This document shows positions 1 to 64,000 of a stretch of DNA of 64,000 bases, piece after piece; the stretch's first letter is position 1; the number at the start of each line of letters is the position of its first letter. Location of the stretch: NCBI GenBank assembly GCA_050575255.1, contig JBNZDD010013635.1, positions 3,136,358 to 3,200,357 of the forward strand. Reading direction: 5' to 3'. Position numbers and translations under genes: made by a program. The DNA comes from Harriotta raleighana. Its lineage: Eukaryota. Below the pieces are notes generated by a model. That model was not told the origin of the DNA. It did not search any database and saw only the letters and a list, made by a program, of their open reading frames with translations.

Positions 1-289
1 AAATGCTGATATTTTTCTGCTTCAGATCTCGCCTTCAAACTAGAGAGCAGAGGGGAAATCAGTGCGCAAGATCATTCTTTTTTTTAAATTATACTCTTGN
101 ATACAAGGTCAGCTTAATGCCTACAAACTAGAGAGCAGAGGGGAAATCAGTGCGCAAGATCATTCTTTTTTNTAAATTATACTCTTGGCTTCTTATTGCC
201 AATTTTCTGTTCTCCAGCTCTCCTGAAGTTGTTGGTTCTTGGTAGCGTTTTTACTGCTTAGTACCTGTACATACATACATTCAGTGTGG

Positions 290-480
290 GTTGCTGGTTT
301 GTGATTAGAAGCTCTGGCTGATTCATCCTCTCCCAAGCCCAGAAAATACAGAGGCCAATTTAGCAGCCTGAGTGATATCTCAACTGTACTCAGTTAGCTC
401 ATTAGAGACCAGAATTCAAACCTGTGATCTTCTAGAGTGTACCATTTAGTGCTACTTTGAGTGGTGCATTTGTTGACTTG
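290..480 (-). mobile_element. Old, diverged tRNA-SINE-like relic of a second family (name uncertain)
   Basis: Motifs GGCTGATT..CCTCTCCCAAGCCCAG..GAGGCCAATT and a reversed B-box-like TTCAAACC. Related fragments lie at ~780-830, 4310-4470 and 18925-19030 on the plus strand. Confidence 0.4.
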
Positions 481-1326
481 CCTTTAGGGAAAAGTACAAA
501 CACAAGGATATTCCTTCTGAGCTGTTTTTAAAAAATAGATACCTGTACCACACATTCTTGCGAAATTCAACTCCTCTCCCATGTGTCTCAATCATTTATT
601 TTTGGCAAGAAAGACCATGCCTATATTATATAAACATTTGTATATAATGTTTCACCAACAATCTTCCAGTTGGACTGATAAGGTCATTTGAATTTGTGCA
701 GCATAAAATGTAATATTTGAACTATGTTCTAAAAGGACTTAATGGAACATAAAGCGTATGTTGGGGGTGGGGGGAAGGGGAGAGACTAGGAGAGAGAAAA
801 TTCCAGCCACAATGTCTGATCACTGCTGTCTGTCTTATTTTTAACAGAACAAGAATGCTCCAAGTCGCTTAGCTCATATTTCTTGGTGGTTTTTAAAACA
901 CATAGGAAAGCCAACATCAAAACCAAGTCTATTTGTTTCTGCATTTTATCTTACAGACCCTATCATTCAGTTCCTGGAATACTTTCAAACTTGCTCAGTA
1001 CTTACTAAATGTGGTCTGAATTATCCTCAAACATTGTATAAGATTAAGGCAGTGTAACATATCAGTCGCACCACACTCAGAGCCCACAATCTCAAATGTT
1101 GCCACTTAAAGGCCAACCACAACCGCCTCGACTCCACTCCAGAGTCAAATTAGACTTGAGACATTGACAATACTTAAACCCTCAAGTAGCACGAGAAGGA
1201 TTTTAGTACATCTAGAACAATGGCAGCCCAAATCTTTCCCTTCATCTGTTAAGTGCTAATGCCATTCAAACTCAAACAGAGAGCACCCAGTTTCAGTTCT
1301 GCCCTTATCCCAGATGACACAAGTAG

Positions 1327-1643
1327 AGGAGGAGTCCTGTAGCTCAGTGGTTAGAGCACTCGCCTTACAAGTGTGAGACCTGTGTTCAAATCCAGGCAGG
1401 TCAGGTTGATACCTTGGGGAAGTTTCCTTACTCCACATGCCTAATAATAATCCCTCCAACAAAAAACAATAATAAAATTGATCATTTAAATCTACGGCTG
1501 TTTGTGGGACACTGTTATGCGCAATTGGCTGCCACGTTTCGCTCACAAATTTACAGTCAATTCACTTTATAACATATTCTGTGAAATGCTTTGAAACGTC
1601 TAGAAGAGGTGAAAAGCGCAATATCCAATGCAAGGATTATTAT
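1327..1643 (+). mobile_element. Full-length tRNA-derived SINE with a Deu-domain-like core and an L2-like tail
   Basis: A box TAGCTCAGTGG (1340-1350), B box GTTCAAATCC (1384-1393), core GCTGTTTGTGGGACACTG..GCGCAATTGGCTGCC and tail GCAAGGATTATTAT. More than 10 related copies occur in the window. Confidence 0.85.
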
Positions 1644-4309
1644 CTTACACATGTGTGATGGAAATGTGTCCAACACAATGCTTGTCACTCCCAGTCTTAT
1701 ATTTAGCTCACAGCCTAACGAGCAAAGATTCACAGGTATAACAAAAGAGAGAGAAGAAAATCTTTCTTAAGCCTCACTGACCATCAGTGCATTCAGTGGC
1801 AACAAGATTTGGGGAACAAATGTCATAGGAAGTAATAGGAACTGATGCAGTCAGTGGAATATGATGTGCATTCTGCTGCCCTTATTACTTGAAAGAGACA
1901 TTCAGAATTGGCAAGCTTAGCATTAATCAGCAACCACAGATGGATTTGTGTATGTGATGACAGGGTCTGACCTGATGGTAATTCCTTGCTTCCATTCCCC
2001 CATCATACCCACAGAGTAAACTTGGAACCTTCAATCTCGGGCTCATTGACTACGCAGCACATCAATTCTTGTAAATTCTACAATTGTATAGTAATTCTCT
2101 GTTCCGCCTGCATTGAGTTTCAACAAGCCTCCTTCTTTGGTACTGGTTTCAGCGCAGAAATGCACTGAAGGGTCACTCCTTCTATGTAAGAATCCAATTG
2201 ACTACAATTTATGATTCAATGAATCCACATTTATCAGTCCCCAAAGATACTCTGCCTGCATTTGGTGGCAGGGAAATAGAGAAGTTCCATCACGTAAGCT
2301 GGTGGGGATAATGCACAACTCAAATTGACATCAAAATGGAATGATAGATCAGCCTGTGTAGTAAATAACCGTCATTTAAATACTCATTGCTTTTGCTTCT
2401 AATTCTCAATTCAATCCATCTTTTTCATTTCCAGCTCTGTTTGTTGATTTAAGAATCCTCCACCTAAGGATGGTTATTGTTCCCTTGGGTTACTTTTTCA
2501 TTGTGTGAGCTGCATTTATGAATGTGTTTAAATGTTAACCCTTTAATACAGTTCTGCGAGTAATGTGAATCTTACAAATGAGAATCTTTTCAATTCCTGG
2601 GGGCATCATCGCAGAGTCTCCCATTTGCCCTAACATGGCGGTGTTGCATACATAACGAGCAGGAATCACTGGATAATGATAAGGAGTTAAAATATGGGCT
2701 AATTTTCTCCTTCCCTAATTCAGCACACGCTGGGAATTCAAACTTGGGACCTATTTCTTCTTCTTGGCTCAAGTTGTCACAATTGCGCCGCCAACTGGGA
2801 AGTAATTCAACAACATTTGATGCATTCTATTTCAGTACAGATCTATGCCAACCAGAATGGCCAAGAAATAATTGTTGAAATGCACAATACAACAATTCTT
2901 CTTCAATGAAAGTAAAGCGTCATTGAGAACTGCTTAGTTTGCAATGGACATAACCTACTATGCTTTCAAGAAACATAATCCAAGGTCTTCATGTGATATT
3001 ATTGTATAAAGAAAACCATGTTATGGCAGTAGATTATTTTGCAGTAGTCTCACTAAAACTGTTAAACTTCTGACGATGGTCAAATAAATACTGGAGCCAC
3101 ATGGAATTAAAAATTGCCATCTGGCTCACATAAAGACGGAGAAATGAAGAATATTACTGTTTTCTATAACTCCCAACTGGAATGAATCTCTTTGTGTAAT
3201 AAAATAATTCTTAATTCTTTTTTTATTCCAAGAAAAATAAGAGAACATTTGCCCAGACAGCTTGAAGGGACATGTATCAGTTCATGTTATGAGCTTTGTT
3301 TGTCTTGGAAATGGATATTACACTATATATAAAATTTTGGAAACGCGTTGTGACATTTTAATGTACATATTTTTTCTATTTTTCTATTGCATTGGGGCCC
3401 CGCTTTAAACTAGTCATTCTTATCTGAGTTGGGTCTCTCTCTCAATTTATGTTGCATTTTATTGAGAAACTGGAACAAAGAGACATTGCTAAGGTAATTT
3501 CAAAGATACTTCTGCATCTGTCCTGACCCGAGGGCTTGATGTATACATTAAAGAATGTAACAAGAAATATGTTTCATCCTCTCCTATACTCCGACAAGCA
3601 CAAAACATTTCTTAAATATATATTCTTTATTATGATTAAGTAGGATCTGTTAGTGTCATGGGAAGGCTGTTTGGCTTTAGCTAATGATAAGTAAAACCAA
3701 ACCAATTGCAGATAAGACCAGTTCTATTACACAAATGGCACAAGACTGTTGTATTACTTCAATTGCGTGCAGTGTGAGTTCATGAATATTTCAACATGAA
3801 TAATTTTGTTTGCCAACAGAAATGCAAAATAAGGTCTTGATGGTACAAAATTTATTTATTAATGCATGCCAGAAAGAGATAAACAGATTTACCCTGAAAT
3901 TATTGAAGAACTAGTTTATTGAAGTGGAAGTGAGTTCCATTAAATTATCCCCCTAAGCCAAATAGTCAAAGAGAGATAACTACACACTTATATCACAGCA
4001 TCTCGCTCAACTTATTTGGTGTTGCAGAACCTCTGTGCTGCAGCAGCCAAGGCAGACATTGTGTGCGGAGTGCAACCTTTCTGCGACAGCAATGGGGCAT
4101 GCGCCTCTCAATCCACTTTGTGAAGTCATAGGTTAGGGAGATCTGCACATAATAACCAGCTCCTGGGGTGGTCTCTAAAAAGCAAATGAGAAAAAGTGAG
4201 GTGACAAAGTTATAATAAGCAAGCTAACTGTTCCCATTTTATGAGTTAGGCTTTATGGAGATTAAGTGGAATATAATCTGTAACTCACCCTTTAACAATT
4301 TAGATCTAG

Positions 4310-4470
4310 TTTGGAATCTTGTTCTGTGTGAAGTTAGCTAGGGTGGCACGATGGGTAATACGATTGACCTAAGTGGCCCAAGTTAGAGAGGGAACAATCA
4401 AACAATATTATAATATTCCCACCTGTGATCGTTATACAAGTGATTCTGCTCAAGATGCACACATTGCAAT
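4310..4470 (+). mobile_element. Old SINE-like relic of the same family as 290-480
   Basis: TCTGTGTGAAGTTAGCT..ATTGACCTAAGTGGCCCAAGTTAGAGAGGGAACAATC resembles the reverse complement of 290-480. Confidence 0.4.
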
Positions 4471-4587
4471 ATCAAGGGGAAGGGTTTGGTTCTGCGATGC
4501 CCTCCACTATTAAATATCCTATTGACACTTATGAGGCTCACTCACAAAAAATTAGCACGATCCCACAAAAGGTGAAAACAGAACTGT

Positions 4588-4760
4588 ACTACAAGAACAA
4601 TATCGTACATAGAGTCCTTCACATCAGGGGATGTCCCATACAACTGAACAATGAGGCATTTGCACCCAAGCTGCAGGTTGGGATCAGAGAGGGATGGAGG
4701 AGGGCAAATTACCAAAGGCACTGTTGAAAAGGGTCTATTCCAGGAGGAAAGTGGTGGTTA
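4588..4760 (-). mobile_element. Degenerate L2 3' end
   Basis: CCTTCACATCAGGGGATGTCCCA resembles the L2 tails at 8725 and 12272. Confidence 0.55.
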
Positions 4761-5514
4761 AACATTTTGAGGAGAAATTGGCAAGAAAAAAAACTATCAA
4801 AATGCCTTCTGCCTTCTGTCATCATCCTATGGAACTTTTTTTAGATCATGACACAAAACTCCATAAGGAGCTTTAGCATACAAGTTTCTAAGAAAGCTAA
4901 GCTTAACATGGGGACAAACAAGAACATGTCCAGATTCCCCTACCCACCACCAAACATGAATAACTTATTTTGAAATGACTGAAATCTGGAAGTGCAACCA
5001 AAAGAGCAAGTGCCTTAAGGCTACAGAATGGAACACACAGAAAATGTTAAGCTTAAAAATAGTTATTGGCATCAATTGCCAAATCATCCCAAATTCGTAT
5101 TCAATTGTAAGCCAACTCACCAAAGCCTGTCCATATTTCCATGTATAGGCTGCTGTTTGTGCTGCACCAGAGTGCAGAGGATTTCCACATGTGTCATACA
5201 CCTGACTGACCCCCAAAAATACAGTGCCAGATAGCTGGATAATGTATTATACCAGTTAGTCTTTTAGTGAGACATCACTAAAAGCAAATTAGGAAGTGCC
5301 ATTTCTTACTGCCCACGCACATATTATAGATTCAGTTACCTTTAATACTTGTCCACTGACAGAGGCATCAACTCATTTCTTTCAGCATTCCAGTGTTTAG
5401 GATCTGGTCCTCACTGCTTCTGCAGAAATAATTTAATTTTATATTTAAGAAAGATCTATTGAACCTTTCTGTGGCAAGGAATAGTAGAGAGAATCAGTAT
5501 TCTATCCATTCACC

Positions 5515-6045
5515 TTGGGGCACTTTGGGACATACTCCCCACGTGAAAGGCACTATACAACTGTAATTTTGTATTGTATTCATGAGTTACTCATAAGCAT
5601 CAGGCTCTGCGATGCCATCACCCTCACCCTTGCCAGGCTCCATTGGCTCCCCAGTTCTCAGAGGATCAAATTCAAGATCCTCGTTCTCATTTTCAAGGCA
5701 CCCCACAGGCTTGCCCCCTCCTACCTTGGCAACCTGCTGAGCCCCCTACCAACCTGTTTGTTCTCTCCATTCATTCTGGCCTGCTACATGTCTCCTGCCC
5801 GACCCACCCTACCATCGATGGACAGGCTTTCAGCTTCTCAGTCCTTATGCTTTGGAATTTCATCTCACAATCCCTTTGCCTTCCTCTTTGACCGTGCCTT
5901 CAGCCGCCATCCAACCTCTCTGACCTCCTTCATCCCAATCCTGCTCCCCCCCTCCATCCTCAGGTCCTGACCCCTGACTGCTCAGCACCTTGGGATGTCC
6001 TCCCAATGTGAAAGGTGTTCTACAAATGTAATTTTGTTATTATTG
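5515..6045 (+). mobile_element. L2 LINE 3' fragment (5597-6045) preceded by a separate short L2 tail (5515-5580)
   Basis: Encodes LARLHWLP..QRIKFKILVLIFKA..LAPSYL, the L2 ORF2 C-terminal motif. Ends in GTGAAAGG..AAATGTAATTTTGTT. Confidence 0.85.
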
Positions 6046-7994
6046 AGTTGAGTCATATTTGATATTTGAAGGCAAATTAATGACATTTAAATGGGATACT
6101 TTGCAAAATGTTAAAAATAAAAGCAGGAGCAATATATTGATGCCCTTAGTACACAGTTATTGCTCTAATCTTACCATGTTTACAAAACTCACCTGAGGCT
6201 CAGATTTGTCATGGTCTGAAAACTACTTTAAAATGCAAAAAATTTTAATTCAGAAATTGTCTTAAATTGAATATCAGTTATGAAGCCAGTCTTCCACAGT
6301 TTGGTGCATGCCTGCCCGGCATGCCTATTTGACTCTGTATACAATGTTAAATATTGGTTGTAGAGGCAGATATAGAGTTGTGTTTTGTAGAGCTCAAAGT
6401 CGATTCAGTGCAACAGAAGTGAAAATGCCAAGTAGAATTAGTAGGAACAGTAAACTAAGTTATCTTAAACAGTACAATCCCTTATTTTTAATCATTCATC
6501 TGATCAACAAGCCTTTTCCTGCATCAATAGAATTCTTATCAGCCATCATTCACATGTCCACCGCATGATTTTAATTATGGGATCCGAATCCATTCACTTC
6601 CTCTAGCCCACTTCCTCTTAATATTTTTCCATCTCAAGGGGATCTTTGTGCCGAGTTTAAAAGGCTACAATGATGGTAGCCTTGAGAACCTCTCTAATGA
6701 CAGGGCGCTGATCTCTGATAATTCAAGGTAATGACATTTGAGCAGAACATCCTCTACCTGAAATTAGAATAAATGATAGCAGAGTCTCTGAAGTGAAAAA
6801 TCCACAGTCTGTAGTAATGGACTCAAACTGTAGCGTTAAGACAAGCGAGTTACCCTCTTATACATTTAATTTGTGATACATCAATCAAGCATAAAATAAG
6901 GCACAGACTCCATTTTACAAATATAAAATGGGAAGTACTCACATACAAACATGTACTGTATACACACAGATTCGCACACATTGCTCCAACATTGCTAATT
7001 ATTCTTAGTGTTCAAATTCTCATTCCTGTGAGATCTATTATTCCTAGGCCTCCTGTAGTTTTTGGTTTACAATAACTAAACTCTCCAACGCTAAAGGGTT
7101 TGAAGCTTGACACCTCAAAAGCTGACGGCCGAATACAGAGCTTTGCCCAAGTATTCTCCTAACTCAAAGCAAATGATGCACTTTTAATCTCATCTTTCTT
7201 GAAGATCTGTCTGGTTGGAGTTGGCTCAATTCCAATTTTAACAGTTTAATCATTGCTCCATCTTTAAAATCCTCCTGAGGCCAGAGAAAGGCTCACCTTC
7301 AGTGGAATAGTTTTACCAGACTCCTATTGCTCGCCACTTGTTACATTACACTGTCCTGTTTAAAGTGCTCCAAGATGTTACCCTATGTGAAGCATTCTAA
7401 ATACGTATAAGTTGTTGTTGTTGTTGTTCATAAGTGAAGCTTAGTTGTGAAAATCAATAACAACAATAACTTCTACGTATTTAGAAATTGAACCTCAATT
7501 TGATAGAAATACAAGATTGGACTGCAGATGCTTAAAAATTCCTAACATTTTTAAAAGGCACAGAATCTGGAAAGGGTTACTTAAATTTAACTGTAAAACC
7601 AAGCTCAGCTGGATTCCAGCCAAAAACATTCCTTAGAGGGCTGTTTAAGTGTATTGAGGTCCTTTGAACTAAAATTTACTGGTTTAAAACCATTTCCATT
7701 TACAGATTACAGTATTTTAAAGCATGCCAGGTACATCATCTGAATAGAAGTTCATTCTGATCATTTTAATGGATTTACCTGGTAATTGGGGACAAATAGA
7801 AATATCAATGTGTGCTGCACATATACTCTATAATTTTCTCACAAGTAGTTATTTACAATTCAGCATTAGCTGAACTCAGAAAATCTCTGCATTTAAGTGA
7901 TTGTTACACAAGTAAACTGAATGCATAAGTGATGCATTTGAAAATTCTACAGACAAAAAATAGTTTGAGCAATAATAATCCCTGCAATTGATAT

Positions 7995-8570
7995 ATCAAT
8001 CAATCAATCAAAATTACATTTATATAGCGCCTTTCACATCAGCAGAACGTCCCAAGGCGCTTTACAGTCAAGTACAGTCAGCGGGGTGGGGGAGGGGTAG
8101 GGGGAAGGAAAGTAGGAAAAATTGTCTATATATTTGGGGGCGAAATGCGGCAGCAAATTGCGCACAGCAGTGTCCCACAAACTGTCATGGAAATGGGGTT
8201 AGTGGAGAAAGGGGGGAAAGATGGCAATGGGAGGGGTCAGAGTAGGGGCAGGAGTTCAGAAAAAAACGACCGTATATTTGTGGGTGAAACGCGGCAGCCA
8301 AAGTACACACAGCAGTGTCCCACAAACAGTCGCGGAAGTGGGGCCAGGGGAGAAAGGGGGAAAAGAGGGTAAGGGGGGAAACAGAGGGAAAGGCGGAGGG
8401 GTAAAATCAGGGAGGAAAAGTGGGGGAGAAAGGGTGGCAAGGAGGAAGAGGGAGGGAAAGGTGGTTAGGGGCAAATCAGGAAGAAATGGGGAGAAAGGGA
8501 GGTAAGAGGTAAGAGGGAAGAGGGAGGGAAGGGGGGGACCGGAAGAAGAAGAAAAGGAAGGGGGAAAGGT
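7995..8570 (-). repeat. Composite element: L2-type tail, two SINE core fragments and purine-rich tracts
   Basis: (TCAA)n plus L2 tail at 7995-8070, SINE core at 8128-8185 and 8270-8335, G/A-rich spacers between and after them. Confidence 0.6.
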
Positions 8571-8607
8571 CATACATTTAGCACATTTAACACAATTTAA
8601 GGTTTAC

Positions 8608-9870
8608 AAATAATAATAATAATCATTGCATTTGATATAGCGCCTTATCATGTCTTCGAGGTGTCTCAAAGTGCTTCACAGAATAAACTGTAAAGTGAAT
8701 AGTTTTGTGGGTGAAACAGGTGGGCAACAACAACAACAAAATTACACTTGTATTGTGTCTTTCACGTCAGGAGGACGTCCCAAAGCACTGGACAGTCACC
8801 GTGTCAGACCCGAGCTGGGGACGGGGAATGCGAGACAGGGGAGGAAGTGGGGGGATTAGGAGTTGTCGATGGGACCATCGAAGAGGAGAGACTTGAGGCA
8901 GGACTTGAAGGAGGCCAGGGAGGGGGCGAGCTGGAGGGACTGCATGATAGAGTTCTAGAGGTTGAGGGCAGAGTGTCTAAAGGCTCACCCACCAATGGTG
9001 GGGTGGGTGAGTCAGGGGACGTGGAGCAGGCTAGAGCATGTTGAGCGGGGGTTGGTAGAAGGTTACAGATCTAGGTTGGGGTCAGGTTGTGGGGGACTTT
9101 AAATGTGAGAACCAGGATCTTGAATTGGATCCTCTGGATGATGGGGAGCCGATAGAATCGGGCGAAGATGGGGGAGATGTGGTCACTGAGTTTGGAACGA
9201 TAGAGGACACGGGCCGCAGAGTTCTGGATCATCTGCAACCTGTGGAGGGAGGAATTGGGAAGGCCGACAAGCAGGGTATTTGCATAGTCGAGCCAGGATG
9301 TAATGAAGGCACGAATGGGGGTTTTAGCTGCTTTAGGGGTGAGTTAATGGTGGAGTCGGGAAATATTGCGGGGATGAGGAAAGGCAGAGTGAGTCATTAC
9401 CTGAATGTGGGGGAGGAAAGGCAGTTGAGGGTCAAACAAGACACCTACGTTCCTGACTGGCTTGGTGAGGTCGAGTGAGCAACCATGGAGGTGGATACTG
9501 CCAGCGCCTGATGCGTGAAGGTGCTGGCGAGAGCCAATCAGTAGGGCCTCTGCCTTGTTGACATTCAACTGTAAGAAAGTTAGCGCTAATCCAGGACTTT
9601 ATGTCTGACAGACAGTCTGGAGTCGAGGGTAGAGATAGGGAGATAGAGTTGGGTGTCATCTGTGTACATGTAGAAGTTAACCCCATGTCTGCGGATAATC
9701 TCACCAAGTGGGAGCTTGTAGATGTTGGAAAGTAAGGGGCCAAGGACAGAGCCCTACGGGATGCCACAAGTGACAGCCGATTGTGCACAACAAAGTCCCT
9801 TGGAGAGTCGTGGCTTGAATGACCAAATGATTTATTTTTATTTACACATTTTTTGTGAAGGAATTATCAC
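8608..9870 (-). mobile_element. SINE (8608-8724 and 9773-9870) interrupted by a 5'-truncated L2 (8725-9772)
   Basis: The SINE sequence resumes after the L2. The L2 has an (AAC)n tail and reverse-transcriptase remnants (YTDDTQLY-like, [22 protein letters not shown]) with frameshifts. Confidence 0.85.
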
Positions 9871-11920
9871 CCTCAGAAAAGTGGACAAAAATCACAGACC
9901 TAAGTTGTTGGCTAGTACTGTGCTCCATCACGTGATCACTGATCACTCACCAGTTCTGAGCACTCAGGAACTTTCAAGGTTGTTTCAATAATGTTTCCTT
10001 CTTCCCCTGTCAGCTACTGATCAATCAAACCCAAGAAGCAATTGCTCAGATAGGAAATAATCACCCCATCCATTTAATCTTCCGAGTCGCTTGCCTCACG
10101 ATGCCCGCGATAAATCCCAGCAATTCCAAAACTCATGAGAACTTAAGTGAGCTGGGTACAATTTCAATTGGAGCGGGATTGACTGGTGCTGTGAGGAACA
10201 AGATCCTCGATCCATGAGCAAACAGAGTACAGTATATTTCTTGAAACATTAACCCCTGTACAGAGAACCCAATATGGGAAATACAGTATTTACTTTTTAT
10301 TGGCTTATTCTTGTTGTGTGCTTGATGATAAATGTAGCTCGGACCCATTACCTTTTTCTTTCTCTCAAATTCCTATTATTCATACAGGAGCCCAGACTGA
10401 ACGCAACAAATTATTTAACAGTGTGGTCCTGATCTGGTCATTTTTCAATATCCAAGCTTTTTCCCCAACCAAAATCATTGGATATGACATGAAACCTTTA
10501 GCTGATTTTCCCCCTTCCTAATGTAGGAATCATCATGGCCAAATAAAGAACATATGATCACCTAAGAACACAAACTGTGAATTATAGCTGCAATGTTCTG
10601 GTCTGTGTGGCTCAATGATACCATATCTGGTCCTCACTCATTAGATTTTGGAGTGGAGGTGGGGGATGCGGTCAAGGAGAAAGGAGTTTCCTTTTATCCT
10701 TTTCATTTAAGGAAAATCTGTGAAATAGAGCTGACACTAAAATAAAAAGTATATATTCTTGTCCAATTCATCTTCTCTGAACTATTGCTGCCAACTCCAC
10801 TTCAAACTTATAACCTTGTGGTTCTACTAAGTCAATCAGGCTTACAATAAATTAATCAGGTACTGAAACAGCACCTATTTTTAACAAAGCATTCATTCTT
10901 GAGAACTGAAATGAACAAGTATCGAACACATTGGCTCATTGTTAAGTCAGCCTTTAGAGATAGGAGCGGAATCTGCCTCGATTTTCAGCGTGGCATTTCA
11001 CTTCACCAGTCCAACAGGCCAATAATACATTAGCTCCCCCACTTTTGTTTGTGTGCTTCAGAGAGGAATGCCCCCCTTTCATCTTTGCCCCTTCCCCAGG
11101 GAAAAGGCAACCTCCCATCAAGTTAAAACTGAGCTCAAATTCACCAAGATGGAAGCAGGTCACCAGAACCTGCTCAAGACTCCACAACTCTTATTAAATG
11201 TAGACTGTACATAGGAAGCTGCTGGGCTGAGGGATACAAACGATCATATTCTGCCCTCTGCCATGGGAATCTGCAATGTTTCGAACAAATTGCCTTTGGG
11301 AGTTTTGTGGTGTAATACAGCAGCATCTATTTATAACTGATGTTTGTGCAGTCTTGATTTGCTGGTTAATGTGAAACTGAGCAGTGTATCCAAGCATAGA
11401 TAGTCAATAACCTGACCTTTAACCTTTCAGGTATCTGTTCACCCCATCAATTCAAAAGGCTGCAAATGGCTTCTGGATTCAAACAACATTTCATTAACCC
11501 ACAACATGTTGGTTTCTAGGGATTTGCGATAATACGCAATGATAAAAACCTCCGGCATCTTTTTCCCTCTACGCATTCAGGGCAGGGAAGGGGAGTATTG
11601 AGTAAAAGACAAGTGATTTCTGGCTAGTTTTCATTGCATTTCAAACATGTCAAGAAACTCTGTACACGAATTTGATATTGGAATTTAGTATTGTGGCAAT
11701 TGATACCCCAATTAAGTTCACAGTCAGATGACGCTGCTGGTCTGTAGAATAGAATAAAGAAACATCTGGGATTTTTTGTAGCAAACAAGCTCCAGTTATT
11801 GTAAGCAGTGTCTGCCCTCAGCAACTCCACTCGGGCACCATTCATCTTGGTCGCATGCACAGCTTATATTCCGTCAACCTCAGCAATCATCTTCAACATG
11901 TCGAATACGTACTGTCTATT

Positions 11921-12230
11921 TCATAAGAACATAAGAATTAGGAGCAGGGGTAGGCCATTCGGCCGCTCGAGCCTGCCCCACCATTCAATAAGATCATGGC
12001 TGATCTATATTAACTCCACCTACCTGCCTTATCCCCAAATCCCTTAATCCTTTTATCCACAAGAAATCTATCAAACTCAGTCTTGAATATGTTCAACTTG
12101 AAAACTTCAACTCAGGCTTGAATATGAGCATCTACAGCTCTAGATTTAAGAATTTATCCTTTCTTAAATTCACTACCCTCTGTGTGAAGAAGTTTTTTTC
12201 TCAACTCAGTGTGAAAGGGCTGACCCTTGG
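11921..12230 (-). mobile_element. CR1-clade LINE 3' end
   Basis: CATAAGAACATAAGAATTAGGAGCAGGGGTAGGCCATTCGGCC..CGAGCCTG is the reverse of a CR1 3' hairpin and 8-mer tail. A close copy lies at 62301. Confidence 0.8.
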
Positions 12231-12271
12231 TACTGTATTTATACCTGCTCTTCCTTTAGTTCCCATAGAAC

Positions 12272-13470
12272 AAAACCACCACTACCAACAACAAAATTAT
12301 ACTTGGTATAGCGCCTTTCATGTCAGGAGGACGTCCTAAGGCGCTGAACAGTCACTGTGTCAGACACGAGCTGGAGGTGGAGGGGTGGGGAAGGGGGGGA
12401 TACCAGTTGCCGATGGGACCATCGAAGAGGAGAGTCTTGAGGCGGGACTTGAAGAAGGCCAGGGAGGGGGCGAGGCGGAGGGACTGCGGGATGGAGATTG
12501 GGGGCAGAGTGGCTAAAGACTCACCCACCAATGGTGGGGCGGATGGATCGGGGGATGTGGAGCAGGCCAGAGCCTGCTGAGCGGAGTGGGCGGGTAGGTT
12601 AGAAGATCACGGATGTAAGGTGTGGAGAGGTTGTGGAGGAGGAAAGATAATTGAGGTTGAACAAGATGCCTAGGTTGCTGACTGGGTTGGTGAGGTCGAG
12701 TGACCAACCATGGAGGTTGATGCTGCCAACACCTTCGTGCATCAGGCGCTGGCGCGAGCCAATCAGCAGAATCTCTGTCTTGTTGACATTCAACTGTAGA
12801 AAGCTAGTTCTCATCCAGAACTTGATGTCTGACAGACAAGCTGTCAAAACAGTAGTCCTGGACTCGAGGATAGAGGCAGAGAGATAGAGTTGGGTGTCAT
12901 CCGCACACATGTGGAAGTTAACCCCATGTCTGCAGATGATGTCACCAAGTGGGAGCATGTAGATGTTGAAAAGTAAGCGGCCAAGGATAAATCCCTGGGG
13001 GATGCCACAGGTGAGTCCTGGGGCTGGAAGGAAAGCCATTGGTGGCGACAAAGTGTAGACAATGGGAGAGGTAGAAGGCGAACCAGACGAGGTGAGGTCC
13101 GCTGAGATTGAGGAGGGAGGAGAGGTGGTGTAGGAGGATGGAGTGATCGACAATGGTGGCAGAGAGTTCAAGGAGGACAAGGAGGCAAAGAGAACCCTGT
13201 GCAGATTCTGTTTTGAATGTCGTTAGAGACTTTGACCAGGGCTGACTCTGTGGTATGGGGCAGCAAGGAAGCCAGATTGAAGGGGTTCGAGGAGCGAGCA
13301 GTAAACGGGTCAAGCGAGAAGGTGGTGGGTTTTGTTTTATGGAAGAGAGCAGAGAGGGCGGGGGAAGAGATAGGGTCAAAGATATGTAGTCGGGTGTGGG
13401 AGGGAGGTGGATCCTGGGGGAGAGGTAGTGGTGAGATAATGGAGGATGGGATAGAGGTGGCTGAATGCTT
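12272..13470 (-). mobile_element. 5'-truncated L2 LINE with an internal deletion
   Basis: Reverse-transcriptase motifs GIPQGFILG..LFNIYMLPLG..FHMCADDTQLY..QLNVNKTE. The tail matches the 8725 copy. Confidence 0.9.
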
Positions 13471-16189
13471 CCCTCGATTATTGACTCAGATGCTGAATCT
13501 GAATGCACAAAACAGAGCATGCCGTCTTTATTCTCAGCCTAAATAATGCATTGCCAAACATGAAGCATTAATAAAAATACAGTCAGAAAACAAGAGGAAT
13601 TGGTTTGGATTACACCACGGTACAGATTTTTCTGGTTCTCTCACCTATGATTGTATAAAGTCACTACACTTGGACTGGTATTGGTTAAAGGCTTTGAAAC
13701 ATTTCAGAGTTAAGGGCACTGTATAAAATGTAAGGATCATTGTTATTAATTTCAAAATAGTAATAATGTTATGTTGAAATTAATATTATTATTATTAATT
13801 TCAAAAATATTTGCGTGCGTCTATTAAGTGCCGATTCAAGCACGATGCTTGTCCAACTATGACCAGCTGGGCCAGTAACTCAAGTAACTGCTAGAAACAA
13901 AAGAACTGGATCTGTCCTGGATAGGCTTAACACATCTGAAACAATCATGAGATTTAGCATCTGAGTCAATAACAAGCAATAGACTCCACTCCTTCAGTGT
14001 TGTATGGGCAGTTTCTTGGATCAATTTCCAATCATCCAACAAAGATCAAGGAATCTCTGGATACTTGCCAATGTGCTAGATTATCTATAAGGTAGCACAT
14101 CCAACCATATTGCTCCACTATTCTTCCAATCCCCCTCTTCCCCTTCTCTTCTGTAAAAGGGGAAAAGTTTTTACTTCTGAGGTAAGGGCAACTTTCCAGG
14201 AAGTTCTCACAATGACCCTCCGTTAACCTGGAGATAATCTTTTTTCTCTTCAGACAGGTTGCTTTAAAGGAGAGAAGCTGAATAAAATTAATTGTCATCA
14301 ATGGCAAAGTGTTACAACCAACTGAGTTAAATGTTAAAACAGCCACAATTCCAGAGGCTTCAAAGTAGGTTTTTGGAAGAAACATAAAATGGCCTTAGGC
14401 ATTTGCAACGCCTGGGACTGTGTAAAAGAACACATTTTAATGTGGATGAAGACTTCCTTGGGATATTTTGTAAGTGGTGGGGTGTGGGGGATGAGATCAC
14501 CAATGCTTCTATAATGACTAGGAATAGTCTGAATTGAAGTCTGGAAGCACTAGTGGGTGGATATTTTTGCAGAAAGAGGATATACAGCATTGAGACGTTT
14601 TACAAATGTATATTTAAAATCTTCAATTGGAATTAAATATTTATGACCCTGGATGAAGTGTCTGTGATCAATGTTTCCTAATGTCATATTCACCTTCCTC
14701 CATTGCAGCCTACGAGTGTACCAAGCAGTGAAAACTTGGCGTTAAACTCTGCCCCATACTTTTCAAGTCAAGGCTGGGTTGAGCTCCAAGTGTGCCAAGA
14801 CAGTGTTGGTTCCCTGAAGGGCTGTGCAGATCCAGATGCCCCCTAGGTTGGAAAAGTCTTGCCAGCAGGAAACAACAGCTGCAGATGTGGAGTCTTTGCT
14901 TTAGTCTTTGAGAAAGCATGACAGGCATAATGAGCCAAGAAATAAAACAGTACATCTGAATTTGCTCTGAGCAAGTGAGCACCTTTCACAGTGGCTGCAG
15001 TGAAGTAGAATTGCTATCAGCAACATCTGCCACATGCTTAATAAGTACAGTAACTGGAATCCCAGCTTCTTTTTGCACCAGCAGCCAAGAAGGGACCATT
15101 GTGGCACTGCACAATTTATAGTGTCTAATTATATAGAGGCCCTGATGGGATACTTCTCTACAAAGCAAGATCCATCTGATTCCACAAGTGACCAGAAGTG
15201 CAGGTTGCTATTAGACAAAACTTGTAGGATTCCTGTGGGCCTGGAGCGATGAGGCAATGCACTTGGGTAGAAATAAAGCAACTGGAACACAAGACCACAG
15301 TCCACTACCACAACATTGATCATATCAAATGCACATCACTCTACTCTGTAGACATGTCTGAGAGGCAACTTTTTCTTTTAATGAGACCTGCTTCCTGCTC
15401 ATCTCTCAGTCATAGTTGGGAGTTTTCATTCCTGTTGAATCCACTGTCAACAGACATTTAGACACGGTATAATTGTGTAGTAGCATATTGATTATGGATT
15501 CTCCATCAGGTCTGGCAACAGAACAGCAGGCTGGTGTTTTACGATGTAAAGACCTCCTAGACTGGAGCAGCATCAACCGAATGTAGGATGCCTTTACAGG
15601 AAATTCATCATCACAGGAAATGCTTGTCCTAACTGTGCCACCAGTGTTTCAAGAAAGCAGTAATGGAATAAGCCCAAACCTATAAATTAGAATACTTGAA
15701 TTATGGATACCAAGAGAACTGCAGAGCTGACACAAAAGCCACTCGGTCTCCACTGTAATTGGCTTCTCAGCTTGATGCTGCTTTAATTAGTGCTGGGCTC
15801 TTTAAACAATGAGTTTCCAGTTAATTGGTCGCATTTCAGATAATACCACATGCTTCTTCACAATCCATTGTGGGTACAGCAAATCCCAGTGTTGTCTGAA
15901 ACTCTAGTTTTCCAGTCTTGCTCGTATCTGTTTATATGAAGTAATTAGTGAAGTTTTTGAATACCTCAAACAAAATACAGTACCACAATTTGCAAAGGCA
16001 ATCCTCCAGATCCATCTGAAAAGAAACATTCTGTACTTGGGGGAATATATTCTGCGAAGCTACCTTTTTGTGAACAGCAGGACACGTGCAAAAAAAACAT
16101 CAAAAAACCATTTGGGAAAAAACACTTCCTGAACAACAAAAGCTTCGCAAAATAGCTGCTGATATTATTTGGTGCAGTTGGAATTAGGT

Positions 16190-16630
16190 CATAAACATTT
16201 ATATAGAGCCATTACCATCTCAAAGCACTTCAAAATGCACAGTGGACAGAAAACAAGAAGTGAGAGAAATTCAGTAATGAGCAAAAGGTTCAGTCAAAGG
16301 TATATCTTTTAGACCAAGAAGGGATAAAAGATAAAATGAATTTGGAAGCAAGTACAAAGAACAGACATGTTGGGGTTGAAGGATTGGCCTTTGATGGGAA
16401 GATATGAGGGATTTAGGCATAAACATTATGGGGTTAAAAGCAGACGAGTGAAAGCTAGGACAAGGGGTGAGAGAGGATACACAATTAGGGTATAGCAAGA
16501 ACATGAATGGATTTGGTTGAATCCTATTCTCCATGGATCTAAATCAGTCCCAGGATGGACAGAGCTAGTGATAACAGGCAAGACAGGAATGGCTGTGGCT
16601 TTTAAGAGTCAAAGGGGAATTGTTGTTTTT
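16190..16630 (-). mobile_element. Old, highly diverged L2-like fragment
   Basis: Tail-like CATTTATATAGAGC..TCTCAAAGCACTT followed by a purine-rich body resembling antisense L2. Confidence 0.4.
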
Positions 16631-17724
16631 GTAAATTCTGCAATCTTACTACTGTAATTAATGCATACCCTAGAAATTTTTCTTTTTTCTTTAGTAAGAA
16701 CAATAATCTCTAACAAATATCAGAAAAAAAGTCACATATTCTAGATGCTCATTTCAGTGTGTGTGTTAACAAGTTTACCCTCAGCATTTTTGATCACTTT
16801 TAGAAAAATTGAGGGCCCACAGAATAAATAAACCTAGAGGAACCAGTAGGCTAAACTTTGTAGGAATCGAGTTTACATTCAAAGACTTGGAGAAATTGGA
16901 ATCAAGCAAGTTCAGATCCTTCTCTTCAGTGTGCCAATACCACTAACTCACCAACTAATGATAACCTCAACATTTCATAGTTTACACACAAAAAGCAGTG
17001 TGTAAATAAACAGAAGCAACAACAAAATTACATTTGTATAGTGCCTTTCAGGTCAGGAAGACGTCTCAAGTTGATGGCCAATCAGATGCAGAATCATTGA
17101 TGAAAATTGACTGGTATACATTGGTATGTCGAAATTTAAGTTTAAGATTGCCAAGGTACGATACCTCTAAATGTTTAAGTTCTTCACATTGTAATTCTTC
17201 AACTTGTAATGGCTCATTAACTTAACCAATAATGGATAGTTGAGTTTCAAAGCAACAGGCTATGTTTGTAGCATTGAAAGCAATGATTTAGTTTTACATT
17301 TTCATGAATAATGTAATGATGCGTAGGTGGTGAAGCTGGTGTATGTGCCTTTGAAGCCTAAAAGATGATTTATGTTGTCTTATTGCATTGATATTAATCA
17401 GGAGCTGACTGTTTATTTAAATGCACTGTGTTGATGATGATTTTAACTTGCTATAATAGGAAGTGTGAGTGTTTGATGTTTGGAAACAGCTAATTGAAGG
17501 TAAGTGCATAGATTGCACAAAAGTACTGACTTCCTCCTTACATGAAAGGTGCTTTATAAATGTAAATTGGATTGTATTATATATCCCTACCAAAATTTCT
17601 ACCCTTAGCACATTTACTCAAAGATGTGACTGTATTAAAATAAAAAGTATTCTACCCAAATAGACACCCACACAAGAGCATAAATCTCACTCAGCATGTT
17701 GGAATGACAATTCACCAAGCACAT

Positions 17725-18060
17725 TATGTATTAAACCAAAGTCCTGTCTGCCTGCCTGTCCAAATGGATGTTAAATATGCCATGGCTCCACTCAACAAGA
17801 GAAGGGAGTTTCTCCTGGTATCCTGGCCAACAATTCCTCAAATAAAATTGATCACTCGCTGCATGGCTGTTTGTTGGACATTGCTGACGTGAAAGACATT
17901 ATGCAAGTGTAATTTTGTTGTTGTTGTTGCTGTATGCAAATTGGCTGCCACATTTGCCCACAGAATACCCACAGTCATACCACTTTACGATACAGTATAT
18001 CCTGGGAAGCGGTTTAACAGTCTCGATGACGTGTTAAATCAAATGGAAGGATTATTATTA
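17725..18060 (+). mobile_element. Older Deu-domain SINE containing a ~40 bp L2 tail insertion
   Basis: TTAAACCAAAGTCCTGTCTGCC..ATGCCATGGC..GAGAAGGGAGTTTCTCCTGGTATCCTGGCCAA resembles the Deu domain as I recall it. The insert is flanked by TTGCTG. Confidence 0.7.
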
Positions 18061-19039
18061 AATTGCAAATTTGCTGCATAGAGTCATTGTGAGCAAAGCA
18101 AGAACATCCTGCCAAGAGCAGATGAGAAAGCCTGGGAGAGGGGGAATAAGAGCTACAATAAAAGTGTTTTATAGCTAAGATCAAATTCATTATCGTAAGG
18201 GTGGAATGTTATTCTTGTGGGTCACTGTTCAAATTTAACCTCCAATTTCCTTTATTAAAAACAGAATTATTTTCTAAACGGCATTTAGATGACAGCACAA
18301 AAAGGAAAAAAGAATCCTCACTGTCTCAAAACTAAAAGTGAAATGACAAATGAACCATTTTTCTCTTCAACTGCCTGGCCACTTAAGCACACTGCTACTA
18401 TACCCTCAATTCTCAGCAAATGACAGGTACTTGGTTGGGATGCTGTCTAATAATAGGTGTAGAAATGCTTTCAATACACTGCTGTTTTCTACAGTACAGT
18501 GTAATTTGGTGTCATTATTTTCAGTAATGTAAGCAATTCAGCACTCACCATTTTTCTAAAAAGTGTTTTTTATATTGGCATATTTTCTGCAAGATGCAAT
18601 TTTGTGCTCTCACCATTTTCTCCATTGAAGTACAAATCGGTACAATTTGTAGACTCTAGACTAGACAGAGCAAATTTTCTATTTCTGTGGTACAAAGCAT
18701 AATTAACAATATCTCATTGTATAGTAGTTTGAAAAGTCTGCAATTTTTTTTTAACTATTCAATACAGATCACCATTTCCTGCAACATGTTTTACTTTTTG
18801 CTTTTCATATCAAATAATCACGTTCTGGATTCAAAGTTCAATTTAAAACTGCAGAGCTGATTAAGACACCACAATGACATTTCCCCTTGAAGGCCGAGTT
18901 TATTCATTGACCCACAAATCTTGAGCAAAGGTTAATCCCTAATCTGAGTTGGGTTACTTGATTTCAGCCTGGGTAAATTTGGGATGGGGAAAAATTAGCA
19001 AGTAAAATAGCAATACTGAAACCTATTGCTCTGAGCAAT

Positions 19040-19310
19040 CTGTGTTTGATGCAAGGATGAAACCTTGAGCAAGTTTCCTTACTCCACATGCTTGGTAATA
19101 ATCCCTCAAGGGAAAAAACCCAATAGTAATTTGATCACTCAATCCATGATTGTTTGTGGGACATGGGACACTGCTGTACGCAATTGGCTGTCACATTTTG
19201 CCCCCAAACATACAGTCAATTCACTCTACAGTACATTCTGTGAAGTGCTTTAAGACATGGAGAAAACATGAAAAGCCCTATATCAAATGTAAGGATTACT
19301 GTATTATTAA
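19040..19310 (+). mobile_element. SINE copy with a partial head
   Basis: CCTTGAGCAAGTTTCCTTACTCCACATG...GTAAGGATTA matches 1327-1643. Confidence 0.8.
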
Positions 19311-22300
19311 GTTTCCATATACAGTAAACCCCTGCTTTACCATACTTCACATAGCCAGAATTTGGATAGAGCCAAACTGGGCTCGAAATGAAAAATTTAT
19401 AAAAGCTTTTCACTGATCCACATTCATGTAGACTCTTGCTGGTCCACCCTATCCTAGTGCACACAAGCCTCACCATTTATTCGCTATCTTCTGCTCATAG
19501 GATTCAAGCAATGCCGGTACCAGTATTTAAGAAAAATGACGGTACTGGCATTAAAATTACTTTAGCTGTACTGGATCCCCCACGTGCTCTCTCCCTTTCA
19601 CCTTCCAGCTAGCCGGAGTTTAAGATTGCAGAGGTACACAGTTAATATGAGGTGGCTAGCGAGAGAGTTGATAAAGTTGTCCTGTTATTCACCATGTAAC
19701 CACTTATCTTTGATAAGATACAGATTTCATTTGAAAAAAAATCTCTTATGAACCAAAACTGGTGCATCCATCTTGCCAAACTGCATCAAAGTGGAAGACT
19801 AAAGAATCGGGCTAGAGGTTAATCACTGAGCTTGTCCTCAATTTAAGTTATTGCTAAGTAGCAATAATGGAGCTCATTTACACTGTCCTGTCAAACTGAG
19901 GACCCGTGCAGATTGACTGACCCTCCATCTCTTCTTTAAATCACTCTCCTTGTCCTGAACTTGTCACAGCAGCACATAGCTGTCTATCGTTACTGAATAC
20001 TAAAGCCAAGGAATGTGGTTGGCAGTGAAATGATCATGAATCAGCCTTCCTCCCAGAGATGGATAAATAACGCTTCCATTTTACTTCAATCATCTTTCTG
20101 AACAGATGTTTATCATTCTCCTTCAAGTAAAATGATTTATAGATCAATGTTACCAGTCATTTTAACTTCCTTTTTCTCCTTTTGATGTTCAATGATTCAT
20201 GCATTAATATTAAGATGAGACGTCTGGCTGAAATGCATCCTTCAGAAATATTTTGAACTGAGCAACTCACTTGGAGTGCAAATCAGGCATCAAACTCAGC
20301 TTCAAAGACATTACCAGCTCCCTCTCCCTAATAAAAAGTGCCTGTGGCTCCCAAACAAGGACATTGTATCATTTGCTGTCATTATTTCCAATAAAATATG
20401 TAGAACTTAGCAAAGCTGGAAGATGAGCAGAAGTTACGGATCAGTGAATGAAGTAGACCCATTAAATATCTGTTCTTCAAATTTCAGCTATGCCTTTGTG
20501 CACACGAGAAAGAGAAACATGCACTCTACACCCAAGGCATAATGTAATATGTATTTTTTTAAATTACATTTCAAAATATATTGCCATGTGAAAACAGTAT
20601 TAAAATTAACAAATGACCGTAGTTAACTTAAATACCATTTAGTTATTTCTGTTAGGAGTTCTGACATGTTTGTTTTTGCCATTAAGCACTGATGGCATCA
20701 TTAGAACAACTGAGTGAAAGAATGTGAACCAAATACCATAGAAGAGGCTTGAATTAAGACACAGAAGTGAGCATTGCGGGATTAGTATAGCCTAGCACTA
20801 GTGGGAAATATCTCCAGTGCACCTTACCAACACTGCTGCAATGTCAGCAGCTAATGGAATTATTCATTATATTTGTGCATCATCAAAGGATCTGTGTAAA
20901 GTTCACTAGAACTTGCTAAAACTAACAAATCTTTCATTTTCCACTTATGATGAAAAATGATGACTATGTGGTCAAAATTAGTGTTTTAAAAAATGCATTC
21001 CTTTATTTAATTGCCTGTTCTGCAGGGGTTAATTGGTACAGAAGATGTATTTAACACATGTCTAAAACATGTAATAAACAGAAGGTTTTGGCATTGAACA
21101 ACCCATGATGGCAGAATAAGTTGCTTATAAGATTATTGTTACTACTATCTGGCAAAGAAGCACACAATCACCAAGCTTTGACTCCATTTTTCCAGTCCTG
21201 GCTATTAAAATGAATGGTTTTAGATGTACCAAAAATGTTGACCTCTGTATGTGTAGAACAAAATGCTTGCCGGCATTATACAACAGAGTATGTTAATATA
21301 CCAACATTTTTCAATCTTGCTGCATGAAATAATAATGCTGTAGTTCCAACAGAACTGGAATAATTACATTCCACAAAATATTTGATCATCTTTCTCTGTA
21401 AACAAACAGTCTCATTCATAACCAGACTTGCATCCAGCTGCTTTCTAAAGCAGTTAATCAACGGGGCATTAACTTCTCCTAATGGAAGCCCAGTTCACAT
21501 ATCCACTAGTCAGGTGGAAAAAAATATGCATCTCTTGTGTCTCACTTCATACAAATTAATTTCGAACTTCAGTTATACAGTCACAGGCTGAGTAAAATAT
21601 TTTTTTTTCCATATGCACTAGTCATGCTTTTCATCAAATTAAAGGCTTGCAGCATACTTTCATTTTCTTCCTAATAAACAACTACTGTTCTGAGAATCGT
21701 GATGATTTAGATCTGCAAGTCCCAGGTTCACTCTAATCCCTAATCCCCCCACTCACTAACCCATACCCAAAATGCACATAGATTAACTAAACTGTACCTT
21801 ACCAATGAGTTCTGCAGGGTGAGAATAATTGGTTTCAGGTTTTCTAATCAAATGCCCTTGAGATACATTCCAGTACTTGATTATCCTTGTTCATAACTTC
21901 ACATTAATTGGATACTTTAAGACAGTGGTACTCATTATACAGCCTAAGGGACACTTGTGCCCCATTCATCTCTGGCTTTCAGTTAACTTGCTATTCCACT
22001 CACTGATCCACCATTCCCAGCCTGCCTGCCCAGCATGGGTTGTTGTTTTCAACGATGTTCCCTCTCCTTTTTACTTTCTAATAAAGGAAGACGAGAATAT
22101 TTAGAATGTAGGGTTATTCCATCTTCAATGAGGCAAATGAAAGCTCTCTTTAGCTTAAACTATTGAGGGGAAGAATGGTGCCATTTATTTCTTAACCCAT
22201 TCATTGCGTTCATGAATTAATAATCACAGATTAAATAGATTAAGAGATCCCACAAGTTTCATTTGTTTCCCCTGCTTTCCTGTCCCTGAGTTTCTGGCCT

Positions 22301-25300
22301 CCCCTTGGCAACTGCACAGTTGAATGATTGAAATCAGCTCAATGCATGGAAAAATCATAAGAGCAAACATGAATCCAATCCCTCCATGGCAACTATGTGT
22401 TCAAGCATTCCTGAGAGAATGGCCTTTGAGCAAGTTATTGGTTGGGATTGTGGCCCTTAATACAGTTGATGAATAAACACATTTTTCAGTGAATGATCAA
22501 CATCTCAATCCTTTTGCAGTTCAGCCTCTGGATGCCCATTGATAATGGACATTACATGAACCAATGCAAATTATCTGACATTTAACTACAGTGAATACAG
22601 AAGACTTTACACAATAGGAGCAAATGTGCAGCATCACATAATAGCTTGTGATTCCCTGAATGTTATGAAATGTTACAAATTTCACCCCAATTATTTCTTA
22701 ATGTATTTCTTAGTGTAGGTGGCATACGTGAAACTATTTTGATTGGCATGATGATGGATTTCTGCAAGTCTCAGACATCTACCTGACCCCTGCCCACCCC
22801 CCTCAAAAAATCACGTCAATTTAAACCTGGTTAATTTGCATTTTTAAAAATAAAATTTATGATCATATTCTTGATTTGGACATTATAGCACACAGAAAAA
22901 AGTGGCATATACATGAGTCACATAACATTCAGTTACCTATCCTGGAAAACCTGATTGTAAAAGTAGAGGCAGAATTTCTACAACAGTGAATGAAGCAGCA
23001 TATTCTCCACTAGGCCATTACCATACACTGTAACCTTGTGGCACAGAACCATTTCATTAACATAACGTTTCAAAGTAAAAATTAAATATCACTACACAGA
23101 CAAAGGGCAAACTGTCAAAATCAAAACCTATACTATAATAAGGTGACTTAGCCCCAACAGTCTTTGCAATGGATTTAATTTGCAAACTATACACATTCTC
23201 TTCAAGTCATGATGCCTAAATGCAAAACAATCAATGGCAATACATACAGAATGGAGAGTAGTTAAAGAGGTGCAAAGAGAGTAGATATAAAAACACAGAT
23301 GTTCATGCTTGAAATTAACTAAGGGTCTGGCCCAGATCCAGATCTCAACTCAAGTCAAATCACATGGGGCTCTTCTTACCTGAAGGCTGAATTTTAGTGA
23401 AGGGAAGCATCTTAAATTACCTTCTCCCATTCAAACTAATTAACTAAATAGCCTTAATCTGTAAATCTTTCTGAGTGAATTTTGTGCTCATTAAGGTGTC
23501 GGTGTGCTTGGGCATGAAAACTGGACTTTTTATACTGTGTGTAAGCATCAAATGGCACATTTACCTTGCGAACGTTGATGCTAAAGGCCTTTCATTTCAG
23601 TATTACTTGTGGTGACGTACTACCCGTACAAGCAGTAAATCACACCTTGGGAGGTGGCTTTCACATGTCTGCAATGGCAGAGCCAATGGGCCTGTAAAAA
23701 GGGTCTCTCCCACTGTCTCCAGCAGCTCCCACCATGACCCTTTCCGCTATATCCCATGTTTTTCTAACTGTGAGATGTGAGGTTCTATCTGTGGACTGGG
23801 ACAATCGTGCTGTTCTGTTTATATTTGCTGCAACTCAAGGTTGCCAGAAAACAAGGAACATCCATAGTCGGAAAAATGAAAGCTGTAACTTGGAGATCAT
23901 TGTGCACACGGTGGTTCAATGTTGCCAACAGTTATTGTGTTGTTGGCATGCGGTGCATGAAAATTGCCCTGAAGAGTAAACGGGCAGGATCCCGGTCCAA
24001 AAACCCCAAGGGTACTTCAGAACTGGTTCTATTTAAACTGGCTCTCAAATATCCTGCAAGATTAGCGTATCATGAGACTGCCTATTCAATTCCAATTACT
24101 GCTGAAACACGTGCAGGTTTATATTCTGGCAACATGCCTATTAATGAAGACTGGCCAAACACATTTTTACTTATATCCCTTACAATCAGGGAGAAGAAAC
24201 TTCCATCTATCATTTTATCTTCATGAAGCTTCTTCTCATCAGCTTGAACTAGATCTTAACTTTCGAAGCAAGACTAAAATCAAGTGGGATTTGTAATTCT
24301 AAACCTAAGAATGACAGTGGGCACCACAAGCTACAACAATTCTGGCAATTCTTTACACTTCCAATATCATTCTACTCCTGTGAAATGTAACAACAGATTT
24401 AGATCAAACTGAAACAATTGTGGAGGTAAGGAAAATCTTCCTGATCGTTTGCCGTAACATAAATAATATCATTGGATACAACCATATACATAATACAATG
24501 CAATTTACATTCATACAGAACCGTTGACATTGGGAGGATGTCTCAAAGTGCTTAATAATGCTGGATAATAATATAGGTGACATTCTAATACAGGGACATT
24601 TTATCTTGGATGAATATAGAGGTCACAAAGATCGCTGTGTGAAAGCGGGAATGTCTATGTTACGAACGACGAGAGAAAGAGGGAGAAAAATTACTTTGCT
24701 CTCCATGGAAGTCAGACCATCAGCATCTAAAGTATAAAGTAATTATTCAGTGCATGATAGTCTCTGGCCTGTCAAAGTTATTATTTTAAAAGAGGTGTTC
24801 ATAATAATGAAGCATTTCAATAGCATATTTCTTTTCTACCTATTTATCACGTGAGGGGGAAAAAAAACCTGAGCAAAGTTTTTAATCACAGGCATTGGAT
24901 GAACATTAGTTTGAGCGCCGAGTGCTTCCAACACTTGATATATTGGATGAGATGTAACATTCATCTTGCCATCATACCTCTCATTTACTATGGGGGTAAC
25001 TAATTGAAATTAAATTTAAAGACTGTAATTTAATCAGTTTAGTTCAGGAGATTTATTGCCAGAGACTTATGAAAAATCATGCTGTTTTTGTCAAGTTGCA
25101 AGCAAGAAAGTAACTGAATTACTATAACATGGCGCATACCAATCTCAAAGAGAGCACTATTATCCACCCACCCCTCCTGTACTACATTCATAATTGACTG
25201 CTTTTGCAGGTTGATAGTCCAGTGGTGAATTGTACTGTTGGATGTGCTGTGTTTCACGTACACTTTCAGTTCTCATCAGCTATTCTTTAGGAACATTAAA

Positions 25301-26294
25301 GATTCAATTTCAAGAATCCAAAAAGGAAGCAATTGCTCCAAGTTTTGTGGCCAACTTCATCCGGAGATCCAATGAATTGTTTTGACATGCCTCGGATTAC
25401 CCACTTTGGCAACTGGTATTATTTCTTAAGAAATTTTATTAAAGTGTGAAATAGACACACTTTTGTTTTCAATGAAAGCCTATGAAAGAGCTTGAAGTTG
25501 CACACAGGACCATAAAAGCACTGATAGTTAGGATATACAGTATATATTTGTTGCAGTATTATCAAAGTTCTCCAGCCTTATTAACCTATGAATACCTTGA
25601 AGTGTGGAAGTGGATTTATGCTCAATAATCATAAAGTTGAAGAATTCAGACTTATTTTTTCCCCCTATTTAAATAAGATAATTATCACTTCATTAATCTA
25701 CAACACACTTGATGGAAACAGCATGCCAAGTTTTAAGGAAGAGTTATGGTACAATTTTAATTATCTGACGCACCTTACTGAATTAATTGATGTTGAATTA
25801 ATGAACACATGTATGGAATGAATGCAGTGGGACTTGAGTATCAAATCATAGAAGCTTTGGTTTTAAAAAAAAGTTTCAAAATCTTTGCAAAGTAGTCTCT
25901 CACTGATACTCCCACGTACTTTTTTTTGAAAATGCTCTAAGCAAAAAGTGTATAATCCAATCTAGTACTCTTTGTTAGGGTAAAAAAAAAATCCAAAAAG
26001 TTATATTTCATCCCACTTTTCCCCTTTACTCTCTTCTCATGTGTGATGTTAGAGACTGTGTGTACGTCTTCTGCCAATTTCATAGATATAAGACATGGGG
26101 TTAATAAACAGCTCTTCCTGAGGAACACCTCAGACACATTAGGCGGTCTGGCCACCTTCTGTGCTCGAACATTCAATTACTGTAGTTAAGTTCTGTTACT
26201 TGGTTGAATTGAAATGAAGCTCACCTTTTCAGGACGTTTCTGATTATCACAACTATCTGGCCTATTGAAACAGCTGAGTTCTAGACAGATCATT

Positions 26295-26640
26295 TCACCC
26301 ACAAAATATACAGTCAATTCACTTTACAGTATATTCTGTCAAGCACTTTCTGACACCTAGAAGACATGAAAATAATAATAATCCTTGCATTTGATATAGC
26401 GCTTTTCACATCTTATCGACATCCCAAAGCGCTTCACAGAATATACTGTAAAGTGAATTGACTGTATATTTGTGGGCGGAATGCGGCAGCCAATTGCGCT
26501 CAGCATCGTCCCCCCACACACAGTCATGGATTCAAATGACCAATTTTATTATTGTGGTTTTTTTGGAGGGATTATTATTAGGCATGTGGAGTAAGGAAAC
26601 TTGGAGCGCTATATCAAACGCAAGGATTATTATTATTATC
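26295..26640. mobile_element. Antisense SINE (26372-26601) nested in the tail of a sense SINE (26295-26371 and 26602-26640)
   Basis: The plus-strand tail breaks at ..AGACATGAAA and resumes as GAGCGCTATATCAAACGCAAGGATTATTAT. Confidence 0.8.
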
Positions 26641-27059
26641 AGTAATCCCCCCCACCCTCCCATTGAAGTGTTGCATCAATCTCATGATAATAAATGAGAA
26701 GCTGGCACACAAACATGTCAACAGGAAGGTACTATATCAACATGGAGAAATAGATGCTAAGGACAGGATTGTGTTTGGCTGCGATTGCACAAATGAAGAA
26801 GAAACCACTTAACAATGTACAGTATTGCAATGGAAAATGGATATAGAACTACATGCCAGTCAAATATATCAACAGTTAATATCCCTGAAATACCTTTGAA
26901 AAAATGTCTAATGTAGAATGAGGTTGGATTTTGGTTTGTTCAATAATCTCATTAGAATTCAACACAGGACCATGTGCAGGAAATCATTGACACAGTCACT
27001 AGACTCCAGTCTTGTCAAAGAATCTGAAAAGAAATGGGCTCTTTCTTTTTTCGTCTGTT

Positions 27060-27400
27060 GGATCATGTTTGATTCATCTTTATTGAGTGCATTTTAGTAC
27101 AATATTTTCCGAAAGTTACTGTTACAAACTTAAACATACTCCACACAGATAACAAACTAGAAATGTACAAGGAAACAAAAAAAGCTGTGTTTTTTTTTTA
27201 CAGTTTTTCACTTTGTATTTACAAATGTGCTGCTTGCAACATGCCAATACGTTTTATACATCTGAGAGCCAGCGTGTACGTGCGCAAAATCATGGGAGAG
27301 AAGGTAATGCGGACATTCGTATCCATTTGAAGTTCCTGTTGAATTAAAGGGGTGTGTGACCACTTCAGACGTTCAGTCTTGTCGTTTTTGTCAGCTCTTC
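27060..27400 (-). other. Candidate distal terminal exon of EPHB1 (phase-0 reading EELTKTTRLNV* at 27400-27365)
   Basis: Acceptor tttctcctcctttcctgcag|G at 27401, a 3'UTR-like body containing TGTAAATA and TGTACATT, and AATAAA at 27084-27079. Confidence 0.45.
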
Positions 27401-28675
27401 CTGCAGGAAAGGAGGAGAAAGCGATTGTTACTGCAAGAGAACTGTGAGCTGGCTAACTAAGTGACTGCAGATTCCTTCTCAACGGTCTGGCAGTCATCAA
27501 ATTACAATCAATCACTCACTCATCATGAATCATCAACATAGAACATTCAGCAACTGAACCAATACCAATTTCGGTTGACATAGAAACTAACTCAAAACTG
27601 AAGAACACATTAATTACACAATATGCAGATTTTTCCCCTCCCCTGTCCTGCAAGCACTGTTTCTCTAGTGTACTGTTCCAATCTGAATATTTCTGTCTTC
27701 TCCTCAATAAACACCGCTGCATCCTCTGAACCTCACTCTCTTAGTCAAGCCGAGAGGTCTTTGCCCCTGAGGCCTTTTCAGCACTCTCAGTGTCAGGAGA
27801 CCATTTAGGTGAGGTGTGAGGGTGTGAGAAGAGAACTGTATTGAAAATGCCTTGAGACCTGGCCCCTACAAAACAAAATATAGCAGTCATGAGGGAAAGG
27901 CATGTGTAGACAAAGATTATTTGAAGTATGTAAGGAGGAAGCATTGACAGACAGAGAACAGGAAGGGACTTCCAACAATCACTAATGAATGAGCTGCGTC
28001 TAATGAAAAACTGATGTATTCCAGGATGCAAAATAGTATAAAATATTAAGTTGGGAACATAGTTGTTCTGGACAGTGATTGTTGAACACTAAGTGTGTGA
28101 CAGCTAATGAAATCATAGAATTCTCCCTCGTCTCTGTCAACAGGCTAACCTCTCCAGGCTGACCGATGGGAAGAAGTTAATTATTGAAACCTGTGAGAGA
28201 GTGGTCATGATACCTATTTGAAGGGTTCAGCTGTGAATCAGGCTTTGCACTTGAACGCTCTGGAGTTTACTGCCTGCAATCTGGGCTGCCCATGGATGAT
28301 GTGATTGGTGCTCAGCATAAAATGGGCTGAAAATTGCAACAGAAATGCTCTCAGAGTAGAAGGATATTAAAGGGTAAAGTTGTTTCTTTGCAATTTTTTT
28401 TAAACAATGAGCTAAAGGCAAGATCGATCGTTCAACCAAAGCAGAAGGGGCTGGTAAGGCAGTGATGAAAAACTCGTGCCTCATTTCAGAATTCATACGA
28501 CGAAAAATTCACATCTTTTTTCTTGCAATGAAATTAATCATCAAAAGCTACTGATTAAACGATACTTGGAGCTGAGTTGTTGAACACACTCAAATAAAAA
28601 TGTAAACATGTTTGGGAAAATGGTTCTGGCGAGAGAGATATTATGACAACCTTTGTCATAATGATAATACAGTAA

Positions 28676-28790
28676 CATGATAATAATCCTTTCATTTGAT
28701 ATAGTACCTTATCACGTCTTCTAGACGTATAAAAGCGCTTCACAGAATATAATGTAAAATTAACTACTGACTGTACATTTTGTAAATAAA
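28676..28790 (-). mobile_element. SINE 3' fragment
   Basis: ATAATAATCCTT.CATTTGATATAG..AAAGCGCTTCACAGAATAT. Confidence 0.75.
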
Positions 28791-29042
28791 ATACTGCAAA
28801 ATGATGCCTGCCTTACTCTATTACTGCTTAAAGGAAGAGAGCAAAATTCATTGTGGTGCCTGTCCTCAGCTCTACACGATCACATAGGGCAGGACTGAGA
28901 ACAGGTGGGCAACTAGATGTGCCCCCCATACATCCAGATGGTGGCTTTGCAAACTTTAGTTTGTATATTTCAATGTAAATTTCTTCTCTCCACACATATT
29001 CATATAACCACACATTCAGGGCTTCTAATTTTAAAAAAAGCC

Positions 29043-29157
29043 TAAATACTGCAGATGCTGGAAATCTGAAAAACAGAACACTCAGTAGGTCAGGCAACAT
29101 CTGTGGAGAGAAGAAAGTGAGTTAACTTCTCATTTCAGCTTGATGACATTCCGTCTG
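29043..29157 (-). mobile_element. Fragment of a common chondrichthyan repeat (Penelope-like terminal-repeat type)
   Basis: AAATACTGCAGATGCTGGAAATCTGAAA..CTCAGTAGGTCAGGCAACATCTGTGGAGAGA. A related, oppositely oriented fragment lies at ~38520-38600. The family assignment is from memory. Confidence 0.5.
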
Positions 29158-30757
29158 TGTGGATTCTAATGCTCTGTCATTCCAGTACTGATTGAACTGG
29201 TCTCAGAAACTAGATGTACAAGTTTTAGTTTGTGTAGAGATTGACTACAATGCATCCAAATCAACTTGAAGCAAAAGAAAATTTGGGGTTTTTCTCTCTA
29301 TTTAGAGTTCTCACAGGTTATAATATAGAAAAATGTATTTCAATGATCTTTCTAATGTGAGTGTCCCTTCTCAGGTCAGTCTCTTGTCCATTTAAAGATA
29401 GAAACCAGGCATGCTCCATCCTGAGACAGATATGTTGTCCTCATGTGCTCTCCATGGGATTTTTGTAATTTGTCCCAATATCCAAAATAAATGAAAGGCA
29501 AAAAGAGGTTATAATCCAACACACCACTATCGTAAAGAAAAAAAACACGATTTGAATTGTGCTTAATGGAACCACAAACCATGTAATTTGAAACAAAACT
29601 TGTACCGTTAATTAAAAATAATGAAGGGCTAGTGCTGAAACTGGGGAGGTTTGGACAGGATTTCAACATGTTTACTTCAGGCAAAATGGCAAGTCTAACA
29701 ACTCTGCTTTGCCAACTTGTCAATCAGAAAGGGGTTTGTTTGCAATTACTGCAGGTAAATGCCAACAGGCTGCCTCTGTGTTTGAAATATTTACAGACTG
29801 TTTCTCCTTCAACAAGGGTGTGCCATTTTGTCAAACAGCTCTGATTTGTTCAAGTGGAATTAGGAGGACAAAGAGATTGGTAGAGATCACAGAAATTTCA
29901 ACATAAGCAATGGGTTCATTTGCGTAACTGCAAGAGGAAATCATTGTGAGTGGTAAAACCTTCCAGATACTTCCAAAAGGCCTTTCATTAAATACTACAT
30001 GGAGAGAATCCTTTATAAAACTGTTATTGGTGGGTTTAAAGGGTAAGGCGTGAATGTAGATTAATAACTTGCTAAAGGGAAACGAGCAGAAGGTAATTGG
30101 AAAGGAAACTGGGCCAAAATTAGAGAGATATTGAATACGGGGCCTCAAGGCTCCATGCTGGCATCTAGTGTACATAAACGGGATGATTCGCAAATTAGAT
30201 GCTAGGTGCTTAAATGCACCCTAAGATGGAATGGCAGGGAACTGGAACTGGAGCAAGCAGCCAAGATCTTATACAAAGAGAGCTCAAAAGGAATGCACCC
30301 GGTTGGCAAATTAAACTTAATGCAGATGCATCATGAATATGCTGACTGCAAATATTCCAGTAGGAGTAGTGATGAAAAGCAGAAACCCTGTCTTATTTTT
30401 CTATCTTGCAAGCTGAGGGGTATTGAAACCAATTGTAATGCCTCAACTGTTGCCTGTGCCAGACAACTCAATGCTCAGGATCCTCTGTATCTAAATGTGT
30501 CTTGATCTTTCATGTCCAATATCCAATTGGTCGGGAGCTGTGTGGCCAGTAACTGATTAAAATCACACTGCTTACATATTCACTCCTGCAGTTGAGCTGA
30601 CTTAACTAGTGTCCAGAAACATTGATGACTCCAATTAACCCATCAGCACATGACAAGCTGATTAGATGGATATCTTGGGAGTTACCATTTTCACAATTCG
30701 GATTTGGCAATCCACAGATGCTACAGTTAGAGGGATTGGGACGATTCTATTATAACA

Positions 30758-30917
30758 GGGAACTCTCAGTAGAGAGCAGAGAAAAGCAATGGGATTCTCA
30801 GTACAGAGTACTTGGGGACTCTTAATATAGAGTAGAGCAATATTTTGGAACTCACAGCACAGAGCAGTTCAATATATGGGGATTCTCAGTCCAGAGCAGA
30901 GCATTTCATAGGGAACA
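30758..30917. repeat. Degenerate minisatellite, about 5 units of 24-33 bp (GGGAYTCTCAGTACAGAGCAGAGCA)
   Basis: Units start near 30758, 30791, 30815, 30847 and 30879. Confidence 0.6.
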
Positions 30918-31139
30918 AATACTGAACAGGACATCATATATATAATTAAACAATACTGACCTATAGTTCTCAGATGAAAGGCTAACAATTCATAGCTGAA
31001 ACATTCATTTGAAACTATCATAATGCCCTTCCCATCCACGTCAGTCACTGGAATACTTATGTGACCTTTGGGTTAATTTTAGATTACAGCAGTTCCATTT
31101 TTCTTTGTCTGAAAACATACCCTATATGTTGCTGTTTCT

Positions 31140-31463
31140 AATAATATAATAATCCTTGCACTTGATATAGCATTTTTTCACATCTTCTAGTCTCTCAAAG
31201 CACTTCACAGAATATACTGTAAAGTGAATTGACTATATTTTGTGGGCAAAAACATGGCGGCCATTTGAGCAGAGCATAAACAGTCCCATAAATAGTCGTG
31301 GATTGAATGACCAATTTTTTAATAGTGTTTTTAGATCTTGAAGGATTATTATCAGGCATGTGGAGTAAGGAAACTTGCCCAAGGTTTCGCCCTGTCAGGA
31401 ATCAAACCCAGGTCTCTTGCCTGCAAGGCGAGTGCTCCAACCATTGAACTGTAGGATTCCTCA
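31140..31463 (-). mobile_element. Full-length SINE copy
   Basis: Reverse complement of 1327-1643, including the tRNA-like head. Confidence 0.85.
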
Positions 31464-34099
31464 TTTAACCTCCCATTTGTATTTTGCAATGGGTTTATGT
31501 ACAGAGTTGAATTTATACATGGATCATTCAATTAATTTGTAAACTGTATTCTTAATACATACATGAATTTATAAATTCTGTTTTAAATGTTGTATTATAT
31601 ATGTATCAATGTTCTTTTGTTTTGTAAATAACGCAGGCTGAGCATCTTATGTACCTTAACCAGTACTGGAAACAAATGCAGTCTTCGTAAGATAAGACAG
31701 CCCTAGGCATGGCTTTAACCTACACCTCATGCATCTGACGTAGTTTAGTTTCTACCGTTTCCAGGCATAGCAGATGCTTTAATGACATTTCAGATGCAGA
31801 TGAATATTTTATCAAAGCCAAATCCACAAACAATAATTCCACGTACATGTTACCACGTGCAATTTTCCAAATGAAGCTTAAAACCCTGCAGGAATATAGT
31901 ATGAGGCACTTCAACCCAGGGGAGGGCAGAAATAAACATTACTCACTAACTTCAGCCAAGCCCCATTTTCCCAGCTTCTTGCTGGAGAGCCATTTTCAGG
32001 AATGCTCCAATGCCCTTCTCTATGGGGTGATTGGCCCTGACCAGTGTACTCAATCCCTCAGATGGCAGTCTCCCGATTTACTCACTCTGGATGGCTTCTG
32101 GAGAGGGAAGATAGTCCCGCTTATCAATTATTAACATGTCAATTTATGTTAATAATTATAAATTCTCATTTTACATATAAGCCATTGTTTAGCAATCTTT
32201 CTGTAAGTAGCCTTCAAGAAAGCTAGCAAACTGACTTCCATTCTAAAATGCTACGTTTAATAAAGTAAATCTTCAGCCAGGTAGAATTGAACTCCCTATG
32301 TTTGTCACAGGGAATTAACTCTACGCGTTGCATTGGATAAGTGATACTGCATTATTTCAGATATTTCTTGGCTTTGCTATCAGTGGGTGTGATGAAGAGT
32401 GAGTAAGGTGATATTGATCATGCAAGCTGATAGTATGACAGGTATTATTGGACTTGCACTTCATAGACTAGAAAGAAAGGTGGACAAGATTGTTTTCCCA
32501 GCAATATAGTGCTGATAAATAATGTAAGAATATATGTTTCAAAGGCAGAATCTGATGGGACTGAATGTCTTGTGTTAAGATCCTAATCTCTGCAGTCCTG
32601 GCTAGACTCATCCCGAACAAACAAAATGAAAGTCTACAGCACAAAAGTGAGCATTCAATGGTAACTGGCAATAAGATCAATGGCACATCGAGAATGGGGT
32701 GATTTCACTGGTGAAGTTGAGAGGCTTGTCTGAGGTTAGAGGTTAAGATGCACTGCAAGGAGAGGGGACACATTCTGTGTACTCCACCATGCATCGTGAA
32801 TCTACTTTATCCGACCTAGAATCCATCACACTGGTACTGATCATAAAAAAGCAGAAACATTTGTCTGCCCTGACCTTTCTCTCTGATAAAAGCGGCCAGA
32901 AAATACAGAGGGCAAATTCAGGATCAATATCTGGGTATTACAGGAAAAATGTGATGAGATCTTGTGGGAACCTGGTCTCAGTAACATTTGTTAAGTATGA
33001 CAGAGTGGGAATACCGACTGAGCAGCTAATTTGTGTTGCTTGACGAACTTGATTCTGGTTGGGAAGCCACTGCTTAAGACCACAGCAGTGTTACAGCTCA
33101 GTACCTGTGAAACTGGTTGCTGCATTTCCATTTCTCTCGACTGCCGCAGGGCGTCTGTCAGAAAGCCATCACTCAACGATCACTTCCTTGCTCATTTTTC
33201 AAATATTGTCAGCAGCTCCCGGGAGTATAAATGGTTTTTTTTTCCCCCCGAATATTTGTTTTTATTTGAGGTATAGGCTGTCAGAAGGGTCAACTTTAAA
33301 GAGAGAAACCTTTGAACACTGTTCAAAATCAGGAATGTGTGAAGTCCCAAATCCTTGCTTTGCACATGTTTAAAATACCGATGCTCCTTGAAAGAAACTG
33401 GCCTCTTTTACATGAGGTTTGGGTTTGATACTCTTCCAAGCTGGGACACTGACCGTTGGTTGTGACAAGCCTCAAGTGACCTACCTGAATACTGTCTCTC
33501 ATCGTACCTCTTTAGATTAACTCAAAACACACAAATCCTGTTTACCATTTCTTAACAACTTTATTTTATAGTTATGAGTGCTCGGGTAGTAAAACTCAAA
33601 TAAAGTGAAAGTGAGCCAAACTGCAAATATCCTAAATTTAATGCTAGAGTAATGGATTGTTTCATGCAGTGAATTAGGGATAAAACAATCTAAGATCATT
33701 TCACGTGGATTCGTGGTACCAACAGAGACGGAGACTTCATTACATAAATTTAGGTTGGATTCAAACTGAGCTACCGATGTAAGGCTTCTTGGTCATCTGA
33801 TTTTTAGGACTTATTCGGTCAGTATATTCCCCTTAAAACTTTTTTGTCTTAAACTTGTAGATTCTGTTCAAGAACAAGAACAAACTTCAAAAATCAAGAA
33901 AATGTTAAGTTCCGCACGGCATATTTTAATTTTAACAAGCCAATTACTAAAATTCTCGCTGAAAAGACCTCAAAATGAGTTATTAATTAAAGGTATTTCA
34001 TGGATTCTGTTGAATGCAAGTCTATCTCACAAGCCTTGGGAAATGTATTGACTGTTGAGGAATGGCCTCTTTTTACACAAGAGACAGTTAAATCTGAAT

Positions 34100-35329
34100 C
34101 CAGAGTGTTCACCAGAGACTATTTTTATTTATTTTATTTATTTATTATATTTATATACTAGTCAGTGTTCCATTGCACTACTGAAACCGCAATTTCATTT
34201 TACAGTGGGTCGTTGCATCGTCAATGCATCGAGACTGATGGTTGAATATATAAAAGGTCAGATCTGTGAACTTGAGAGTCGCAACAGAAAAAGGCAACAT
34301 AAGATTTCAATGCACAACAGACAATTTCTGCTGGTAAGAAGTAACTTATCAGATTGTGGACTCCCAATATTTGGAATCGAGCTGAAAAATGGGATGAGCA
34401 CAAATTCTTAATGGATAGCTACTTAAGACTCCACTGTTAAAAGAGAAAAGTACAGCGGGCTACACAAAACAATGAAGACTTACCAGCAAGTTGAAGCAGC
34501 GAAGTTCGGAGCACTGTGTTAAATCTACATCACTGGTGCTTCCACAAGCACCAACACAAAGGAAAAGTCTACAATGAGTCCATTATTGAGCAGTGCAACA
34601 TGAGGTACTGCACACGTTCATTCGACTGCACCTCATCATGAGTGGGTTTGGAGTAATTGTCCACCCTGGGATCACTTTTCTGAAATCACAGCTTCTCTGT
34701 ACAACGTCAATCAAAACAATTAATATTGAGCCCAAATAGATGGCATCCCAGCCACAAGCACAGTCTTGAGTGTCCTGTATGATAAATACCTATTCCCCTT
34801 TGTACAACCACAGCAGGCTGGTGATCAGCCAGCATTCAAAGTCATTGCTATTAAGCAACAGCAGTAGTTGCAGAAAATGCAAGCAAATGAATGATTAGTT
34901 CTCATCATCTTCAATATGAAGATATAAAAGGATTCGGAATCCGTCGCAGGACAAGGGCCAGTTCCTTGGCAATGATGTCAGGAGAACACCATTCGAGAAA
35001 GAGAAAGTGTGTTTAAGAAACATCGAAGAATATCACAGCATGGAAGGTTCTACTTCATTCTTTGGGAAAAATGGGATGTTCATTGATTCCAGTTTTGTAG
35101 ACCCTGAATTAATGAAGGGAGATGGGAAAGAAAGTTGAGTCTGATTGGGGTCTTCAGTCTGCTTTGTCTTTAGAGAGGAATACGAGGTTTCTGAATAGGC
35201 CAAGGATCAATCTGATAGACAGTAACAATACGTTTCCTTCATAAGAATGGTCAAGCCCATGAGAAATAGTCTGTGTCTTTGTTTCGCTTTCCTCCAGTGC
35301 TTTTAGACATGTCTCGTGCTTCTCTGCTG
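34100..35329 (-). other. EPHB1: Probable proximal EPHB1 3' UTR
   Basis: Repeat-free sequence directly after the stop, running to a cluster of AATAAA hexamers. The true end is inferred. Confidence 0.55.
34124..34146 (-). terminator. Cluster of five AATAAA polyadenylation signals
   Basis: Plus-strand TTTATT starts at 34124, 34128, 34133, 34137 and 34141, about 1.2 kb downstream of the stop. Confidence 0.5.
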
Positions 35330-35438
35330 TCATGCCATTGCCGATGGAGCTTGGCTAATTTGTACCCTCATTGACTGAATGCTGTTCAGTATTTTCTTCT
35401 GGTGACCAGCCAAAGTGACCCCTATCCTCAACAGATCC
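35330..35438 (-). CDS. EPHB1: EphB1 last coding exon (109 bp to the stop): (E)[35 protein letters not shown]
   Basis: Acceptor tttcctgcag|G and TGA at 35332-35330. The ...AMA C-terminus distinguishes EphB1 from EphB2/EphB3, which end in VEV/VQV. Confidence 0.95.
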
Positions 35439-35879
35439 CTGCAGGAAACGAAAACACAATGATGCATTTGAAACAACATGGACACAACAGGTTGCCCGGT
35501 TATTTTTTTTAAAAAAAATTGGTTTGTTGTAGTCTCTCACTGCCCCATTTAAAAAGTGACTAGAAAAAAAGCTTTGTTCATGTTTTGTTTCTCTTCAATA
35601 CAGTGCAAAGCAAGTATTGTAATTTGGGATATTTCAGTTCATCTTTTTTTTACTTTCACACAAAATGAATTGAAAACACTCAATCAGATACTGTCTCCGC
35701 CAACTTTTCGAGCTTGACCTCACTCACTCAGTGATGCTCTAATTTGATAGCATCCATCTCCTCAGCTGTTTGTTTGCAATGCAGATGGGTATTTCAGACC
35801 AACATGTGAAAGAATCTGGAGCCAACGCTATCAGGAAGGGGCACCACCACCCAACAAACATCAATCCCTAGCTAGTGCA

Positions 35880-36340
35880 TTATTTTCACCCAAAAAATAC
35901 ACAGTCAATCAACATTATAATATATTCTGTGAAGTGCATTGAGGTGTCTCAATGGTGTGGTAAGGCACTATATCAGATGCAAGATTATTGCTATATCCGA
36001 TTACTGTTATTTTGAAGGATCAAATACCCACAACATAATAATAATAATCTTTGCATTTTGATATAGCGCTTTTCACATCTAGACATCCCAAAGCACTTCA
36101 CAGAATATACTGTAAAGTGAAATGATTGTATATTTTGTGGGTGAAGCACGGCATGCAATTGCGCACAGCAGAATCCCACAAACAGTTTTAGAGTGAGTGA
36201 CCAAATAATTGTTTTTTTTTTTCTTGAGGGATTATTATCAGACATGAAGTAAGGAAACTTGCCCAAAGTTTGGTCCTGCCAGAAATCAAACCCAGATCTC
36301 TTACTTGTGAGGCGAGCGCTCTAAACCCTCAACTACAGAA
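35880..36340. mobile_element. Tail-to-tail SINE pair in the last EPHB1 intron: plus fragment 35880-35990 and near full-length minus copy 36035-36340
   Basis: Both match the window's dominant SINE. Confidence 0.8.
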
Positions 36341-36779
36341 CTAGATCACAATGGCAGCTCAGGAGGCATATCCCAGGTTACCAAGCAGCACAAGGATTTT
36401 TTCCTTCATGTATATTTTCACAAGCTATAGTATTCTATAGCTCAGGGGAATATTTTAAAAAGAACATCCTTGTACATGATTGTTCTTCCCCTTTAATAAA
36501 CAAAGATCACATTCATTTATTCTGACCACTGGGAGTCCCTCTAACCAACCGCATTTCATAGTAACTCTAGGTTACTTGCCAATCACCAACCGCTCATTAT
36601 TTCTTGACGAATCTAAAAGTGATTATGTCCCAATTTTCAAGGATTCAGTGATCCATCAATGACAAGGATAGCAATGCATTCTGTTGTCTCCAAAGGGAGA
36701 CCTGCATAGCGGAGTCTTACAGCATAGCACAGACTACAACTCAAAGAAATATACTCTATATTTAGGGATGTGATCTCAT

Positions 36780-36920
36780 CTGGATCTTTGCACGATAGCT
36801 GTAAACCACCCAAAATTGGCTGCTGTGTTCATTATACAAAATAGTCACTGCACTTTACAGTAAATCTGTTGAAGCATTTTGGGACAGACACTACACTAAA
36901 TTCAATGGCAAGGATTATTT
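36780..36920 (+). mobile_element. Degenerate SINE 3' part next to the SAM-exon donor
   Basis: AAATTGGCTGCTGTGTTC..CACTTTACAGTA..GAAGCATTTTGGGAC..GCAAGGATTATT. Confidence 0.55.
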
Positions 36921-36933
36921 GTTTTATACTCAC

Positions 36934-37089
36934 TCTGACGTCATCTGAGTGGTCAGTTGGAGAGAGGAGAAGCCAGCGTTCAGGAAGTTCTCTTGGTATT
37001 GACTCATCTTGATCGCACTAAGCCATTCCTCCACCGAGGTAAAAGTAGTGAAGTCCGGGACACTACGATCTAATAGAGGCTGGGAAGGC
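36934..37089 (-). CDS. EPHB1: EphB1 SAM-domain exon (156 bp): (V)PSQPLLDRSVPDFTTFTSVEEWLSAIKMSQYQENFLNAGFSSLQLTTQMTS(E)
   Basis: Not in the ORF track; translated by hand. Acceptor gatacag|G, donor GA|gtgagt, open frame, and an Eph SAM motif (WLxAIKMxQY). Confidence 0.95.
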
Positions 37090-38901
37090 CTGTATCAATA
37101 TAGTCAACAGAAACAAAATTCAGTAGAATCATGAATCATAGTGAAGCGTATTGAGATGTCCTCCCGAAATGAAAGACACTTTATAAATGTAAATTTTTAT
37201 GTATTTTAATGCTTCAGCACACACATTTGGCCTATTATGCCAATCTGAGGTATCCATTTAGTCCCACTTCCTTTCACACCATATGTGATTTGTACATTGA
37301 TAAATTGCCCTAAAATCATGGTATTTTTCAACGAGCATTGTGTGTTATTTGGGACAAATTACTATATTTTTTATACTGTATAGTATATAGGAAAACATAA
37401 GTATCAGTATAGGAAAACATATGGATCATATTTTTGATGCATGTAGAAACCCATCACCATGGGTATCCCAACCAGACTCAGAGTTCCACATATGCAGATG
37501 TACATGGGAAATTCCCATTGACTGGAATGGAGTGTGTGCTCTTTACCTGAAGGGATCCACTCTGCTTTGCTAATTGCAGAGTATATTAGGCATAGTTTGC
37601 CAACAAATAGGCAAGGCAGAGTTAGAGTACAGCTGACTTTCACCCAGTGTAGGAAAACAGATACAGTCAGAGGCCATTCAGCCCAACAAGCCTGTTCCAC
37701 CTGTTCATAAAATCTTGCAGATTTTTTAATCCCAACACCTCACACCAATTGATGGAAGTACAGGCTATGGCCATCAGCACTGATGTTTCAATGTCAGCTT
37801 AGGTGAGTAAATCATGTGGATATTTGCAATAACCAGTCTCACAGCTCCAAGTGCTTTGTTTTAAAACTTGAAAAAACATCAATCTTTATACTAGATCAAA
37901 GATGGGCACATGTCCATACAGAGTCACTACTGCAGCAGCCTAAACATCACTTGGTTATAGTTACAAGGCTTAGGTAAACTCTGGCTTTCATTAGTATTAT
38001 TAGATTAGGGTTGGGGTGAATGTTATTTTTTATTTTGGAAAAGAAGATTCTATTGTAATAGGTTACCACAGTACCAAAGTGACCCCTCACTAGAAATATT
38101 CTCACCATCCCCATCTGAGCTTGGGAATGACTAGCAGACACTGTTAATTCACTTTTGTAGAAATGGCTTGGAGTGGGGGGTGGTGGTGGGGTGGGAGAGC
38201 GGGAAGGGGGTAGAAAAGTCCACGTTGTTATAGAGATAAACTATGGTTATAAATACCATAATCTACTTAGTAACATCAAATTACCTCTGATTTTCTCCTA
38301 CAGTTTAGCTATTTGTATCATTTAATGCATCAAATGCTTTGTTAACATAGTGAGTGAATCATCCTAACTGTACTGCAAAAAGGAGAAAAAAAATAAGAGT
38401 CTGAAGTTGGGCAGTCACATAAGCTGCTTTGAAGAAGCTAGCTATCAAAGTCCTTCCTGAATACAGGTGGCGGAACCCTCAATGGCTGCTCAGTCACCAG
38501 CCCAGTCATTACAACTGGGAACACACAGCAGATCAAGCAGTGTTCCCAGCGACTTCTGTTTCTGTTTCAGATTTTCAGCATCTGCAGTATTTTGCGTTTT
38601 TGTCAGTCATTACAACTAATGGGTTTCTCTGTCCAACACTTTCATGCCCTTGAACCACCACATGTATCCCACTTCACTGCCTGTCCCTTCGTTCAATTTA
38701 CACAGCCCTGCTGCGCGTCCTCTATCCCGTCTGCGCAACCCAGAAGCAGCAAAAAGGAATCTATTGCATTTAACAGGAAGGAAAACTTGTGAGACACCAA
38801 AAAATTGCAAGTCAGCTACTTCAAAGAGTTGAAGTCACGATGTTAGCAAGATGAGGCTAATGATCAACATAGAAGTCAGAGGAAACTAATAGCAAGCTTA
38901 C

Positions 38902-39095
38902 ACTGCAGTAATGGTCGCCATGGTCTTGAGGCTGGCTGGATTTCGAATCATTTTGTCCAGAGTGTTGACAATCTGGGCGAATTTAGGCCTGGCGTTACGG
39001 TCTTTCTGCCAGCAGTCCAGCATGAGTTGGTGCAGGGAAGCGGGACAATCCATGGGAGGCGGAAGGCGGTAATCCTGCTCAATAGCATTGATGAC
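38902..39095 (-). CDS. EPHB1: EphB1 kinase C-terminal exon (194 bp): [18 protein letters not shown]...[15 protein letters not shown](V)
   Basis: Acceptor gtttcag|GTC and donor GT|gtaagc. Eph kinase subdomains X-XI. Confidence 0.97.
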
Positions 39096-40536
39096 CTGAA
39101 ACCAAACCAAAAGTGCAACATTTGTGAAGCAAATGAAATGGGGTTTCCACAGGTTTGGTGGGTAAAGATCCTCTTAGTATTTCAGGTAGATTGTTCCTCT
39201 TCCACTTCACACGTTTGGGAAGAATAAAAGTGGGATAAAAACATGCTTATTATTTGCACTCCATTCCTCGAGGGATGTATAGCATCCTGTGAAACTCTGT
39301 GAAGCAGATTGCCTAGAAATACTGCTTTAAATATCCGTTGAACCAAACTTACATTTCAAATGAAGTGAGAGAAAGTACAGAAATAAGGGTACAAAAGTCC
39401 CACAGAACCAATGCGATGGATCAGCACCTATAAAATAATACAGCAGTGCAATTCAACTCCTTCGAAGAAGAGAGATGAATGTTCATGAAACCTCTTTGCA
39501 AGTGGTTTTTTTTAAAAAAAAAAAGGATGGTGAACCCACATTAAAGAAAATAACACGAGGGGAATGTTAGTTCCACAATTTTACATAATATACGTTTGAC
39601 AGCTATAAAATCAACTGAGGATGATTAGCAACATGGACACTGTGACTCCACCATCTGAGTGCGATAAGGCTTGCTGGTTGATGGATGTCGAATATACCCT
39701 CCTGCAGAATGTAATTGTTTATATTTTTATACTGTCTTGTCAATCGCAGATCTAGTGTGCTAGGCTGCTCCACTGCTGCAGAATAGAACATTCAGTGCTG
39801 GCTGACACTCAGGGATGTCATATTGTGGAACATCTGAAATAAATTTATCCTTTTCCTGTGACAATCACAATAGTGCCATAGAGAAACAAAAAGACTGAGG
39901 GGAATGACTTCTACTAAGTGGAGATGTGTGGGCAAGTAGGTTTTAGGATCAAGACAATTGGGCATCTTAAACTTTAACCCAAATTGTGAGTTTCTGAAAC
40001 AGTAAGATGTCAGCACATGGGACTACTATTGTGTAGTTACAATTTTTGTTTCCATGGTAGTTACTGCATCATTTAATCAACCTTTCTTAGATTTCCTGGG
40101 ATCCAGAGAAGGGATCCTTAAAGTGAATCTTGACCTGAGCACCAGGCTAGTCTCCCAAGCTCCATGGACAACACAGAGACAAGTGCTGTATCTACTGAGA
40201 TTGCAAGGAAAAGGGGTTGGGACAGTGGTGGTGGTGGTGGTAGTTGTAGTGTGAGGAGAGGTAAATCAGGGATGGGTGAGAAAAATATGTCCAATGCTTG
40301 GATCACAATCTGGCATATGCTAAAATGCTGAGATTGGCGAGACAAAAAGTGAAGGGGAAAAAAAAAGTGAAGGATAGACAGCAGATTCAACCTTTTACTA
40401 TATACAGTAGTTGGGAGTGAAAGGGAGGTCACTTAAGAAGCAATGATAAGGAATCTAGAGTCATCAAAAGAGATAAGACTGAGACAAAGAATGCCTAAGC
40501 AAGATACAATGTTCTCATGAAGAAGGGTGGATGAGA

Positions 40537-41330
40537 ACAACAACCACAAAACAAAGATTACACTTGTACAGTGCCTTTCAAGTCAGGAGGACATCCCAAG
40601 GCACTGGATAGTCATTGTTTCAGAGCCGAGCTGGAGACAGGGAGGGTGGAGGGAAAGGGGGGGATTTGGGGCGACCAATGGGACAGTTGAAGAGAAGGGT
40701 CATGAGGCGGTACTTGAAGGAGGCCAGGGAAGGGGCGAGGTAGAAGAATGGAGTTGCAGAGGTTGGGGGCAGAATGATTAAAGGCTTGCCCACTAATGGT
40801 GGGGCAGGTGAGACGGGGGACACGGAGCAGGCTAAAGCCTGTTGAGCATCGGGGGTGGGCAGGTTGGTAGGGGGTTAGGAGGACATGGATGTTGGGTGGG
40901 GTAGGGATGTGGAGAGCTTTAATATGAGGACCAGGATCTTGAATTGGATCCTCTGGATAATGGGGAGCCAATGGAGTTGGGCGAGGATGGGGAAAGACGG
41001 GGTCACAGAGCTTGGAGCGGTAGACGACACAGGCAGCAAAGTTCTGGATTATCTGCAACTCGTGGAGAGAGTAATTGGGAAGGCCGACAAGCAGGGCATT
41101 TCCTTAGTCAAGCCGAGATGTAATGAAGGGATGAATGAGGGTTTTGGTGGCCCTGGGGATAAGATAATGGCGGAGTTGGACAATATTGCGGAGTTGAGGG
41201 AAGGCAGAGCAAGTCATCGCTTGGATTTGGGAGGGGAAAGACAGTTGAGGATCGAACAAGACATCTAGGTTCCTGACTTGGGGAGATAGAGTGAGTAACC
41301 ATGGAGGTTCATGCTGCCAGCGCCTGATGC
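40537..41330 (-). mobile_element. 5'-truncated L2 LINE
   Basis: VRNLDVLFDPQLSF..KTLIHPFITSRLD and QIIQNFAACV; tail as in the 8725 copy. Confidence 0.88.
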
Positions 41331-42122
41331 AACAATGATACAATTGAAATAACATCTGTAAGTCTTTGGATTTCCAAAGGCCAAAACCTGAGATGGCAAG
41401 AACGTTCGGAGAAAAGTATTGAGTACAATTCCTATAGGCCTTATAATATAATGAGACATGGGGATTGGAGCATAAATTAATGTGGAAAGTAGGCACATCA
41501 TTCTGTAGCCAGGCAACCTCACACTGCAGCCCAAAGTTACCACAACTTTGGAATCTCGCTTTACGTCAGGGCACTGCAGGTACTCTCCAAGTCACAGGTA
41601 CTGACTTGCCACATGATGGAAACATCTGTTTGGAAGCTGGTGAGCACTCACAAGAAAAAACGCAAATTGCTAATCAAAGTCCATTAGGTGTTAATCAGCC
41701 TACCATTATGCACAGCAGATCAAGAAAATAAATCATTTTAAGCCCATTCTATCACTGAGAGCTCCAGAAAGAAAAAAGAGATTTAAAAAAAAAAGGTACA
41801 AGCTTTGCTTCACTGACAGAGGCAACAGAAGTCACATGCGGTGAATGGGCATCTTTAGGATTAGAAATTTAGTGAAGGAGTCCAGCACACAAAACAACAG
41901 AGGGGGTGAAAAAAGTTACGACACCCGAAGCCATCCTCAGCAGGTTGCAAATGTTAATAGTACTGTAGCAGTAGTAGTGAAGGATACAGGTTACGGTTTT
42001 ATTTGACATTTGACCAATGAATTCATTCAAATTTGATATTTGATCAATGGCGATTTTATACCAAAATTTACATTTTCTAAACAGACCAAGGTAGAATTTA
42101 GCGGACAGCGAGTCCGAATTTA

Positions 42123-42434
<312 letters not shown>

Positions 42435-42599
42435 TCAAATGGAATTAAGAATGTCAGCTATGCCATCTGGCTGGTATAAAATGATCATTACATGACACTT
42501 TACCTTCTGATGTGAATTAAAAAATATATACACAGGTTTCTTTAATCTGAACAAAGTTAAGGCCACTCAGGAATGGGCTGTGGTTCCCCGCTTTTTACA

Positions 42600-42955
42600 C
42601 CCAGTCTCGCTTTACAGCACAGACTCGATGAGCCGCATGGCCTCCTTTTGTGCCGTAAGATTCATCTATCTATGATTCTATCCATATATGATTCTATCCA
42701 TCTATGATTCTATCCATCTATCTATGATTCTACCTATCTATCTATGATTCTATCTACCTACCTACCTATCTATCTATGATTCTACCTATGATTCAATCTA
42801 TCTATCTCTCTCTCTCTCTCTATCTAACTAACTAGAGAGNTGATTCTATCTACCTACCTACCTACCTATCTATCTATGATTCTACCTATGATTCTACCTA
42901 CGATTCAATCTATCTATCTCTCTCTCTCTCTCTATCTAACTAACTAGAGAGAGAT
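42600..42955 (+). repeat. CR1 3' end with an expanded (CTATGATT)/(CTAT)/(CTAC)/(CT) microsatellite tail
   Basis: GACTCGATGAGCCGCATGGCCTCCTTTTGTGCCGTAAGATT followed by CTATGATT repeats. Partly duplicated around the N at 42840. Confidence 0.75.
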
Positions 42956-43294
42956 AGTCATACTTATTCCCGATTAGTATTTTTTGGTGCCTCCTCAGAA
43001 TAATGCTATCAGCACATGCCCAAATCCCTTACAAGTATATCTAGCAGTCAGTCAGGGCTGGAGTTTGAACTTTGATCCCACCAGCAAAATAATCTTATTC
43101 ACCACACAAACCTTTTCAGATGGTACTTCTTAAAATTGGGTTGAGAGGGCATCAATTGTCAAAATCAGCCTCCCTGAAATACAATGCTAAAATCAAGTGC
43201 CCCAATTATTGTAACTAATGGTTCAAAGCACTATTTAACGTCTAAAGTCATTTTTTTCCTCAGTGAATATAAAAATCCTATAGAGAGCAATACA

Positions 43295-43872
43295 CAGTAA
43301 AAGCCCGTTCATCTGTGACTCAATGAACCGGAAAACCCGTTGAACCGGCACCTCAAAAAGAATCCCGATTCGATAAACCGGAAGTAATCCGGCAGAATAG
43401 TGATGATGCATTTAATGAATTGATTGCCGTACCCGTGTACTGTGCACGTATATCGGCTGGCGCTGCTGCCGTTTTAAAAAAAAGTCGCACTGCCATTTTG
43501 TTTTCCTCCCGTGGCGGCCATTGCAGAAGTAGAAATAATAAAATACCAATACAATATTTTGTTATTATAGTATCTGCTATTAGTGTATTTAGTCTATTAT
43601 TTTTATAGTAGTGTACAATATTTACAATAAAGTAGCCATACAATATTCTGTTATTACTGTATTTACTCTATTATTTATATGGTACAGTGTACAACATTTA
43701 CAATAAAATATCCGTACAACATTGTTATTATCTGTTAGTATTTAGTCTATTATTAATATGGTATGTGTCAAAATAATTGTAATTTTTTTTTTTTTTAAAA
43801 GCGCTCCACCGGAAAGCCATTTAACCAGCACTGGCCAGGTCACTTGGGGGCCGGATAAACGGGCTTTTACTG
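43295..43872. mobile_element. Non-autonomous Tc1/mariner (Tigger/pogo-like) DNA transposon, 578 bp
   Basis: Terminal inverted repeats CAGTAAAAGCCCGTTCATCTG and CGGATAAACGGGCTTTTACTG (19/21 match). TA flanks the right end and CA the left. No transposase ORF. Confidence 0.85.
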
Positions 43873-44179
43873 TACTTCCCAGCAGCTGGCGACACACACT
43901 GCCGGAGGTTTGGGGGCAGTTCAGGCACCAATCTTCTCCATTACATCGTCCCATTTATCCCAACTACTCTTCCTAACAATATTTTAAATGTGTCACTCCG
44001 CACATTCTTTGTCCTACCTGCACCCTCATGAAATTGAGATCAAGATGCATTGCAGTATAAATCACTCATTTTTCATCACGTTTAGCTCTTACCTCCTTCA
44101 ATATTCTCTTTCTAATCAATTTAGACATTTATACAATGCATTTGATATAGCACATCTTTGAGTCAAAACTGAATTACAT

Positions 44180-44530
44180 TTGTAAACACTTACATCTTAC
44201 ATTTACACTCTTCACATCAGGAGGATGTCACAAGGTGCTGGACAGTCAAAGAATAGGACTCGCTGCTGCAAGCGCTTCACAGAGTATTACTGTAAAGTGA
44301 ACTGATTGTACATTTTGTGGATGAAACGTGGCAGCTGATTGTGGATAGCAATGTCCCACAAACAGACGTGGATTGAGTGAAAAAATTATTTAAGCGATCA
44401 TTACTCCTGGAAATGTGATGATAGGCATGTGGAGTAAGGAAACTTGCCTAAGGTTTCTCCGTCTGGGAATTTAATCCAGATCCCTTTCGCTTGTGAGGCG
44501 AGCGCACCAACCAATACACTACAGGATTCC
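44180..44530 (-). mobile_element. Short L2 tail (44180-44250) abutting a SINE (44270-44530)
   Basis: TTCACATCAGGAGGATGTCACAAGGTGCTGGACAGTCA, then a reversed SINE body and head. Confidence 0.75.
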
Positions 44531-45029
44531 ATTTGCTTAAGAACTACTGTGGCTTGATTTAATATTGAGAGAGCATCAAGTTGCCTATTCTCCCTTGTTC
44601 ATCTCAACCTCAGCCTCGCTGCTGTACCGTACTACACTCCAGGCCTCGCTCAGCTGCTCATCTTGATTTCTCCATTCACAGCTGCTGCTCAAGGCTGAAG
44701 CCATGAAATAAAATTACTGCATCAAAAATGGGTTAATCCGCCAGCGTTCACACTTTGCTGCAAGCATCCTCTGGTAAATCTACCCTGATCAGGGCAGGAT
44801 CAGAGATAGTGATAGTTGCAATTTTCACTAAAGTCAAACTTTAAACAAATCTATTAGAAATAAGGCTTTAATCTGCAGATGAAGGAAACCCTCAAGAAAG
44901 GGGCCCAAACACACATTGGTCGGCTTATCTTAGTTGGCAGCATTTTTACATCTGGGTCTGAAGATTGTGGGGACTTTTAATGTACAAGGCAGTGTGTTAC
45001 AGGGTGGTGGGGTGATTGCTACACTGAGA

Positions 45030-45305
45030 AATTACAGTCTTTTCCAATGAGACCTTAAACCAAGGTTCCATCTGCTTCTTCAGTTCAGGTGGACTTAAGA
45101 AAGTCACATAATTCTAATTGCGAAGCTATTTTTCCTGATCAACAATCTTCCAATTAATTTAAGCAATTTACTTCATTGCTTTATGTGGGATCTCTAGCAT
45201 GCAAATGAGCTACTGTGCGTGTCACTAGGCCTCCAAGCAATTACTTGAAAAGCATTTGGAGAGATTTTTTGTTATTGTGCTCTATCGAGTACAAGGATTA
45301 TTCTT
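45030..45305 (+). mobile_element. Old Deu-domain SINE relic
   Basis: ATGAGACCTTAAACCAAGGTTCCATCTGC..CAGGTGGAC..CATTGCTTTATGTGGGATCT..GCAAATGAGCTAC; related to 17725. Confidence 0.6.
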
Positions 45306-48300
45306 TGATATTTGTTGCCCTCTAAAATCTTTAGTGTCCAATTAAAGTTGTGGGAGGTATTTGAATATCACAGCAGGATTTACATTTAGCCTTTAATCAA
45401 CTGAAGAACTATAATGAGAATTAACCATCCTTATAGAACTTCTTGAGAATTCAGTGGCATTAATAACATGACAATATGCCTTATAATACTATATCCCTGT
45501 GGAGGGGAGGAGGCCAGGGTTAAGATGTGATGACTGATTATACAGCATTTTGTATTCAATTGTTTATCTCCTCAGTGAAGTACTTTTACTCCGGAAATTG
45601 TCGCCTGTGGGGGTGAAGTGCACGATAGGGCAGGTTTAGATGTAGACATTAATTGGCTGAATGGCCTTTTCTTGTTCTGCGCTGTCTTGCAATGTGTGAA
45701 ATGATCCACACGAGGTGATCAGCACTTGCTGAATTACTACCAGATGTTTAGGGTGCAGTGGATTTCTGGCAAATACTAACCTCAGTGTATATTACAGGAA
45801 CTGAAACTTCAAACGTTTCTCTAGTTCTTTGGGGTAAAGCTGTAATAGTGCAACATATTGATTTCCACAAGTAATATGAAATATTAGAAGAGAAAAATGC
45901 CTGACAGCATTATCACAGACTTTTATGTCCATGGATTATAATTAAACCCAGTCACAACAGAATTCCAAGACCGATTAGGTTAAAGGGAATGTGGGAAAAT
46001 ACCTGAAGTAGAAAATAGCCTTACAAAGAACAACAGTGTGTTATTAATTATTAGCTAGATTGTAGGTGTGATTGCAATGGAAATCCTGTACACAAAGGCT
46101 CCAGTCTCACCAGGTGCTGTTGTCTTAGAAAGTAGCTGTTGATTAACACTTCCCCGGTCCTTCTGTCAATCACTCACTTAAAACAGAATGATAGTGGAGC
46201 ATTTATATTACAGCACATGTTTTGTGTCAAGTTGGAGTTAAAAATTTGCCATTCAGATCGAAAGGTAGCTGAGTGTTACCAGCTGCTTTAGGTAGAACCA
46301 TACTGGGGGCCCTAATATAATATGGATAGCATGCTTTCACTTCCTGTAATGCCATCCTTAACATGACAGCACTGGGGATATAAAGCTGTCTCTGTCCATT
46401 TGCTGTCAATCACTGGGTATGGAACAGCATTTTGATCGTAACTTCTCATTTTATTCATAGTCAGGGACAACTCATCACACGGGATACTTGATTCCGGGAT
46501 TACTGAAATCTCAATATATTCTTCGCAACACGCATGTTCGAACAACAAATTAAGACTTATTTCCATTGAAAAGTAATAATGCATCGAGCTTTCAAGAGGA
46601 CTGCTAGTCAAGTCAAAAAGATGAATATGTTCCCTAAAATGGCATGTTGGCCAGAAATGATCTATAGCGTAATATTGTTTTAATTTCACTGGAGAAACGA
46701 TCCAAGGTGACAACTGCGAGTTATAAGGATGCAAGGTGACTGAACTATTTTTTAAAATGTGAAATACTTAGGTAGCAGTGATATTAATAGTTTGAAATTG
46801 GTGGTTCCAATTTCTTTGTTGATTTGGTTTAAATCTACTTAAGAGACTGAATCATTGTTCCTTAACATTTCATGGAATAGTTATGAAGTAATGCTTTTTT
46901 AATTAACTGGATATTTAAAAAAAATTATGATTCACCATGACAAGGCAGGTGGCAGAGTCATAGAAGTGTAGACAAAAATGCACTGGGCAAAATACAGCTA
47001 TAATGCTAATTCAGACACTTTTACAGTCTGCTGGATCCAGACATCCGACAGCCTGCTCTTCCCCCATTCTACCTACCCATGTTCTCCTTGCCAGAAATGG
47101 ACTCTGAACCGATGAAGGGCTGTTGGCATTGCATACTGCATCAACAGATTATAACTGGAAATCTTCCGTACATTTTATTGCAAACTATATTTAAAATGCC
47201 TGCTTCTGTTTCTATTTGTCCATTCAAGAAAATGAGAACTGACAGCCCTCTGAACCATCCAACTGCCACTTGTTAAACATAGCAATATCTCAAGTTGCTG
47301 AGCCATGCTAACATTAAAGAATATTGTCCTCGTTTCAGCAGCTCTTCATGTCAACTCAGCTTAAATGTCAGAGATCTGCTTGTTATCTGCTTCCATTACA
47401 TTTATTTTTTCAGTCTGTGGGAAAAGTTCTGAATCAGATATCTCCCGTTTCACTGTTACTCAGTCTAACGTTTCACTCAGCAGCCAGCCCACAGGTTTGC
47501 AATGACTTCTGAGTGCTTGATTGAGTTTCCTCGGGTATTTGTAATAAGTGCAGAAAAAGAAAAAGTACTTCATTCTGGGGAACTCTGAAAGTTCACTTTG
47601 AATGCACAAAGGAGATGATGGGATTTGCGCAACAAGGTTCTTGTGGCCTCACTCTGTATTTACCTTCATAGTTTCATGCCATGTATGCTTGGCATACTGG
47701 CTTGACAATCTACAGTACCTCTAGCCCTTCAACTTGACTGGTAGGATCAGCACAACAATATGTACTGTCTTCCATTTCTGATAGAACAATCTGCTGCACA
47801 TCAGCAACATTTGGAATTAATTAAAAGAAACAATAGGGAAAATTGAAGAGACCTTCACAACATTGGGTCAATCTGTTGGGGGTCAATAAAATGAACTATA
47901 TTTACCCTCAACTTGAAAAGACAAGTTACACATCAGTTTGGAGCAGTTTCTACCAAATCCAGTTGGACACACTGTTCTTATAGTAGGTTACCAGATAGAT
48001 GCAAGGCAAACATGTCTGTTATCTGCCACATCCTCAAAGATCATACTGGCTGTACCAGTGACATTTCAGCTTCACCCACCGACCATGCGTATGGTATCAG
48101 AACGTGAAGCATTAGTGCCACCTATTGGGCAAAGTGCTGTGGTCCACAACCTTTGGAATGGGTTAAGGTTNTTCAAACTGTCCTCATGTAAAACCTATTT
48201 AGAGGCTGACAGAGGAGGGATTTGTTTTTCTTCCATTTGGTCATCTAGATTCACACCAAGCCCACAGATGATAAGCNCTCAAACTGTCCTCATGTAAAAT

Positions 48301-49849
48301 CTATTTAGAGGCTGACAGAGGAGGGATTTGATTTCTTCCATTTGGTCATCTAGATTCACACCAAGCCCACAGATGATAAGCAATGTACTTAACTTCTGGA
48401 CCACCCAATATCTCTCACGTGCTTTCCTAAGAGATGTGAGAGCAAACCTGTTAGTGACTTACTCTCCTACTCTCCCTTCTCCCAATAGAAGTTGTACTTT
48501 CTCATCTTCCTTCCCACCTGACTGATGCGAGTTAAGGAATCAGGCTTGTGATTCAGCAGTCTAGGTCATGGCAACATTCTAATGAATATCATCAACTTAG
48601 GGTGGCCTAAATGTGCAATTTCACACAAACGTCTCCCTATTTCAGCTGTAGGTATTTAAATAGATGCTTTTTACCCAACTGGTAAATGTAAATTGGCAAA
48701 CAAGTGTTTAGTTCTGTTGATCGCAGATTTTCCCTCACTGTGTAATGAAAAGAATGACTGACTGCAGTTTTTCTAGTCCAGTGAATGCACAGCAAGCAAA
48801 AAATGCCAGCAATACGAATAGCGAAGCACAAAAGGTGCACATGATCTGTATCATTGACCTTGATTGCCAATGGTTTGCAAAACAAAACCTACACATGGGG
48901 TGGCCGAGCAGAGGAAAGGGTGAAGAGCAACCAGTATCACTGTTACATTTCTGCCCAATTTACTCCACTCTATTCGCTCCGCTGCAGGTAATTGACTTTG
49001 TTGGAAATTCTCATTGGGGTAGAGGCAATGGACAATGCTAGGAGGCAATGGACATTCCTGGAATTCAAATAAAATTTAAGATTTACAGCTTTAAAATTTT
49101 TCTTGAGGAGATAATAATACCGATTGATTAAGAAATACCACCGATTGATTGGACTATCTCAGGAACTGTATAATCCGATGTATAAAACACATCTGTCATT
49201 CAGTTCTAAGAATCGACAAGTATTTGCTATAACGCAACCTCACATAGATATCTTTGCTTCAAACCTGAAACTATTTTAAAATCTGATCTGAGAGGTAACA
49301 GAGGGACCCACAGTCACTATTTGTTTGCTCTGTCTCTCTTGCTCTACTTTCTCACAGTACTTTACTCATAGTGGTTTTCTACCCTGCACTCTATCAATAA
49401 ATGTTGGCCTGACCTTTAAATGTGTGCACATGATGGACAATCTATCACAAGAAATATAAAATCAATAGTCTCTCAGGTGCTTTCCACATATTACACATCC
49501 TGCTCTGTGCTGTGATTGCTGGCTATCCTCTCACTATTCTCTTAAAGTAACTGTATTTTAGGGCCTCCTGCATCAAAACCTCTTTCAGCCACCGGGAAAG
49601 GGCTTACTTTCAGATTTACTTGATGCTTTTGTGAACAGGTCCATTGCTTTTAAAGCATGTCTGAATTAACCTTTCACTTGTCAGAATGAATTCTGAAAGG
49701 TAAGGAAATGAATTCCGAAAGGCAACTGAATACATGTTTGATCAAAGGAAAGAGTCAGATGACGGTGAGAAGGAAGATTTGCCACAAATCTCAAAGGATC
49801 AGGTATGAATATATTAGGAAGTATTGGACAAGAAAACTTATATAATAAT

Positions 49850-50015
49850 AAAAAATAATCCCTGCATTTGATACAGTGCTTTTCACATCTTCTAAATGTC
49901 TCAAAGCGCTTTACAGAATATCCTGTTTGTGAATGAAATGATTGAAATGACCAAATTATTGCTTATTTGAGGAATTATTATTAGGAATGTGGAGTAAGGA
50001 AACTTGCCCAATGTT
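49850..50015 (-). mobile_element. SINE copy with an internal deletion
   Basis: The tail and TGTGGAGTAAGGAAACTTGCCCAA are present; the core is missing. Confidence 0.75.
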
Positions 50016-52649
50016 TTGCTCTTCAGAGAAAAATTGTTGTAATCATGATGCAGAACCAATAGAGGGGAAGAGGAGCCCAAACATAAAATAAGCAAATCCA
50101 TATTATGATGAAGTGTGTTATAACAGAGTGTTCTTGTGGTTTTTTTGGTCAACTATCTATATTGGTAGATTGTTTTGCATGTGTTGCCACTCTTTTACTA
50201 AAACAAAATCACTTTTGCATTCAATATTTGCTATTGTCATTTCTATTTAAAAGCTACAAGTGCCTGTTCTCAAGCTTCTACAGGGCAAGTAGTTATCTGC
50301 CCCCAAATGCTCATGGAGTCATTTTAAAAACCTCTATAGAGATCTTTAAAGACCTCTATCATGGACATCAACTCGGTCCTCATAGGCGCCACACATAAAT
50401 CTAGCCTTATTATAGTTTGTCCTCTTGTCTATTCTCCAGAGAAAATGCTGTGCAGGAATATACAACCATTTCCCAAAGGTCAAGTCGGGCTCCAGAGCAG
50501 GCATCCATCAGCTTCGCACGATCCTTCATCACTGTGCAAACTGTCATCGGGACATTTCAGCCCATCATCAATCCCCACATAATAGTGGCTCACTGAAGTA
50601 AGACCAGTTTAATTAAAATACGTTTCTCACTATGTAATTTGAATTACTCAGTTCCTTGCGTGTCAGGTTCTCAGTTTCTACAGCACTCAACGTTAACGGG
50701 AGTGAAGGATGTACTTACTACTGTGCTGGACTGTCTTGGGACAGTGCGCTCAGAATAAATGATCTGACTTTGCATTTTAACTTCTGTAATGACTTCAAAA
50801 ATGACCTCAAGTTCACAACAGAAAATGAAACATTTGATTATACTTCTATCTGGATGACATTTTTTAACCTTTTGAGGCAACTTTTACATTATGGCGTTTC
50901 TCTGTGTTTTGATGTCTGCATATCTCCCATGGTCTCTAGTGTCACAGGTTAACACGGTAGCTGAAGCATCCACAGATCTGCCTGAGAAATTTGGGGTATG
51001 GGTGTGTGGGAATTAAGATGAGGTTATGCAAACTCGTAATGTTGTGCCTGCTAACGTTGCACTAATCCGTATAAAACAATGCACCCAAGTCTCGGAAATA
51101 AGTCCTTTTCTTATTTCAATCATTAATCGTTAAATATAATCAGTTTCCGCCTCTCCCAAATCAAATGCATAAAAATCAGAAAGGAACAAACAGCCTGTTC
51201 AAAGTGGATTAGCTTTCAGACAACAGTACCTGCATCACTGTCACCAGTGACATGTGTGTGCATAAACCAGATGAAGCAACCTTTAAAATTATACAGGGAC
51301 TGACATGTGGGTCCGCATGGCTAGTCTCTGTCAGTGCTTCACCCACAGAGGCATTCAGTTTGTGTCATCCCACAACCCATCAGAGACAGCTGACACAGTA
51401 CTCTCTCAACACTCTCTGCCTGTGTGCCCGCATGTGTGTGTGTGTGTCTGTTTCTACTCATTGCTCCTTCCACAGATCAATACATTGATTGGTTTGTTTC
51501 AGTTTCCAAGTCCCAGGACAGCTAGCTTCCTATTTGTTGAAAGTATTGCACACCACTTTGCAGAGAAGTGTTCCCAAGACAGTGAGCATCACAATAAATT
51601 AAAGAGAACAACACTCTTTTGGAATCATGAACCAAGTATTTGTGTAGGAGATATCCGTTTCCTAGCTTGAACACTCCACACCCTGACATAATATAAAAGT
51701 GAAGAAAGCATCTATAATTCAGCTGCCGAACCATAGGATGCAACACAGTGAGAAATCCCCAGACCATCTTGCAAGCTTCCAGCACATATTGGGAGTGAGA
51801 TTTTCCCCACACCTATATATTCTATTACATTCACAATGATTCAGAGCTCAAACCCAAACAACTGGCAGATTGCCTTAGTTTTGTAAGCTATTTCTGACCA
51901 CGAGCCCAGATCTAGCCTGCGTTGTGGTGTATTGTTCCAATATAGAGCACTGGCAAAGCAAGCTGATAAATTTGCCATATCCTCAGCCAAATGTGGTTTT
52001 GCAGTGTTCCAAACTATTGCTAGAAAAGAGGTCCAGGAATACTTGGGGAAGTGGGAATCAGAGGAACGGAGAAAGATAAACTAATGTCACTATTTTATTG
52101 CAAACTTCAAGCTTTACCATAGGGTTTGTGAAGGACTGCGAATGCAGATTAGCTCCTACACATTGCGCATTAGAAACTTTCAACATAATGAGGCAAGGAA
52201 TTATTATAAATGTAAAAGTATTATAAGAGCCCAGACACAGTAACACAAAACTAGCATTATTCCCAGAACAAATGGAGTGCTGGAAATCTTAAGAGACCGA
52301 TGCTAAATGAATAATAATGTCCTCAAAATTTATTCTGGTATTGAAGCCTTCAATGTAAACTGTGTCCTGCTCCGTCCTTGCGCCTATCATTGCAGCTTTA
52401 GAGATCACATTTCAACATGATATTCCACTCGGAGGCTTCTCAAACCCCTATACCAGCAGGATTTTTTAAGAGCACCGCAGATGTTGATTTATCTCAGTTC
52501 CTGTTAGGATCAGTAGATAAAATCAAGTTATGAATTTCTGTACCAAATGTATCTAATTTCCAAGCAAATGACCAAACAGTTCGATAGAAACAAAAAGAAA
52601 ACATACACGGGCGAGAACGGCACCAAATCAGGATTGAACTTTAACTGTT

Positions 52650-53726
52650 TTGTACAGTTGAATGTCAACAAGACTAAGGACCTCCTGATTGGCTTGGCGC
52701 TAGTGCCTCCGCACCTCAAGCATCATCCTCCATGGATGCACACACCACCTCACTGAGCCAGTCAGGAACCTAGGTGTCTTATTAGATCCGCAACTGTCTA
52801 TTCTCCCCCATATCCACGCCATGACCTGCTCTACATTCCCTCACCTCCCCAACATCACCCGACTGTCCCACTACCTTACCCCTCAGGCTCCTGAAACTCT
52901 CATTCATGCTTTTATCAAGTCCAGGCTTGATTAAGCCAAAGCCCTGCTTGTCGGCCTTCCCAAATCCTCCCTCCATAGGCTGCAGATTATCCAGAACTCT
53001 GCAGCCCGTGTCCTCTCCCACACCAAGGTCCGCGACCCGTTCTCCCTTATTCTCGCCTGACTCCATTGGCTTCATATCATTCAGAGGATTCAAGAATTCT
53101 TGTCCTCACCTTTAAAGCCCTCCGTGGCTTTGCCCCACCCTACGTTTGTGATCTCCTCACGCCCNCAAGCACCGCGACCCTATCTCCCTTATTCTCGCCT
53201 GACTCCATTGGCTTCATATCATTCAGAGGATTCAAGAATTCTTGTCCTCACCTTTAAAGCCCTCCATGGCTTTGCCCCACCCTACGTTTGTGATCTCCTC
53301 ACGCCCTATCAACCTGTCTGCTCCCTCCGCTCAGCAGGCTCNATGGCTTTGCCCCACCCTACGAGATCACAAGATCTCCTCACGCCCTATCAACCTGTCT
53401 GCTCCCTCCGCTCAGCAGGCTCCGGTCTGCTCCATAACCCCCGACCTACCCACCCCACCATTGACCAGTGAGCCTTCAACTACTCTGTCAATAACCTTTG
53501 GAATTCCATCCAGCAAACCCTCCGCCTCACCCCCTTCTTAGCCTCCTTCGTCCCGCCTCAATATCATCCTCTTTGACCGTGCCGTCAGTCACCCCCTTTC
53601 CTCTCCATCTCCCCTATCCCGACTCCAGCTCTGGTCGAAAACACTGACTGCCCAGTGCTCGGAATGTCCTGCCGACATGAAAGGCACTATACTAATGCAA
53701 TTTTGTTGTTGTTATTGCTGTTGTTG
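52650..53726 (+). mobile_element. 5'-truncated L2 LINE with apparent assembly duplications
   Basis: QLNVNKTKDLLIG, ILVLTFKALHGFAPPY, and tail ATGAAAGGCACTATACTAATGCAATTTTGTTGTTGTT. Confidence 0.88.
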
Positions 53727-54947
53727 AACCCAGCATTGTGTGGGAAACTGAGCATCATATACTATGGAAGGTGAAAATAATTTGTAAAATAAAATAATAT
53801 TCCCCTTCCAGGTAGCTAGCTAACTTCACTGAATGCAGAACATGTCAGGATCAGAATAGTGCATTGTTCAACAATTTTGCAACATGTCAAGATTGTCAAA
53901 GCCCTGTACTGGCAGCTGTGATGTGGCTTTGAAGTAAATGCGTTTCAAATACGGTGCAGGGAAGCACGGGCAGATTGAGGAAAGGGAAATATTACCTTCT
54001 AATTAGTGTCTATACATATTCATTCGGCACAAAGCTTTACGGGTGAAGAAAAGCAGTTGCCAAAAACTACAATGGGCCAGTCAATAACCTGAGGTCTCAA
54101 GAAGCACTCACACAAGAACACGATTGAATGAGCTGCTCTACTTTCAAATTATCTACTAAACCACAAAAGGCACCATTTGGCCATCAGAATAATAAGGGAG
54201 ATTTGGAATAGAGTTGTGGCTCAGCTGGCTTGTGCACTTGCTGCACAGCATTGTCCTTTCATCCAATGGGACCCTGGATTTCAATTCAGTACAAAAGCTC
54301 AAAGTCCCCCCTCCCTCTCTCCCCCAATTGCGAAGTGTTGAAGGTCTTTTTTTTCTGCCACAGGCTGATTTAAAATAGCCATTTTCTCACAATACCCTTC
54401 TCTTTTGTTCAGGGTTGGAACAGATGTGTCCCATAAATGGGTTCGAAGAAAATACACATAATCATTTCATTGCAGCCAACCTAAGTACTAAGAAACCCAG
54501 AGAAGAATATGGTTCCCTTGAATTAATGCCAATTGCATGTATTCTGGAGGTTTACCCTCCGGTGAGTAATGGTAATCATCGTTTAGCGAGTGAGTCACGA
54601 GGGGCTGAGGTATGGTAACCATGACAATGGCAAAATCTAACATTTCTAACACTAGATGCTTTCTTTCTTAAATAAACGCTCAATTTTCCCCACTAGATAA
54701 ACACATCACCACAGAAACCCCACCTCCAACACCCTAACTGAACTATCCTATTACTTATTTATGGAGATTAGATATATCAGCACAGATTGTTCATAAAACC
54801 AAACATCTTCCTAGTTTCTATGGCTCAGTTTCATGTTGGGAAGTGGCTTCACTCACTATAGCCCTGGAAGGACCATTGTATTAAACTGTAGATGCCCTCG
54901 ACTCACGTGGGTTTGCCTTTCTCAAAGGTACGTCCAGTTGAACTTAC

Positions 54948-55163
54948 CAGAGAGCTGGTGTAGGTGGGGTCTGAGGTATCGTCCTGCAAGTAGCGAGAGA
55001 GGCCAAAGTCCGACACTTTGCACACCAGGTTGCTGTTCACCAGAATGTTTCGTGCGGCAAGATCTCGGTGGACGTAGTTCATTTCGGACAGGTACTTCAT
55101 CCCTGCAGCAATGCCTCTCATCATTCCCACCAACTGGATTACCGTGAACTGCCCATCATTCTG
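54948..55163 (-). CDS. EPHB1: EphB1 kinase exon (216 bp): [14 protein letters not shown]...HRDLAARN...[21 protein letters not shown]
   Basis: Acceptor ttctgcag|CAG and donor CTG|gtaagt. Contains [11 protein letters not shown] and the EphB1-type activation loop. Confidence 0.97.
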
Positions 55164-56394
55164 CTGCAGAAAATAAAATATCCCCACAAAAATTCAAAAA
55201 TCATACCATGCCATCACCTCAGCATTCTAAGCAGAGCTTGTGGACATTTCAATTCAATTACAATAGCAAATCTCACTTTAGATTGTTGGGGAGATTCAGA
55301 AACCTCTGGTTATTGTATATTATGAAGAGGAAGTGGATATGTTTTGTTCAGCAAGGGTTATTTTTAACAGTGGTGAGAAAGGACCTGTATCCAGCCAGAC
55401 CCAGGGAAGTATGAGGTAGGCATATTCATCAATACTGCTGTGTCTTGAGCAGTATCTTGTACACTCACTAATGTATACCATTGTATAATTACCAATAACT
55501 TTCTATGTCACTGCATTCTCTCCAGGACTGCTGTGTGCTCATCAATAACACTGGATACTCACAAATACCACTGTGCACTTGACCAATACCATTGTGTCCC
55601 AAAGTGCTTCACAGGATATTAATGTGAAATGAGATGACTGTGTATTTGTGAACAATAAAAAACAATAACAGGTATTGAAGGCTGAAAAGAGTTAATTGCG
55701 CACTCACAACCCAAATGCATCTTGAGAAAATCAATCGGTAACTTACGGGAAATCGACAGTCCTCTCTGTGTGCCCAAAGCCCAGGGAAACATTGCCTTCG
55801 AAGACATCAACTTCAGCATATTATTACCAACATTTTAAATGATTTAACTGCTGATTTGATGCGATGCCTAAGCCTACCAATCAGGCACTTGCTGGGAAGC
55901 CGAGTGTCAGCTGTGGATTTATGAGAATTTGACAGACAGTCTGTCTTCCAGCTCTGTGCTGCATGACAAAAGAACCTGCTAGCTCTTCAAAATGGACCAG
56001 TGACATATTTCCATCCGATCTACCTGTCCAGTGTTCCACAGTGTACAACAATGCACAGATGAAAGGAAAAATGTCATTAACTATGCAGCAGACGACTGTC
56101 CACCCTTCCCAACAGGGATTTGTCTCATAGAGTTCATGATGTGTTTATGCCTCCAGCCTCAATTTAGTACAAATTGGCATCAAGCTGTCTATCTCGCTCA
56201 ATGAGGCACACAAGTGGTACAAATTTCATCTGGGTCTAGACTGATTCCATTACAGAACATTTCAGATTGTTCAGAATTTGTCAAATACTTAAATAGTCTT
56301 TAATCTTGAAGCCATTTTTAAGAACTACAGAAAACAAGCTCGAAAACCGAATTCAACAATTTGCCACATTCTGCACACTGTAAATCTGTGGAAA

Positions 56395-56623
56395 CACTAT
56401 CTGAGTGAGCGAATAGTAAATGTATGGAACAAGCTCTTCGGGGTAATGGTGGAAGCAGAAAGGGTTGATTCTTTCAAAAGCAAACTAGAAAGATTCTTTC
56501 AGAAAATAATAACTTGGGATACGGTATATAGTTTGTGACATGACTTATGTATTCGACTACCAGAATGGTGGAAGGCAAACTGGATGGACTTTGCGTCTTC
56601 TCTCGTCTAGCAATTCTTATGTT
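56395..56623 (+). mobile_element. CR1-clade LINE 3' end
   Basis: ERIVNVWNKL..VEAERVDSFKSKLERF resembles the CR1 ORF2 C-terminus. Ends in TTCTTATGTTC. Confidence 0.75.
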
Positions 56624-56792
56624 CAAGTAGTATGAAAAACAATCTGTTTCATTCGTAATCAAGATGCATTTAGAATCAAGCCGACACATTCTAAACAATG
56701 TAAGCTGTTTCGCGCCATATAAAAAACACATCCCTAACATCTGAGAGATAGATGCACATTTCATCCCATTAACAAGAAATGTTAATATTTAC

Positions 56793-57040
56793 CCTCAGGA
56801 ATGAATCCAAAGCTCCGTTCTCCATAAACTCGGTAATGATCATGACGGGACGACTTTTTGTCACTACCCCTTCCAGGCGGATTATATTTGGGTGATCAAA
56901 CTGCCCCATTATGCTCGCCTCACTCAAGAAATCTCTGCGCTGCTTTTCCGAGTAACCAGCCTTCAAGGTTTTGATAGCAGCATAGATTTCTCGCTTGCCA
57001 GGTAGCTTGAGTCGCCCCTTGTACACTTCTCCAAATTCCC
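56793..57040 (-). CDS. EPHB1: EphB1 kinase N-lobe exon (248 bp): (G)[26 protein letters not shown]...ALDSFLR
   Basis: Acceptor cccatag|G and donor AGG|gtaaat. Contains the Gly-rich loop and the catalytic lysine (AIK). Confidence 0.97.
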
Positions 57041-57178
57041 CTATGGGACATAGAGGAGAGGAGTGAGCGGGTGGCAAGAGTAAGGAATTCAGTATAGGGA
57101 GGCAGGAAATACATTTCCAATTAGAACATAAATGCTCAAAGTACATTCCACAGTGGAAAAAGAAGCCAATCAATCCTA

Positions 57179-57586
<408 letters not shown>

Positions 57587-58344
57587 TCACACACATATAT
57601 ATTTTAAAAATATATATTCATCCTCACAGTAACAATGACTTTCCAATACCATTACAGAATAGCATTTGCTCTGTGAACAAAATTGCTGAAGGTATAAAAA
57701 TTCCAGTGATGTGCACTGCTAAAGTACTTGAGTAAAATAGAAGAGGTTTCGCAATATCTGCCACAGAATACAAATCCTGGCCAGAACATTAGAATTCAAA
57801 GAGTTTGGGGGAAATCAGATATATTGTCAGTTCTGCTTTGGTTCCACTCCCCTCCATCCTCCCCAACTGTATAGCTGCACATTAACTGATATTTGCACAC
57901 TTATCGCCACCTCATTACAACATCATTACAACTCAGTGACTGATGGTTCATGAATAGGGAGCGAAACTTAATTGCCCTGCTTAAATATTAATTCACAAAA
58001 TGTTTGAACATTGCTTGAAATATTAATTGTGCCCATTACATTCCGGCCTCAGTTTTCTCCCCTTAATGCAGTGACTGCATTAAAACGTGAGAGCTGAACG
58101 TCAATCAAGGTTCCACTGGAACTGAGGGGCACCATTGGATATTCTGAGGCTGATACTCTGTTTCTCATGACCCGCCAGAGCATGCAAGATTTTTCTTCAG
58201 TGGAGCATTTTAATGCTCATTACAAAGTCATTGTTAAAATGACTCAAGCTGCGGGTACCTGGGGCTAAAGAATTAAGAAGATGGTGACAGTTACACCCCT
58301 ACCCTTTCTCTCTCTCTCACACACTGTATTAAACTGTGTGAAGG

Positions 58345-58535
58345 TGATAACAATAATCCTTGCATTCGATATAGTGCTTTTTGCTTCTTCTAAATGTCTC
58401 AAAAGCACTTTACAGAATATACTGTGAAGTGCATTGACTGTATTTATGGGCGAAACATGGCAGCCAATTGTACACAGCAGTGTCCCACAAACAGTCGTGG
58501 ATTGAGTCACCAAATCATTTTTTTGAGGGATTATT
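58345..58535 (-). mobile_element. SINE 3' two-thirds
   Basis: AATAATCCTTGCATTCGATATAG...GGCAGCCAATTG..GTCCCACAAACAG. Confidence 0.8.
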
Positions 58536-61215
58536 CTGATGATACTATTATTTTCATAGCATAGGAAAAGATGGGCAATGTTTCACCTTATTGTTAAAAG
58601 TAAAACGAGGATAGTAAACGTATACCCCATGCCATTGGCAGCACAGTGCTTCAATCATATCTCCCCCGTAAGCTTCTTTCTTCCCAGTAGGCAAAATACT
58701 GGGCAGCAATGGAATTCTGCTGTTAATGGACCAATAATGAACATTGTGTTCAAAATATTCTGCAAGCTATTACCCCACCTTTTTCCTTCATTACATTCCA
58801 GGGGTCAAGGGGGAGGGATGGGAGTGGGGTGAAAGGTTCAAATGCTCTATTGTTTCATCTCTTTCTTGGGAGTTGGATTAGGTCTTAGATCCTGTAATCT
58901 GATCCAGAGTCTCAATACAACCCACATTTCAAGCCGTAACACAATCCTTCTCGTGCATAATGAAACATTCATCAGAAGCTGTGCGATATAATATTGTGAA
59001 CATTTTACTGTAAGAAGAAGCATCACACATCACAGCATCTTAGAAATTCCTTGCTGTTTTTTTATAAATTATTTGACACACTTTATTTCCCATTTCACGG
59101 TGCTACAGGCTAAGCTTGGATGTTGAGCGAGACAGGATTGGGTTACCTGCCTCCCCCCCACCTCCGACACTGCTACTATAAAACAATAGGACCAGTCATC
59201 CCAATATGCGTGCTGGGTCATCTGCAAACCCCATTCATCCCCTTTGAACCACACCCTAACTTTGGAGAATTTTCAAGTCTCACTTTCCAGGGTTACGCAA
59301 AGTGGCTTTTGTTTTCGACAGAAAAATAGAACTTCTTTATTTCTGTGCATCGTTCTCTGAAAGTAGGCAAACAAACGCGATTCGCTCTTGATTTTGCAGT
59401 CACTACACAAGTCACTGCACTTCGCAGAAACCACCTTTGTGATGTTTCGATATGATGAGGGGCTCTACAATGATGTGCAATTGATGATTATATTTTTATA
59501 ACCACATTATATTTTTATAATGGCCCCTATCAGTGCGGGGGTGGGGGGCAGTCCATCGCTTTGAAGATGTCACAAAATCATTTTGCCTACCTCCACATTG
59601 CAACAATTGTCTGCAACATTTACGGAAGGTCTTTGCATGTAAGATCAAGATTACTATGAGAATATGTCGAACGTTGAGCTGTGTATTTTTAGATCAGTGT
59701 GATTAGCCAGCTGGCACCATCTGGGATTTTAACAACTTCCCATTAACAGTATGTTATGTAAACATGAGCGCAATATAAACTGTTATACACATTACCATTT
59801 ACTGGTAGTAATAGTCTTCTCTTCGTTTATTCCGCAGAAAATAATTCACTTGATCTTTCTTGTGAAATGCTGCTGTACATCTGCACAGTTATTCCACAAA
59901 TACTTAAGTGCTTGCTTCATAGGCCACAGTCACCTAAAATATCCTTGCTCTGCCAACCTCAGGCAGATTAATACATCTCCTTCTTTCCCTAGCATTTTTC
60001 CTTGCTTTTACAGAGCTTAAGTTGAATTTTTTTTCTTTCAAGACAATAAATGAAATGAGAAAACCCCTCTTTGTCCCCCTTCCCTTGGAGGTATTTTTGA
60101 TTGTCAAGGAAGTAGGTATTAGTGTTGGGGTTTGCAAGTCTCTTTCTATACCGAGCACAGATGCACAGAAAAGCTCACACTACTCTGAAGCAAAAGCTTT
60201 CTGCAGCGGTGTAACATTCTCTTCACCACCATCTGCCGATATCAGCGATTATCAACTTGCGTTACATGGTTGTGATTTTATGCTGTGTGTCTGTCCTGTT
60301 TAGAAAGGGTTTGAGCCTGAGTGGCTTTATTTTATGGAAGACTATTACATCCAGCAGGGAAAAGAACCTCACATTCCAGATTTCAGGCATGTTCCCTCCT
60401 CAGGAGAAGCCTTCACAACTATATCCAGGAATGACCAGAATATTAATCCCCCAGTCAAAGCAATGGAAACAGTCACTGACTGAAAAATCTGGTCTCCACA
60501 GGGGAACAAATAAACTGTGGATTTTAAACAAGTAAGTTTTATAAATGTATATGGGAGATCTATTTTAGCTAATTCTGTGCTTTGCATGTCAATTTGGCAT
60601 TGCATCTGCTGCCAAGACAAATCTATGGAAATGATTTCAGTAGAACATCAATTTGCAACGCTCTAGAATAAATGCTCATGAGTCAAATCTTTTTTGGCCT
60701 CTGATCAGATATACTCCTTGAAACTTTAACAGTTTGGGCTCTTCAACTTTAAAAACACTAGTTAGCATTCAGTGATGGTGAGCAAACGCCTATACGTTAA
60801 GAGTTAGCATAGAGCTCTGCTCAGGCAGGATGCAAGTAATTCAGAGTGGGAATTCTAAATCAGGCTTCCTGCTCTAAATACAGTAATCTTACTGCTGGAA
60901 GCAACAGCTATTCACTTCAAACAATATAAACTATTGAGTATGAGGTAGTTCAGGGTAGTGGGATTGATAGCACGACTTGTACTGAGAGCTGGTGAAGAGT
61001 CAATGGTTCATACAGCCTTCTAAGTTGCAGGTTTCTACAATTCTATGAAACTAGCCACAAAAAGGATTGAGCGCTTTGCACTGAAATTTATCTTTCAAAA
61101 TATTCCTGGGAATAAATAACCTTCTTGTTTTGATTATGGTGCAGAAATGGTGCTCAGTATGCCACAAATATGTTGTATCGTTCTCGTTTCTGATAAGTTT
61201 ATGGAGGATACTTAC

Positions 61216-61280
61216 CGCGACCTGTGCTGTAATGCTGAAGTTTATCACTGTACACTGCTTCCTTCCCATACGCTCGCTTC
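61216..61280 (-). CDS. EPHB1: EphB1 juxtamembrane exon (65 bp): (R)KRAYGKEAVYSDKLQHYSTGR(G)
   Basis: Acceptor gggacag|G and donor G|gtaagt. Translated by hand because the ORF track shows another frame. The KEAVYSDKLQHYSTGR motif is characteristic of EphB1. Confidence 0.93.
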
Positions 61281-61994
61281 CTGTCCCAGAAAGAAACACA
61301 CACAAGTGAGTCCTCTCGGTTGCTGAAGGTGCGTTGTATGGGGAGACTTCGGGGAGAGAAAAAAATTACAATAATAACTCAAAGCATTTTAAAATGCCCC
61401 ATCAAATCTGTCTGATAACTAAACCTGCAATGTGAACAGTGATCAATTCTGGTGTTGTTTTTAAGACAAAGGAACAATAATAAAACAAAAATCTGCAGAC
61501 CAACGATGTTTAGGTTGTAACCTGAGGCAGATCATCTCAATAGAAGTGGGGAAACTATTGTGGCCTCGGTGTCCTGGGGCTAGTGAACAGAGGGATATGT
61601 GCATAGTGTGGTCATTGGGTAAGGTAGGGAATGGGTTAATTTGTGATTCCAATATCAAATAGGTCGGCTACAGGTTCACACATGAAATTAGGTGCTGAAG
61701 GTAGCTGGAGCTTGTGAAACTGTACCCCAGTGCTAGAATCTGCTTCAAGAGGAGTCAAAATTGGGGGATGCATTAGCCTCAGACAAAGGCCACCTCGATG
61801 ATTAATTCAAACTAATGGATCGGAGGCATCTCTACTCAAGATTCCGGCACCATGAAGGGTTTGGGGCTCAAAAGGTAACCCAAAGTGTGCTTCACTCATC
61901 TCAAGGAAAGATTAACAAGTCCTTTGCCATTCACAGCAAACAGGTTATTGACCGTGTGCTTTGCTACAAAAGTCAAGATGAGTTCCATAAAGAC

Positions 61995-62103
61995 CTGCTG
62001 CAGACGATGGAGACGGCGACCAGCGAGACGATGAAGACCACACCTGCCGCGGCAGAGCCTGCGATCAGCGGCAACTGCTCCCTTAGGTCAGACTTGTAGT
62101 CAT
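61995..62103 (-). CDS. EPHB1: EphB1 exon, transmembrane helix (109 bp): (D)DYKSDLREQLPLIAGSAAAGVVFIVSLVAVSIVCS(R)
   Basis: Acceptor ttcgcag|AT and donor AG|gtcttt. The translation matches the EphB1 transmembrane segment as I recall it, and the phase joins the next exon. Confidence 0.93.
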
Positions 62104-62300
62104 CTGCGAAGAGAGAAAATGGCAACCGTCTCTCCGGTGAACTTGACCAAACAATCAATAAGAAAACAAATGAAAGGAAGGAACTTTCCAATTACACTGA
62201 AAGCTCCAATTCTATCATTTCAAGCCCACTTTGCACTGATTAACTTTTAACATAAAATGTACGTCAAACGTTCCTCCATACTGCTGACTCCCTACACCAG

Positions 62301-62445
62301 AGAACATAAGAATATAAGAATTAGGAACAGGATTAGGCCTTTCGGACCCTCGAGCCTGCCCAACTGCCACTCAATAAGATCGCGGCTGATCTATTCTAAC
62401 TCCATCTACCCGCCTTATCCCTTAATCCCTTTATCCACAAGAAAT
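62301..62445 (-). mobile_element. CR1-clade LINE 3' end
   Basis: AGAACATAAGAATATAAGAATTAGGAACAGG..CGAGCCTGCC; homologous to 11921-12070. Confidence 0.8.
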
Positions 62446-64000
62446 AAGACATTTTGGTTCAGGCATTCACAGAGAGTCCATGCCCTCCAATTGCACATGT
62501 CATTTTAGAGGACTTTATGATCACATTAACTCATTAGGTGATGCATTTCTTTTTCTGCTTTTATAAAGAGCAATTCCTTCCTCCTACCTGTAAGCCACAA
62601 AAATGTTTTTTCACCCCACCTGGAAAGTAGGCTAATTTAGCCAGGCAACCAGTATAAGACATTTGGGCCAAACAACTGCCCTTTATTACTGATTACCAAC
62701 CATACATACCTGCCCTTCTCATCACATTCTTCAGATTCTGAAATGTTCCTTTAACAATCAATAATTTGGAAAACTTTCATTGCAGTTAAGAGACTCAGCA
62801 ACCACATAGTAATAAATAAACAGTGCTTGCTTGTCAGTGAGTGCTGGGCTCCCACTTATAATAATAATAACTCAGGAAAACGAAGGGGTTGGGGGAGGAG
62901 GGGGGGGATTGAGGGTAGATTGAAATATATAAAGCACTCTAGTCTCAGAATGCTCCCAGACATCTTTTAACCGCTATATATTTTTCATCTGATAAAAAAA
63001 ACTTCTAAATTATCCCAGAAGGTACTCCTATAAAATAAAGAAACAATGTCTGCATTTATGACGTGTTGATTTCTTGTTGCTCATATTGCATATTGTGTGC
63101 TATGGCGGTTCCCTACTATGCCGTCACCCCCAAATTGGTCTTCACAGAGGTGTGTTTTGGATCTATATGGGATTAACAGAAATTATTCAAAGGATTCTGA
63201 TTGATTTCATTGCTTGGGAAAGAATAGCTTAACAGCAGTGCAAAGATAAAGCACATCTAAGAGGAGTTAATGATCAATCAATGACCTTCACTGCTAGTAC
63301 GGTCTCGGAGAACGTTATACAGCACTAATACAAACCAGCTCTGCCTCATTAATCTGTTGGAAATATTGTAATGTTCACAGCGTTCAATTGGACTGAAAGA
63401 AGTTTATCTACTGAATGTTAGGCACTCTATTCTTTGTCAGTTCCAGGTAGGGAGGATTTCTTGTACGTTACGATTCCCATTTATTTGTTACCTATATTTT
63501 ATATCTCTTCCTTGCAATGAAATGAATGACAAAAGCTCACACTCTGTGCGCAAATGATTCACTTTCTACCAGCTGCAGCTATTATTTTTCCCCCAATCAC
63601 TTTAATCCATAATCTAAATGTATTACAGTATTACCACCCACTCCTCTTCATTTATTGTGAAGAAAACTGTGGGGATCTGTTTGCAAAAAGAAACAAACAA
63701 CTGAATATGTTGAAAGCATTTTCCTGCAGGCAACAACCAGCAATTTGCTTCTTTGTCTGATGTACAATATCCCCAGATTTTTCATTTAATAATAAAATTT
63801 TAGATGTTAGAAAGATAAATCGATCGCCTCCAAGGGTTAGGTTTAGGGTTAAATGGAAAAACCACCTGACTTCCACGTGAATCTATTAAGCGCGACACAA
63901 ACCAAATCCATTGAAGCACATGCACAGATATCAAAACATTTCACAACATTTTGCATCTCTCTAGCCCAAGAAGTTGGTGGAGGTCACGAAAGTTCCAGTA

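Follow-up and report, generated by a model that had tools for sequence, protein, structure and literature searches.

On its minus strand, the 64,000-nt stretch of Harriotta raleighana DNA analyzed here (the window) carries the 3′ part of EPHB1. The kinase domain, the SAM domain, and an EphB1-type tail are all present, identifying the gene as the EPHB1 orthologue, and an 83-aa kinase exon displays 100% identity to EphB1 of Callorhinchus milii (XP_007908799.2). The SAM-domain exon (36934..37089, minus strand) precedes the last coding exon and is spliced to it at 35438. This last coding exon (34484..35438, minus strand) is 955 nt long, with the stop codon TGA at 35332-35330 followed by 846 nt of 3′UTR, in which neither AATAAA nor ATTAAA was found. 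Of the six proteins in the Callorhinchus EphB1 cluster, five have a tail identical to that of the window and one is a 281-aa fragment, and EphB1 orthologues from C. milii, sharks, rays, and bony vertebrates carry tails of the small-hydrophobic-A type throughout. The residue following SMR (35363-35365) is Val in H. raleighana, Callorhinchus, and most bony vertebrates, and Gly or Ala in sharks and rays (P0161, P0163, P0221-P0248). Several EphB1 models from frog, ray, and shark (P0142, P0143, P0146, P0224, and P0241) stop just past the SAM exon (…QMTPEYVFICQADFS, …QMTSEVKAWKPVEGVG); these models may be incomplete, or they may represent predicted tail variants in which the intron before the last exon is read through.

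Downstream of the last coding exon, on the same strand, lies a splice acceptor followed by a short open frame. The original prediction interpreted this stretch as an orphan terminal exon of EphB1, joined to a GT inside the last coding exon (35366 to 27400) so that EELTKTTRLNV would replace the normal 11-residue tail and act as a PDZ switch. The sequence elements on which this proposal was built were found as described, including the acceptor TTTCTCCTCCTTTCCTGCAG/G at 27401/27400 (slashes mark splice junctions), the 36-nt frame reading EELTKTTRLNV up to a TGA at 27367-27365, the AATAAA at 27084-27079, the GT at 35365-35364 directly after ATG AGG, and a CAG/GTACAT donor at 57205/57204. The last 10 intronic nt, TTTCCTGCAG, are indeed the same as those at 35439, and only two minus-strand copies of them occur in the window. 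The acceptor region (27401..27450, minus strand) consists of a polypyrimidine tract and CAG, is free of AG for ~30 nt, and contains candidate branch points, recognized by motif, at 27430 and 27448; the letters of the joined exon start at 27400.

Exon duplication was considered as the origin of the shared acceptor and rejected, as the alignment is limited to the 14-nt acceptor and its score is matched in 42 of 200 shuffles. Genome-wide comparison indicated that the region around 27400 is single-copy, and a paralogous copy of either part of the EPHB1 3′UTR was ruled out, since only self matches were obtained. The region also proved repeat-free, as had been claimed, and with neither a repeat family nor an Rfam match in the exon region, no known structured RNA was seen there. 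Elsewhere in the window, high-copy SINE-like repeats occupy 26294-26641, 28669-28763, 31139-31450, and 35885-36342, one of them with a tRNA-like part (Rfam tRNA match at 36271-36342). A hairpin-like arrangement at 26304-26471 gave a weak match to MIR5048, far below the cut-off, and three degenerate direct copies of ~50 nt each are found at 30759-30896, inside the 3′UTR intron described below.

The 14 candidate sequencing runs comprised 10 small-share runs guessed to be RNA, one of DNA, and three of raw RNA. Seven of them were compared with the window: X1, X2, and X4 (contigs of organism A, from two studies), X11 (DNA of organism B), and X12 to X14 (raw RNA). All of the RNA is from related species, and the organism A runs were only guessed to be RNA, although their spliced contigs argue that they are. 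As SINE-like repeats dominated the joint listing, junctions were first read in the pieces of individual contigs and afterwards in the loose ends. In contig X1 rec 1 (organism A, 3,389 nt, depth 59), the SAM exon (37089-36933) is followed by 35437-34483 and then by 27386-27054, and contig X2 rec 11 (organism A, depth 12.4) likewise joins 35437-34483 to 27386-27054 in one record. Within 34165-35470, loose ends at 34483 that continue into the 27400 exon were present in X1 and X4 (one contig each, from separate studies). The same transition is made in organism C by 16 raw poly(A) reads from X13, with an agreement of 1.0. X14, which comes from the sample of X13 and has a depth of about 3, had no loose end listed at 34483. 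In X13, depth falls from 16 in the exon before the 34484 donor to 0.09-1 in the intron beyond it, indicating that splicing from 34484 to 27400 dominates over read-through in organism C. The X12 profile displays a similar shape, with a depth of 7-8 over 34422-35474, 0 over 34071-34421, and 3.8 over 27051-27401, the poly(A) reads on the 27400 exon contrasting with a depth of 0.3-0.7 in the flanking bins. These X12 reads are plus-strand first mates, which correspond to minus-strand RNA in most stranded libraries.

These data define a GT-AG intron of 7,083 nt (27401..34483, minus strand) and a terminal exon, carried by X1 rec 1 and X2 rec 11, that measures 347 nt up to the point where the transcript contig stops (27054..27400, minus strand). 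The donor used in the relatives, CTG/GTAAGT (34478..34486, minus strand; last exonic base 34484), has 8/9 U1 matches, making it the best among the 54 GTs scored in 35437-34401 and equal to the best true donor of the gene; the donor of the K4 exon, AGT/GTAAGC, has 5/9 by hand count. The donor at 34484 was missed in the original prediction. Because it lies after the stop codon, the 27400 exon is 3′UTR. The orphan terminal exon is therefore real, being spliced on at the end of EPHB1 and holding a poly(A) signal, but it is non-coding and its donor is in the 3′UTR. In the relatives, splicing is near complete and the protein tail is unchanged. Both splice sites are intact in H. raleighana (CTG/GTAAGT and CCTGCAG/G), from which we infer that its EPHB1 is spliced in the same way.

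The terminal exon is conserved above the intron background in organism A, with 15 substitutions in 333 nt (4.5%) versus 88 in 836 nt (10.5%) for the intron (Fisher p=0.0008), a gap that is understated given that the background consists of the four intronic pieces passing an 82% filter. Its role in carrying the mRNA end, and not a peptide, is the likely reason for its retention.

The AATAAA at 27079..27084 (minus strand) is likely the main poly(A) signal of EPHB1, with an end near 27054, where the X1 contig ends 25 nt downstream of the signal. Depth in X12 drops at positions below 27051, beside an A-rich tract at 27051-27041. This position of the 3′ end is taken from a single contig, which stops next to the tract, and contigs cannot prove an end; no reads displaying a poly(A) tail directly were seen. 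Six UGUA motifs (27260, 27223, 27202, 27169, 27126, and 27101; 27098..27260, minus strand) lie in the 200 nt before the AATAAA, compared to a mean of 1.08, and only 2 of 319 window bins reach 6. The cluster is a candidate CFIm site, and the octamer TGTAAATA at 27223-27216, which holds one of the UGUA motifs, is a putative Pumilio-type element. Cleavage would take place near 27054, helped by the UGUA cluster, and U1 bound to the strong donor at 34484 would suppress poly(A) sites within the intron, in the manner of U1 telescripting, where a strong upstream donor suppresses nearby poly(A) sites.

An AATAAA cluster near 34140 has the appearance of a normal poly(A) signal but is a recent intronic insertion. 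It consists of 39 A-rich nt with a 4-nt direct repeat, TAGT, and three AATAAA hexamers (34146, 34138, and 34129; 34118..34160, minus strand). Organism B DNA has 4 letters where the window has 43 (X11 rec 9), and the insertion is also absent in organism A (loose end at 34176; X1 rec 5). In its makeup, it resembles the tail of a truncated retroposon. Given that this cluster is absent in the relatives and that the 846 nt after the stop contain no hexamer, the AATAAA at 27084 is likely both the ancestral and the main signal of EPHB1. We consider it highly probable (roughly 0.88) that the 27400 stretch is a non-coding last exon of EPHB1 reached across a constitutive and largely tolerated 3′UTR intron, that it likely carries the main poly(A) signal, and that the AMA tail of the protein is kept.

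Introns of this kind are a known class, with distal 3′UTR introns tabulated for 582 zebrafish, 489 human, and 649 mouse genes in PMC7310861. ARC, SRSF4, and eif4a2, as presented there, resemble EPHB1 in having an intron wholly within the 3′UTR, at least 50 nt past the stop, and a non-coding last exon with a poly(A) signal. EPHB1 differs from these genes in its 846-nt distance, its 955-nt exon, and its 7 kb intron, and NMD is only putative. The exclusive 3′UTR introns (e3UI) described in PMC13223760 are similar to the EPHB1 intron in that they are efficiently spliced in well-expressed genes, entail no obligatory decay, and remove a long stretch of UTR; these are human introns and often regulated, whereas the EPHB1 intron looks constitutive in the samples seen and common to related cartilaginous fishes. 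A literature search found no report of a 3′UTR intron in EPHB1, although the supplement of PMC13223760 might list human EPHB1, and the accessible parts of PMC9661723 and PMC1431701 contain nothing specific to it. The RefSeq EPHB1 mRNA of C. milii may already model the intron.

The position of the junction, seen in organisms A and C at 846 nt downstream of the normal stop and thus beyond the 50-nt minimum, raises the question of decay. After splicing, an exon junction complex would be expected ~820 nt past the stop, and the 50-55 nt rule predicts that such an EPHB1 mRNA is marked for NMD. The intron could accordingly be kept as an Arc-like regulator, with the junction complex directing decay of EPHB1 mRNA after the first rounds of translation and so holding down the amount of receptor in places such as growth cones, a role that would add to the non-coding terminal exon without replacing that explanation. 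The distance of 846 nt fits the 50-nt class of distal 3′UI, and the splicing, near complete in organism C, is present in two lineages. The mRNAs of ARC and other genes with distal 3′UI rise on EIF4A3 or UPF1 knockdown, according to PMC7310861. Moreover, EPHB2 and EPHB3 have no donor of at least 7/9 within about 1.5 kb of the stop, so that the intron appears to be specific to EPHB1 among these genes. However, decay is predicted to be weak on account of the long exon containing the stop, the distance from this stop to the junction, and the readiness with which the spliced mRNA was assembled. According to PMC12776119, NMD loses strength in exons >400 nt and as the junction becomes more distant, and bona fide or exclusive human 3′UTR introns are reported in PMC13223760 to be not predominantly NMD-sensitizing and to show no net UPF1 response. 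The spliced EPHB1 contig of X1 has a depth (59) of the same order as that of EPHB3 (83.5), although contig depth is a poor measure. Finally, table S3 of PMC7310861, in its accessible form, places this kind of intron on no full-length EPHB1 transcript of either human or zebrafish. Its EPHB1 entries are limited to three short transcripts from human (of 2, 6, and 2 exons), and zebrafish ephb genes have no row. On balance, Arc-like regulation strikes us as unlikely. A broader version, in which chimaeras and perhaps all cartilaginous fishes have a constitutive EPHB1 3′UTR intron that renders the mRNA short-lived in the manner of Arc, teleosts and mammals are without it, and the insertion in H. raleighana adds a short-UTR switch, is somewhat less likely still.

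The insertion could also act in a different way, its AATAAA cluster (34146-34129) giving H. raleighana a short, unspliced, and junction-free 3′UTR that competes with splicing to 27400. The three hexamers are about 340 nt past donor 34484, and the lineage-specific insertion is missing from organisms A and B. Nevertheless, U1 telescripting from the strong donor a short way upstream would be expected to silence these hexamers, and the terminal exon at 27400 is still intact and conserved in H. raleighana, so that we regard this competition as improbable.

The proposed splice from 35366 to 27400 fares worst and is, in our judgment, very improbable. The idea was a reasonable one, since an 11-residue length together with a hydrophobic-x-V/I/L end is found at 0.25% of 9,100 sampled start positions; such an end by itself occurs at 7.9% of these positions, and of 34 acceptor-like sites on the minus strand, four produce it, one of them being the target. 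In EPHB2 and EPHB3 of the H. raleighana genome, MR is indeed followed by 11 residues that finish in VEV and VQV, as had been claimed for these receptors, and the 27400 acceptor is active in RNA. There is also a precedent in the family, the long isoform of human EPHB2, whose tail is swapped by splicing from a donor located within the last coding exon. In EPHB1, by contrast, the donor comes after the stop and the tail is unchanged. The match in length and L-x-V end is a fairly unlikely coincidence, yet it is unconserved. The window has five A at 27385-27389 where organisms A and C have four letters, and with one base fewer, the same frame in these relatives reads EEPTERQD (organism A) or EEPTKRQD (organism C) before a stop, with no PDZ-type end, so that neither the frame nor the stop of EELTKTTRLNV is conserved. 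The five-A run that creates the frame could reflect a change in this species, an allelic difference, or a mistake in the assembly. In organism A, the first 31 nt of the exon contain 5 base differences and a gap, worse than the exon overall.

The donor side of the proposed splice is similarly unconserved. All 22 shark and ray EphB1 proteins having the last exon (of 30 listed) carry Gly or Ala after SMR, so no phase-0 GT is possible in these species, and Polypterus and Erpetoichthys have Ile at this position. An EE[LP]T-type tail was present in none of the 249 proteins compared (192 with a SAM end; cluster samples rather than all isoforms), nor does any annotated EphB1 orthologue compared have one, the H. 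raleighana tail being identical to that of C. milii. The donor itself, AGG/GTACAA (35360..35368, minus strand), is weak, as was acknowledged at the outset, with 4/9 U1 matches that are equalled or beaten by 25 of the 54 GTs, whereas the true donors of the gene score 5-8. Its likeness to the GTACAT donor at 57204 is present in the sequence but does not extend to strength, the latter scoring 7/9. Loose ends at 35361 were rejected as an internal splice, as they translate to MNQTLPVQV and a stop, which is the tail of EPHB3. Among the papers listed on PDZ binding and splice-variant C-termini of EPHB1, titles and opening lines of abstracts revealed nothing on such an isoform.

In the relatives' RNA, junctions into the 27400 exon come only from 34484. 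No loose end at 35366 was found in 4 of 4 runs, and contigs X1, X2, and X4 run through this position. A minor isoform would be hard to see, as with 20-25 reads and a 3-read threshold, a form at 10% would escape notice more often than not and a form at 20% with a probability of 10-21%, and contig assembly leaves rare forms out. Since the RNA seen is that of relatives, a rare use of 35366 specific to H. raleighana is conceivable. Conservation, as read from the sequences compared, is a stronger argument against a PDZ switch than the absence of reads.

Seven of nine Eph last-exon loci could be parsed, and beyond EPHB1, only L006 (G000:C13684:4858854-4861955) has donors of 7/9 within 1.5 kb, as judged from sequence only. 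At this locus, an EphA-like last exon ending …RVQLMNGSMAM is followed by donor-like sites of 7/9 at 1,118 and 1,367 nt past the stop, with no poly(A) hexamer in 1.5 kb. L006 possibly has another 3′UTR intron.

These results correct the 3′ end of EPHB1, whose true end likely lies 7 kb beyond the apparent poly(A) cluster near 34140, and they remove a tempting but false PDZ isoform of EphB1. Distal 3′UTR introns being already established as a class, EPHB1 provides a further example. If NMD acts on the spliced mRNA, an axon-guidance receptor would join the neuronal mRNAs regulated by 3′UTR introns, and EPHB1 would be a case of intron gain or loss in jawed vertebrates; otherwise, this would be an ordinary UTR intron.
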